A stretch of DNA of 63,064 bases, filler included, from Perkinsus chesapeaki ATCC PRA-425 (GCA_013115145.1; 13 parts of 13 records of this genome joined end to end with filler, not necessarily neighbours in it); one strand, 5' to 3'; positions 1-63,064 are shown, counted from the first letter of the whole stretch. Numbers and translations are program-made. The notes: generated by a model from the letters alone, not told the origin.

Positions 1-342
1 CTGGCAACACCCATGCTATCGATAAAGTTCTCAATATGCTCAGAATCAGGCGACTAATGCAACACATTGTTCACTCGAGAAAGAGGTACTGTTCTGTCAG
101 GCATGCGGGTTATAGATAAGTATTAATTAAATGTATTAAAGGTCACTAATGTATTTGGAGAGAGGATGAATGCCACTAAGAGATTGACCGAACTTGCGGG
201 TGCATGCACAAGTGTGGGGCCGTGTCGCAGATTATAGCCTCTATCGACGGATCTTCCGAGTCAACTCTCCGTTCGATGCCACTCCCAAGCTTTGTTGGCG
301 TCGCCGGAATCGCTGGGAATAACCTGTCAGACAGCTAGTACG

Positions 343-1209
343 TCAAAAGGAAGTACACAAGAGGAAGTTACATTTCATTGGGTTCCGGAAAGTTGTGCTC
401 TCCGATGTTTGTCGGCCTGCCTCGAGACTTGGAAAGAGGACTCGTGGACTGGGATTTGGCCAACACCCTTGACCTGTTTTTTCAAGCATGGCTCCAGATC
501 CTGGAGTAGCTAGGAAGCGGAGGTCTGGCAACCACTCGTGGTCATCCTGACTGTTGGCCATATCTTGGGATGAACCTGAATGTGCGAAAGTCAACTAGGG
601 AAACTCATCAAACGAATCTCACCTTCTGCAGGACTACACCGCTTTTTCTCGTTTAACGGTACGGCGGAGCGTTTAGGTCCTTCGTTTGCTTCTCCCTGCA
701 CCTTCCTCCGACCTGCTGTTTTCTTTGGTCTCCCACGTACAAGCCCTTGCCTCGAGTCTGAGAATCCAGAGTGAACTAAATGGGTCTGATATCTAGGTAC
801 TCGACAAATAACTACCTTTTTCAGGCCTTTCACTATTGCCAACCCTCAACGTTCGGCGCCTTGCTACATCACATCTTTTGCCATTGCTATCGAACCAAGC
901 GGCATATCTTTCGCCAAGATGAGCCGCCACTGGCCTAACTTTATGTAACCGATCTCGATGTATAGTTAGACCGAGTGGTGAGTATCCTTGGCCACTACGA
1001 ATCAACAACACCCAGCGCTTGGCGACTTCAATGAGCTGCGACGGCGGCAGAGACTTAAGTATGGTAAATTCGGTGTCATCAACTCGTACACCTCTCTGTT
1101 CCTGAACAGTTTTAAGAGCACGTAGAATTGACCTCTTATCGCATGCCCATCCTCTGCCACGACCGATTCTTCCAGGACGTCGTTTTGGAGTTGTGATAGG
1201 AGAGGGCAT
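343..1209 (-). CDS. Hypothetical spliced basic protein (AT-hook-like RGRPKK/GRGRG motifs); 3' end uncertain
   Basis: Three consecutive minus-strand ORFs (793-1209, 591-842, 343-594) separated by short GT..AG segments and starting with ATG at 1209. No family recognised. Confidence 0.35.
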
Positions 1210-1359
1210 ATTTCAGAAGGCCTAACCGAAACAATCAGGCTTATTAGCTTATTAGCGTAATTTCAGTATGATCTACCGCTCAGAGGCATAGCAATACGTT
1301 ACGTTTCAGACGCTTTCATTGTTTACAGTAACATAAACTGTGTTATAGCCTATAACACT

Positions 1360-1426
1360 AATACAAAGGGCGCGAAGACTAAATATCTATAACTTATAGG
1401 TATTTAGTCTTCGCGCCCTTTGTATT
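1360..1426. repeat. 67-bp near-perfect palindrome in the divergent intergenic region
   Basis: aatacaaagggcgcgaagactaaata (1360-1385) is exactly complementary to 1401-1426. The inner arms have one G-T mismatch and a 1-nt centre. Confidence 0.9.
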
Positions 1427-1941
1427 CGCGCATGCGTGCACATAGACAGATAAATCTGTCTCCAGTATGAAGATATGACTCATAACAAGGACCCATTGAA
1501 TTACCGGACTATTGACGCAACAGCATACTACAGCGTGCGAAAAATATGCATTATTCAGTCTGAGAATGTACAGTCTGATGAAGCGCCGAACGCTTGAGAG
1601 GTTTTTTAGAGACGACTACCGCTTCTTCGAAATCTCATGTCACAGCCGTTTCATTGCGCGGTCACGGAAATAAACCATGATGGCTGATTACAACTAGATG
1701 AAACCTCCAGCTTTTGTCTACTCAGGCTGAACTTGGCTGAAGACCAATTCATCTCCCTTTTCATTTCGCTGTTATTGTTTTTGCCAAACAATGTTTACTC
1801 GGGTATAGTTATTGTAGTTATTGTCGATAAATACTCCAATGAAACTTGTTAATACTTCTAGAAACCTAGAAACAATATTTACACACCCTCGCAGCCCTTA
1901 CCAGTGTTACTCTCCCAGCTTTCTTATTCCTAAGCTCGCAC

Positions 1942-2759
1942 ATGGCCAGTACACCAGACAACAAACAAAACATATATAAAACTGTAGATGCACGTAGTGA
2001 GAGAACAAGAGCAAGTTCGTCCAAGCCATATTCTAAGGAAGAAACGGACAGGTAGGGTCATCCTATGTGCGCCGATCAAATCCGTTGAGATTTACTCAAT
2101 GCTCCTTTCAGTCCCCGTTGCGAGGATAAGTTAGATGACAAACCGGCCTGCACCCCGATTGCTGAGCTGAAAATAACCGAGAAAGGGGCAGCAAGGTAGG
2201 TCTCAGACGTCCCGATTAGTGGCGTTCTTTCGGGCTAATGACGCCCTTGTAGGCCAACCATTCGAGGCCGCGTAATATCTCGAACTGAGCTTAAGTTCTA
2301 TGAGCATGGTCATCATAAAGGATCAGTGTTCTCTATCATGGTTGTTGACGAAGCGAGTTCATCTATTCGTATGGTATTCTTCGACAAGGTGATATTGCTT
2401 CCACCACCTGCCCCTTACAACCATTTTAGGCCGCCGACACCTACCACGGAATAATTAAGGAAGGCCTCGTGTTTCTATTCGCAAGCGTGAGAGTAACAGC
2501 GGCAAGCTCCAAATATAACCCGAACGCTGCTCTGGAGGTGAGTCATTTCCGAACATCTAGTGCGCGGAGTGCTTGATATAAGGGAAAAATTTTCTCCTAG
2601 ATTAAGCACTCTACCAATGACCTGAAACATCTCCAAATTTCTCCAGTCCAGTCTGGCGAGCCGGACATCCCGCGAGAGCTACCATGGCAGTAAGTACCAG
2701 TCGGCCTACTTAAAGTACAGAGACTTCGATAAGGTTCAAACGGCTATCAGAGATGTTCG
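1942..2759 (+). CDS. RPA1-like: Replication protein A large-subunit-like OB-fold protein (short form), intron-containing, 3' truncated by linker
   Basis: Spliced by eye: MANARSE...TPIAELK...PTIRGRVISRTELKFYEHGHHKGSVFSIMVVDEASSSIRMVFFDK|AADTYHGIIKEGLVFLFASVRVTAASSKYNP...E. This matches the RPA70 DBD-A consensus (WTIKARV...GKLFS.DL.DESGEIRATAF...ADKF...I.VGKVY). Not in the ORF track because of introns. Confidence 0.7.
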
Positions 2760-2859
2760 NNNNNNNNNNNNNNNNNNNNNNNNNNNNNNNNNNNNNNNNN
2801 NNNTTAATTAATTAANNNNNNNNNNNNNNNNNNNNNNNNNNNNNNNNNNNNNNNNNNNN
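2760..2859. other. Artificial assembly linker N44-TTAATTAATTAA-N44, first of 12 (others: 7114-7213, 10116-10215, 25047-25146, 28029-28128, 35829-35928, 45844-45943, 47458-47557, 52983-53082, 54497-54596, 56692-56791, 58792-58891)
   Basis: Identical 100-nt N-padded spacer carrying stop codons in all six frames. Flanking sequences are unrelated across each linker. Confidence 0.98.
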
Positions 2860-2968
2860 CCGGGCTTGGCACGCGCACACCATGACATCATAGGTACTAG
2901 ACGATAGGAACCTAAACTCGTAAACTAAGGAGTTTTGGACAGTTCATGCACGATTTCCTCTGAATTTG

Positions 2969-3099
2969 AGCGACGAAAGGTTAGAGGACGGCTCAGCCGG
3001 AACAAGAGTTCCAATCTTGCAGCTGTCACCTGTGCCGTGCTGAAATTCTATCCCTCAAATGCAATTCTAAAGGGTCGGCTGTGTGGTCTAGTGGCATGA
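2969..3099 (+). repeat. 131-bp direct repeat, copy 1 (copy 2 at 6983-7113, offset 4014); includes the 5' part of tRNA-Pro
   Basis: Direct alignment agcgacgaaagg...gggtcggctgtgtggtctagtggcatga gives 3 mismatches. Sequences left of 2969 and 6983 are unrelated. Confidence 0.92.
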
Positions 3100-3148
3100 T
3101 TCGCGATTCGGGTGCACGAGGTCCCGAGTTCGATTCTCGGCTCAGCCC
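3077..3148 (+). tRNA. tRNA-Pro(CGG)-like gene with stem mismatches (possible pseudo or hybrid tRNA)
   Basis: GGCTGTG TGGTCTAGTGGCATGATT CGCGA TT CGG GT GCACG AGGTC CCGAG TTCGATT CTCGG CTCAGCC C. A and B boxes and the T arm are intact, anticodon CGG at 3109-3111. One T-T mismatch in the acceptor stem and two mismatches in the anticodon stem. Confidence 0.8.
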
Positions 3149-3306
3149 TTAATTTGCAAGGATTGGGTACTGGTTGAATGTTAAAGTATCAAGTTACTCC
3201 GATGGTTAGAGCCGACAGCTTTTTGGTTAACAGTCACAGCGTCTCATAATGGGACCAAGCTCTTGGCAAGATGATTGGATCATCTTGGAAAGATCCTGAC
3301 GGCACC

Positions 3307-3400
3307 GGGGGAAAAGAAAAAGGGGAAAGAGAGAGAGAAAGAAAGGAAAAAGGGGGAGAAAGAGAAAAAAAAGAAAAGAAAAGAGAAGGAAGAAAAAAGA
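3307..3400 (+). repeat. 94-nt pure polypurine tract
   Basis: Only A and G from 3307 to 3400. It produces the spurious F/L-rich ORF 3227-3439. Confidence 0.9.
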
Positions 3401-3496
3401 CGATAACATAACACTGTTCGTATCATGCAAACTTATCATGCATTAAAAGCCCTGGTAGGGCTGTTCTACGGTGAGAACGGAGCTAGTAGCTCCGAG

Positions 3497-6400
3497 CTAC
3501 TGTTCTTGCTGCACATCTGCAGTCTCACTACGACTCCTGCACGCATCCAGTGATACTAGTGCCCTCTCTCTCCGCTTGGCATTCTGGCCTCGCCAATACT
3601 CTCGCTTCTTCTCCTGCTTCTTCCGTAGATAGTCGTCAAGGACAGTGACGGGATCGGCGAACGGGCAAAATGTAGCACCCGCCCCTCGACCGATGTACTG
3701 GTGGTGTATACCATGGAAGGTTGAAGCCCACAGCTGGTCGCAAACGCTGCACGACCTCTGCCGCCTACCGTTTTCCTTCCCCTCACAAGATAGTCCTCCG
3801 AGCAGTTGCAAGTTCGCTTGTGCTCTGCGCCTTCTCTCCTCCATTCCAGGCTGCACATGTATGCGTTCCTTCCTGGTTACATTAGATTGATCCACCGCTG
3901 GCTTCATCGGGCATAAGCCATATTTATGGGAGCGGCCATCATACTTATGTGCATTCTCGTCTGGCGGGAGACCACAGTAAGGACATAGGTCTTCGTCTTT
4001 CTTCTCATCTCGTCGCTCGCCTGTTGAGCGATGCTCAGAAGCGTCACCGCGAGATTTCAAGACTTCCTGGTGGACCTCTTTGCTAGTAATAGCTTTTGGC
4101 CCTCCATCAAAGCATGAAGTTAAAATCTTGACATCAGCGGCTTTGACTGGTTCTTGCAAGGCCGCCTCGCACGAGGATGAAACAGCAGATAGCGTATTGT
4201 GGAGGTGCATCATCTCACTCCTCGTGGTAGCATCGAACATTGACTCTCTCGCTGGTAAAGAGTGAAGTTTGAGCTGCTTCTTTATCCACACGTCTGCCAT
4301 ACCGTATGTTACATCAAGCAAGGCTGGAGCGGCTACTCCGTCGGTACGAGAAAGGCATATTCGCTGATGCTTGAAGTCATTGTACCGTGCCAGGCATTTC
4401 TTCGTTAAGCTATCACCACGATGAGAGCTGGCGAACTCGTTCAAAACCTTCAAGCATATAGTCTGCATTTCGTCATTAAAAGACGGCGAGACCCCTCCAG
4501 GCGACGAGGTTAACGCTCTCCTTTTCGCTACATTTCGAGGCGTCCTGGTTTCAGTCAAACACCCGAAAAGACATTCATCAGATGGAATGCTCCGAGTTGG
4601 GCTCTCAAAAGCTGCATTCTCGGCTTTCTTCTCAGCCAGCAGGGAAAGTTCATTCATCGCCATATCATCAAGATCACCTTCTTCTGTATCTAATAATGAC
4701 TTCTTGAGGCTCTAAGAGGGTCATGAAGGGTGTACCTGTCCCTGGAGAATCAGATGTCATGTCTTTTCCCTCCCACAATTCCTCCATATCCAAAACTGCA
4801 ACTAAATCTTCCTCCTTGAGGTCGTCTTCACTCATCATCTCCGGGAATGAATCAAGAGGACGAGTAGGTTCCCCCACATCAGTCGTTATGCTGATACTGC
4901 ACTGCCGACCATACTCGAATCCAACTAGAGGGAGCTCGCTGTCTTTATGTGCCAGACTATAGTCTGGAAACTCGGCCGCGTCCAGAGCCCCCGCTGCAAT
5001 ATAAAGCTCGATTTCGCGAGCGGTCAGAGCGAGCGGAGGGACTTTCTTTTTTAGAACTATCATCCTTTTTCTATTAAATTTGGATATCAGCCAAGATAGC
5101 CGGCAATCGTAAACGGTCGCTGTTAAGCCATTCCATGACGCGAACGTTTTGGTAAGCACGGAGTGCATGCATTCATTTTTTGATGTCCCCCTAAGGGACT
5201 GATACTCAACTAATGAATGGGCACTCCCCCTAAACCGAACATTCCCGATGGCCCGGTAGGGGGGATTGGTGAGATCATCTTGACAGCAGCCGTTCCTCAG
5301 ATGAACTAGCTGCTGCTGGACTACTTTTAATACCTAAAGTACTACCAAGTAAATATCAAATATTAGTGTAATTTCGTGGTATTACCTTTTTCGTGATAAT
5401 GGGTGATGTAGCGTCAGCGGACGACCTTGATTCATGACACGTTTTTTTCAAATTTAAATGAGCCGCCTGATCTGCCAGTTGATAACTCTCCACAACTCTT
5501 TTCACGCGGTCAGCCGTTTCTTTTCCATCGCCTATGATTCTTCGAACGAATCGACACTTTTCTTTCCGAGTTATAGGTTCATCATCGCCAACTGCTTTTT
5601 TGGCCTCAGTGAGGAGCTGTATGTCCAAGGGATGACATTGGTAAATAGCCCGACTAAGGGCTTTTAAAAACTCTGCGCGTCGGGGGTTTTCGGCGGGCAC
5701 TTGACGGCCCACTCTCATTATTAAGTGCGCACCATCTAAAACCACTTGATACTCTCTCTTCCAACCTTCTCGGGGTATTGCCCTCACTCCCTCCTTGCCG
5801 CTACAACATGCGAAATCAAGATATAATCTTTTTGGTGGCCTTCCCTGATGTCTGCTAGAGATCTCTTTGAAGAGATTTCCCAGCCATGACTCGCTGGTGC
5901 TGGGAATGGCGACAATATTTAGGCACAAGTTATGATCGCCAATGACAGTGGCCGTTTGGCCTGATGAACCAATTATGTCCTTACCTAAGGTATTGAGACC
6001 AACTAGGTTCCACCAATATTACCACCCTAAGTTACCTCTTGTTTTTTTAATAACTCCTCGTTGGCAGTCGCAGCTCAGGGCATACTCGCTTGTGACCTGG
6101 CGCAGCTCTCTACGTAGGTAGATTCTATTTTTTCATAATCCCAAAGTAATACGGCCACTAGGAAGCGCTGACTCGGGATAAACCCCTTATCAAATGCTGG
6201 GAAACCTTCAATGAGATTCGCCGCTTCTAGACGAAGTGCTATTCTGTTTCGTCGCATGCTCTCGAACGCTGCCTTGGACTTAAGATACTCACTCCATACT
6301 GCACCCTCTACTATACGGTGCACACTCGCGACACTCGATTCTCTGAGAAGCTTCACCAAAGATTCGTCCGCTGCGTTTGCAGAACCGTGGGTAATGAACT

Positions 6401-6947
6401 GTTGACGGCACTGGGTAGTAGCATCCAGACCGCTGATGTATCTCTCGTCGGTAGATACCCAGTTCTTTTTGCAGCTAACACATCTGATCCCCATATTCTG
6501 CAGCCCATAAGGCAGCCCCAGGGTGTAAGCGGTTTTGGTTCGACCGGTCGAGTTCGCTGAGATGCGCAAACTTCCACAATAAAAACACCGGCCATTTAGT
6601 GGTGCCCACACGAAATGTCGAAGAAAACCGGGCTTTTCAGGCGCCCAACCAATACCTATAGCCCTCAGCTCGGTCATATTCAACGACTGGTAGCCCTTCG
6701 ATAAAGGGGCAATGACTCTGCTCTCTGCCGCCAGAGGGCGTTGAGGCCCGTTACTACCAGTAGCTCCTTCTAACGTCTTCACTTCGCAGTCATCGGTTTT
6801 GGCCACCTTGGCGGGCGGAGCATCCTCGCTGATATCACACGAAGGCTTCCTTTTGTCACATGCACTAGAAGACGATTGTGGTGTTGGACTATGAAAGCCG
6901 CACAAGCAGGGCAAGTATCCTCCCTTGAAGTGGTCTTTGATTGCCAT
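3497..6947 (-). mobile_element. Dada-superfamily DDE transposase gene (DUF6729-like), spliced, with apparent frameshifts
   Basis: ORFs 6075-7043, 5356-5928, 4674-5168 and 3497-4663 join into one protein. Motifs: HFVWAP..RCFYC N-terminal region; ALSCDCQRGVIKK (D about 6068); PPKRLYLDFACCS (D about 5816); VVLDGAH (DxxH, 5725-5736); YQSLRGTSKNECMH (E about 5173); two C-terminal Cys/His knuckles (CPYC..H..LCP and CSVC..H.YIG..FCP). GT-AG introns near 6022-5973 and 5386-5336. Frame changes near 6090 and 4700 are unexplained. Family assignment is by motif recognition. Confidence 0.75.
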
Positions 6948-7090
6948 GGCGTTCTTCTGACTGCCCTTATACGCACAAAGGTAGCGACGAAAGGTAAGAG
7001 GACGGCTCAGCCGGAACAAGAGTTCCAATCTTGCAGCTGCCACCTGCGCCGTGCTGAAATTCTATCCCTCAAATGCAATTCTAAAGGGTC

Positions 7091-7113
7091 GGCTGTGTGG
7101 TCTAGTGGCATGA
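7091..7113 (+). tRNA. 5' 23 nt of a tRNA-Pro-like sequence, cut by linker
   Basis: ggctgtgtggtctagtggcatga is identical to 3077-3099. Confidence 0.6.
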
Positions 7114-8163
7114 NNNNNNNNNNNNNNNNNNNNNNNNNNNNNNNNNNNNNNNNNNNNTTAATTAATTAANNNNNNNNNNNNNNNNNNNNNNNNNNNNNNN
7201 NNNNNNNNNNNNNCTCGTCTCGCTCCGTCTACAGCTGACGACATCTTTGTCCCCGTTCACAATCACGACCCTATACTACCCTCACACTGCATGAATGAAG
7301 CAACTGGTGGGCGAAGCCCACCACGGATATTCCCAGCGACAAGCAACCGCATATCGAGAGGGTCAGAGGTAGTACGGCAGTATCGTTCCCAATCTGCGGG
7401 AATCCCCATTGCTACTCCAGCCTATACCATATTATACGGCGTATAGTATACGCCATAATATGGCCAATATATGATGCATATTATGCAGCTTACGGTAACC
7501 GTAGGCTGCATATGGCTGTAGCAGCCCCACAAATCATAAGCTACTAGTAGTAGCCAGGCTACTGTGGCCTACGGAAATAATGTCAGCAACTGGAATTTAG
7601 TTTCTTCTGATAAGGACATCAAGCAGCTAGAATCATTCGTGACTCGGATAATCGAGGGGCTCCTTACCGAGCTTTACCGCTGTGAGGCCGTGAGGCAGTC
7701 AGGTAACTGTATTTGGCATTTCTGTCAGGGTCGGCGCAGAATTCGAATTTCAGGTTTAGCTCTAGTTATCGGTAAGGACCCAGTCCGCTTATTAAAGAAT
7801 TGGACAGCAGTGCGGCCTTGCCTCCTTAGCGTAAGTATCTTAGATCTAGATTGATGAGTTAATAACGATAACCAGTTTTGGGGATCATTTTGCCAAACTG
7901 TGCATCGTCAAGCCGCTTGATTCAAGCGCAACGTGGTCTCGTACTCATTCTAATGCGTCCGATAGGTAATACCTATCCAATGCCGGCGACTTGTAGATGA
8001 TATCGGAGATCTCAAGTACATCACGAGTTGTTATCCGCGCCCCCAGTACTTTCCCCAGTAATTGACGAACTTGATTCAGACATGATGAATCGTATAAAAA
8101 GACTTGAACCGCCCCGCGGCCACAGGAGACGCCCCTCCAAGGAGACGCTCCCTCAGCCCCTCC

Positions 8164-8258
8164 TGTCACGTCTCGCCAGGGTGACAGGCGACGGCTAACG
8201 TTTGCGCACGCCCACGTGCGCGAGCCTCATAGCGCCAGCTACACGCCCCCTCCCCCCG
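8164..8258 (-). repeat. Polypurine tract and probable 3' LTR start
   Basis: Minus strand reads ggggggaggggg-cg-TGTAGCTGG..., so the LTR starts at 8243. Candidate ends are ..GTGACA at 8164 or ..GTTCA at 8105. Confidence 0.5.
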
Positions 8259-10042
8259 GAGGAGGAACCGGCTCGTCCAGACGTAAAACAGCAGCGGGAG
8301 AAATGTACTCAAGATGATGTACGTGAACGGGGCGGACACGAGAGGAGGTCGCAGTACGGATCGAGTAAACCTTCGACGAAATGCAAGAGACAATACGGCA
8401 GGGCTCAAAAAAACGATGAGCTTTACGGTGCAGCCCAAAACGAGGAACAAGCCAAACCTCGTCAATGGCAGGCAAACGACGAGTCGAGCCAGGACTCGGA
8501 GAAGCCACCGGCGGAGGGGCCGAATGCAGGGCAGGGGTAGGCAGCGGAAGAGGTCGGAAGCGGGCCGGGACGGTAGGATACGGCCACGAAGGGAAGGTGA
8601 AGATAAGATCATGAGGATTCCAACCACCACGCCGGGTAGGGGCGGTATTAAACATAATAGTAGCACGCGAAATGAGCTCCTTGAAACCGGCCAGGTTAAG
8701 CGAGCCAGAGGTGTGAGAGCGTATGCGCTCATTGAGCACTCGGTGAACCCGTTCGACTTTCCCATTCGTCCACGAACTCTGAACTGGGGAACGGCAGAAG
8801 ACCAGCGAAGACCAGCGCAGCAGGAGACCAGCGAACTGTAGCGAGGAACTCGGCCGACAGAAACTGACTACCACCATCGTGATAAACCGTTCGCGGGAGA
8901 GTATTGAAGCGCTCAAATACCTCTCGGAATAGTGCAGCAGTCACGTGAGACGTAGGAGTCGACTTAGTCACTTTCGTGAGGAGGTAGCCACTAAAGTTGT
9001 CGACCAACGTTGTAACGTAAAGCTCCTGGTTACGGTAAGGGCCCACAATGTCCATATGGATACTCTGCCAAGGTTCGGCAGCGCGCGGCACAACGGGGCG
9101 CTGCGCAAGGCCGGCGGCCACAGCAGCGGAAACGGTCACGCGACCGACCGAACAGGCCGGGCAATTACGCACAAAGTCGCGACAACGCTCGCGTAAGCTG
9201 GGATAATCCACAAACGTGCGCATGCGGCCGTAAAGGCTGTCGGCACCGTCATGATCGTGCAGACCCTCCGCAAGCAGCTGGAAATCAGCGTCATCCCGGA
9301 GGATAACCCGCCCAAGGTCATCCCGACAATACAAAGGCGAAGGCAGCGTTGCCGGAAGAGCTATAACCGGAGCACTCGGAACAACGCAGTAAGAAGGGAT
9401 ACGACTCAAAGGGTCAGAAATATTAGCCGCACTCGGGACAAGAACGACAGTCAAGTCGAGTGCCATCTCGTCCAGCATGTCACGCAGAGTACGCAAACGG
9501 TTCTCTACCAGGGTAGCATGCAAACCGCCAACCGCACGCCAGTGCTGGTCCAAGTGACGCGTCACCCATGACACGGCGCTGGTATTGTCGCAGTGAACAG
9601 TGAGGGCCAGCCGATGGTGTATCCGCAGGGAACGTCTATACCGATCAACGAGCTGTAACCCGCGAACCAGCGCGTCAAGTTCCGCCAGATTGATATGGCG
9701 GGTGTCCCCCCGGCGCCGTAGGTAAATGGCATCTTCGACCACAACGGCGCCAATGCGCAGCACTGCGCCGTAGGCGTGACGACTACTGTCGGTGAAGAGG
9801 TGCCAAGAATCAGCAGGATTGTACTGCCAAACTCCGCCGACAGGCGGAGTTTGGCAGTGCGCCACGTGCGGCGATATCCGCCTGGAGCTTGACGCAGGTA
9901 GCCCGCGCGAAATCGTCTAGGGGCGCGTCCCACGCAGCGGAAGCGCCATCATGCGCCACGCACACCAAGCGCTTGAGTGCGGAAAATGCTGGCCGTGCCC
10001 AGCCGGCAGTCGGGTAGTGCGCAATAAAGCGCCCTGCCCACT
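8164..10042 (-). mobile_element. Ty3/Gypsy LTR retrotransposon 3' half (RT thumb, RNase H, integrase, PPT, start of 3' LTR), frameshifted
   Basis: RNase H motifs LFTDSS..HINLAELDAL..HCDNTSAV..SAANISDPLSR. Integrase HHCC (LHDHDG..CPAC) and core HMDIVGP..YHDGGSQF in 8729-9865, with NGKVERVHR in 8239-8916. RNase H-then-integrase order indicates Gypsy. Confidence 0.85.
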
Positions 10043-10115
10043 GGGGGTGTATAACGATTGGTACACATAAATTACGTACACATGAAACTCGTACACGGAA
10101 TTTTTGACTTTTGAC
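10043..10115 (+). mobile_element. Terminus of an unclassified GGGGTGTAT/GTACAC-repeat element inserted in the Gypsy RT
   Basis: 10044-10115 is 71/72 identical to the reverse complement of 58892-58963. It has three GTACAC motifs 15 nt apart, and the Gypsy reading frame stops at its edge. Confidence 0.7.
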
Positions 10116-11204
10116 NNNNNNNNNNNNNNNNNNNNNNNNNNNNNNNNNNNNNNNNNNNNTTAATTAATTAANNNNNNNNNNNNNNNNNNNNNNNNNNNNN
10201 NNNNNNNNNNNNNNNCACTAGACTAAAGTCGTTCCCACAACAGCCTCATAAATAACCGTCACGTAGAAATACAAATTCTCTTATGGCGTCGCCATAATGG
10301 CGAGGCAAAAGTCGTTGCCCCGGCGTAGAATGGATTTTCCCAGCCTGGTGAGCCCTCAGATTTTGATTATTAACAGCGGCATAGCGTAGCTGGAGCAATG
10401 CATGAATGACCAAGATTTGCAGGAAATCAATCAAAGTAAGACAGTGGCAGCTGTCACCGCCGACAACGATCTTCCATGTGGAGTCTCGACAAACACCCTC
10501 TCTCATTGTTACGCTGGTACGTGCTTCTTCAGTGGCCAACTTAAGATAGAAGTGCCTAATCGTGTATTGGCGATATCTATGATAATATCAAGTGTAGTTC
10601 GTACATTGGTCAAGCACGCAGGCGCAGAGGTTTTTGGTATCACGTTCACTGGTGAGAATCTCACTGTGAGAGTTGGTTTCGGTCCGACACTGTCGGCGAT
10701 TTAGCCGGGTTTTGCTCAAGCTGCTTGCTTACAAGACAAGCTGCTGATAAGCGCTTGCTCGGGCTAAGCAAGCCCTTGTCATATTTCTTCATACCCACCT
10801 TTGAGCAGGTTGTTAAATGGGGGAGATTCAGGTTACCTGGTAACCACTGGTAACTTACCACATCACTAATAATATAACAAGTTGATAATATCAACTTGAT
10901 ATTCCGTGATTTTACCGATTGTTCGTTTTCCGTGATATGACCATTTCATAATGAAACCCCACGTTCAGAGAAGTGAGACGGGCAGGCGTGGCGACTAGCA
11001 GCCGCCGGCTATTGGTTACAATTCGTAGGACATAAATTAGTTTATTCGCCGAAAAATCTTCAGAGCTAATATCAGATTCCTCTCCATCAGTATCGCCGTA
11101 CCGCCAGTCCTTCCAGTCGCCCTCAATCCAACTATACCAAGGCTTAGACTCATGATTGTAGTTACCACAATGGTCCTTCTAATAGTGCTTGGCACTGTTG
11201 CTTC

Positions 11205-14200
11205 TCAAGCCTTTGCTGTACCAACCCTTATCCTCCAATTGGTGTAATGGGAGTCGCCAGTGGCGACTCGCCACCTTATGCCATCGTTTATCATAGCTTT
11301 TACTGTATTCATACCAATCATCAATGATGATTCCTCATTGTAGCTGTTGTTGTTACCGTTACCACTACTCTTGGCATTGCCAACTTTGTGGTTACCTGTG
11401 GACCACAGACTGGGTGGTGTTGTTGCTGGGGGTGTTCGTGGAGTGAGGATCTGATCCTCATGATATGATTCATATCGTACAGTACAACATACAAGTAAGA
11501 CATCTTCGCCAGCGCTAGGTGAATTTCGCTCGATTACAAATGAGTCTTCGTAAGATGCTGAGGCAACACTGTTGCAGCCATAACAAGGATTTAACAATAA
11601 AGCCCAAGTTGGGCCAACTGGGCTGCCCAACATGAGTCAGTCAATGACTGACAGTCATTTCACACACACTATGCTTGGGCCAAGCAGCTTGGCTGCCTAG
11701 CCTAGGCAGCCGCGTCACGTAACCACCGTCAAGATCCAGCCGTTCTACCTCAGTGGTTATAATAATTATAATATAATTCTTACTTGAACATGCAGGCGGC
11801 TCCGGATCGATCCCTGGCAGTGAGAACTTCTCACTGAGAGCGCATCCGAGTCGGATGATCCGACTATCAAACGCACCAGATACATTGTCTATCCAAGAAT
11901 CAGCGCCCACAGAACGATGCTAGCTCAGTTGGGTGCCTCAAGTGTTGACTGCCACCAGCTAGAAACATCACATCAACATCTTTATTCTATAACTGGTCCA
12001 CTGGCTAATGAAGTACCTTGAAATACGCCTGGAAATTTACAGTACTACTACGACTCGGTAAATATTCGTAGCGCTGCGTGCTCCGAAGGAAGCTCCTTGC
12101 AAGGTCTGTAGCATAGTGTTGTTGAAGAAGTCTAAGACTTTGCAAGCGAAGCACTCCGATCGCCCCCAAAGAACTCTTGGTTGACCTGTATCTCTCTAGC
12201 ATATGGCGGGTCGCGTTATCCCCAGTGGCAGCCCGGGGGCTGGTACCGAAAATATAGTTCGCGGAACGTTGCTATGTCCGGTGTGGGGGCTCCGTTGGTA
12301 TCCAGCCTGCATCTTCGGAGTCAATATTGTACTATGTACCGACAGGTGACGGACGCGTCCGTCACAAACTCTCAAGACGCAAAACTCGAATATGCTGAAC
12401 GAAAGCATTTCTACAGTTAACCATTAGCAGACTTCGGCGCTGTTGCTGCTCGAGGAGGCAAGTTCTCCTTGGTATCGATACCATTCCATCCAGCGTCGTG
12501 AAACGCTACCTTCCTCGTATGAAGGTGTTCCAGCCAAGCTTTTTGCCGACCCTGAATACATACCCAGTTAGAAGTTTCAAAAATCATCATGGTATCTCAC
12601 CCAATCAGTTATCGGGCGCAAACAGTTTGGCAGGGACTCCAGAGCTGCGTGGCGAGTCTTCTCAGCTTCACTGCCGTCACGTGTGGCTTCTGTGTAATCT
12701 AATATACTCCGGACAAGGTGTCCTCCAGCTGGTCCTGTCATCTTAGGGTCATACCTGCCCACTTCATAATGATGATGAATGCCAGCTATCAACAGCTGCT
12801 GCTGCTGTTTACCCTCCCTCGGCGCAGCAGAGCACCTTGCCGTGGTCCAGGCATGATGCTACGTATGGGTATAGCCATCCAAACCTAATCGGTTGGGGCT
12901 ATCGTACTACTTCTTGAGATTAACCTACCACTCGGGAGAGAGCCTGCAGTCCATACCCGGCCCTTGGTACTTATACTGCGACTGGGAGTGGTCAAGTGCA
13001 TCAAATCCACAAAGCAATAGCTACAAACGTTACCAACATGAAGAGCATCATCGATGCTTGTTGCCATGAGACTCACTAAAACATCTGGTTTCCATTGTTC
13101 TAGAACTGGTCGTGTTATCTGTGTAACAACATCGGTGTACTCCCTATCACCATCCCCTTCTCTCATCTCGAAGTTTAAGTTCATTCCTCGGGCTCCTGAT
13201 GCTTGCCGACCTAACAAAGCTGATCAACCTGGCTACTATGGCAGCGTGTGACCTAGATCAGTATGGGCGCCTGTGCCCGGCATGATAATACCTCCATCAC
13301 GAGACTTGCCCCACCGATGTACCGACATATGTAGAACATCAGCGTCCCTATAGAACGCAGTCTCATTGCCATTACCATGATGCACCTGGTTTACAGAATC
13401 ATGACAATACATGCCGGGCAGCTCACATCAACATCGAGAATCGCGAACTTGATTTTCTTTCCCTCATGGATCGCCGCGGTCTGTGCCACCTTGATGGCGT
13501 ACGCAACGGCGTTTATGAAGCAGAAACCGAGGGACAGCTGAGGCTTAGCAATCTAACACACCGGGCCGGACAGGGCTACCTCATCCCCGGGCTGGATGTT
13601 CATGGACGACCCCATTAACGGGGCATTCTCCGACATCTCCGACATACCACCGTCAGAGTCCAGTGCATCATCATCCAGCTCAGAACTGGCCAGATTCATT
13701 CCTGGTAGCACTGAGGAGCAACACACAGTCCACTCACAACTTGGTGGAGCCTCGTCACCTGACTCGTCGCCAGAGTGCTCGGCCGCAAATGAGGCCACGA
13801 ATGCCCTCATTTCATCAGCCTCCTGTGGCTTAATGAGCCCAGGAGTCTCCAAGCAGACCGGACAGTACCTTTACAACCGGAAGGTTATTCCGAGGCCCGT
13901 TCGGATTAGACCTCCCATACCAGTTTCGAGAAGCAAACTCGGGCTTCTTAAGTATGGATTTGGGTAGAGGGTCCGGCAGGCAGTATACATGCCAGCTCTT
14001 GTCACAGCCCTCCCTGTCGCAATTTAACATGTAGTCCTTGTCGCCGTGCTCCTGGCACTCCTCACATCTGAAAGATCAAAGCCGTGGAATCACAGCCGGA
14101 GATGGAGTATCGTACGTGGCATCAATTAGGAACCCCTCGGCAGTCCTCGCTCCCTTGTTCTTTGGTGAGTTCATAAATTTTACAGCGGAGGCTTCAAGTG

Positions 14201-16642
14201 CGTTCAATTCCGGCATATCCTGACATCACCGATGCCACTAGCACCGAAGACGGAGACCAATGGCTCACATCTTCTGGGTGGATATCCTCCGACTTTACCC
14301 GATAGGGGACATGATGGCATGCCGGCCGTGCCAACACGAAGGCCGTGGGAGCACTTCCGGACAGGACCTGTGTATCGAGGCATCATCGCGTCGGTGTCTG
14401 ACCAGAGCCTGGGTGGTTGCTCACCGCAACTAGAGCGTCCCGCATCATACCGCAGCGGAGGAGGGCAGCCTTCAGAGTGTAGGGGTCCATGCAGCACTCC
14501 CCGGGCCATAGGGTCAGCGCTCGGCAAATTAATCGGGCGCACCGCTTCGAGCAGAGATCCACAACCTGGTGGGCGGCAAGTGTAGGTGGCTGATCATGAA
14601 TCGGCTCTTTTACTGGTAGCTCGCTGTCTGGTATCTCTTCAAGAGGCTTGTCTTTAAGTTCTACTTGTTGTTGAAGATAGTTGTCAATCGAGACCAAGTC
14701 AGAAAGGTATCGTTTAGAGTGAATATTAGTGACCAAAACCTAAACGAGCGATGGCTCCCTACCGCTCGCATAGGAGGAGGAGGAACGCTCACATCCGAAA
14801 CCGTCACAGCATTGGAAACACTGTCGGCCCACGCGCAAGAGTCCCAAAGAGATGTCTTGCAGTCGGGAACAATGTAGCGCTTCCTAGTCTGCAGCACCCG
14901 CTTGATGCTCAGGACCCACCTGAGCCCCAATGACCGAAGGCCGAGGATTGACAGCAGCAGCAGGTCCTACTACCTGCCGTGCTTGTCTTGAGCTCCTCCA
15001 TTGTGTTTTATGAATAATGGGTTATATAACAATAATGGTATATCTATTGGCCCATCACTCACCAAGTCGTACACGGACCTAAGTGCCGCCGCCCTTATCA
15101 ACCGGAACTGCTGCTGCTGCTGCCCGAGGAGTCTCACTTAGCAGGAAGATCATCCCGGTCAACCCATTGTCCAGCCCGAGGGACACGTTCGGTTGTAGCG
15201 AGCTTCCGGAGTACCTTAATAACGATTGTCTCCGGCGTGGTGAGCCGCTGCCCACCTTTGGCCGCGTCACAGGCGGTGATTTTAATTTACGCTTTCTCGA
15301 AGCGATGCTCTCATCCTCTTCAGAGGAGCTCGACGAAGGGCTAACCCCGAGGAGTGCCAAGCAACAACAACGACTGCTGCTGCTGCTGAGTTCACCTTGA
15401 AGGATATTCCGCTATTTTCCTATCAGCCAGGCGCCGGTCCTGTGGGCTGAGGTCCGAGGCCTGGTTCCGGACGATGATGCGGCGCACCGCCGTAACCGAG
15501 CAATGCTCGCTCTCGCCATCCTCGTAGCGTATGTAGAACCCCAAGCGAGGCCCATACCTGCGCCGCCGCCTCAGATGACCCTAATGCCGGCGGAGGCAGT
15601 ACCATCTAAGAATCTTCCCGTATATGGCAGTGCCACTGAATGTTCGTTTGACATAGCGTCCGATGAGCGACCGAGGGTCTGCTGCATCCGCCACCGGCTC
15701 ATTCCAAAACTGCGGCTTAGCAGGCCTGTGGAAGATCGTCATCTTCAGTCCTGGCAGCCCTCCAGCTCCGGCGGCGCACCTGCCGTCCTCTGGTGTGTAG
15801 TCTTTGTGTCTTTCAACTATTTGCAAGTTCCTTTCCCTCACAAGAACATGCTTATCCGGCACACCATGCAGACGTACCACCCATCTGACAGATGACAACA
15901 CCTCAGCTCCGACTGAATCAATAATAGACGCGAAAGATATTGACGAAAGACAGCTACCTTTCGCACCCACCCCATCCATAAGGCATACAGGCCCCCAAGA
16001 CTCCCTCCTACCTTTCACTGTCCATATGCCACTTTTCCACCGTACATTGTGCACCGTTATATTCTCCATGGAGCAACAGACCAACAATGCGGGCTTTACA
16101 ACCTTGAACCAAGCCCCTGTGAACTCCATTACACCAAAGCCTACACCTTTGTGAATGTCCGCTTCCCCAGGTGCCGTCGAGGCCGTAGACTCGGTTTGTG
16201 GGTCCAAAAGCTCGAGATTGACCGAGTGGAGTCTGATTCGCTGAGGCTCCTCCTCCGGGAGACTACCTGAACCACCCACTAATGCCATCCCATTTGCCAC
16301 ACCGCGGACCTCTATGGGGATGGAGCTCTTTTAAAGTGAATACTACATATCCATCGCCTTGGACCTATCCGTGAGGAGAGAGCTATTCTGCTATTTGAGC
16401 AGTGCGACCCACCTCATCAACAAGCCCTATTCGACCATTCAACCACTGGTTCCGGGGGTGCTTCAAGCCTGCTATTTTAGCCCGAGACCCGACTACAATG
16501 CCTGGCTCTTCGGTAGATGTGGCCATGGCTACCACCCTATCCATGTATCCCTTTTTCATCAACATACAATAACTCAACACTATCGAATTCACCGCAACGG
16601 TTTTACCCTTTTCCAATCAGCGGCAGATGATTCAGATACCAT
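11205..16642 (-). CDS. Large multi-exon class II-type histone deacetylase with N-terminal SH3/Tudor-like segments and an internal PHD finger; both ends approximate
   Basis: Spliced motifs in order: LLYNPLFIKH (about 15030), IHSKRYL, AFVLARPACHH (HH at 14311-14316), PHD CEEC..CDREGC..HVYC..WYCPVC (13853-14066), LGFCFINAVA (GFC at 13520-13528), AILDVD|VHHGNG, MNLNF..GDREY, KPDVL|LLLCGFDALD, KVLCCAEGG|Y. Splice-compatible continuity upstream to the Tudor-like LIGRYVKRTFSGTAIYGKILRWY segment (about 15585-15655). Confidence 0.8.
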
Positions 16643-16719
16643 TGGTATCATATGGCATCTAGCTAATGGCTTCGGCGGCACCGTAGTACAGGTATCGGCT
16701 GTAACGTCGCTGCTGCTGT

Positions 16720-17216
16720 TTAGCTCTGGGCAATGGTGACCTCGACATCTACACCGGGCTCGATGAAGATGGAAGTGATCTCCTTAACAACCTTGGGGGT
16801 GGCCTGGAGGTCGATGAAACGCTTGTGGATGCGCATCTCAAATCTGAAAGGATATAGCTTAATACACTATAAAAGCTGGAGAAGGATTCGGTATTAAATA
16901 ATACTTCCACCAGAGCCCAATAATATTACCTGTCCCAGGTGTTGGTACCCTCACCATTGGGAGACTTACGAGTGGTGATCTTGAGGACCTTAGTGGGCAT
17001 GCGGACAGGGCCGGCGACGGTGAGCTCGTTATCGTGAGCACCGGTCATCAACTCGGAACAGACTAACAAAACACTATTCGAGTGTCATAAACCGCAAACA
17101 TTACCCTTTTCCAAGGCCTTAACGTTCCTAGAAGTGAGAGTGATACGGATATGGTGGAGGGGCTCCTCGACGGGGACCTCCTCGAAACCTTTCTGGGCGC
17201 TCTTGGGAGATGCCAT
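16720..17216 (-). CDS. RPS20: 40S ribosomal protein S20 (uS10); exons 17216-17105, 17062-16930, 16843-16720
   Basis: [37 protein letters not shown]|[44 protein letters not shown]|[41 protein letters not shown], with two GT-AG introns. Confidence 0.96.
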
Positions 17217-17674
17217 GCTGAAAAGGACACATAATCACACCGCAACCAGGCGGTAAAACACTCCAAATAGCAGCAGTAAACGGACGGCTAAGTCACCTAT
17301 GATCGCACTAAGGCTACTGGAGCCCACAACAGTGACGGATAGAAGGGTGATGAGCTACAGAAGCCCTTTATTATTACCTCAACTGAGTGGGAAGGGGAGT
17401 TGCGTAGAATCAGTTCGCCATGAAGGGCGTCGAAGGCGCTGCGCCATTTTGATCGATTTGGTGCATATTCGCTAAATGAAGCGCTCGCCCCAACGAGAGA
17501 TCACAACGATGTTGCGCTGTAGCATTCAAGCACTGCCGCCGCCATCTTCGACGGTAATTAACAAGGATGCCTTTTTGTGCACTTAACAACACCACAATAG
17601 CGAGAGGGTAGTAGGATGTAGAAAAATGAGGAGGCTGCTGATGCTGATGCTGCCATAGTCATTAATGATGATGT

Positions 17675-20600
17675 TTACAACAAAGCATCCACATCATCAG
17701 CAAATCTCGATTGGTATCCTCGTTTGACATTGGTCTTAGATTTGGCCTTGGTGCCGCGATTGGCGGGATCCTTGACCTTGTAAATGCGGACAATCCAGTT
17801 CTCAGAGGTAAAGACCTCGTCAAAGTACTTAGGCTTCACATCGGGGACACCTGAAACAACGGCAAGTCAGCAGCAGCAGCAGCAGCCGACTAGCTACCAA
17901 TTTGCTGCCCTCTCGCAGCATCGTAACCTCTGGAGATCTCGGCGGCCCTGTGATAACACAGCTTGTACATAACAGAGCTCTTCATCCTGGGCGTGGCTGA
18001 TTGATCAACTCTATATCTGATAGAAATGACATGTACTTAGACAGAGCGAAGGACCGCCGCCGACCCTTGGGGACCGATGAAATCGGATTCTTGTACCAAA
18101 TCGGGGTAGACTCCAGCCCCGATACGAATCGGCCAGAGGAACTTATTTATATCATCACCAGAGTACTGGGAGACGCCGCCATAGAGGACCTGAACCGAGA
18201 TGGCCATGTCCCAATAAAGGTCGGGTATCCTACCAAGACATAGTCAACATCCAAACGCCTGAGTATAGGAAGAGCGTTCTCTTCGGTTGAGGCCAGCACT
18301 AGACCGACTGTGGCGATGTGAGTGTTGTTCCAGGTGTTGTTATCAACCAAAACCTAAGGAGGAGGTAGGGCATTGACGAATCCACATTCGAGGCATCTTA
18401 CCGTTCTGTTGCCCATGACGGTGATCTGGTAGCCATAGTCCCACCAACTCAGGATCTTGCTGTCTTGAGGAGTGTTCATTCTAAGCCAGTAGTAGGCCTC
18501 TCTGAAGTCATCTTGAATCAGACGGGTCCCGTCACGTAATTGATCTGAAGATGTCCATAGTAGATAGCACAAGTCCTACTAGCAGATCCGTCCTTACATG
18601 ACATGACGATGCTCGGGGAACTGTAGGCCATAGACGAAGTGAACACACAGTGCTTGATGTAGTTGGTGCCTGAGAGCAAGCAGCAGCAGCTGCTGCTTGA
18701 TACCAGGCGGAGTCGGTCTTACATTGGTAACCGAGAACCCCTAGAATAGCGAGGGCCATAAAGCGCGGCATCTGATGGCATAAAGATGGAACAGTAGGAT
18801 GCAGGGTAACCTACATAGGGCAACTTGGAGCCACCGCCACTCTTCTTGGCGCCAGGGCCCTCAACATGGTCATTGAACGAACGGAGGTATCTTAAATGGG
18901 ACAGGCGTAGCTGCTGGATGGATTAGAGATATGGGGGCTTACGGCATAACTGAGGAGGCTACCACAGAGGCACCTACACCAGCCAGGCACGAGGCAGCAG
19001 GGGCTAGGACCTGTGCACGGATTGGAGGTTATTCAGTGCAGAGGATGGGTTACCAGGAGGAGACGAATCATAACTCCAGAGAAGTATACTGCCAGTATAC
19101 CATAGACCCCAAGAAAGAGCGAACCATCGGAGAGTCGACGCATGCAGTAGTACCTAGGGGAGGTTGGTGGTGATAGGGGAGGGATGGGGTGGAGATTACA
19201 TGCCAATGGGGGCCAAGAAGGGCAGGCAGTGGAGATCCATAACGTAGTTGGACCATGAAGTTGGCTGATGCTCCGAGACGGATGCAATAATAGGAATGTA
19301 CCTGATTGCTCCAACAGGTCTACACACACCAGCAGCAGCACCGTGCTTACTTTGAGGCGTAGGTTGGGTCGAGTAGCGTCATACTCCTTCCGGACCAGGC
19401 CGTCTCTGAAGAAGGTCTCACTAATAGTGACATAGTAAAGGTGCAGCTTACTTCCCGTGAGAGTTAGGTAGGCGAAGAGACCTACGAACCCTAATGCAGC
19501 TGCTGCCACCATTAGCTTTCCCATAACCTGAATACAACAGAATAAGATACTCATTGTTGTCGGTGTTGGTGATGTTACCGCAAAGGCCCCCTCTGGAAGG
19601 ACCTTTCTGAGATACCCAACTAGCATGTAGACCGAACTGACTATGAACATGCCGTGGGAGGCCATATGCTCACTCGAAGTGATGGCCTGGAAGTTAACGA
19701 ATGGGATGTTAAGGCAGAACATAGTGCCGATGATGTAAAAAACGGTGTACCTGTGGAAGAGGAGGAGAAGATAACCACCGAGGAAGGCGCTAACTGATGC
19801 TTACGCCACGTAATGTCTCTTGTTGAATTTACCCAATATTAGCAAAGCAAACACATAGATTGATACCGTATTGGTGATGAAGACATATCCTCCCCATGAG
19901 GCCACCATATAGAAGTATCTAACAACAAGGCATGGTCAGCAGCGGTAGCAGGAGATAGGGCTTACGCAACGGCGGCCAGCATCGACCACAGCATGCTACC
20001 GGTGTTCACGGCCTTGACAAAAACCTGAATAAAATATAGCGGGAAGGGATAGGGCAAGAAGCCATACGTAAAAGGTGTTGGTCAGCGCAAAGATTGCCAC
20101 TGCCTCATTATCGTAGGAGCCCGCAACAGAGCGAGAAAGATACGATGGACATATACCCAAAAAAATGGCGCTGAACAGACCGGCTTCCGGACGCCCTGAA
20201 CGCACAAATTCAGAACAACGGCAAAGGCGAGCGACGGGAAGCGTCGTACCTGTGACCTCCTTGGTGAGGAGATAGGCAGCGATGGCAGTGAAGGCTGAGA
20301 ACACTGGAGCCATGAAAACACATACGTTACGGATATTGACGCATATACCAAAAAAGTTGAGGACCTACAAGAGAGGATGAATGTGAGCATTGGGTGCAAT
20401 AAGGTACCCCGTGAAAGACAGCAGATGTAGTCATGAGGCCAGGGTACAGGGTCTGACCGATCACACGGCCTAGTGGATACCTACGGCGAAGGGATACTAC
20501 TGATACGGCTGGTGGGAAGCCTTCTTACCAGCTGCCATTGTCGAACCAATTCCAAAACTCATAAAACCCTTCTCTAGTGAGATACTCTGTGGTACGGTAG

Positions 20601-20935
20601 TTGAAGTATGGGTCGAACTCATGGATAACAGACTCGTATCTAGAAACGGAGGATTACGGAAAGCCAGCAACAGCAGGAGTGGGTGATGTGGACGCACCGA
20701 ATGACAGCAAATAAGCGGATGAAGAAGCATACTGTGCAGATTAAGGCGAGTATCTGAATGAAACGGCCGTACAAACTAAACCAGGCAACGGGTCTCGATG
20801 CCCTACAACTTTCTCTATCACGGGGGACCATCGGCGGCCTGTCTTCTGAATGGTCCTAGTTGCCTCGTTCTTAAGCACTGTATCCAAGATCATATCCACC
20901 TCATTGCTCGGTGCTTGCTCTGTTACCGTAGACAT
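17675..20935 (-). CDS. STT3: Oligosaccharyltransferase catalytic subunit STT3, multi-exon
   Basis: [69 protein letters not shown] (WWDYG motif), [33 protein letters not shown]. Stop at 17675-17677. Start at 20935 is tentative. Confidence 0.95.
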
Positions 20936-21138
20936 TCTGGTGGTCGAAAGGGGAGCTTAAAGACCACTGATAGAAGAGGTAATCCCATACATACGCAACG
21001 ACACGAGATAACGACCGAAACGACAAGTCGGTGGAGACTTGGAGTGATAGACCAGAAATGAGTACAACGAAAGCAGACGCGTATCGGTACAGCTAACAGA
21101 AGCAAATAGTGGGATATGATCAGGTCTCTCGAGAGGCG

Positions 21139-22130
21139 TCATAAATAGTCCATTTTAAGCTGCAGTAGATCTCGCTTAAGATGCTTTTCTCCTTCAACAT
21201 CAGATCCCCACGACCTGGCCACATACACCCGTCTAGCATTTTTATCGTCAACTTCAATGGATAGGACCCCTCGCCAAACACCCACGTCACAGCCGCACAG
21301 CACACTGCCGCTTACAAGGTCGGCGATAAATATATTCCGGCCGTAGCTGCCTCCCAGACATGCCAGACGACCCTCAGCGAACATACGGCACTCCATCACG
21401 CATCTGATGGGAAGCACTTTTGCTTTACTCGCCTCAAGACCGGCAGTGAAGGTGTTCAGGTAGACGCCTTTGTCTTGATAGAGACAGCTGTAGAGTAAGC
21501 GGATCCTGCCGGACCGCGGGGACTGATAGACATCGAAGGACCACACTCTCCAGTGTGTTTGTACGATCTCATCGCACTCCCCACTCATAGTATCAATACG
21601 GTAAAGCGTATCACCAACACCACTGGACGAGACGCCTTCATCGATGGCAAAAAGATAACCTTGAGAGTATCTTAGACAACCCCATCGATGCTTGGTTGGG
21701 GATTTAAAAGATGAGGGGTAGACGCCACTCGGCCTTGTGATGGGGACAACTCCAGACCTACCCGAGGACTTAAGCCAGTAAATTGCGTCAGCTGAATTGA
21801 AGAAAGTGAGTCCCGAACCGTCGGTGCATATGCCAATGGACGTCGTAAGCGTTTGACTGGTGACCGGCCCGAAGTATCCAAAATCACAGAGGACCTTTAA
21901 AGGTTCCAAAGTTCTCGGGCATACGGTCATAATGCTGTTATTGCAGCGTCCAACCAACACCATCTTGCCACCATGGTCGAAGATTAACCCACCAAATGCC
22001 CAGACCCCATGGGAATCAGTGGTGCAGTGGCCTAGTCTGAGAGATGAGGGCTGTCGCCTTTTATTCAGGTAACCCCATATCGCCACTAACAACTCAATGG
22101 GAGCATCTGGTAGACTTAGACACCGCCGAG
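21139..22130 (-). CDS. Hypothetical protein with an F-box-like N-terminal motif and a probable beta-propeller-like body; true start upstream and unresolved
   Basis: 317-aa ORF. The frame extends upstream as ..RRCLSLPDAPIELLVAIWGYL (F-box-like), followed by many short beta-strand-like segments. Confidence 0.55.
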
Positions 22131-22593
22131 CCAGATAAGCCAGTTCATATACCTTATATCGCTGATGATGGCTGGAGGCAGCTGCTGCTCCCGCGGGTGC
22201 AAGAGGGTAGCGCCGCAGACTTGCCAGATTATTAGGCAGTTGTAGGAAATACTACCTTTAAAAAGCGCTGAGAACTGGATGGTATTGAAGGCACTTATAC
22301 ACAAGACGGTCCCATAGACGGGATTAGTAGAAGCCCACTTGATCATAGGCAGTGCGTGCTGTGCATTAACGGTAGTGATGAGGATGATGCTGTTGAGTCA
22401 ATTTGTCAATGGTATTATGCAGTCAGTGAGTGCCTATGGCACAGCAACAACTTCAACTTCTTGGTTAGTAGATGCCTGACAGAATGGCCAGGGCTCGCAG
22501 GGGGGGCGTAAGCTCAATATTGCAGAGCTGAGTACAGCAGCAGCAGGATCAGAATTGGATAAAACTAATATCTTAACGACAACAGTAGTCATC

Positions 22594-24902
22594 TCACAAC
22601 ACCACGGAGGGTTCTTCGGGACTAGCAGCAACACCAGGAGCGACAGCAGTGGCACGTGGAGGCCCCTCCTCGTAGACAACACCATCGGCACGGCTGGCCG
22701 AGTAGGAGTACCATGGAAATTCCCAACGGTCCGGCATACCCCAATGCGGCACCTTCTCGCCTGCGTAGTTGGTCCACTGGAATGGGTCGGTGCCATGGCC
22801 AAAGGCGGGGGCGCTCACCATAAGGACCTTGTCTTGTTCCAGCAGAGAGGAGCTAGTTACCTTACAGTCGATTGCACCATATGCCTTCACAGGCCCGCAG
22901 GATTCATAAGCACTATCGCTTTGAGGTTGGTATGGCAGATCGTACCTAAAGGACAATAAAAATTCCGCTACCGAGGATCGAACTCGGGTGATTACCTGCC
23001 AGCAATGGCGTTCTTAGGGCAGTTCTCAGAAAGTGGATCGGTCCTCCAATGATTAGTTGTCATGATTCTCATCATACTCTCCGTATCATTAACCTGTCCT
23101 TGCCACTCTCGGAACAACCGTGCCCGAGGACAATCATCATACTGGTACCATTGACCGTGCTTCGCCGCTGCTGCCGTATATCCTCCGACCTGCCCCAAGA
23201 ATACCCTACCAACCATTGCAGCCTTGCTACATCCTGTATGTTCTTGAAATAGGGCCTGTTATAACTAGCCCAGTAGCCCTGCTCTTGGAGCTTATCGGAC
23301 ATGTCCTTGGCCACTATAAGGCCAGGCATTTGTTCGACCATCCAGAATGTTCCTTCCGGCATAGGCCCCACTCTGCCACTACCGTTCCATTTACGGAAGT
23401 GATTGAAGTCAATGATCATCCATTGGTTATTGTATGTCCCGCTATTGTGTCGAGAGAACGTATTGTACCTACCAGGCCACCGGCATGAGACCACCATCCG
23501 CCGCCCAGAGACCCTCCTCAGCGCCTACCAGTCTCTTCCACTAGAAGCCATCAATGTGGCCACAACGCTACGGATGACCGTGGTGACGCTCAGTGGCCTG
23601 ACCTTCTCCTGTAGCAGCCGCATACTTACAGACTCGGTCGTGGTCTCAGTAATGGCCAGCTGCGTATCATGTGTCTGACCAATTTGACCATCGGAACTAC
23701 TCAACTATTGCTAGTAGCTTACAATGAGCCAGTCATCAGTGGAGCTGAAGTAGCCGGGATAGCTACTCATGGAGATGTCCCGACTTCTAATAGAAGCATG
23801 CTGGACATGTGGGAAGGAGAAGGACTTATAGACGCGAAGCATCTCGGTGTACGTGGTCCAGGTGTTATGCGATACCTAATAGGAGCGGTCCGCCCTTCCG
23901 CTTGTTGTTCTGTTACAATGAGGTCGTCGTCTGTTAATTTGATAAGAACGCTGCATTTGGTCTCCTCGGCCATCGGGTATCGAGATATCCTCAGAGGGTC
24001 CTCAGCTCGAGCGGCAGGATCAGTGGTCACTGCCGACTCTATCTCCCCGATCTCCGAGTTTGAATTGAGCTCATAGAGCGCCAAAAATGTTACCGGCATG
24101 TAGGCCCATGATCTGCGCAGATCTTGGGCCCCGCAACCCCACTGCTGCCTTGCCTGCTTACTCGTATCCGGTTTCCTTCTTCTGTATGGCTTGCTCTTGC
24201 CGACGTACCAAACCCTCCATCATCCCGTCCAGTCTAGATAGCTGCATCCATACGTTAAACCAAAAGGCATCATCTCCGTGCTTTTCAGCGGCCTAAAGAG
24301 GCAGGTAAGCCACAGGCATTGAAATGAAGACATGCCTGCTCCCGCATAAACATGTATTGGGAATTGAGGAACGCATACACTCGAGGGTCCCGTCTAGGCT
24401 TAGACCATATCATATTGTACATATGTTGGATGACTCGACGGCAGGTAAGATACCTAAAAGGTCGGATTGATCACCTTCGGGTTAAATCCTACCCTTCAGC
24501 AAGGCCCATAGCGTAGAAGTAGTCACGGTCAGTGGCGCCAGGATGCTCATTAGTGGAAATTAGTAAGCGGCCAGTACCAGTGGTTTCCTGCTCATCTGTT
24601 AACCTAGATAGTATCTTCCCCGCTCCCACCTGCGTATCCATCCACGTTGCGTTCACCAAGCCAGCACGGCCGTCCATGGCCGCGTTAGCATCTTTGTCAT
24701 CTGGCAAGCTCTTCCTTTTAACCGAGAACTGACTGGGCTGATGATGATCACCTACTCCAGGTCTGGTGTCAGTTTCCAGAGAGATGATAGCGACGGAGGA
24801 GTCCTCTATTAGTGGTGGGGCCTCGGAATGAACCAAGGCTGCCAAGAGGAGGAGGAGGAGGACCTGCAGAATTGGCACCGCCGTTGGAAAACCGAAAAGC
24901 AT
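22594..24902 (-). CDS. Secreted phospholipase B-like protein (PLBD, Ntn-hydrolase), multi-exon
   Basis: Signal peptide MLFGFPTAVPILQVLLLLLLAALVHS. Motifs YFYAMGLAEG, KCSVLIKL (Ntn cysteine), LAITETT, HNSGTYNNQWMIIDF, GYWASYNRPYF, PRARLFR, NAIAGR, GAIDCKVT, PHWGMPDRWEFPW. Confidence 0.9.
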
Positions 24903-25146
24903 GTAGAACTTGACCTATGAGGATTGTCAAAAGCGGTATGAAGTCTCCCTAATAGGTCTGATGTGATACTGCTACTGTTAAGATGTTCCGTTCATTCTCT
25001 TGACGCAACTCGTTGATGGATGCAGGCATAATGAATGAGTGAGTAGNNNNNNNNNNNNNNNNNNNNNNNNNNNNNNNNNNNNNNNNNNNNTTAATTAATT
25101 AANNNNNNNNNNNNNNNNNNNNNNNNNNNNNNNNNNNNNNNNNNNN

Positions 25147-27907
25147 GGAAAACAACCGCTGTGCGGATAGTCGACACAGTCTTCACCGCCGAAATATAGC
25201 CCTGCAGAGTAGAGGGCTTTACCGACCCCGCCTTAGACAGCACATTCAGGTAATCCAATATACCCTTCACTGAAGCGGGTCTGCCTACTTCAATCTTACC
25301 ATTAATCAACTCATACTGCCTAACTGCCGTCTCATAGGACTTGGCTGTCTTGTCCCGAATGGAATCCGCTAGCAGGGACATCCTCCCCTCCTGCCTCTGA
25401 GTCTCTTCCATCCGCTTGAAATCTTCGGCCTCCTTCTGAAAAGCCGTCTGGTCTACTTTACCCGACGGCATACCAAAACCACTGTCAACCCCGTACTAAA
25501 ATGCATTCCCTTGCGTTATGTCACCTCAACTCAACTCTTTCCTGTAAAACAGGGGAAACCTCTCCTTCAAGAAACCAACATAAAACAATAAGTCGATTAA
25601 CACGAACGCGCCGTCAACGATGGAGCCTAGCGGTGCCTAAGCTGGCTTATCCCCCATACCCAGCGTTGATGCACGATCGTAGTTGATCCGATACCTCCAC
25701 CTCAAACCAACCACGCGGCACCTCCCCCACAATATCCTTACGGTCACTCCTGCTCAGTTTATCTGCCACTGTGTTATACCGGCCAGGAATAAAGCAGCTA
25801 GATACTCTGCCCGCCCATGAGTACAACCAACCCAATACATTCCTCATCGCCTCTGTCTTCGAAGTCCATCTCCGTATTAGGCTCGACACCGCCCGATTAT
25901 CCGAAAAACACCTGACTCGTACCCTTGATGGGTCCCTCACTCCCAGTAGCCTCTCCACCGCTAATATGCCACATGCTGCCGCTATAGCCTCTATAAAGCA
26001 AATGTCTCCCGATACTGCCCGCTCAGCCACTTCCGATGGAACATACTGGTCCAGACCGCTATGCTGGTGTTGGTACCCGCCCCATTTCCTCTTCAGCAGC
26101 AAGAGTTCCTTCCATAACTGCGGGTAGTCTGATCTAGATATTGAGAACCAGGCTTGCGTGCTCTCATCTGGTCCTACTACCAACCCTCCAATGCCATGCA
26201 GACAACCATCCGTCACTATTGACCACTGCGATTCTACCATCAAAGCTGGCTCCATTACCAACGGGCGTGACAATATATCGTAGAAATACACCATATCTTG
26301 CTCCAGCACCCCTCCTATAGTTCTCTTCCTGAGCTCTAATTTATTCATCATCGCAAGCGCTGCATATAAACCCGCTAATCTAGGTTTATGCTCCACCACT
26401 AATTGGCAAGCAAAATTTAACCTGCCTAGCAGAACCTCCAGATCCGCCCGTGTAATGGATCCCCCTCTTCTAGCGTCCTGAATCATGGAGCATACCATAT
26501 CCCGCTTCTGCTTAGGTAAAGCTATTGACCCTTTCTGCGCTTCCCAATCTAAACCCAGTTCATACCCCAGGAACTCAACCAAGGATGCCGATATAGTAAT
26601 CTTCGAGTACTCCAGATCCATCCCAAACGCCAAAGGCAAAAGCAGCAGGCTTATCACCTCTACTACCGAACCTGCCCACCAGAGGCTGTCGTCGATGTAG
26701 CAGAGGCCACCCCCTTTTCCACTTCTACTGCCTACCAAGTGATATTGAGCCCTGTGCACCCCCGAATTATACCTCGAGAAGATGAGGCATGATGAAGACA
26801 GCCCGAAGGGTAGAGAAATGTCCCATAAAACTTAGCCCAATGGTCTCGGGTCCGTCACCGCTGTGTTCTTTCGTTCACACTCCCGCAGGTCTATCAGCCT
26901 ATAAGCTCCCTTAATATCATATTTAAGCATGAAACCCAACGGACTCTCCCCCCGTACCTCCTGACCAGTAGCTGTTGCGCAGTCTGTCACAAACTGTGCT
27001 ACTTCTTTCAACCTCGGCAGCGCAGCCGTAGTTCCCATACACACTTCTTTATTTACTCCTGACCGTCTAAAGTCGCTTATCATACGGACTTTGGTCTTCT
27101 CTTTATTCTTCCAAATCGCCTTCAAACTCGTGATGACTCTGGCCCCCCTGTTTCGCGCCTCATCGAAAGATATAGCCTCCATCCGATGATGCTCAATCTC
27201 TTCTTGGATTTTTTCTTCCGCCAGAGTTGCCAGCTCTTCTTTCAACTGGTAGGATACTAGGGGCTCCCCGTCCCACAAAACCATTTCATCCGGTTCACCG
27301 CGTCGTCTTGGCTTCTCTACAAAGGCCGGCCAAACCTGAGGATTCTCCGCCATGCACGGGATCGAGACCCCTACCTGAGCTCCCCCCCCATCACATTAAG
27401 TGGGCCCGCCAGATCCTCCACTCCCTGTTTAGGGGCTGTACACCTCAAGACTGCTTCCAACAATCTACCTTTCAGCGGAGACCTCTCCGTTGAATTTTGC
27501 AATAGAGTCGCGGCTGAACCATATCCACTCTCCTGCAGAATCAATGCCAGTTCCCCCGAGAGTTTACTACCCGCCTCTTTGATGTCGTAACTATCCCATA
27601 GGTGAGCGGCGGCACCCTGATCTTTGCCATCCAACTTCACGAACGATTCCATGAAGTCCGCAGCCCCTGGCTGGCCCAACCAGTTCTGCGCCGCCTGCAT
27701 CACTGCCATCGACAGCCGTTCCGTCGTTTCGGGGTCCGTCGCCGTTTCAAACGAATAACTCTCCTCGGCCAAGTGACCCATATGAGGAAGACCACTACCA
27801 TCCATCAATGTGACCTTCTCCTCAGGACATGCCTGTATCTGCTTCACATGTGTATCCCAGATCTCCGATGGGATGAATCCGTCGGGTAATGGTCCCGATC
27901 CAAGCAT
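25147..27907 (-). mobile_element. DIRS-type tyrosine-recombinase retroelement, degenerate and partial (pol plus 5' part of the recombinase)
   Basis: RT motifs VRMISDFRRSGVN, KYDIKGAYR, SLPFGLSSS, YIDD. RNase H motifs VTDGC, FIEAIA, FSDNRAV, NTVADKLSR. Recombinase N-terminus SIRDKTAKSYETAVRQY at 25147-25471. In-frame TAA at 26832-26834 and a frameshift at the C8 run near 27385. Confidence 0.88.
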
Positions 27908-28560
27908 CAGTGGTAGGTGTCAAGCAAGCATGAGTCGCTCGCCCGGGTTGTAATGTTTCCAAGCCAGTCGGTTCAAATCCAAGCAAAAAAGTGAATACTC
28001 AAGCATGTTGGGGAGGCAATCCTAACTCNNNNNNNNNNNNNNNNNNNNNNNNNNNNNNNNNNNNNNNNNNNNTTAATTAATTAANNNNNNNNNNNNNNNN
28101 NNNNNNNNNNNNNNNNNNNNNNNNNNNNACCAACAAAGGAACTTAACCAATACTTAGAACTAGAGAACCTACACTTAGGACTCTAAAAAGAACTATGAAT
28201 ACTATGAAGTAACTATACTTATGTCTACTTTGACGTATATACTATAGCGCACTAAGCTTACATAGCTCAGCTAAGGATATGTGTGAAAGATTCGATATAA
28301 GAAGGCCTAAATGGGACAAGCTGGCACAACGAATATAAGTCGGGCTCAGCGAAGCGCTTCACGAGTTCCGCTTACATGGACTGTCTCGCTCGCCTGGAAT
28401 TTCCAGGCTGGAAACGTTTTGAAACGGTTGGGCACGAGCCGCCAGCGGCCGGGTTTTGTAAACCTTCGTAACGAAGGTTCTTAATAGAACAGTTCTTGGT
28501 CGGTGGTACTCGCCATTTTGAAGTAGTTCTCTTTTCAGTTACATTGGTTCTCGCTGATCA

Positions 28561-28857
28561 ATGAATTGCTTCTGGCTATTCGCCGTCGCTATGGGCATGA
28601 GTGCCCAGGCCGAGGAGAACCCGTTCCCGAAGTTCTCCTCTGCATGGTGGAGCTGGGAGGAAGAGTTGTCGTTTGGCAGCGACTCAACCCTAACCTCCAC
28701 CATCGGTGTGCCCTCGGTAACCAGCCAGTCTCATGTCGGCTTGGTTGATCCGACGACTGCTTATCTCGGGCTTCGTGGCGAATGGAGTTCTGCTGGCACT
28801 ATTCAACCATGTGTCGCACTTCATTTTGCTGTACTATTTGGTCTCATACTATTGTAA
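28561..28857 (+). CDS. Possible small secreted protein (signal-peptide-like start; may be spliced)
   Basis: ATG start MNCFWLFAVAMGMSAQA followed by a polar region. No family recognised. Confidence 0.3.
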   Translation: MNCFWLFAVAMGMSAQAEENPFPKFSSAWWSWEEELSFGSDSTLTSTIGVPSVTSQSHVGLVDPTTAYLGLRGEWSSAGTIQPCVALHFAVLFGLILL

Positions 28858-28949
28858 ATTACATGACATGACGATGCAGTGTAGATTCCGTTTTGTTGCG
28901 TTGTACAGTAGCAGCCACTGAGTAGCTCAAGTTCCAGACTTAACCTAAG

Positions 28950-29940
28950 AGTCCTGAAAAGTTTTCATGGATTCCACAAGATGGAAATTCCGTCATGGTA
29001 ATACCATGACGGAATTACCATCATGGTATCAGCTAACCGAGCGATTTGGACTAAATTTCTGTACCTTTGTCTCATGTCTACCTAATGCCTTGTTATGTCT
29101 CAGTGGGACATAAGAAGGCACGGGAATACGTCGACAAGTTCAACCAAGCGCAAGGAGAAGTTCTCTTAGAGAACGTGGTACAGACTGCACCGTCTAGACT
29201 AGACTATACTATATTCGCAGACTAAGTCTGCGAATATAGTATATTCAATATACTCGCGCCATTCGAGCAAGGATCCCTAGCAAGGACGACTTAGGGCACA
29301 GTTCCATTCCATCTACGTGCAGTACCCTTTCTCTTAGCACGACGTTTTCTGACGTCGTAAGATGTGCCACATCTTAGATAAAAAAGATAAGGCAAGACTT
29401 GCCTTATTTGTTTGAGAACCGCGATGCGGAGACTCTCCGTAGCTCAGTGTTGAAGTTGTTTTCATACTGGAAAAAGTATTTAATTTTCATACCGCACGAG
29501 TCACGCGGGGACCCCGCGGCGGAGTGACAAGAACTAAGTTCCAACACTGGTAGTAACTACTGGTTACTACCAATATAGTGTTGGCAACACTAACCAGTCT
29601 GGTAAACAAACTGTGTTTCAGGCACAAAGTTTATCAAGTATAGTCCCTACTAGGGACTCCCTAGTAAAGGCTCTCTTAAAGAGCCACTCTACTATACTCT
29701 GCTTTGAAAGTGTCTACTATTTTTAGTAGACTAGTTCTCACCTCTATTTTTGGATAGGTTATGTTACATTAGGTAACTTGCGTAACTTATGTAAATCGTC
29801 GATGAGAGTAAGACGTAGAATTCCTACGGTTACCGTAGTACGGTAGGAGAGACATCATCGTTCCATGCCTAGCTACCGTGATATAGAGTCTATATCACGA
29901 TAGCTAGGCATGGAACGACTCGTCTATATTATAGACGAGT
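28950..29940. repeat. ORF-free region densely packed with short palindromes
   Basis: Perfect or near-perfect examples at 28986-29016, 29205-29243, 29858-29918 and 29918-29940, plus more than a dozen 11-23-bp hairpins in between. Confidence 0.85.
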
Positions 29941-30905
29941 TCGGTTTCTCATTGTCAAACTTTTGAGAAATTATTTTTCGAATTAGCTTAAAATACTCTG
30001 CACGAGCCCACCAGGACTAACACGAATAGCTCTAGTGGAGTATGATGGCACCATATCTCCAAAGATTTTAGGTATCCACGTGTTGGCGAACTGGCCTCTG
30101 CTCTTTCTGACCAGTTGCTTTCGGTATTGCAGTGACCAGTTGCTATTTGAGGTCGTTGACAACGTGAAATATTAGTAGTGCCGCACGAGTCGTGCGTTTT
30201 TCATGAGGCGCGTGCTGCACGCATGCCATATCAGCGCCTCGGTTTCACAAGGAACTTGTGTAGTTCCAGGCTGCGATTTCCAACTACTGCTCAAGAGGAG
30301 ATTGAAGTACCTCCTAAGCACCTGACGCAGCTCCTGAGCACCTCCTGGAGCAGTAGACTTTGTCAAGCCGTCGGCTAGCAGCCGATTCGAGCATCGAAAT
30401 AGGGGCAGGCGAGGGCGCACACGCACAGGCATCTAGGCAAGTCAAGCTATGGGAGGTTTGGCAAACCTGTAGAGCTCAATGTGGCATTGGCATGATATTT
30501 CCCCGAAACATCTTAGTGATCAGCACCGCACAAGTCGTCAGTATCGAGTCGATACTATTCTGGAACGTCGAGGTCACACTCGAAAGCTTCGTATTAGAAA
30601 GGATCTCATTGGGTGTACGTGCACGCTGGCCGTTGAAACGCATATATTCATTGATAGAAAAGCTGGCCACTTCAGCTGACCCCTCGCACTAACCTCGATT
30701 CGCTAAAGCCTATCAATGACAATTGAGATTTTTAACTGGAGGCCCTCCTCTCGGCGTCCCCCGGGTAATCAGCTGTCCACGAGAGCCTCTCGTGCACTTT
30801 TTCCACCCGGCTCTAGGGAGAAACTTCTTACTTTGTTGTGTAGATGTCGACATATCCTCTTCATTTTCTAGTCGTAGATATCATTGTTTCTCCAACCGCT
30901 CAAAT

Positions 30906-31139
30906 ATGCCTGGTATCTTCTACAAGATCCTGCTAGTCGTGGGTCTTCTGAGCATTCTGGTAAGCGCTAGAAACAAAGGGACTCCTGAGGAGCGAGATGC
31001 AAAATGTAAGAAAATAGCTGAGAATCTCGGAAGTTGGTGTGATCCTGAGTGCAAGAATACAGCTAAGTGCAACATTGGACAAGGCCGTTGCTACTGCGAG
31101 CCTGATTGTTGGAGTCTTCCGAGGTCCATTGGCTGTTAA
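30906..31139 (+). CDS. 77-aa secreted cysteine-rich peptide (defensin-like Cys spacing)
   Basis: Signal peptide MPGIFYKILLVVGLLSILVSA plus 56 aa with 8 Cys, including CDPEC and GRCYC. ATG at 30906, inside the longer alternative-start ORF 30723-31139. Confidence 0.65.
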   Translation: MPGIFYKILLVVGLLSILVSARNKGTPEERDAKCKKIAENLGSWCDPECKNTAKCNIGQGRCYCEPDCWSLPRSIGC

Positions 31140-31160
31140 CACGCTATCCTGCTTGCGTGG

Positions 31161-31660
31161 CTACAACTGCCCGTATCTGATGAAGTTCATTCTTGCGAAG
31201 AGTTTATTCTGATATGCCGTTTTTCCCGTCCGTGTAGTGAAAGAGTAAACGCCACCCCAAACTAGGTCAAATGGGAGTGAGTGGCCCACGATAATGATCT
31301 CTGTGTAAAACTCGCCTATTGCCAAGTGGTTGCACTGGGGCCGTACCCACCGCTTACCGTCTTGTCGTCTTGTCCCTTTCCAATTTGTAACCGCATTTGC
31401 GTTGCAAATCATTCCTCCATTACTGACAAATTGCCAATCGTCATCATCATACTCACGTGCTGCTCACTGAGCAGTACTCAGTACATAGACGAAGACTTCA
31501 TCATGCTCTCCTGTACTGATGTGAGTCTCTTTCTTTGCAGGAATTGCAGTAAGCCATGTGCCTCGTTTTCGTCAACGTTTGATCGATCTTATTCCCATAT
31601 AATAATGACTCTATGAACTCCAACAAGGCTGCCATGGAGCTACGGAGTTGTCTGCTCAAG
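31161..31660 (-). CDS. Possible small spliced hypothetical gene
   Basis: Consecutive minus-strand ORFs 31501-31731 and 31161-31412 with protein-like composition. No family recognised. Confidence 0.25.
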
Positions 31661-32142
31661 CGTGGCAGCCGCGAAAGGGAGAGAGAGCCTTGTCGGCGAA
31701 GATTCGTTACGAGTAACATTAGTAAGTGCAACTCCTCACCGGTCGGTCCACATCCGATGATTCCCGTCGAGGATAGCTCTTACTTTACAAGCCACCGAGA
31801 ACGTTCTGGGGAGCGAGGTTTTACTGGCAACACAAGACTGGCAAAATATGGATTCATCAAAGACAATTATTGAAACGTAACAGCGGACCAACCGAGCATG
31901 TGCAGAACTGGTACGGAACTGCTCGGATCTACATGGTTACTCTACAAGAACAAAATCAATGCCAAATTACTTTAAACAATCTAAGGAACTGTCACGATAA
32001 CACTAACAGAACTGGTCTCTTCAGCGGGACTCGCTCACTAATTTAATCACAAAAGCGTTTCATTTCACGATGTGATCAGCACTGCTGATGTAGCACTCAA
32101 TCTTTAACCTCTACTGAATAGCCGCGGACCACAGAAACCTGA

Positions 32143-33963
32143 TCAAATGTGTCCGGAACGTGGAGCAGTATAGCCATCCGTGATTAAAGCATCGTCAAAC
32201 CTACCTGCATTTCCTGCACCACATAAATCAACGCTCGTGCTCCGAGGCAGCTGCCGCTGGGATTCTGGTTTCAGACCGAGAATAGCTCCCAGCTTTCTCC
32301 GGATGCATACGCGTCCCTCTTCAGCTGCACTATCCCCTTCCGTCATGTTGGCAATCACTGTAACCAACATGAACAGTCGACGCTCCACTGCCTTGTCAGT
32401 AATACCAGTCCCTCCGCCAATCACCCGAAACCGATGCAGCGCACTGCTCCTTCTCAACCGGTCTAGTGCCACAATGACTCTCGATTCCTCTGCTGGTAAA
32501 CCTCCCATAGTGTTCTGCGGAAACGATGCCCGGTGGATCCGTGTTGCGACCAGGGATGACTCTGTAGACTTCAACCACTTGTTCCAAATCTCAGAGGCGA
32601 AGAGCTCCGCCTGAGGCAGCGAAATACAGTTGTCGTTGAATGCAGGAGAAAGACCGCAGAGTAAGCGCTCCAGTATGACCAACTGGTCATAGACGTAAGC
32701 CTCTTTCGTTAGCCAAGTGCACGGGTTGCATCTGACAACCTTCGATATGGCATCCAAGAGACCCCGGTCGGTAACCAAGGCAGTCAGGTTCGTCTCCTTG
32801 CCGAAGCAATTGCCGGACAGCAATAGACAGACCAGCATCCTTGCAAGGCACTCGGACAGTCTTTCTATGCGTTCCCCTAGTTTCTCGTTCTTAGATATCA
32901 TTCTGTCCCTGGCCACATGGTCCCCTACAACAAAGCCCATAGCCCGCCTGATAAGGCTGGTACCTTCGCTACTGCTGCGGACAACCTGTACTGCCGAGCG
33001 CATCAAAGCGGGGACTTCCGACCACAGCGAATGCTGCTCTTGCATGAGCTCATACAGCTGAAGCATTCGAGAGAGCTCACAGTCGTTCGTTATCGCCAGA
33101 ATGGCCTCAGCGGTTAATCGTTTAATTCCAGCCAGACACCGACTGCACACGAGCCCAGCGGACTCCGGCGCGTTCCCCAGTGACCCGCTGGTGAGGATTC
33201 CCAGAGATCTTCGGCAGCACAAAGGCACATAGAGGGCGGCCTGCTCGATCAGGTACTTGCCGGTCTTAAAGCTATTAGACGGGTCCATACAAGCAAGATA
33301 CTTCTTGCCGATCGCCGCATCACAGCCACCACACGTAACGTTGCAGACAACATACCGCCCGGTCGTGAAAGTGGTGTTATAAGCCAAGGCCTCCTCACTG
33401 ATGACTTTCTCGAACACACGGTCGACAAGAAAGGCTGGCCCTCTCCCCCCGTGGTAGTTGTCGCTTATTATACCGGCGTTCAACAAAACTGGGCTATGAC
33501 AGACCGTACAATAGAAAGTTGTCGATGCCGGCAGACCGTTTCGCAATTCGATGCGAAACGGACTAGAAGGATTTTCCTTCAAGTAAATGGCGAGCTCTTC
33601 AGGCTCCGGGGCTTGGATGTCGGCCTCACGCATGAGGTGGATTCTAGGCCACTGAGCCAGCGTTCCCATTAGTCTGCAGAATCGGGACATACCGCTCTCC
33701 CCTTCCCTCCTCACGTGCGAACTATGCGCGATTTCCCGCAGCATCCGGTGAACCCGTTGCAGCATGGCTCTGTTCACCAGGGCTATTGCCATCAGCTCCA
33801 CAGGGGCATCAACAATGAAGGGTATGATAACTTCCTCAACCACCTGCTGTGGCAAGTCCTCCCACACTAACAAATCTTGACTAGTTTTTTGTAAATCATC
33901 GCGACCAGAAATGTCGAAACTTCCTCGACTTGTCGCTACCGTGGACGCATCTGACATCATCAC
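32143..33963 (-). CDS. 606-aa intronless protein: F-box-like N-terminus, Yippee/Mis18 zinc domain and helical C-terminus
   Basis: FYCTVCHSPV..IISDNYHGGRGPAFLVDRV..TTGRYVVCNVTCGGCDAAIGKKY..SFKTGKYLIE is a typical Yippee domain. WEDLPQQVVEEVIIPF..LMAIALVNRAM is F-box-like. Confidence 0.85.
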   Translation of the reverse strand: MMMSDASTVATSRGSFDISGRDDLQKTSQDLLVWEDLPQQVVEEVIIPFIVDAPVELMAIALVNRAMLQRVHRMLREIAHSSHVRREGESGMSRFCRLMGTLAQWPRIHLMREADIQAPEPEELAIYLKENPSSPFRIELRNGLPASTTFYCTVCHSPVLLNAGIISDNYHGGRGPAFLVDRVFEKVISEEALAYNTTFTTGRYVVCNVTCGGCDAAIGKKYLACMDPSNSFKTGKYLIEQAALYVPLCCRRSLGILTSGSLGNAPESAGLVCSRCLAGIKRLTAEAILAITNDCELSRMLQLYELMQEQHSLWSEVPALMRSAVQVVRSSSEGTSLIRRAMGFVVGDHVARDRMISKNEKLGERIERLSECLARMLVCLLLSGNCFGKETNLTALVTDRGLLDAISKVVRCNPCTWLTKEAYVYDQLVILERLLCGLSPAFNDNCISLPQAELFASEIWNKWLKSTESSLVATRIHRASFPQNTMGGLPAEESRVIVALDRLRRSSALHRFRVIGGGTGITDKAVERRLFMLVTVIANMTEGDSAAEEGRVCIRRKLGAILGLKPESQRQLPRSTSVDLCGAGNAGRFDDALITDGYTAPRSGHI

Positions 33964-34036
33964 GGCAAAGCTGTCATACCGTATTTCCCCTTAACTAGCG
34001 AACTAAACACCAAGTGCATCTATGACAACAACCTTA

Positions 34037-35175
34037 TTATGATATGCTCCTTAGTTCTTCAATTAGTTCCCTTTGCCTTTCATTTATCTGCGTTGGAAAT
34101 ACAACGTCGAAGTGTATGACCAAATCTCCCGTGCCTGTCCCGTCGGCCCGCGGCGCTCCCTTTCCCAAGAGCCTCTTCACGAAAGAAGGACTAACCGCCT
34201 CGTCCACGACGACTCTCGAGCGCCCACCAGAGGTCAGATCCGGCAGATCGAGAGTGATGCCCAAAAATGCTTCCCACAAGCCGACTGATTTAGTATAGTG
34301 CAGGTCCCCCGAACCTTCAGGGGACATCGTCAGACCTTCCTGGGGGCCAAAACGGACGGTCACTAATAGCGGCCCTGGCTTAGACGACTCCGCGTCACTA
34401 GCGCCCATTCCCACATAGCTCAGGACAGTGCCGTTCACTGTACCCGGCGTTACAGTCACCTTGAACAGGCGATTCTCTTCCAGAGAAATTTCCTAAGATG
34501 AACTCATAAGGCTCCGACGATCCCGAAGGAGACCAACCTTGGTTGTTCCGCGCACTGCTTCTTCCAGGCTTATTTCCAGTGTGTGTTCAACAGCTGGACC
34601 TTCTGAGTTGGCCTTCTTTTTGGCAGATTCTCCCCTCTCCCTAACAATATCTGCAAACGGCGAGACACTGCCGAAGAATGTCTCGTAAACTTCCATGGCA
34701 TCAACGCTCGTCCGAGCCCCTAAAGACCAACACTGCGCGGCCCGCCCACTTGACAGCTTCCACCTTCCACCGCTGTTCCCTGTATTCCGCACAGCAAACC
34801 TCGGTGGCCGTGGCGATCGTAGACTATGCGACGCTCAGGATCGCCGAGAACAGAGAATGCCTCGGCGGCAAGCTGGAACTGTGACAAGGCATGAGCTCTC
34901 ATGCCTGATGGGTATCGTTCCTTGGTGAGATAGGCTGCCGATCTACCTTCAGCGGCTCGGTCAGGATGCCACTTGATTGCGGTTAGACGATAACCGTTAC
35001 GAATCTCACCTAAAGCGAGGTAGGTGATGATGACTCTAAGTCACCTACTCAAGGAAGCTGATCGGTCCAGACCCAAGACGGTGTAGTAGTCTTGAAGCTT
35101 CAGGCTTCTGGTGCCGAAGGGGACATCACCAAAGGCACCAGATAGTTCCGTTGAGAAGACGCCGCCACTCTCCAT
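34037..35175 (-). CDS. DnaJ/Hsp40 type II (DNAJB-like), multi-exon
   Basis: QDYYTVLGLDRSAS|EIRNGYRLTAIKWHPDR (HPD motif), FQLAAEAFSVLGDPERRIVYDRHG, HTLEISLEEAVRGTTK, GDLHY..LWEAFLG..GKGAP..GDLVIHFDVVFP. ATG at 35175. Confidence 0.9.
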
Positions 35176-35928
35176 GCGGGAGACCAGGACAGGCCAACTA
35201 AAAATGTTCCGGGAGGGCTAATCCATAGCTGTGTCTCAGAGAACCAACTCAAGAGGGTTATTCAATGAACCGTTTGTGACATGTGACAGATTAGGTAATA
35301 GATTTTGATCTCTCGGCTTAGAACCTCTCTATTGTTAAATATCATTAAGTCACGGAGATAGTACAAGGTAATCGAGAAAGTGAGACCGAAAATGAGACGA
35401 AGTCCAGCGGCGCAAGTTCGCGCAGCGGAAAGATCCTCACTGAGACCAGCACAGAGAACGATCAGAGATCAGTTAGAGCCAGAGACCTGGCGTCATTCAA
35501 CAGCGGGAGTTCCACCATCAAATGGCTCGTGCTCGGTTGCTCAACAGTAGTTAAGAAATGATGATGATGCACGCGTGTTCCGCGATAAAAGCGCGAGCCC
35601 GTCTAATCGATTTATGAAGCCGATGATGCAATCTATGCAACACTTTCCAGGGCTTAGACGCCGAAGGTCCTTTAAGAATCATGAAGAGTCTGAACTCGCA
35701 ATGGACTGATAAGGAGGACATATCGATCGGACCCTATCCGTACAGCGTCCCGTCTCTTGACAAGTTTCCTTGCGCCTATCAGATCCATCAGATCTCTGTT
35801 GATCAGTAGTGTCACCATCACTGATTACNNNNNNNNNNNNNNNNNNNNNNNNNNNNNNNNNNNNNNNNNNNNTTAATTAATTAANNNNNNNNNNNNNNNN
35901 NNNNNNNNNNNNNNNNNNNNNNNNNNNN

Positions 35929-36001
35929 GCCGAGTGGTCTAAGGCGCCAGACTCAAGTTCTGGTGGAGAGATCCTCGTGGGTTCGAATCCCACAGCTGAC
36001 A
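35929..36001 (+). tRNA. tRNA-Leu(CAA), first ~9 nt lost in the linker
   Basis: GCCGAGTGGTCTAAGGCG CCAGA CT CAA GT TCTGG, long variable arm, GTGGG TTCGAAT CCCAC AGCTGAC A. Anticodon at 35954-35956. Confidence 0.93.
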
Positions 36002-36049
36002 AGGCTACTCCATCTGCATAATAACGATATTATCAGTATTGGGCGAATA

Positions 36050-39000
36050 CTACTCGCAGTGTTGTACAATTGAAATTGGGCAACATACTACAGATTTAAC
36101 TGATGAAATCGCCTTGGTTTGCTTGGACTCTAGTTCAAGAGCCTGTTGAAAACACCTTATGGTGATAACACAAATCTTCCGAAAAACAAAGAAAGCTTTA
36201 AACGTCACTCCCTCATGGGTCAATAAACCGGTCCAGAATGGGTGAAGGACCAAACAAAAATAGGACTCAGCATTGCTGGCCCGTCCTCTACAATTAGACT
36301 CTCCTTTGACCGTATGTGTAAGGCATCGGAGCCAGTGCCACTCAGGGGTACATTACGAAGATACTAATACGGTTTGAGTCATACCACCGCGGTACCAGTG
36401 AAGCATACTCCAGAGGCTCCCGACCACCACCTTAGCATCCTTGCCAACCCACAGTGGTTGGCCCGGGATTAACAAGAGATGGTTCACCTCGCATAAATCA
36501 TCACATTGCAGTTCAACAAACGGAGTAGCGTACTCTGCTTCAATGTATCCCTCATCTACGGTGATATGCCCTGCTGCGAACCTCGTTATTTTGGATATCG
36601 GGAAGTCAGCCATGGTTCCAAGAATGAGATAGTTCTGGCTACTGGATAGCGCCACGCACTCCCCAAGCTTGCACAGGGCAGCCAAATCAATGCAGCGTTG
36701 TTCACGAGGCTCCAGATGCCATGACAAGTTTGCGGGCTTCTGAGTGAGCAAGTTGAACACGGTCACTTCGTGTTTCCCATCAAAGGCTTCGGCACAGAAC
36801 TGCACACCATCAACGGAATAATTCAGGAAGAGTGTGGGCTCGCTGAGGTTATAGAACGTGCGCGCCATGTTCATAGCAATTTTCGGACGCCCCGAATACT
36901 CGAGTGTCGACCAGCTTACCGTCGGCCAGATATCGTTCGCCTGCCAGTATCTAACGAAATCTATTATCGCCTGGTGATCATTTTGTAGCTCACAAAAGCC
37001 CCATGTTGTAGGGTTGAAGCCGACGACAGTGCTCCACGATAAGCTTCATCCACATGCCCTGAACAACTTGCGATAGAAACGCCTCGGCGGCCCTTAACTT
37101 CAATGACGCTACCCCTGACAAAGTCACCATCACATACAGCGAAAGTAGCAACAGCATCACCCACCTTCACCGTGCTGTTTACCAAACAAATACTCAACGT
37201 GGTCTTGTAAATGGAGGTTTCCACCGTCCAAATGTTGACGATGTAGTGGCCAGCTGCCTGACTGGTTCAGTCAAAACTCTCCAGTTGGGCGCATTACCCG
37301 GATGGCTGGTGAAAAGACTATCCTCCAGCATCACGTCATCTGCTACACTCTTCAGTTGGCCCAAACTAGACCACGACTGAAATCCGAACTCGCTGAGGAA
37401 TCGTGGCTCGGGGAGGACAGTCAAGTTGAAGATGTTAGGATGGGTGTAGTCGTAGAAGTGCATCTGATAGAAGCCCCCCTCCATGTTCGTCTATCTATAC
37501 GCTAATTACATCCCCTTTTGCCTCATCGTTAGGATTTTCAGCGATAGGATGTTCCCGAGTCTCATCGCCGTTCCAGGGGCTACTCGGAATGGCTGGCAGC
37601 CACGGCATGAGCTCTCGAGATGTGTTCAATATCGTATCGAAGAACAGCGATCGGTAGCTCTCTATGTACCTTATGAAGCATCCATCTAGTGAACTGATAT
37701 AGACAGGTAAAAGCCGGCCAATACTGCCACCGCTGTTGCGCTCTTTACCGCGGCCCATTAGCAAACACTACCAATGATAGTGGAGCATCGCTATAACTAA
37801 GGTTTCGAGTATTATAATCAGCACTCGAGCCGTGGATACAACAGTGATACTTCGCGTGTCTAAAGTTTTGTAAGATCAAGATAAAGATATCATCAATTAG
37901 CCTCCCTGCTCACGCTTCGTATTTGGTAAGTTCTTTTACCCACGCATATAATGCCTCAACTTCATTGCTGCCCCCGAGGATTGCCAGGGACGGATGGTGT
38001 CCACTGAATTATAGAAGGTCATCCAATAATCGACATACACCACCATAGCAAAGCAATCAACTAGTACAGGAGAATTGGTCTTACACCCGGATCAGGTTCT
38101 GAGTTATCTCGGCTATAACAGAGTCCAAGTATCCTGGGGTGGAGGTTGGATACACACCACCAGCGAACATGGCCTCCTCCCATACTAGGAAGCCAAATCT
38201 GATCATCACAGCAATCGTCCGAAATCATGGACACGGGAATGACGAGATGCTCAGACTGGCTCGGAAGCCCCCGTTGGATTCGCTATGCCCTAAATCCTGG
38301 GCGGAACACGTTCAACTGGTAAGGTTACTCACTCGTCAGCTAGGTCATAGAACAAGTCTGATCCATACACTCCTCCTCCCCACACCCGCAGCATGTTGAA
38401 ATGCGCTTTTTGATATCTAAACGAGTGGCAGCACTACGGTACAGACGACCAACTCAGTTTTACTGCTGGAAATGGGTCCGTAGTCTGCCCTCGTCTATCC
38501 TAGATTCAAATGCATCGGCAGGAATCCAATTAGCTCCTCTAATATAAATAGGTACACCGTTAACTTTGAAATAGAAAGATCGGCCGCCACCCGAGCTGAC
38601 TGAGAGAGACAAGCTTTTATGCTCCTGCTCGTCTACAGGCCTGTCTACCTCGACCATCGGGGTCGTCATCAATCACTAGCTCAATTGTTTTAAACCCTAC
38701 CGTGAATCGCCGAGCATTCTCCTCACGGCCGATCCCACCAAGCCAGGCCGACACAGAGAGTGTGTAACTAAAGCCGCAGGTGAGTTTCCTGACAAGCGGT
38801 TAACCGCCGCCCACCGATTCTGCTGACCGTAGCCATTAGGCCACCACATATCCACTGGCCCAGCAACCTCAAAGCTCAATCCACTCCCCGACACCGGCAT
38901 CAATTCCTCTATGCTCACATTGCTCCACTCTCCCTTATACACCGGCATCTGATCATTTCTTTACCACAAACTTGGGGTTCACTGCTCAAACCCCTACTTG

Positions 39001-40237
39001 CGATTTATCCAGTAATGTAATCCTTACACTCACTTTATCATCATGGCCCACTGGGAGGATAAACGACATCTTCACATTAGCCCGCCAGCCTCCGCTTCCC
39101 CGCTCACCAACCGGCGGCGCCGTCGTCGTCCATAAGAGATCCCTATTGATCATCATTTAAGGTCAAGAGTTTCATTGTCCCTTTGTACTCAATAACGAGT
39201 GGTCTTCTACCCTTTCCCGGAGTATGAGTAACCAGAAGGATATCCTTCCATATCCCACCAGTGGCAAGGCCCGGTCCCCAATCCCACCCGAATGAGCAAG
39301 GCTCTTTTCGTATCTGGCCGGGGCTCTAATCTGCAAATCCCCCCGAAACTCCGACGCAGGAAATTTCAGCGTCTCATCGATTCCTCAGTTTAATCTGTTT
39401 ATCGATACTGAACCCATGTCCACTGATTTGTAGCCCCTTGAAACGGACGAGAGCAACCGTACACGGTTTTCTCACCATTTGGACTCTATCGAACGCCTGC
39501 CATGATGGCGGTAAGTTCTTCGGTGGCACCCCTAGTGGCCAGTCCGAAGCGTGCTCCGTTTCGTATTTCCTAGCTCTTTCCTCAGCCTCCACTGTAGCGC
39601 TCTTCAACAATACTTTAATCTGACAGCCCCGTACTCAACTGCTGCCTGCCTGGAAAACCCACCTTATTTCGGTCCTGGCAAGAGAAGCCGCCCGGACCAA
39701 TAGATATGTTGAATGCTCTGTACATATTATCAGAGATCAAAAGGGTACGGTTGTTCAGTTCAACTTCAGCAAAGGTGTCGAGGCCGAGGAAGATCAACGT
39801 TATTGGTGAAGATATCTACCAAAAGGTTGGCATAGAACAATGGTCCTAGTGTACCATTTGGGCATCGCAGGCTCCTTTTGGTAGGCGGAAATAGGCCTCA
39901 TAGAGCCACGCTGACTCTGCAACATACCGCAATCTAAGCACGCAGTCTTAACTTCATCACTAAGGGAGCTAAAGATACGTTCTATCGTTGAATCCATAAT
40001 AAGGATCTGGTATCAATCCTACACGCATGAGGTCAAGGTGGACCTAACGCACTCTGAAGATTATAGAGGCATCCTTCGGCCTACCTGGCCTGGGACAGAT
40101 GCCTTTATAGGAGTAAAAGAGGCGTTATCGGGTTGACTTAAATACCATTGTACACCAGACAAGCTTGATAGGTTCCACGTAAAGTCTCCCATAGAGATAT
40201 GGGCAGCGAATAGAGTAGCGTAGATCGCGGCCCACAT
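36050..40237 (-). CDS. MANBA-like: Secreted GH2 beta-mannosidase, multi-exon; 3' end approximate (36050-36353)
   Basis: Signal [17 protein letters not shown]. Motifs ASVPGQ|[101 protein letters not shown]. Confidence 0.92.
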
Positions 40238-40809
40238 TATAAAGTGTTAAGCTAGGATGCAATACTTCTCACGTGTCGAACGTAAGCAATACAAGTATTG
40301 AGCAAGACTAATCTTTCACTGCGGAGGTCATTTGACGTCACCGCCAAAACAAAAGTTGTAATCGTGTAACGCGCACTAGCGGAGCGATGCAGCTGAGGGA
40401 CTTGCACGCGTGCACAGAGAATTGATTCTTCAGCACAAGGAATTAATCTGTTCATACAAGATATAGATTATATCAAGAGGGATCCCTTGAAGAGACATGG
40501 ACAGCGGGCCATAACTTAGATGTAGTCGAAAAGTGTGACTGGAATGATGCAATCAGAACTTGGAGATTTTGGTATCGGGACAAGTAACGATTGAATGACA
40601 GCAGTGTGAGGTTACGGGCAAAGACTGTCCCCTGAGGCTGTGGGTTGTGAAATGGAGGCTGTCAAGCTAAAAAGATATGGCGTATCTAGCAAGGGCTAGA
40701 AGAACAAGGCTATCGGTAGACTAGGAAGCCTTTCAACCTTATTCGTATCTTCCCGAGTAGATCGTCATCTTTGGAATTGTTAGTTATTCTTAACTTTCAT
40801 AAATTTACT

Positions 40810-41862
40810 ATGGCTGGTCATATGCCCAAAATGAGTATGCCTAAGATGAGCATGCCGAATGTTCCCATGCCGCCAAAGGGAACTAGGTGGTATTGGTTCT
40901 GGATGGCAACCTATGCAGTTGGGTTTGGTCTTGTTGTTGCTGCATTGGCCGATTATGGTATCACACAAGAGTTCCCTCGATGCAACGGCTGGTCACAGTT
41001 GAAGCATCAATACGATAGCCAGAAGAAGTATGCCAAGGCTAACATGGACGACTTGGTTGATGAGTCTGGTGTTGATCTTGATGATGCTTTAGTCAGCCTT
41101 AAGCTGTCGCAGTACAGCAGTGCCTGTGGTCTTGGACAGATGTGGATCGCCTTCGGTTCAACTTTCCTGGCCTTTTCCTTCATTATGGCATGTCTTCCAA
41201 TATGCACAAGACGATTCCCTTGGGTTCGTAAGCTCTTTGGCCCACTGTTCTGGTGGATATTTGCTACTGGAAGTTTGACTTTCGCTGGTGAGGTATCTTA
41301 CTTCGCTCTCGGTGATGGTTTCACTTATAAGTACAAGTGTTTGGATACCGACAATGGTCCCAGGTGCGACTACGTCAACCACAACAATGAATTCTATCCT
41401 TCAAGCTACTGCCAGCCTCAATTCATCGGTCAGAGGCTTTGCCAGTTCTTCCCAACTCCTATTGCTGATACCGCCTTCTTCGCCATGTACGCCTTGGTAG
41501 AGTACGCTGCCACATGCACCGGTCTTACCTGTGCTGGATGCACCCTAGTTGTATGCGCTATGGGCTACCTTTGGTGGAAGGAGAACAAGGAGGCTAAGGA
41601 GGAAGCTGAACGAGAGCAAGAAGAAGCAGCCAATGAACGTGCCCCTCTAGTTGAAGGCGCTGTGGCTCCTGGTGCCAATACTCCTTCTGATGAAGCCGTT
41701 GAAGTAGCCGCTGCAGAAGAGATCACGGCTACTACGCCTGGCGGTGCTGTGACCGGTGCTGCTGCTGCAGCTGCTACAACCACTACCACCACTGTTGGCC
41801 CTAATGGTGGTGCCACAATTACTACAGTCTCCGAAGGTCCTGCTGCAACAGCTCAGCCTTAA
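40810..41862 (+). CDS. Intronless four-transmembrane protein with Cys-containing loops and an Ala/Thr-rich C-terminal tail
   Basis: 350-aa ORF from ATG at 40810 with strong T/C-ending codon bias, four hydrophobic segments and an N-terminal MPKMS repeat. Confidence 0.8.
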   Translation: MAGHMPKMSMPKMSMPNVPMPPKGTRWYWFWMATYAVGFGLVVAALADYGITQEFPRCNGWSQLKHQYDSQKKYAKANMDDLVDESGVDLDDALVSLKLSQYSSACGLGQMWIAFGSTFLAFSFIMACLPICTRRFPWVRKLFGPLFWWIFATGSLTFAGEVSYFALGDGFTYKYKCLDTDNGPRCDYVNHNNEFYPSSYCQPQFIGQRLCQFFPTPIADTAFFAMYALVEYAATCTGLTCAGCTLVVCAMGYLWWKENKEAKEEAEREQEEAANERAPLVEGAVAPGANTPSDEAVEVAAAEEITATTPGGAVTGAAAAAATTTTTTVGPNGGATITTVSEGPAATAQP

Positions 41863-42955
41863 GAAGATAGTAGCATCAATTACCCTTTTGTTGATGCAAA
41901 ATCAACGATGGCCCTTCAAAAGCATGTCTACCGCAAGCATTTTAAAGACAAGGTTGACATTTCCATTTTCGTGCCAGTAGTACCTAGTTGAAAAATATAT
42001 AATTATTTCCTGCAGATGTCGTCGTCACTATTGCCGCTTTCCTATTGTATAACCGCTGTCTAGTCACATTTCACTAGTTTGTTGTTGCTACCACTAATGT
42101 TGTGATGTCTACCGACCGAGTTATACACATATTTTGGCTTTAGTGACCATTCATTACATTCAATGTTAAGATGCTTACAGGCTTGGAAAGTTTGTTGTTG
42201 GAGTGTACGTGCTCCGTTTGCGTTCTACATTGTTATCTGTCTTCTTCTCTTGGTCCTTTCCTGCTACTACAAGGCTCGTTTTGTGTTGTTAGTTCGACGA
42301 CAATTGTCTCGGCTGGCGGTGGGTTATCTTCTACAAGTCGTGTCCTAGCAATGCTAAATTGCGTTGAGTAAAGATCCTTTATCAGAGAGCTCGAGAGGGC
42401 GGTGAGTGATCTGAGGAGAACACGCCTTCTAGAGTAGTCTTTGGCTGGCGCCAGGTCTCGTTGGTTGTGCGTGAGACGCCGCAAGGAAGTGTACGCATGA
42501 ACAGTGGGGACTGGCCTGAAGCGGGCTAAGCCTATACTTGAGAAAGGAGGCTCCCCTTCCTTTTCTCACGCTCAACCTCGCAGGTATCGAATTCCCGGGT
42601 GGGTAAAACTCAGCTCGTAGAACTCTAGGAGAGTCTAGAGCCCCGGCTCCTCCTGTTCACGCGTGCGCCTCGTTTTTGGCCTGTACGCGTGCGCAATCTT
42701 CGTGGTAGTTGGCGGTGCTCCACTATCATATAGTGTATATCGCACTGGCACGTTTAATTAGATACCACCTCTACTCGTGGCAAAACTCGCCTTTAATTGC
42801 TTGATCGGTCAAATCAGCTTCTGCTGCTGTTTCGCCTTTTGCATCTTGTGTGGCAGGCCCTCATCGGCAGTTGTGGCGAGCCACAACTCTTTCACAATGC
42901 ACGCGATATGAAGTGTTGTGGCAGTTTGGCATTTGTGGCCATCGCCAAGCTCATC

Positions 42956-44890
42956 ATGTCTCTAATGTCTAGAAGGGCTCTAGCCTGCTCTTCGCCCCCG
43001 GCAAGACTGTTGCTCCCTCGGCTTTTCTCGACATCGCCTGCTGGATCTTCCGATCCCCTCAATGAAGGCTTCTCTCATGCTGAAATATTTCAAATGCGAC
43101 AGAAGTACCTTGGACCACTTACAACTCTTTACGAGTAGGTCCGCGACCAATCGAATGATGCGTTGATGACAAGTGTTGTGTCAGCGAGCCATTGGTGATC
43201 ACTAAAGGCTTTATGCAGCATCTATTTGATGATAGTGGCCGAAAGTATCTCGGTAAGCCGAGTCAACAGAGACGGGCGGTCACGTGTGAGCTCAGATCTC
43301 ATCGGTGGTATAGTAACGGTGTCCGTTGGGCACTGCCACCCTCGCATAACAGAGGTTATACAGAGGCAATCGGCCCAGTTAGTACACATAACACCGCTCT
43401 ATGCCAACGCCCAACCAGTAGGGGACTGAATCTCCCACTCAATCCTTATTACGTTCTGTAGACACTGTACGCCAAGGAACTGGTGGAGCACCTTCCTGCG
43501 CGGCCAGATGGAAAACAATGGAAAGTTTATTTTGTTAACTCGGGGTCGGAGGCGAACGTAGGTCTCCGTTCGAGATGGAGGGCTAGATTGTTGCTCAGGA
43601 TCTCGCTACTATGCTGGCGCGGCTTTACACGGGACGTTGGCCCATTGTGGCCCTCCGCAACGGCTACCATGGAATGACTGGGGGGACTCAGGGCATCACC
43701 GCAGTTGGTAGACCACTGGAAGCTGAATGTTATCAATCCGCACTGGCAGGTTTCTACAAACACCAGGTCCCTTCTGGCTTCGGAATAGATCACTTAGCCG
43801 TCCCTAAGGTGTAGGTGCTTTAGGGCCGTCATATTTTTGCCTATTTCTCGCGCAGTTACAATACGCGCCTTGGCCCAAATGCTACTGTAGAAGATATCGT
43901 TCGATACCATCTACAAGATCTTGACGATCATCTTGATTCTTGTTTTAGCGACGGCCAGGTAACGATGGCTGCCGGAACTCTCGCGGTTGAGCAACTTACG
44001 TCACTTCTGCGCCCCCAGGTCGCCGGCTACCTATCGGAATCGACCCAGGGTGTTGGTGGAGTGGTCACCTTGCCTCCCGGGTACGTATCCCAGTTTGTGT
44101 TTCGCCGATTCCTCACCCCTGAGTATTAAGATACCTACAAGGTGTTTACGAGCGCATTCGGGCAGCAGGAGGAATATGCATCGCCGACGAAGTTCAGACC
44201 GGCTTCGGCCGAACTGGCACAAATTTTTGGGGCTTTCAAAACCATGGTAACTCACTACTGGAATAGACTGGTGAGTATTATGGAGCAGATGTCATGCCCG
44301 ATGTGGTTACTATGGCCAAGAGCATCGGCAATGGAATGCCTCTAGCAGCCGTTGTCGCTCGTGAAGATGTTATGGACGCTTTGGGGAAGAAGGCATTCTT
44401 CGTGAGTGTTCCCTTTGCATAGTAACAAGTTTCAAAGTCTTCTTCGGCCATTCAGAATACGTATGGTGGAGGCCTCGTGCAGACGGCAGTCGGACGAGAG
44501 GTTCTTCGTATCATCGACGAAGATGGGCTGATGAAGCACTCTCATGATGTTGGTGGTCACCTATTAAGTAACCTTCACCAACTAAAGGTGACCGAACAGG
44601 CTTCGACGTTATTTTTCACCTATTTCATTCAGGCCAAATATCCCTCTCTTATCGGTGATGTTCGCGGTACTGGTCTGCTTATTGGTATCGAGCATACTGG
44701 AAACCACGCGGCCTCTGGCATGAAGTTCGTTTGGAATCGGTTGAAAGACAAAGGTTTTTTAGTCGGAGGAGCCGGTCCGCACGGCACTATTATAAGGCTT
44801 GCACCGCCTATGTGCATCACAAAAGATGACATTGACCAGTTCTGTTCTGCCTTGGATGACTCCTATAGCGAAGCCATCGGCCGTCATTAA
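42956..44890 (+). CDS. AGXT2-like: Class III PLP aminotransferase, alanine-glyoxylate aminotransferase 2-like, multi-exon
   Basis: Transit-peptide-like N-terminus. Motifs [10 protein letters not shown]|[63 protein letters not shown] (PLP lysine), [27 protein letters not shown]. Confidence 0.92.
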
Positions 44891-45709
44891 CCCTACTTTT
44901 GGGTCTTGTTTGCGGGCAATGCTTTCCGTAAAATACCGCATAATCATCTAGGATACTATCGAACATTCCGTTTATTGTTCAACTAAGCTATATAGTCAAG
45001 TTTTTGCTTACGTGGTTATGAGTTGTATTATGAACAGTACGCAATACGCGAGCCACTACATCATCGCTAACTTTCACACGCAGAAAGGAACATGCGTTCC
45101 ATCTCAAGTTGTAGACTGGCCTCGTATTGCATACTCGATGCAATTCGTGCTACTTGAACAGTCAATAACTTATAACATAATACGCCCAACAGCGGATTTT
45201 GTACATGCCCATTGCACACCAACAGATCTTTGCGGCGCTGATGCTTTCGACAAGAATCAGCCGTTTAGAATGTGGTTCGTCCTGAGACGTAATGTTCTAG
45301 CAGACGATGGTTAGCCTTCAACATGCAATATACCGAATCGTTATTAACGCTTCAAGTCTAATGCAATGTAGTAGAATCCGCGACAACTCTGAGAAGCTGT
45401 AGGGAAGAGCAACTACAGTTTACCTCACTGAACTAACTGAACTCAACATTGCATCATTTTCTCGACTAAAACTACGGTTCGATGTGAATTGTCCATTTTG
45501 AATGGCAAGTTGTTGTTAACAACCGACGGATTACCGTAATGAATGAAGTTTGATATACAGGCTCTTTTATGAGCTTTACGAGCTATACTAGAGAACTAAG
45601 GAAGATACAGTTGCCATGCTGCTTGGCCCGTGCATGTCAAGTGCTCCACTAGCAATGTTTCAAAACACACAATGGTTTACTAAATCCTTCTACAGGCTTC
45701 CTCTACGCT

Positions 45710-45843
45710 CTACGGAGCTACAGTAGTTGCCGCCTGAGTGGTAGGAGCTACAGTAGTTGCCGCCTGAGTAGTAGGAGCTACAGTAGTACCAGCTTGAGTG
45801 GTAGGAGCTACAGTAGTACCAGCTTGAGTGGTAGGAGCTACAG
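45710..45843 (-). repeat. 30-bp tandem repeat (about 4.4 units) encoding a mucin-like (TVAPTTQAG/AT)n C-terminus; gene start lost in the linker
   Basis: Unit ggagctacagtagt(tgccgcc/accagct)tgagt(g/a)gta. The minus frame reads VAPTTQAGTTVAPTTQAGTTVAPTTQAATTVAPTTQAATTVAP then TAG at 45710-45712. Confidence 0.8.
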
Positions 45844-45943
45844 NNNNNNNNNNNNNNNNNNNNNNNNNNNNNNNNNNNNNNNNNNNNTTAATTAATTAAN
45901 NNNNNNNNNNNNNNNNNNNNNNNNNNNNNNNNNNNNNNNNNNN

Positions 45944-46108
45944 GCACCGAGGCTCGTATTGGGAAGAATCAAAGAAGTACACAGAGTATGCCAGCAAGAG
46001 ACCAAATATCAGCTGCCAAAAGCCAAGGCCTTTGAAAATAAAAGGCAGGAAGAACACCGCAAGAGCGAGGGCGTCTTGATCAGTACGAATGTGAAAAGGG
46101 AAACTCAT
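45944..46108 (-). CDS. DGAT2-family acyltransferase, second tandem copy, first exon only (truncated by linker)
   Basis: LFIFKGLGFWQLIFGLLLAYSVYFFDSSQYEP-type segment, nearly identical to exon 1 of 46240-47403. Confidence 0.75.
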
Positions 46109-46239
46109 ATCAACAGTAATAGCAACCTTGATTGTGGCAAGTCGAGATCGGATGGTAACTCAACACGGATAAGGCAGCCTTGGGCGTTTGAGAAACACTA
46201 ACAGGAACTAGACAAGAGGTTTCTGATGAGTTCACATCA

Positions 46240-47403
46240 TCACTGAATAACCAGCTCGCGCTTCTCGTATTCGGGATACTTGCTCCGGTTACTATAAAAC
46301 AAATCGTGGATTGCCGAGACGTATCTGAATAAACGTTGATTTCTATATATCAGAATTCGTCTAATACTTGGCATGCATGGTCTCTACGGTGTCATCCTCG
46401 TCCCACTCGATAGGCTTGCCCACAACTAATGCAAAGTCCTTCAAGTTTTTGGGGCGCAGTGACTTGGGCAGAGGCAAGCCCATGCCGAGGCTGTGTTGAA
46501 GCCACTGACGGAACGGCAGCATGAAGTCGCTGGTCTCTGAAATGAGATAACTTCAGGAAAGTCAATAGAGCGATTATAGGAATTAGGACGATGCTCGGAT
46601 CCACACACCTCCGGGAATATGCTCAGATCAGGTTATATCAGATTTCGGAACGAAATTGTCAGCTACTCGCAAAACGGCTTAGTTCTCTGAGGCGAGACTC
46701 ACCGAAGGCAATCTGTTCTCCGAAGCAATAACAAGGTACAATCGGTATCTTTCCGGCATCCCTAGCCAAATAGATAAACCCTCTTCTGGATTTACATACA
46801 ATCGTATCATGTGTTGGAGAATACGGTATCAATTGTTCTTTAGTGCCACCAAGGACAATGGACAAACTGTAGCCTTCCTTTAAAGCCTTCATACACGTTG
46901 GACGGCCAGCATCAATCACACCCATCCAGAGATACATCTCCCTCATCACAGGGAACTTAAAACAGACTGAAGCTCCCAAACCGCAGGTTTTCTGCGGTGC
47001 GTTCATGAACAGCATAGGAGGACAGTAGGACATAACACCATGAGGCTGAATCGAGTAAATGACTTGTGGGTGCTTCTTGACGCCTTCGAAATCTTCGTAG
47101 GTAAGGGAGACCTTCTGGAAATATCCACTCAGCATGCGGGCATCGGCGTTACGTATCCAATTGTAGATACGTGGGTGGTATCTGAATTGAACCTCCTGCG
47201 TATCTTGCATGGTCAACCTCAAGATATCCACTCTCTCACCTTCTGCCAGGTTCATACTGCGATGAATCGAAGAAATACACTGAGTAAGCCAGGAGAAGGC
47301 CCAACAGCAGTTGCCAAATACCCAAACCTTTCACGGCTACAGGCAATACGAAGAGGGCGAGAGCTAGTAGCGGTTGAGAGTATATAGCAATCTTTGATGT
47401 CAT
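46240..47403 (-). CDS. DGAT2-like: Diacylglycerol acyltransferase 2 (DAGAT) family, multi-exon
   Basis: YSIQPHG (HPHG-like), FKFPVMREMYLWMG, SIVLGGTKEQL, RRGFIYLA..IVPCYCFGE, LVVGKPI, YVSAIHDLF..ELVIQ*. ATG at 47403. Confidence 0.9.
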
Positions 47404-47788
47404 AAGAACAGTAACTATCAACGAACACGACAGAATTATTAATAAACGCTAATTGTGNNNNNNNNNNNNNNNNNNNNNNNNNNNNNNNNNNNNNNNNNNN
47501 NTTAATTAATTAANNNNNNNNNNNNNNNNNNNNNNNNNNNNNNNNNNNNNNNNNNNNCGCGTGGGGGTGCCTCAACCCTGAGGTCACGGTGAGACTTAAA
47601 GGTGTGGCGCAGGCCTAGTTGTTGTTATTTACTCCCGCCTTGCGGGTGACTGAGGTCGAGGACTCGGCAGGAGCGAAGACGGGGTGGTGCTTCCCGACCC
47701 TATTGATAGGCTCGGCGGAGTTTCTTCTGCTCTGTTTCTTTTGTTTCTGTCTGGAGGCCAGTGATGCCTGTGGTTGTGAGCGGGCAGC

Positions 47789-49034
47789 TTGCGAATCGCA
47801 AGTTGGTGCATGGGGCACAGGGCGGGGTCGCCGTTGGTGTTCTTCTGGCTAGGTTTAGCGATTTCGCACCTGTCACTTTCCATGTCATCTCAAGGTGCTG
47901 CTGGCTCCGAAGTCTCTCCAAGTGGTGGCGACTTGTCCTCTTCAAGTGGGGGTAGCCCGGCGGGTGGTTCAGGCTCCGGTGGTGGGCTTTCGATTTCGCC
48001 TGGTTCTGGCAACGGTCTCGCGCCTGAAGGGCAGCAGCTGCGCGTTTCGGGTGCTGGCGGTAGTGGCCAGGGTAATTCTGGTGGGGGCTCTTCCTTTCCC
48101 CAGCCAGAGCAGGTGGCTGCGAGTGATCCTGTCGTTCCCCAGCCAGGCCAAGTTGCTGCGGGTCTAACCCGCCAGGAAGATCTCGTTATTGTTGACAGTT
48201 CTTCGGGCGGCGGTGAAGCGGGATTGTGCCCGGGATCCGAGTTGGTTCTCCCTCCGGAGGTGGTCGCCTTTATCAGAGAAAAGCTGATTCCCTCAGCCCA
48301 GTTTGACGTGTCGGATGTCCTCATGCGGCGCGGTATAGCAGCCCCTGAGCTCTTCAGAGTAATGGGGGACTGCAGCGAATTGATTAGTGATCTTCGTGAC
48401 CCGGCCAATGTGTTCGCCCTGAGGGCCGTGGCGGCTGTTTATTCGCCTCAAACTAAGAATCCTGCTGGTACGGAGGACAGTGGCGCGGAAGAGCTCGTGG
48501 AGTCGTTGCGTCTTGACTTCGAGACCGACTATGGTGTACGCGTGCCGTCGAGATACTTGGTGTCAGCCAAAGTTTTCTCCAAACTGTCCAAAGTGTGTCT
48601 TGAAAAGGCTGAAGCCGGTAAACGGCATGTTGTATTGGATGAGGCTCCTGGACGCTTGCCAGTCAGCCGACATCCACACTCTGAGGGACCTGGACGCTGA
48701 CCTCAGGCTGGAGGCAATGTCGCGCCCCTCCGCGCTGGCTTCTCAATTGGTCTCCGAGAATGGCGACATCGTGGCCCGTCATCGCGAGTCAGGCCGCGCT
48801 GTTGCGTTGGCTGGACAGAGGCAGGTTGGTCGTGGGTTACCCTCTCACGCGGCTCGTCCTCCTCGCGTCTGCAGGCAGTTCGAAAGGTCTGGCCGCTGCA
48901 GTTACGGCGATTCGTGCATATTCGCCCATAGCTCAGGGGGCTCAGGGCCGACAGACGACCAGCAGCGCCGTCGCCAGCGGGGAGGTGGCAGAGGGCAGCA
49001 GTCGGAGGCTCAGCAGGAAGCGCAGCGTAGGTAG
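47789..49034 (+). CDS. Gag-like region of the DIRS element (overlapping ORFs 47789-48700 and 48480-49034) with a CCCH zinc finger
   Basis: Gly/Ser-rich N-terminus and CRQFERSGRCSYGDSCIFAH (C-x7-C-x5-C-x3-H). Frame change near 48610-48630. Confidence 0.65.
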
Positions 49035-49385
49035 CTGCCTTGCGATGTCTGTCGTCGTCAGTGCGTTTCTTTTTCGTCGTATTTACGTGTGTCGGGAATA
49101 GTGTCCGCAGCGCATGGTCGCTAGGTTGGACTGACTGGCTAGTTTCTAATGCGTTGCTCATGACTTGCGCTGTCAGTACAGTTGGTGGTGTACAGGTACT
49201 AAGCGAGCAAGGGTAACTCGTGACAGTCAAGACGAGCCGCGATTAGCGAATAAGAAACCCCCGCTTCCGTGTCCTCCAGAAGGTGCACATCAGTTCGTAC
49301 GAGAGTTGCGGAAGCTGGCGTCTCGGGCCAGCGAAGAAGTCGCGAGTGACATTTTTTGTGATGCGGCCTTCAAGGACGGAGGGGC

Positions 49386-51407
49386 TTGCCTCCTGCCGGG
49401 TCGGGGGGTAGAATCTACCCGGTAGATGATTCCGAAAGGGCTTCCGCGGTTGCGAAGAGTATCGCGGACGCATTGTGGGAGGCAGGCTTGTCCTCTGGTT
49501 TCTCCGACATCCTCGGCGCGGTCGCGGGTGCTCCTACGGAGGATCAGGTCGAAAGGCTTAGAGAGAGGTCGGTCCGCGCGGCGGGGGTGGCAAGGACGGC
49601 GTTGGCGAAGGTGCTTGGCGTTCCGGAGGGTTTTGCTTCTCCGGGGAACTGTGTGGACGGAAGGCTTCTGGCGAGCTTAACCGATAGCCTGGGGGTAGAC
49701 GATCGGGAAATAGGCCTCCTATGCCAGCAGGGCCTGCCGATCGGCGTGTCGAGGGCCATTCCGTCATGCCCGCTGTTCCCCAAGTACGTCAAGAAGAAGC
49801 ACCCGCCTTTCCCGGTTAAGCGTGTGGGTGAAGGTTTTCGCAATTACTCCTCTATGTCTGATCCGTCAACCGTCAAGGCTGTCGGGGAGTCGGTTCGTAA
49901 GGATGAGCTGATGGGCTTTGTTCGCCGGCTGACCCCCCACGAGGCAGCTGACCCCTTGAGAACCTTCGTTCCGAGAGGGGCCATCCCGAAGAAGGACGGC
50001 GGCATAAGGGTTGTGGACGACTACCTTCGGGCTAATGTGAACTTGAGAGCAGAGGTCCCGAACACCGCATCCTTGCCATCGGTGGTGAATACCCGTAGGC
50101 TGGTTGGGGAGTTGCAACAGCAGTACCCGGTCCGCAAGTGGCTCCTTTTCGAGCTGGACTTGGAGTCGGCGTATAGATTCCTCAAGGTTCATGAAGAAGA
50201 GAGGAAACATCTCTCCTTCTGCCATGTAGGCCAAGGGGGCGTTGCGGAGTACTTCGAGAATTGTTCGCTCCCCTTCGGCCTGAATAGTAGTGGTTTTTGG
50301 TTCGTGAGATATGTCAGGGCCGTGCAATGCTGCTTGGGCAAGATCCTGAGGGCTTGGCTGCCGGATGGAGCGGCGGCCGGCTTGATGTACGTCGATGATG
50401 GCCTATGGATCATCGATCCGGACCATTACTTGGAGGTATGTACGGTGATCTCCCTCCTGTGGACGGCCTTAGGGTCGCCTATAAGCTTCAAGAAGATCCG
50501 TGTTGGCCGGCGGCAGGGCTGCTTCATAGGCGTGACGCTCGATGTGGACAGGCAAGGCTCGGCGTCATTCTACCTTGCTGAGGATAAGTTGACGAGGACT
50601 AAAGAGTTGTTAGCGGGTTTGGTCAGCTCCGGTGGTATCTCCATGCCGGACTTGGCGTCGTTAGCTGGCAAGCTGTCCCACTACTGCCAGTTGCGACCCT
50701 TCCTGAAGGCTTACCTCCAGCCTTACTTTGGGCTAAAGTCGGTGATGGAGTCTCGAGGCCTAAAGTATGCTAAATGCCCCTCTGGCAGCGAGGTCGCTGT
50801 CGTCTCTAGATTTTTCTCGGAGTTGCTCGCTCAGCCGAACTCCGCTCAGCCAGCGGCCGGTATCTCTCGGGCCGTCCGTCTCAAATCTCATACTATAGCA
50901 ATAGCGACGGACGCCTCGCTTACCGCCTTGGGAGGGGTGTTGGCGCTGTCGGGATCAGAGTCGCCTTCGAAGGTCTGTTTCTTCCGAACGCCGTTGGAAG
51001 GTGTTGGCTCGCTGGGCGCGTGGGCCTGCATGCTGAAGGATTTGTCAAATTGTCGCGAGGCGCGAAATATGGTGGCGCTGGAGCTCCTGGCAGCTGCCCT
51101 GGGCTTGGTTGCGGCGCAGACTCTCATTGGTGACGCAGCGGACTTCAACGTGGTCCTCTACACGGATAACACGGCTGTGCAGTCTATCCTCACCAAGATG
51201 TACTCGCCCAAGCCGGCCCTGGCGCGATTATTGAGAAGCATGACTGCGTTGCTGTCAAGGTTAGCTCTAACGACCTTCCTGGTCAGGCGGCTTGAATCTA
51301 AGGAAAACGTGATTGCGGACTCTTTGTCGCGGAATGCGTGTAGCGTTGTGCCGCGAGGCTGGCGCGAGGTGTCTGCCCCGCTGAGCGCCTTGGGTCCTTC
51401 GTTTTGA
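49386..51407 (+). CDS. DIRS pol: reverse transcriptase plus RNase H
   Basis: GAIPKKDGGIRVVDDY, ELDLESAYR, SLPFGLNSSG, MYVDD, IATDAS, VALELLA, LYTDNTAV, ENVIADSLSR. Confidence 0.93.
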   Translation: MPPAGSGGRIYPVDDSERASAVAKSIADALWEAGLSSGFSDILGAVAGAPTEDQVERLRERSVRAAGVARTALAKVLGVPEGFASPGNCVDGRLLASLTDSLGVDDREIGLLCQQGLPIGVSRAIPSCPLFPKYVKKKHPPFPVKRVGEGFRNYSSMSDPSTVKAVGESVRKDELMGFVRRLTPHEAADPLRTFVPRGAIPKKDGGIRVVDDYLRANVNLRAEVPNTASLPSVVNTRRLVGELQQQYPVRKWLLFELDLESAYRFLKVHEEERKHLSFCHVGQGGVAEYFENCSLPFGLNSSGFWFVRYVRAVQCCLGKILRAWLPDGAAAGLMYVDDGLWIIDPDHYLEVCTVISLLWTALGSPISFKKIRVGRRQGCFIGVTLDVDRQGSASFYLAEDKLTRTKELLAGLVSSGGISMPDLASLAGKLSHYCQLRPFLKAYLQPYFGLKSVMESRGLKYAKCPSGSEVAVVSRFFSELLAQPNSAQPAAGISRAVRLKSHTIAIATDASLTALGGVLALSGSESPSKVCFFRTPLEGVGSLGAWACMLKDLSNCREARNMVALELLAAALGLVAAQTLIGDAADFNVVLYTDNTAVQSILTKMYSPKPALARLLRSMTALLSRLALTTFLVRRLESKENVIADSLSRNACSVVPRGWREVSAPLSALGPSF

Positions 51408-51522
51408 TCCCCACAGGGGGCAATCCTGTTGTGGTGTGTGATGTGTTCTTCTTCGGTTTCGCGTAGCGCTGTGTTGTGTTCAGAAACAGGTTAATGGGGC
51501 GGTAGCGGTTTGGATCAGGCGT

Positions 51523-52569
51523 ATGGCTCAGCGTCGGGAAAACGCTGCTCGTTTTTTGGCGGAAGCCGTGGTCCATGGACAGGACGTCGCCGGCGAGGTG
51601 GCGCGCCTCGTGCGATCAGCTCTGGCGCCGACCACGCGACGAACCTACACTTCCGCCGAGAAGCTGTTCCGTGATGTCCTCTTCGGGGAGCACATGGGGA
51701 TGGCGGAGATCTATCCAATGACGGCAGAAATGCTTTTGACGTTCGTGTACGTTTTGGACAAGGTGGGTTACCCGTATAGCACCATTCGGACGTATGTATC
51801 TGGGTTAAAAACCCAGAACCTCGAGCGGGGTTACGAGTTGACCTCCATAGAAGGCGAGCTCATCAAACGGGGTATGACTGCCGTTCGCAAGAAACAGCCG
51901 CCGGGCGCGGATCGCTCGGGCGCTAAGGAGACGGTCTCTGTGGCTCAAGCGAGGGCGGCTATCGTGAGGGACTCACAGCTGAGGCAAGGCCACTCGTCAC
52001 TGGCCGTGGCACTGAGGCTGTGTCTCTTCGGCTTGCTGCGTTGTCGCGAGTGTCTGGCTCTTCGGTGTCTCGACGTTTATTTTGAACAGGTGGGTCTCTG
52101 GGACGTCGTCCGTTTGACGGTGCGTCGCAGCAAGACAGATCAGTACGCGGCGGGTGTCGTTCTCCGCTTGGGCTGTGCGGCTCCGAACACGGGAAGGCCT
52201 TGTCTGGAGCCCCTCTGCCCGGTGCACTCCCTATATGCCTTCATGTGTGATGGTTTCCGTCGGAAAGCTCTAACACGAGATGGGTATCTGTTTGGCGATC
52301 TCGCTTACACAAGCTTTCTGAGAGGGGTCAAAGAGGCCTTTGGGCGGCAGGCCGCGGGGAATTATGGCACCCACTCCTTACGTAGGAGTGGTTCGCGTTG
52401 GATGTGGTTGGCAGGCGTATCAAACTTCGAGATCTCCCAATTCGGGAGATGGTCTCTTCTCGACACTCTGCAGCATCGTTATTTGAATGGTGTCGCTAAG
52501 GGGTATGAGCACCGGTATGCGACCGCGATGGTTTCGGGGTGCTATCGCCGTCCCATACAGGGCGAATAA
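51523..52569 (+). CDS. Tyrosine recombinase of the DIRS element
   Basis: ALAPTTRRTY, GLLRCRECL (R), RRSKTDQ (K), THSLRRSG (HxxR), GRW (W), HRYL (Y). Confidence 0.92.
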   Translation: MAQRRENAARFLAEAVVHGQDVAGEVARLVRSALAPTTRRTYTSAEKLFRDVLFGEHMGMAEIYPMTAEMLLTFVYVLDKVGYPYSTIRTYVSGLKTQNLERGYELTSIEGELIKRGMTAVRKKQPPGADRSGAKETVSVAQARAAIVRDSQLRQGHSSLAVALRLCLFGLLRCRECLALRCLDVYFEQVGLWDVVRLTVRRSKTDQYAAGVVLRLGCAAPNTGRPCLEPLCPVHSLYAFMCDGFRRKALTRDGYLFGDLAYTSFLRGVKEAFGRQAAGNYGTHSLRRSGSRWMWLAGVSNFEISQFGRWSLLDTLQHRYLNGVAKGYEHRYATAMVSGCYRRPIQGE

Positions 52570-53082
52570 GCCTGACAGGCCTCGCATGGCGTGACTAATA
52601 GTCACTGACTATCCTTTGCTAAGCGTTATCCTGCGATGACGGGGCGGTGCCGCCACATTATTGTTTTTCGCGTGTCGGTCGCGGCGATTGTGTTCCGGAG
52701 TGCGGGGGTCTGAGTAGGGAAGCAAGCAGTAAAGGACGGGGCATCGACATTTCGCGGCTATTGCGTAGCCCGCATACTCACGGAGTGTCGATGAGGTTTC
52801 GCGGCTCGGGTGCCGCCGATATCCTCAAAGCCCTTCCTTTAAGTGCTTTAGGGCCGGATCCGCATCCGCGTCCGCCCCTCAGACCCGCGCGACCCGGAGT
52901 GGGATATTTAATAGGGGTTAATGAGTTAACCTGAGTTAAATACCGATGCGCAGGGACGCGCCGTAAGCGCACGCGATTGTGTNNNNNNNNNNNNNNNNNN
53001 NNNNNNNNNNNNNNNNNNNNNNNNNNTTAATTAATTAANNNNNNNNNNNNNNNNNNNNNNNNNNNNNNNNNNNNNNNNNNNN

Positions 53083-53508
53083 TACCACTAAATCAATTGG
53101 CAGGGTCTCTGTAAAGAGGAGGAAGTCCTCTGGCAAGCTTGCCATACCAGAGAAGTCTGTCGAGGTCACTGAGATGCCAGAAATGAAGCTGGGTTCCGTT
53201 ACTCCGCGTCCTGTGCCTTCACGTCCAGGGAGCGATCTACCTAAATTAACCAAAATGAAGGTAAGCATTTGAAAGCTTCAAAGCTTTTGTGTGTTCTATA
53301 GGTGCGATCACGCAGACGCGATAACAATGCAGATCCTGCAACTTTATCGGCGAAGACCGATTCCAATAACTCGATGCACGGAGCTCAGAGACAGAGGCAT
53401 AGAGTCCGAGAATCTGAGGAAGAGGTTGTAGTGGAGGAATCCCTCCCAGAGCATGAGGATACTGGCTCACACAGTGCCAGTGACTCTACCGACTCAGATT
53501 CCGAGTAG
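53083..53508 (+). CDS. 3' end of a spliced low-complexity hypothetical gene (intron 53261-53301)
   Basis: Open frame from the contig edge ..PKLTKMK|VRSRRRD..SDSTDSDSE*, with a canonical gtaag..tag 41-nt intron in phase. Confidence 0.5.
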
Positions 53509-56500
53509 TACAACTACAAACAATTCGAAGGCTCCCTATGAGACATGATTCTTTTCGAGGGCCGGCAACATAGTCTTCGTGCACATTTTATTTGTACGCA
53601 CAGGAGATACGCCGCGTTCTTTTCAGACTTTCCGATGACTCCAGTTCGCAAGAAGACTACGCGCCCAGCTCAGCAGAATCTAGTTCCGATATGAACGACG
53701 ATGATTCCGAATAGTGATCGGATTCACATCATTTAGTCGAAGACTGCTTTGAAAACTATCACAGTCTACATTATGTACGGACTCCGGCAATGACGCATTA
53801 CTCTCAGTGCAGGTCTTGGAAATCGTCACGATTATCAATTGTCATCGTCGGACTATCTTAAAGATTACCTTGTATCATTATCTTGTATCATTTAAACTAA
53901 TTGCTGAAAATATCAACTCAATATTACGATATATTGCACTGTAACGAGATGATGCTCATTTTGCTGTGTGATTTTGGGCATGTGAGATACTAAGCTATTA
54001 CATCGTTGTGACCTTTTGGCAAGCAAGACATCCTGTATCGCAATTCTGGCCTAATGACGCTGAGCATCATTATCGTTTGCTGAGAAACACTATGAGGAGC
54101 GGCTCTCTTTGCGCTCTTGCCGTACAAGGTGAGAAAGCATAGAGTTGACAGAAGCCGGCATTAGACTTCCTAATTACGTTCGCCCGATATGTCAGCTATC
54201 AACGTACTTTCTCCTCACATGGGACTCGTGCGAATTTAAAAATCCCTAATTTGCTTTATGTTAAAATATAATATATTTAATATATGTGTACGTACCAGTA
54301 CGAGTGTACCTCCTATTACCTCCTTTTATGTGGCTTCTTTGCTCCTACGTACGATTCGGAAGTATTGTTCTGGGCCTAACGAGCCTTCCTCGTTAATGGT
54401 GAGTCGCCATGTCATTTCGGGCGATGCCCGCTTGCGCCCACCTTACCCTTCAATGTTTTCATTCAATGCTCTCTTCCATGCCAACATTCTTCTTTTNNNN
54501 NNNNNNNNNNNNNNNNNNNNNNNNNNNNNNNNNNNNNNNNTTAATTAATTAANNNNNNNNNNNNNNNNNNNNNNNNNNNNNNNNNNNNNNNNNNNNTCAA
54601 TATCAGGAGCGAAAGGAGAAATGGCAGAGCTATCTTCCAGAGGGCGTCACTTTCGTGCCGGATATTGGAACAGCGCACGAGCTCCCTTCTAACGACGAAA
54701 ACAGGGAACAGTTTTTTCGCCGGCTCACGTTAAGCTGCTTCTGCCGTTGTATTGGAGGAAGCTTCTTGGTTAGATACAGTCGGATGATCCCCCTTGGTAA
54801 GAGATCCCCCTTACCCTGGATGTCATCAGCAGTGGCAGCTACTGCGGCTCAGGTGAGGGTCAGCGGAGAGGATATGCCGGTATCAACTTTAGGCTGGAGA
54901 TAAGAAGACAGAAGTTAGTGCAGGAGGGGAAGAGGAGTGCGGAGGCCTGGGCAATCTTAGTGACTGATTTAATAATAATTTACTCTCAAGTTTCATCCTT
55001 TGTCCATTTTTATGAAACTCTTCTTGGTTTAGTTGTTGTTAATTAGACTTAGGGGCCATGACTCTCGAGTGTCTGATATGAACCACAGCTCAGGTTCGCG
55101 AATACGAGGGGACATGAAACAAGTTCCCTCGATTCGTCAAAAAATACAGTAATTTGCCGGAGGAGCTGGCAGGTAGGATCTTAATCGGGGATGACAATAG
55201 AGATCGGAGTGCAGTTCAGGAAAGGTGAGAAACTGAGGGTTGAGGGTCTCTGAACTTTGGTTGTTTGTAAAACAAACTATTCCGGAGTTCTTTCATAGCA
55301 AACTTTATACATGTGAAACGTATAGAAGATAAACTTAACCCCTATGGAAAGCTCTGCAGGATAAACCTGTTTCGGGCTACTTCCGACTCAGAAGTTCGGA
55401 GGAACTTCGAGCGCATCGTTTAAACTAATTTCATGCTCGTGTAGACGCTACAGTGTGAGTCGGTAGTGGCTGTCTATGATATGGTTGGTAAGGGGAAAGC
55501 CAATGATCCCTGCATTTGACTTTAGCAAACGTGGAAAACGAACTGCGGTACCGAGAACCAGTATAGAGTGTCTTCCAAGGCCCTCAGCCTGATGGTAGAG
55601 GGTATTAACGCGATAGCTGTACCACTAACTATAGAAATATAAGGCAATCAGATATCCAGGATCCCATACTATCTTAAGGAGGATCCCGAGCTGCTTTCCA
55701 AGATGTACACATATCGTTCTTCTGAACGCATGTCTTATTTTCTAAAGGGTAAAATGCATAGAGGCGACTTTGCTGATGCTTCAATCTTCGATATGAAACA
55801 TGGAAGCTTGGCTGTGTCCGAGACGCATCGCGAAAAGATCTTCAAGCACGCTTTGTATCACACTCGAGGAGTGCGTCGAACTACTGTAATAATGGAACAC
55901 ACTTGTAAGACTTTTTCCTCAACTGTGTGGGGATGTTTATCTTGTGTCGACTACGTTGTGGCGGCGGCCGGGGACACTCGTATACCGTAGTTGTATCATA
56001 AGGATATGCCACGGAAGTGTTTCCATGAAGCGGGTTGATGTATGTACCCATGCAAGTAGATCCATCTACGTAATCAGGTTGGCTTACCGATGCAGTCTTA
56101 GCAAGCGTATAATCTTTCCCGGTATATGCCCCGAGTAACGTTTTGGATAGATATTCTTCGGATATATTCGGATATCTTCTTATTCTTTGTTCGGATATAT
56201 CTAAACTCAATCAATTCACCTATCGAAGTTGGAACTCTACGTCGTGGAGTCTGCGATTCATAAGACTGCTCGAATGTCCCTATTGGATTCGCAGGCAAAC
56301 CGAAGTAACAATTTATTCTGAAGCTCAGTCATAAAGGAACTATGGTTGTCTGAGGAGGTGACTCGATGGCTGTAGGACCTACAGTGTAGGTCTTAATATT
56401 TCTACTTCCGCAGGATTATTGCGTCTCTATGGGCCTGCCTGTCCATAGAGGTGCCTTCTAGGAGGTCGTCCATCTGTGAAAACAATCATGCACTTACCCG

Positions 56501-57232
56501 CCACTGACCTAATTGACAACACTGAATTCGGAAAATGTCTCTCAAGCTTCTACCAATCACAAACATGATAGAGCTGTTTCCTTCAAAGCGGAAGGAACAT
56601 CGAACGCTGTTTGTATGAGCACTCAACCTAGCTGTTAGTACGCAGGTTGCAAAATGGCAGCTTTTTCGACTATTCTAACTTTTGTCCAGCTNNNNNNNNN
56701 NNNNNNNNNNNNNNNNNNNNNNNNNNNNNNNNNNNTTAATTAATTAANNNNNNNNNNNNNNNNNNNNNNNNNNNNNNNNNNNNNNNNNNNNGCGGAATTA
56801 CCGAGATAAACTTTCGCGATTTGGCAACATCCGCGGATCATAGTGTGTTATAATAGGTGTTTATCATGAGTATTGATGATCGACAGGCATATAAGTAGAT
56901 GAAAGTCGAGCCACACCCTCAGTTACTCAGAAGTTGGCTTAGGGTATTTGCAACCGCTAAGATTGTCTGTTTCACTCAAAGAGCGAAGAACTCTGAGCAT
57001 GGATTCCCCTACCGAACGAGCTCTACTCAGTTCTGTGCCATCTCTGTTTAACTGAGTCGATAGAAAGATAGTCCCGTACACAACGATACTTATTCTCAAT
57101 TGCTACTGCCTAATTTATAAAAAATTCTGAGCCAAGACAAATTGCTAAGCAAGAATTGCTCACACCCCAAGCCGACGGTTGTCAGTCCCTTTAAGCCTGA
57201 AAACATTCGCATCATGAGAGTCTCATGGGTAG

Positions 57233-57496
57233 TCACCGACCACTGGTGCCGCATTTCTCTTGCGCAAAGCCTCGAAGGCCCGATACGTTAGTATTAGGCG
57301 CTACAGATGCGTATGCGACGGTCACGCTGGGGTTTAACAAGCATTGAGCTGCTCGGTCAATCGGTGCAACACACTCCGGTATCACCTTCATTACTTGAAC
57401 GCTGCACCTATTCGGATGATAGGGTGAAACTGGCGATCCAAGAGGCCAGTGCAAAGCACGAAAGACTAGACAGCAACAGGAAATAAGAGCTATCAT
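57233..57496 (-). CDS. Possible small secreted Cys-containing protein
   Basis: MIALISCCCLVFRALHWPLGSPVSPYHPNRC.. has a signal-like start. No family recognised. Confidence 0.25.
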   Translation of the reverse strand: MIALISCCCLVFRALHWPLGSPVSPYHPNRCSVQVMKVIPECVAPIDRAAQCLLNPSVTVAYASVAPNTNVSGLRGFAQEKCGTSGR

Positions 57497-57706
57497 GTAC
57501 AAGATGAACGTTATAAGATATGCCCGTTCACTGGCAAGTGGGTGGTTAGTAAGTTACTGGTTACTAATAGTAACCACCTGAGGTGGTCCACCTCGTGGAA
57601 TATACAGGTTCAAAAGCGAGGACTCGCTCAGTTAGGGTAAAGAGAGAATTATTTATAGAAACATGTCGGTTTGGGGGACGCATGGGTGGCACAGAATGCT
57701 TGAACT

Positions 57707-58160
57707 TTAGGAAAATGTGGACAATCGGAATCCTGAGGAAAGCGAGTATCGTATTTCGGTAAGACGCCAAAAACGTACATCCTTGCAGGAAATGAAGCAA
57801 TGCCCGGCAATGTAGACGACTGTACCGGTAGCACCACCAGACGGAGCAGGACACTCGGCGACGGAAGAACACTTCTTGGCACAGACTGCACTGCCATCCC
57901 ACTGAAAAACGAAATAATCGTCAACTTTCAGTTTGTCGAATGTACATATGCAAACGACTCCTGATGAAGCGGACACCATCCACCGACGCCGCCGTCTGGT
58001 TGACCATAATATACTGAAAATGATGACTGATAATACGGTATCTTTGACAGTATTGTACCGTCGTCGGGAGTTTGAGAGGAGGGTCCTCGCAACTGGCTAT
58101 TAAGTTCGCGGCTATTAACCGTCACCAGTCCGAGTAACGTGAGAAAGGCGGAAGTGTAGG
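57707..58160 (-). CDS. Small Cys-rich secreted-type protein, frame-broken or spliced
   Basis: Hydrophobic SAFLTLLGLVTVNS, then YYGQPDGGVGGWCP, then a second frame with CAKKCSSVAECPAPSGGATGTVVYIAGHCFISC. No in-frame ATG found. Confidence 0.4.
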
Positions 58161-58891
58161 TCCAGTACTGGAGCGAGTTCAGGGCCGTATAGAGTTAATC
58201 AAGAAGTACGGGAATAGAGCTCAGAGACCTCCCCGTGGTTATTCCTGGAAACGTTTGGAGTGCCAAGGTCTTTAACTTGCGCTGCCTACGGCTAACATCT
58301 GAGCACTGTATTGTTATTTATTCGTCAATTTTTTTCTCTTATTCTCTATTATTTATTAGGGATACACCTACTTTGTTCACTCACTGAATAAATTTTAAAT
58401 AATTAAGAACCCTTTTATTTATTTCTTGTTTTATCAGAATATTTATTTACTCTTTGTTTACTTATTCATTTATTGATCAATTAATCTATTTTAGCATCTT
58501 CTTCTCCCTCACTGTCTGTCAGTTGTGTGTACCATGTTATATGGCGGGCTCCCGGCTATGACGAAACAAGGGTTATGATAGCGGTACGGAGTTAATCGGA
58601 TTCCCTATTAGGGAAGAGTGTAGTAGGGCGGGTTTGGACGTTTCCCGCGGGTGATTAATGCTAGCTCTGATTCATAATCAAGGTTGCATGAGTTGTAAGC
58701 TTTATGAGTAAGTTTTGCCGTAATACTTAGTAAGTTAATTGGAATAAAATGAGTCTGAAATTTCAAAGGTGTTGGTAGCTCGGTACGACCGNNNNNNNNN
58801 NNNNNNNNNNNNNNNNNNNNNNNNNNNNNNNNNNNTTAATTAATTAANNNNNNNNNNNNNNNNNNNNNNNNNNNNNNNNNNNNNNNNNNNN

Positions 58892-58963
58892 GTTAAAAGT
58901 CAAAAATTCCGTGTACGAGTTTCATGTGTACGTAATTTATGTGTACCAATCGTTATACACCCC
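58892..58963 (-). mobile_element. Second copy of the GGGGTGTAT/GTACAC element terminus
   Basis: Reverse complement is 71/72 identical to 10044-10115. It abuts a hAT-like coding remnant. Confidence 0.7.
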
Positions 58964-59370
58964 TCCTTCAGGTTACCAATAGTTTTTCAAAGATGCTTCA
59001 GTCATCTTCGTTGGATTTCGCCCAATTGGATATCGCCAAGGAAGGTTTTTTGGCATGCATAGAATCATTTCATGACCGGGAAGATATTGCACCAAAGATC
59101 GATGAGCTCCTTGCAGCCCTGACCGAGGAAGGGTTTAGGGTCGAACCACCGAAAGTGTCGAGTCGTGATGGCATGTCAGAATTGGACGTTTTGCATCAGG
59201 AGTTTCAAGCGTTCACCGTCGGTATACGTAATGAGATTTGCCGGCGATTCAACGGGCCAGTCTTATGTGTGACAAACGCCATTCGTTCTATCGTGGCTTC
59301 GGCGCTGGCAACCTCAACAACGCAAGAAAAATGGGATGCAGACCAGGCAAATCCGAGAATTCGAGAATGA
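58964..59370 (+). pseudogene. hAT-like transposase remnant (C-terminal helical region)
   Basis: LLQVTNSFSKMLQSSSLDF and FQAFTVGIRNEICRRF resemble the hAT/ZMYM1-type segments L..TN.LSK.LQ and F...ID.I..EL..RF. No catalytic residues in view. Confidence 0.45.
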
Positions 59371-60397
59371 GGAATCCGAGAAAAAAGGCTGTATCAACAG
59401 CATGATACCGAACAGCTATTGGTGGTAGCACTTCGCCGAAGCGGGCTTCGGTTTAGCTGAAGGCCAACGCGCGCGCGTTATCACGCTTGCTTTTAGCCGG
59501 AAAACAAGTAGACTACAATACACAAACTCCTATCATGTGGAACTGCTGACTGAATGTGTACTGTAAATATGCAGAAGTCCTTCGCTGGGTATTCGTGATA
59601 CCAATAATATCAACTAAGCATCCTCTAGCTACCAGCACTTCAGGTAACACAGTGCGTTAAACGCACCAGCATTCACTGTAATCACACTGACACTTTACCC
59701 CTCTTAACTTGCATATCGCACATGTCATAGTACCAGCCAGACTCCTTAAGTGAGAAGGCTTGCTCTGAACATGGTCTGAAGTAGTGAGGGTGATGATGGT
59801 GCAGATGAGTAGGATGATGTATTTGAGCATTATCACCAGAAAAAGAGTTTAAACCTATTACTGCAGACTCAATGCGGATATCAACGAGGTTTGTGTGAGC
59901 ATATGATGAGAATGTACAATGCTTGGGGAAATGCCACGTCACATTACGTGATGTCGTGGAGGCCTCACGAAGTCACGTCATGTGACGACTCCACAATAAC
60001 GCGACGTTTCGCGGTGAAACTATTCTCTCCCATTGCGCAGAGTGTCTATTGCCCTACTTCCGTTTGTTAAGGACCTCGAGATCGCGTGTGTATGACAGTG
60101 TATGGCCCAGCGCCTGCTGTCTACCCCTTACTCCCCTGTTTGTTGAAGACCTCGAGATAGCGAGCTTGGCTTCGAGAATTCTAGGGGCCGAACTGGGTCT
60201 GTAGTGGCCTCTCTTTTATTGTTATTTTTTTGTCGAAGTCTCGTTTATTCGAAGCCCCGATTTCTCGAGCGGTGCTAGTCGCCTACAGCAGCGGTGCGCC
60301 GCGCCACGGCCGCTCTGCCCTTAGCTTAGGCAAAGCGCTTGAGAACGCCTTTCATGATTCATGATGCATTCGTAGACACTCTGCATGTTATCCATAC

Positions 60398-60448
60398 TCG
60401 GTTTGGTCATTATTACTCCTATAATAGGAGTAATAATGACCAAACCGA
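60398..60448. repeat. Perfect 51-bp palindrome (25-bp arms, 1-nt centre)
   Basis: tcggtttggtcattattactcctat-a-ataggagtaataatgaccaaaccga. Confidence 0.95.
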
Positions 60449-60485
60449 ATAATAGGAGTCCTATTTCCTAACCAGCAAGCCAAGT

Positions 60486-61022
60486 GGGATGTTAATGATT
60501 GGTACACATAAAACACGTACACTTAATGTTCAATCTCCATAAATCACGTTCATACTCAACTCGATTGCTTGAAACACGTACACAGTCAGCTCGTTCGCTC
60601 CTATTCAGATCATCGGCAGTTCGATCACCAAAAGAACGTTCACTATTATCTCGTATCCATAAGCTCGGTACACTTGCATTCAGTACACTAAAGGTTCGTA
60701 CACTTTCATTCCGTTCACCCCCATTCCATACACCGAAATCTCAATCCAAATTTTTTTCATACACGCATATCTCGTACACTTTCATCTCGTATACTTCAAA
60801 AATTTTAAAAGCGAGTTGATGCGGCCGCATCAACTGGCTTTTAAAATGGCGAGAACTCGTACACTTCGCAGTCATGCAACCCTCATCTTGAGTTTTCGGA
60901 AAACTCACAAACAGTTTTAAACAGTTTTCCTAGCTTTTACAGATTCTAAGGTTTCACGGCTGTTATGGTGGCGGTGTCAGAGGGTGTATCATGTCTCGTA
61001 CACCGAAAACTCGTACACTTTC
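60486..61022 (+). repeat. Region rich in (C)GTACAC motifs with two diverged versions of the GGGTGTAT terminus (60486 and 60982)
   Basis: gggatgttaatgattggtacacataa at 60486 resembles the 10044 terminus. About a dozen gtacac/atacac motifs, all in one orientation. gggtgtat..gtacac..cgtacac at 60982. Confidence 0.55.
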
Positions 61023-61982
61023 ACCAGGACTCCCAATATGGGAAGTACCTGTCGGCCTCCTCGTACTGCAAGTAAGGTAGATCTATATAGGGAAAGGATA
61101 CTATTTAGTTGCACTAGCGTTGTCTTATATCCGGCCTTACTTCACGATATCGCAAGCTATTCAAGGCAATGGTGTCGTTTTAATATGTAGAATTCTATCA
61201 TCGTTTCAAACAACGGCGTCTCTCTAGTACTGCTTTCGCCTAAGTCTATCGCTCCGTTGTACGCTGATCCACCCTAACTCAGGCACATCAGGACGATGAC
61301 TGGCATCCAAATAGATGGATGGGTGCAGCTCCCAACTAACGCCGATGAGTACACCATCAAGAGAGCCCTCGTTAACAACGGACTCCTTGCAATTTCATTT
61401 CACGTCACTGACCAAGTACGCCAAACAGAAGTGTGATTTGTGTTCATCTGTCTCCTTCTGTCAGACCACGTTTTATCGCAGCGGTGTTATCAACGATCCG
61501 CAATGCGAAGGTGTACAGGACAGTGTCCTGAGGACACCGATCATGCGGTATGTCCAGATTGTGGCGGCTGTCCCCTCAGTGGTCTTAGGTCAACCTGGTT
61601 ATAAAGCCTATTAGGAATTAATTAATAATTGGGCCTATTATTGAGCCTGCTGATCCGATTAGCCGGTCTCTAGCCCATATTCGTTATTTATGACGATTTC
61701 TCGTATTCCACAATGATCCGATGTTTGTAGCACCGGGTGTGCTATTATACAGAAGCACTGCTATACGGCGAGCCAGCTTGTCGCTAGACAAGTTACGAAT
61801 AACTTACGATTATTCCAACACAACAGATGACAATAGAGTCGGATCTGACTGAGACAAGTCAGTCTAAGACAAGTCTTACTAAGATAAGTCACTTCTTCAA
61901 CAAGTGATTCGATCAGCTTTTATCTGGCTCTTCAACTGACTACGTCAGTCTGACATGACGATACTGGATGAGAGAAATCATA

Positions 61983-63064
61983 TCATTGGTAGTTTGCAAT
62001 CTTCAACTTGGCATCACCGAGGTCAGCGCCCAGGAAGTAGGATGAGAAAAAGGGTTTACCAAGGATGATATCTTCACCTATGTGCATGATCCTCAAAATG
62101 CACCACTGACCATCACAACTAAAAATATAATCTTTCGGAAGTATTTTCACCTCAAATGGTTTATCCTTTACTCCCAATGAAAAGGTTAAAGCTGGGAGGT
62201 ATTGGAGGGCAGAAATTTCCTGGGTTTCAAACCCAACACATAATACACCGTTCATCACCTTGGCACTTACAGTGCGTCCAGAGTCCCGTGAGGCGATGTT
62301 GATTAGCTTATCTTTAACGTCCATGAAGATGTATTCAGGGAATACTAATGTTGCAGTCCCAGTATCGAAGAGAATCAAGTTATCAAGTGGGTGCACAAAA
62401 GCCTCATGTTTTGTCGAGCTTACCAACCCATAAGAAAATATTGCAGAACTGGGCAACTGGATTGCCATTGGCTGTTGGATGGAGCATGCGCCTTGTGAGC
62501 TTCCCAATACTAGTTGTCCGGCGAATACCAAAGGTGGAGTGGGAGAGCAAATCTGGAAAGCGAACTCCGGGACGAGTTTCCTAGCATAAAGCTGATGAAG
62601 GATAGTATAGTGGCCATCAATAGTATCATAACCAATACCGAACAGTGAATCTGGGAATGGATCGGAGCTTCTATGGTCCGGAATGAAATTTAAAACTAAG
62701 CCGAACTCAATGTCCCCAACCATCTTTCCATTTACTGATAAAGCGCCTTTGTGATATACCATAGAATACTCAGAACCATCTTCGAAGCTTCTAACGAACA
62801 CTTCCTTTGCGTAAGGGTCGCACTTAGAAGGACATGAATAGCACCCAGAAGGAAGTGTCTTGCAGGCGCCCTTTCCATATGTATCTTCATACCAATCTTT
62901 GTACACAACTAACGTATGCGGCGACCCGGTGTCAACGGCCAGTTGGAGAGGATTCCCGTCGATGTTTATTGCAATCTTGCCGTCCGCTAACGGGTGAAAG
63001 TACTTTTGCAGGGCAGAAGAGACTAATAAAGGGCAGTAAAGTTCGCTCGCCGGTACTAGGACAA
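61983..63064 (-). CDS. Pepsin-family (A1) aspartic protease, 5' end beyond the window or unresolved
   Basis: Both catalytic motifs are present: QLAVDTGSP (about 62925, upstream of the ORF-track start) and ILFDTGTA. Also SLFGIGY and IILGKPFF. Confidence 0.9.
   Translation of the reverse strand, partial: VLVPASELYCPLLVSSALQKYFHPLADGKIAINIDGNPLQLAVDTGSPHTLVVYKDWYEDTYGKGACKTLPSGCYSCPSKCDPYAKEVFVRSFEDGSEYSMVYHKGALSVNGKMVGDIEFGLVLNFIPDHRSSDPFPDSLFGIGYDTIDGHYTILHQLYARKLVPEFAFQICSPTPPLVFAGQLVLGSSQGACSIQQPMAIQLPSSAIFSYGLVSSTKHEAFVHPLDNLILFDTGTATLVFPEYIFMDVKDKLINIASRDSGRTVSAKVMNGVLCVGFETQEISALQYLPALTFSLGVKDKPFEVKILPKDYIFSCDGQWCILRIMHIGEDIILGKPFFSSYFLGADLGDAKLKIANYQ

What the first reader, a model, noticed from the sequence alone, without database searches (positions are those of the whole stretch)
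13520..14316. Histone deacetylase with a complete PHD finger inserted inside its catalytic domain
Seen: splicing the minus strand gives AFVLARPACHH (HH at 14311-14316). About 780 nt later comes LGFCFINAVA (13520-13528). Between them lie a full C4HC3 PHD finger (CEEC..CDREGC..HVYC..WYCPVC, 13853-14066) and an acidic tract (SSELDDDALDSDGG). Established: in Zn-dependent HDACs, RPPGHH and GFC are normally under 10 residues apart and line the substrate channel. All other catalytic motifs are intact here (DVDVHH, GFD, EGGY). Inference: an active eraser with a histone-tail reader grafted beside the active-site mouth, which could couple H3-tail methylation state to deacetylation. I know of no described HDAC with this architecture. 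It matters because Perkinsus sits at the base of the lineage in which dinoflagellates remodelled histone-based chromatin.
Basis: partly seen in the sequence, partly recalled or inferred. Interest (0 to 1): 0.82.

Follow-up and report, generated by a model that had tools for sequence, protein, structure and literature searches.

The report
Deacetylase with built-in PHD finger
A Perkinsus gene encodes a class II zinc histone deacetylase with a PHD finger and acidic linker (about 190 extra residues) spliced into an active-site loop, an apparently undescribed design shared by a small group of Perkinsus and environmental relatives.

Summary
I built a minus-strand model of 24 exons and 966 aa (16526..12417). 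It places 197 residues between the tandem His (14311-14316) and GFC (13520-13528); ordinary class II HDACs have 7 there. The insert holds a complete C4HC3 PHD finger and an acidic tract.

No RNA data could be laid, so the evidence that the insert is coding is comparative:
- A P. marinus-like contig (about 70% nt identity) keeps every GT..AG.
- Exon length differences are all multiples of three; intron differences are not.
- The insert is under purifying selection (pN 0.14, pS 0.77).
- The P. olseni model KAF4674260.1 has the same layout.
- A Perkinsus paralog and three metagenome homologs carry HDAC-N, PHD and HDAC-C in one uninterrupted ORF.

On a core-only tree the ten insert-carrying sequences form one clade inside class II. 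Tandem His, Zn ligands and EGGY Tyr are kept, except in one decayed paralog. AlphaFold2 on the P. olseni ortholog gives a normal class II fold, a confident PHD and disordered linkers.

Activity, histone reading and the PHD's position at the pocket mouth remain inferred. The sequences are already public, but I found no paper describing the design. Verdict: a new variant of a known kind, of moderately high interest.

The parts
12417..16526 (-). Whole coding span of the gene model: 24 exons, 23 GT..AG introns (22 of 41-59 nt, one of 127 nt), 966 aa, stop TAA at 12419-12417
   Evidence: Model built from the window against contig L001. It is 81.5% identical over 959 aligned positions to P. olseni KAF4674260.1.
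15780..16526 (-). Exons 1-5: two copies of a roughly 45-aa N-terminal module (G-x-[KR]-A-[KR]-I-x-G-L ... N-G ... W-x-V-x-L) with no Pfam match
   Evidence: Also present in paralog B and in the environmental homologs.
15396..15725 (-). Exons 6-7: PTM/DIR17-like Tudor domain (LIGRYVKRTF ... IRYEDGESEH)
   Evidence: Pfam PF21743 in the orthologs (E 1.3e-4 and 2.4e-4, below cut-off) and in environmental P0049 (29.7 bits, above the 27.2 cut-off).
14269..14367 (-). Exon 14: end of the HDAC N-half with ARPACHH (HH at 14311-14316), then the conserved VPYRVKSEDIHPED at the start of the insert
   Evidence: The stretch after HH is kept in L001 through synonymous changes.
14220..14268 (-). Intron, 49 nt, GTGAGC..CAG
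   Evidence: Diverged and with a non-3n length difference in L001 (47 nt).
14116..14219 (-). Exon 15: linker DMPELN...KFMNSPKNKGARTAEG...
   Evidence: Conserved in L001 with one 3-nt indel. Low pLDDT in the model.
14068..14115 (-). Intron, 48 nt, GTACGA..CAG; holds an in-frame TGA at 14078-14076
13921..14067 (-). Exon 16: PHD finger, first six Zn ligands (C-x2-C-x11-C-x4-C-x4-H-x2-C)
   Evidence: Pfam PF00628 E 1.3e-5. pN 0.094 against pS 0.813 for the whole PHD, exons 16-17.
13869..13920 (-). Intron, 52 nt, splitting the Trp codon before YCPVC
   Evidence: It is 54 nt in L001.
13580..13868 (-). Exon 17: last PHD ligand pair CPVC (13853-13864), helix KPQEADEMRAFVAS, variable linker, acidic tract (13646-13687), and the conserved re-entry segment NIQPGDE
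   Evidence: Length differences against L001 are 3, 9 and 6 nt only.
13538..13579 (-). Intron, 42 nt, GTAGCC..CAG; holds an in-frame TAG
   Evidence: It is 47 nt in L001, where read-through shifts the frame (P0001).
13427..13537 (-). Exon 18: LSLGFCF (GFC at 13520-13528) through ILDVD
   Evidence: Pfam Hist_deacetyl profile positions 115-151.
13253..13385 (-). Exon 19: VHHGNG (Zn-binding His) and MPGTG, with Met in place of the second channel Phe
   Evidence: Pfam 31.2 bits, profile positions 151-191.
12929..13020 (-). Exon 21: LLLCGFDAL (Zn-binding Asp) plus a family-specific extension of about 8 residues
12601..12884 (-). Exons 22-23: AEGG|Y, the catalytic Tyr, split by a 58-nt intron

Best explanation
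This is one gene for a 966-aa chromatin protein. From the N terminus it has two small modules with no Pfam match, a PTM/DIR17-like Tudor domain, and a class II Zn-dependent lysine deacetylase domain. In the deacetylase domain, loop L3 (tandem His to GFC, 7 residues between the motifs in ordinary enzymes) has been expanded to 197 residues. The insert reads: a conserved two-strand stalk (HH-VPYRV ... PGDE-LS-LGFC), a disordered linker of about 35 residues, a C4HC3 PHD finger followed by a helix, a disordered acidic tract of about 30 residues, and the re-entry segment.

Shown here: the exon structure, purifying selection on the insert, the same layout in three Perkinsus species, two further Perkinsus paralog groups and environmental relatives, and a single clade for all insert carriers. 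All Zn ligands, the tandem His and the catalytic Tyr are retained. A normal class II fold with a well-folded, looped-out PHD is predicted for the ortholog.

Inferred: the enzyme is active. The PHD binds a histone H3 N-terminal tail, most likely in the unmodified K4/R2 state. Because it hangs on flexible linkers from a loop next to the substrate tunnel, it holds the tail, or a neighbouring one, within reach of the catalytic pocket. This would be reader-eraser coupling within one domain, comparable to PHD1 inserted between JmjN and JmjC in KDM5 demethylases.

My odds: architecture 0.93, active deacetylase 0.65, histone-tail reading by the PHD 0.5.
For: Gene structure:
- An in-frame path runs from HH to the PHD through two introns of 49 and 48 nt.
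- All 18 introns compared with L001 keep GT..AG in both sequences; the model's 23 introns are all GT..AG. Exon length differences against L001 are 9, 3, 6 and 3 nt, while intron differences are not multiples of 3.
- The spliced proteins are 84.5% identical while the DNA is about 70% identical.

Selection:
- Insert pN 0.144 / pS 0.771.
- PHD 0.094 / 0.813.
- C-terminal half of the protein, GFC to stop (HDAC C-half plus tail), 0.079 / 0.874.

Same layout elsewhere:
- P. olseni KAF4674260.1 (P0029).
- Paralog groups P0043/P0042 and P0045/P0044.
- P0017, which is L002 6001-7674, one ORF with no intron.
- Environmental P0049 and P0046, each one ORF on a compact eukaryotic contig.
- Pfam finds PHD plus Hist_deacetyl, with or without the Tudor, in these proteins.

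Residues: the catalytic-residue table is.

Phylogeny: on a tree of core columns only, the insert carriers form one clade (SH-aLRT 100), and the PHD-less P0048 is nested inside it.

Structure:
- AlphaFold2 of P0029:318-951 gives pLDDT 81.2 and pTM 0.74. The PHD block scores 83-95 and the linkers below 50. Strands at 181-182 and 355-356 form the stalk.
- Foldseek matches HDAC7, HDAC4, HDAC6, HDAH and HDA15 with target TM 0.74-0.83.

PHD type: the nearest solved PHDs are WSTF, UHRF1, KDM5A/B/D PHD1, BAZ2A/B, ATXR5, AIRE and CHD4.

Against: - No transcript evidence exists for this species. Only two tiny runs were offered and nothing could be laid.
- A public P. marinus gene model (P0041, Pmar_PMAR026730) skips the whole insert with the junction HHVPYR|LSLGFC, which restores the canonical 7-residue spacing.
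- The second channel Phe is Met in the Perkinsus A/B and environmental members (Leu in group C). The Arg of the HPExPxR motif (HDAC8 R37, important for acetate release per PMC8278956) aligns with an invariant Trp, with an Arg one position earlier in group A only.
- The clade sits on a very long stem branch (2.66).
- One paralog group has lost the Zn ligands, so enzymatic activity is dispensable for at least some family members.
- PHD specificity is inferred only from weak sequence similarity (E 1e-4 to 1e-2).
- The model's coordinates and PAE were not available, so the PHD's position relative to the pocket is unmeasured.
Confidence: 0.7

Rival explanations
1. The PHD and acidic exons are removed from the main mRNA, either as one intron of about 760 nt or by skipping exons 15-17. 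The functional enzyme would then be a canonical class II HDAC with HHVPYR|LSLGFC, and the PHD form would be minor or an annotation artefact.
For: The junction is in frame and restores exactly the canonical 7-residue spacing. A public P. marinus model (P0041) uses it. No RNA data could be laid to exclude it.
Against: The stretch after VPYR (VKSEDIH-ED) and every insert exon are conserved at the protein level, with third-position changes and 3n-only indels. Twenty-two of the 23 introns are 41-59 nt and the longest is 127 nt, so a 760-nt intron would be far outside the range. P0041 also skips other conserved HDAC exons, which marks it as a poor ab initio model. In intron-free homologs (L002, L003, L004) the PHD cannot be spliced out.
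Confidence: 0.06
2. The architecture is real but the protein is not an active deacetylase. It would be a reader or scaffold, or an enzyme with another substrate such as a polyamine or a non-histone acyl-lysine, built on an HDAC fold.
For: The channel Phe is replaced by Met, and the Arg equivalent to HDAC8 R37 is uncertain. The stem branch is very long. Paralog group C (P0032/P0017) has lost HH (now HQ), GFC (now GGH) and two Zn ligands, yet keeps the PHD with the best-but-one Pfam score of the family. Among the canonical HDACs sampled, HDAC6 scores highest and HDAC10 is also among the hits; from memory, both act on non-histone substrates.
Against: In groups A and B and in the environmental lineages, every Zn ligand, both His and the catalytic Tyr are retained under strong purifying selection. 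Group C shows what decay looks like when activity is lost.
Confidence: 0.2
3. The PHD is not a histone-tail reader. It would be a structural or regulatory zinc module, such as a lid or autoinhibitory plug on the pocket, or a docking site for a partner protein, analogous to the structural Zn-binding subdomain of class IIa HDACs.
For: Class IIa HDACs carry a Zn-binding subdomain next to the pocket that mediates partner binding (established knowledge, from memory; these enzymes are among the best fold matches). PHD similarity to characterised readers is weak. The PHD has an extra 8-9 residues before the last Cys pair (alignment). P0048 has lost the PHD but keeps a 49-residue insert and all catalytic residues.
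Against: The protein also carries a Tudor-type domain, which fits chromatin targeting. All eight Zn ligand positions and the acidic residues ahead of the first beta strand are kept across paralogs. The long disordered linkers suit a tethered reader better than a fixed lid.
Confidence: 0.25

Closest known systems
Class II Zn-dependent HDACs (HDAC6, HDAC10, fungal Hda1, plant HDA15, bacterial HDAH)
   Same: Same fold (Foldseek target TM 0.74-0.83) and same Pfam family. It has RP..HH, GFC, D-x-D-x-H, GFDA and EGGY with Tyr, as in class IIb and Hda1.
   Different: Between the HH and GFC motifs, loop L3 has 197 residues in place of 7 and carries a PHD finger. RPPGHH reads RPACHH. The second channel Phe is Met. 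The HPExPxR motif is replaced by GG-x-QD..G-x-W. There is an extra segment of about 8 residues after GFDA.
Class IIa HDAC4/HDAC7 structural zinc-binding subdomain
   Same: An extra Zn-binding module built from insertions in catalytic-domain loops next to the pocket (from memory). These enzymes are the top fold matches, and the clade groups next to them on the tree with weak support (87).
   Different: That module is a single CCHC site formed by the loop between helices 1 and 2 and a beta hairpin; it is not in L3 and is not a PHD. Class IIa enzymes have His in place of the catalytic Tyr, whereas this protein keeps Tyr.
KDM5/JARID1 demethylases (JmjN-ARID-PHD1-JmjC)
   Same: An eraser whose catalytic domain is split by an inserted PHD finger. 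KDM5A/B/D PHD1 are among the nearest solved PHDs. From memory, PHD1 reads unmodified H3K4 and stimulates catalysis.
   Different: Different enzyme class (a JmjC oxygenase, not a Zn hydrolase), different mark, and no evolutionary link between the two insertions. Allostery here is untested.
Reader-HDAC coupling in trans: Sin3/Rpd3 with ING/Pho23/Rco1 PHDs, NuRD with CHD4 PHDs, LSD1-CoREST-HDAC with BHC80/PHF21A
   Same: PHD fingers direct deacetylases to H3 tails of a given methylation state (established knowledge). CHD4 and AIRE-type PHDs are among the weaker sequence matches.

Membership tests
Zn-dependent histone deacetylase, class II (Pfam PF00850) | Significant match to the Hist_deacetyl profile | tested here: met
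   One window exon reaches 31.2 bits against a cut-off of 27.9, and two more exons give partial hits. The ortholog P0029 scores 147.7 bits in two stretches that flank the insert.
Zn-dependent histone deacetylase, class II (Pfam PF00850) | Tandem catalytic His (HDAC8 H142/H143) | tested here: met
   ACHH at residues 493-496, codons 14316-14311.
Zn-dependent histone deacetylase, class II (Pfam PF00850) | Zn ligands Asp-His-Asp (D-x-D-x-H and GFD) | tested here: met
   ILDVDVHH and CGFDA are present and align with the canonical enzymes.
Zn-dependent histone deacetylase, class II (Pfam PF00850) | Catalytic Tyr in EGGY | tested here: met
   AEGGY at residue 869, split by an intron.
Zn-dependent histone deacetylase, class II (Pfam PF00850) | Two aromatic residues lining the substrate tunnel (HDAC8 F152 and F208) | tested here: not met
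   The first (GFC) is kept. The second is Met (MPGTG), as it is in the Perkinsus A/B and environmental members (Leu in group C), while canonical enzymes have F, Y or W. This is not a catalytic residue.
Zn-dependent histone deacetylase, class II (Pfam PF00850) | Arg of the HPExPxR motif (HDAC8 R37) | tested here: inconclusive
   The alignment puts an invariant Trp at that column. Group A has an Arg one position earlier (GRW), group B has Lys, and the others have Gln or Leu. The alignment could be off by one.
Zn-dependent histone deacetylase, class II (Pfam PF00850) | Arginase/deacetylase fold | tested here: met
   The AlphaFold2 model of the ortholog (pLDDT 81.2) matches HDAC4, 6 and 7, HDAH and HDA15 with target TM 0.74-0.83. 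This was done on the 81.5%-identical P. olseni protein, not on the window's own.
Zn-dependent histone deacetylase, class II (Pfam PF00850) | Deacetylase activity | not testable with these tools
   Needs an enzyme assay.
PHD finger (Pfam PF00628) | C4HC3 ligand pattern with canonical spacing | tested here: met
   The pattern is C-x2-C-x11-C-x4-C-x4-H-x2-C-x21-C-x2-C. It is kept in all paralog groups; P0049 has His as the last ligand.
PHD finger (Pfam PF00628) | Profile match at or above the gathering score | tested here: met
   The window exon scores 25.5 bits and P0029 24.9 bits against a cut-off of 24. Paralogs reach up to 38.8 bits.
PHD finger (Pfam PF00628) | Folded treble-clef module | tested here: met
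   Model residues 231-300 have pLDDT 83-95. This is a prediction only.
H3K4me3-reading PHD subclass (ING/BPTF type) | Aromatic-cage Trp two residues before the Zn-binding His | tested here: not met
   That position is Ser (K-S-W-H); the Trp sits one residue before the His. The cage position itself is from memory. The nearest solved PHDs are, from memory, mostly unmodified-H3 readers, and ING2 is only a weak hit at E 0.34.
PTM/DIR17-like Tudor (Pfam PF21743) | Profile match above the gathering score | tested here: inconclusive
   The orthologs score 21-22 bits, below the 27.2 cut-off, while environmental P0049 scores 29.7 bits. The window segment is 90% or more identical to the orthologs there.

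The most novel reading that the evidence does not exclude
A lineage-restricted class of deacetylases (Perkinsus and uncultured relatives) has a histone-tail reader built into an active-site loop. Recognition of the H3 N terminus (unmodified K4/R2) would directly gate or position the catalytic tunnel in cis, so that one domain both reads and erases. A catalytically dead paralog that keeps the PHD would act as a competing or regulatory reader.
Probability: 0.35. Interest if true: 0.8.

Novelty: new variant of a known kind. Interest (0 to 1): 0.62.

Why it matters
Reader and eraser functions are normally joined as separate subunits or as neighbouring domains. A reader inserted into a loop that lines the substrate tunnel is a much tighter coupling, and I found no description of it for any HDAC.

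The family provides natural controls that make the idea testable with ordinary biochemistry:
- two active-looking paralog groups,
- one decayed paralog that keeps the PHD,
- one relative that lost the PHD but kept the loop expansion.

It also adds a chromatin regulator specific to Perkinsus, a genus of shellfish parasites. The enlarged L3 loop is a feature that host HDACs lack.

Tried and rejected
- Single long intron (HHVPYR|LSLGFC). I considered this first because it restores the canonical spacing. I rejected it as the main form on conservation, intron size and the intron-free homologs, although public model P0041 uses it.
- RNA evidence. Only two runs of about 5 million letters were offered, with a word share of 0.00. 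Nothing could be laid on 12400-16600. This is no evidence either way.
- A profile search with the family alignment A4 returned only members already known, and even missed the Perkinsus ones. It therefore says little about absence elsewhere.
- The ESM Atlas has no large cluster combining PHD and Hist_deacetyl.
- There is no synteny between the environmental contigs and the window or L001.
- Six literature searches and two papers read found no description of a PHD inside an HDAC domain. The published version of the eukaryotic chromatin survey was not held; its preprint mentions no such case.
- A possible 27-nt intron inside exon 17 (GTGAGT..CAG) was rejected. It is too short and in frame, and L001 keeps the frame with 3n indels.
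- The PHD's distance from the pocket could not be measured because the model's coordinates and PAE are not returned.

Full report
**1. Observation**

On the minus strand, the codons for ARPACHH end at 14311 and LGFCF starts at 13531, with GFC at 13528-13520. Between them lie a complete C4HC3 PHD pattern (first Cys at 14066, last at 13855-13853) and the acidic run SSELDDDALDSDGG (13687-13646). Pfam recognises PHD in the exon translation (PF00628, E 1.3e-5, 25.5 bits against a cut-off of 24). It also recognises Hist_deacetyl pieces, covering profile positions 115-234, in three downstream exons.

**2. Is the insert really part of the mRNA?**

The only RNA runs offered were two tiny ones, and nothing could be laid on the gene. 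I therefore used comparative evidence.

A protein search with the open frame at 13556-13870 found one Logan contig, L001. It is collinear with the window from 16105 to 12406 at about 70% nucleotide identity. Its products are 96-99% identical to P. marinus ATCC 50983 models. The alignments show a clean exon/intron pattern:
- Conserved blocks with third-position changes alternate with diverged stretches of 41-59 nt.
- These stretches start with GT and end with AG in both sequences.

I assembled 24 exons (16526..12417, 966 aa). Of the 23 introns, 22 are 41-59 nt long and one is 127 nt.
- Exon lengths match L001 except for differences of 9, 3, 6 and 3 nt. Intron length differences are not multiples of three.
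- Two of the four introns inside the insert hold in-frame stops (TGA at 14078-14076; TAG in 13538-13579). The other two shift the frame.
- The spliced proteins are 84.5% identical.
- Synonymous sites are saturated (pS about 0.8), while pN is 0.144 for the insert, 0.094 for the PHD and 0.079 for the C-terminal half from GFC to the stop.

The HH exon continues as VPYRVKSEDIHPED, which L001 keeps through synonymous changes. A 104-nt exon precedes the PHD exon. The best in-frame path found by enumerating donors and acceptors uses introns of 49 and 48 nt.

**3. Independent support from other genes**

An exhaustive HMMER search with the PHD exon returned two HDAC-containing proteins.
- P0003 is a partial P. 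olseni model. Its 90% cluster holds the full-length KAF4674260.1 (P0029, 951 aa; UniRef name 'histone deacetylase'). That protein has exactly the layout of my model and is 81.5% identical to it.
- P0017 (557 aa) is encoded on Logan contig L002 at 6001-7674 as one uninterrupted ORF: HDAC N-half, PHD, acidic stretch, HDAC C-half. It corresponds to P. marinus XP_002781031.1.

A further search found:
- two more Perkinsus groups with 99% coverage of the query region (P0043/P0042 at 43% identity and P0045/P0044 at 38%);
- three ENA metagenome proteins (P0046, P0047, P0049) with PHD plus Hist_deacetyl, and in P0049 a PTM/DIR17-like Tudor as well.

P0049 and P0046 are single ORFs on tightly packed, apparently intron-poor eukaryotic contigs. 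In these genes the PHD cannot be spliced out.

**4. The rival reading**

Joining HHVPYR directly to LSLGFC is in frame and gives the canonical 7-residue spacing. A public P. marinus model (P0041, Pmar_PMAR026730) does exactly this. I think it is wrong as the main product, for four reasons:
- It needs an intron of about 760 nt in a gene whose introns are 41-127 nt.
- It discards sequence that is under purifying selection.
- The same model also skips other conserved HDAC exons.
- The in-frame GT is simply a Val codon.

Only transcript data can settle whether it exists as a minor isoform.

**5. Anatomy and family**

The table gives the number of residues between HH and the G of GFC:

| Sequences | Residues between HH and G |
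|---|---|
| HDAC6, HDAC10, Hda1 and a bacterial-type enzyme | 7 |
| Window | 197 |
| P. olseni ortholog | 180 |
| Group B | 136-149 |
| Group C | 118 |
| Environmental PHD carriers | 103-108 |
| P0048 (low-complexity stretch, no PHD) | 49 |

Residues by group:
- Groups A and B and the environmental proteins keep R-P, H-H, G-F-C, D-x-D-x-H, F-D and E-G-G-Y.
- Group C (P0032/P0017) reads HQ, GGH and D-x-G-x-Y. This is a decayed active site, yet it keeps a good PHD (35.6 bits).
- The Perkinsus A/B and environmental members have Met where canonical enzymes have the second tunnel aromatic; group C has Leu.
- The HPExPxR motif is replaced. An invariant Trp aligns with the Arg equivalent to HDAC8 R37, and group A has an Arg one position earlier.

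On a tree built from 380 core columns, with insert columns dropped, the ten insert carriers form one clade (SH-aLRT 100) on a long stem inside class II. P0048 is nested in the environmental subclade. The insert therefore arose once, and P0048 lost the PHD later. This was a quick tree, and the placement of the long branches should be treated with care.

**6. Structure**

AlphaFold2 on P0029:318-951 with a 26-row alignment gave pLDDT 81.2 and pTM 0.74.
- The core is confident.
- Model residues 231-300 (the PHD and the following helix) score 83-95.
- Residues 189-224 and 309-340 score below 50.
- Short strands at 181-182 and 355-356 pair the conserved flanks into a stalk.

Foldseek matches HDAC7, HDAC4, HDAC6 CD1/CD2, HDAH and HDA15 with target-normalised TM of 0.74-0.83. 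The split domain is thus predicted to fold normally with the PHD looped out.

The insert lies in loop L3, which is residues 142-154 in HDAC8. [quoted passage not shown] This makes a position near the pocket rim plausible. I could not measure it, because coordinates and PAE are not returned.

**7. What the PHD may read**

The nearest solved PHDs are WSTF, UHRF1, KDM5A/B/D PHD1, BAZ2A/B, ATXR5, AIRE and CHD4, at E 1e-4 to 0.2. From memory, most of these bind the unmodified H3 N terminus. The position two residues before the Zn-binding His is Ser here; from memory, that is where K4me3 readers place a cage Trp. Acidic residues precede the first strand in all paralog groups. This is a lead, not a test.

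**8. Mechanism proposed**

A class II deacetylase is tethered to chromatin by its own PHD, and probably by its Tudor domain as well. The flexible linkers of about 35 and 30 residues would let the catalytic tunnel reach acetyl-lysines on the bound tail or on a neighbouring one. The closest architectural precedent is KDM5, where PHD1 is inserted between JmjN and JmjC.

Alternatives are an inactive scaffold, a non-histone substrate, or a structural or regulatory Zn module. These are listed with odds in the Rival explanations section.

**9. Novelty**

The proteins are already public under generic names. I found no paper describing a PHD inside an HDAC domain. The ESM Atlas has no large cluster with this combination. 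Among 5.8 billion clustered proteins, only Perkinsus sequences and four metagenome sequences showed the expanded loop. The search heuristics limit how much that absence means. I rate the finding a new variant of a known kind.

Noticed in passing
window 15780-16526 (-): There are two copies of a roughly 45-aa N-terminal module (G-x-[KR]-A-[KR]-I-x-G-L...N-G...W-x-V-x-L) with no Pfam hit at E up to 0.1. Paralog B and the environmental homologs share it, so it is part of the ancestral architecture.
   Followed up: partly
L002 6001-7674 (P0017; same as P. marinus XP_002781031.1, P0032): This paralog has a decayed active site (HH to HQ, GFC to GGH, Zn ligands D and H to G and Y) but a well-preserved PHD. 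It is encoded without introns across the whole HDAC-PHD region.
   Followed up: partly
P0040 and P0041 (P. marinus ATCC 50983 models of the ortholog): Both public models of the ortholog look wrong. P0040 reads into the intron after GDE and ends out of frame. P0041 skips the insert and several other conserved exons. The two lie on different contigs, which suggests haplotig duplication in that assembly.
   Followed up: partly
L003 (ERZ27280268) and L004 (ERZ27280278): The environmental homologs sit on very compact, apparently intron-free eukaryotic contigs. A kinase lies upstream and a rhomboid downstream in both, so they are syntenic with each other. There is no synteny with the window. The organism is unidentified.
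   Followed up: partly
P0048 (JGI metagenome, 683 aa): This relative is nested in the clade and has a 49-residue Gly/Glu/His-rich insert in L3 but no PHD. Its catalytic residues are intact. It is a natural control in which the loop is expanded without a reader.
   Followed up: partly
window 15885-16011 (-): This is the only long intron of the gene, at 127 nt. It is about 50 nt longer than its L001 counterpart.
   Followed up: no
window 12929-13020 (-), exon 21: After GFDA there is a family-specific extension of about 8 residues (DHSQSQ.K.QGPGMDC.LSP). It is conserved in all clade members and absent from canonical class II HDACs.
   Followed up: no
window 19033-19722, 21139-22092, 23072-23497, 24489-24902 (-): Other long minus-strand ORFs lie in the same piece. 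One of 229 aa looks hydrophobic, and one of 317 aa is the longest. None was examined.
   Followed up: no
P0002 (1820 aa; top hit): This protein matches the PHD exon in 17 separate stretches at about 33% identity, which suggests a highly repetitive multi-PHD protein. Its source was not looked up.
   Followed up: no
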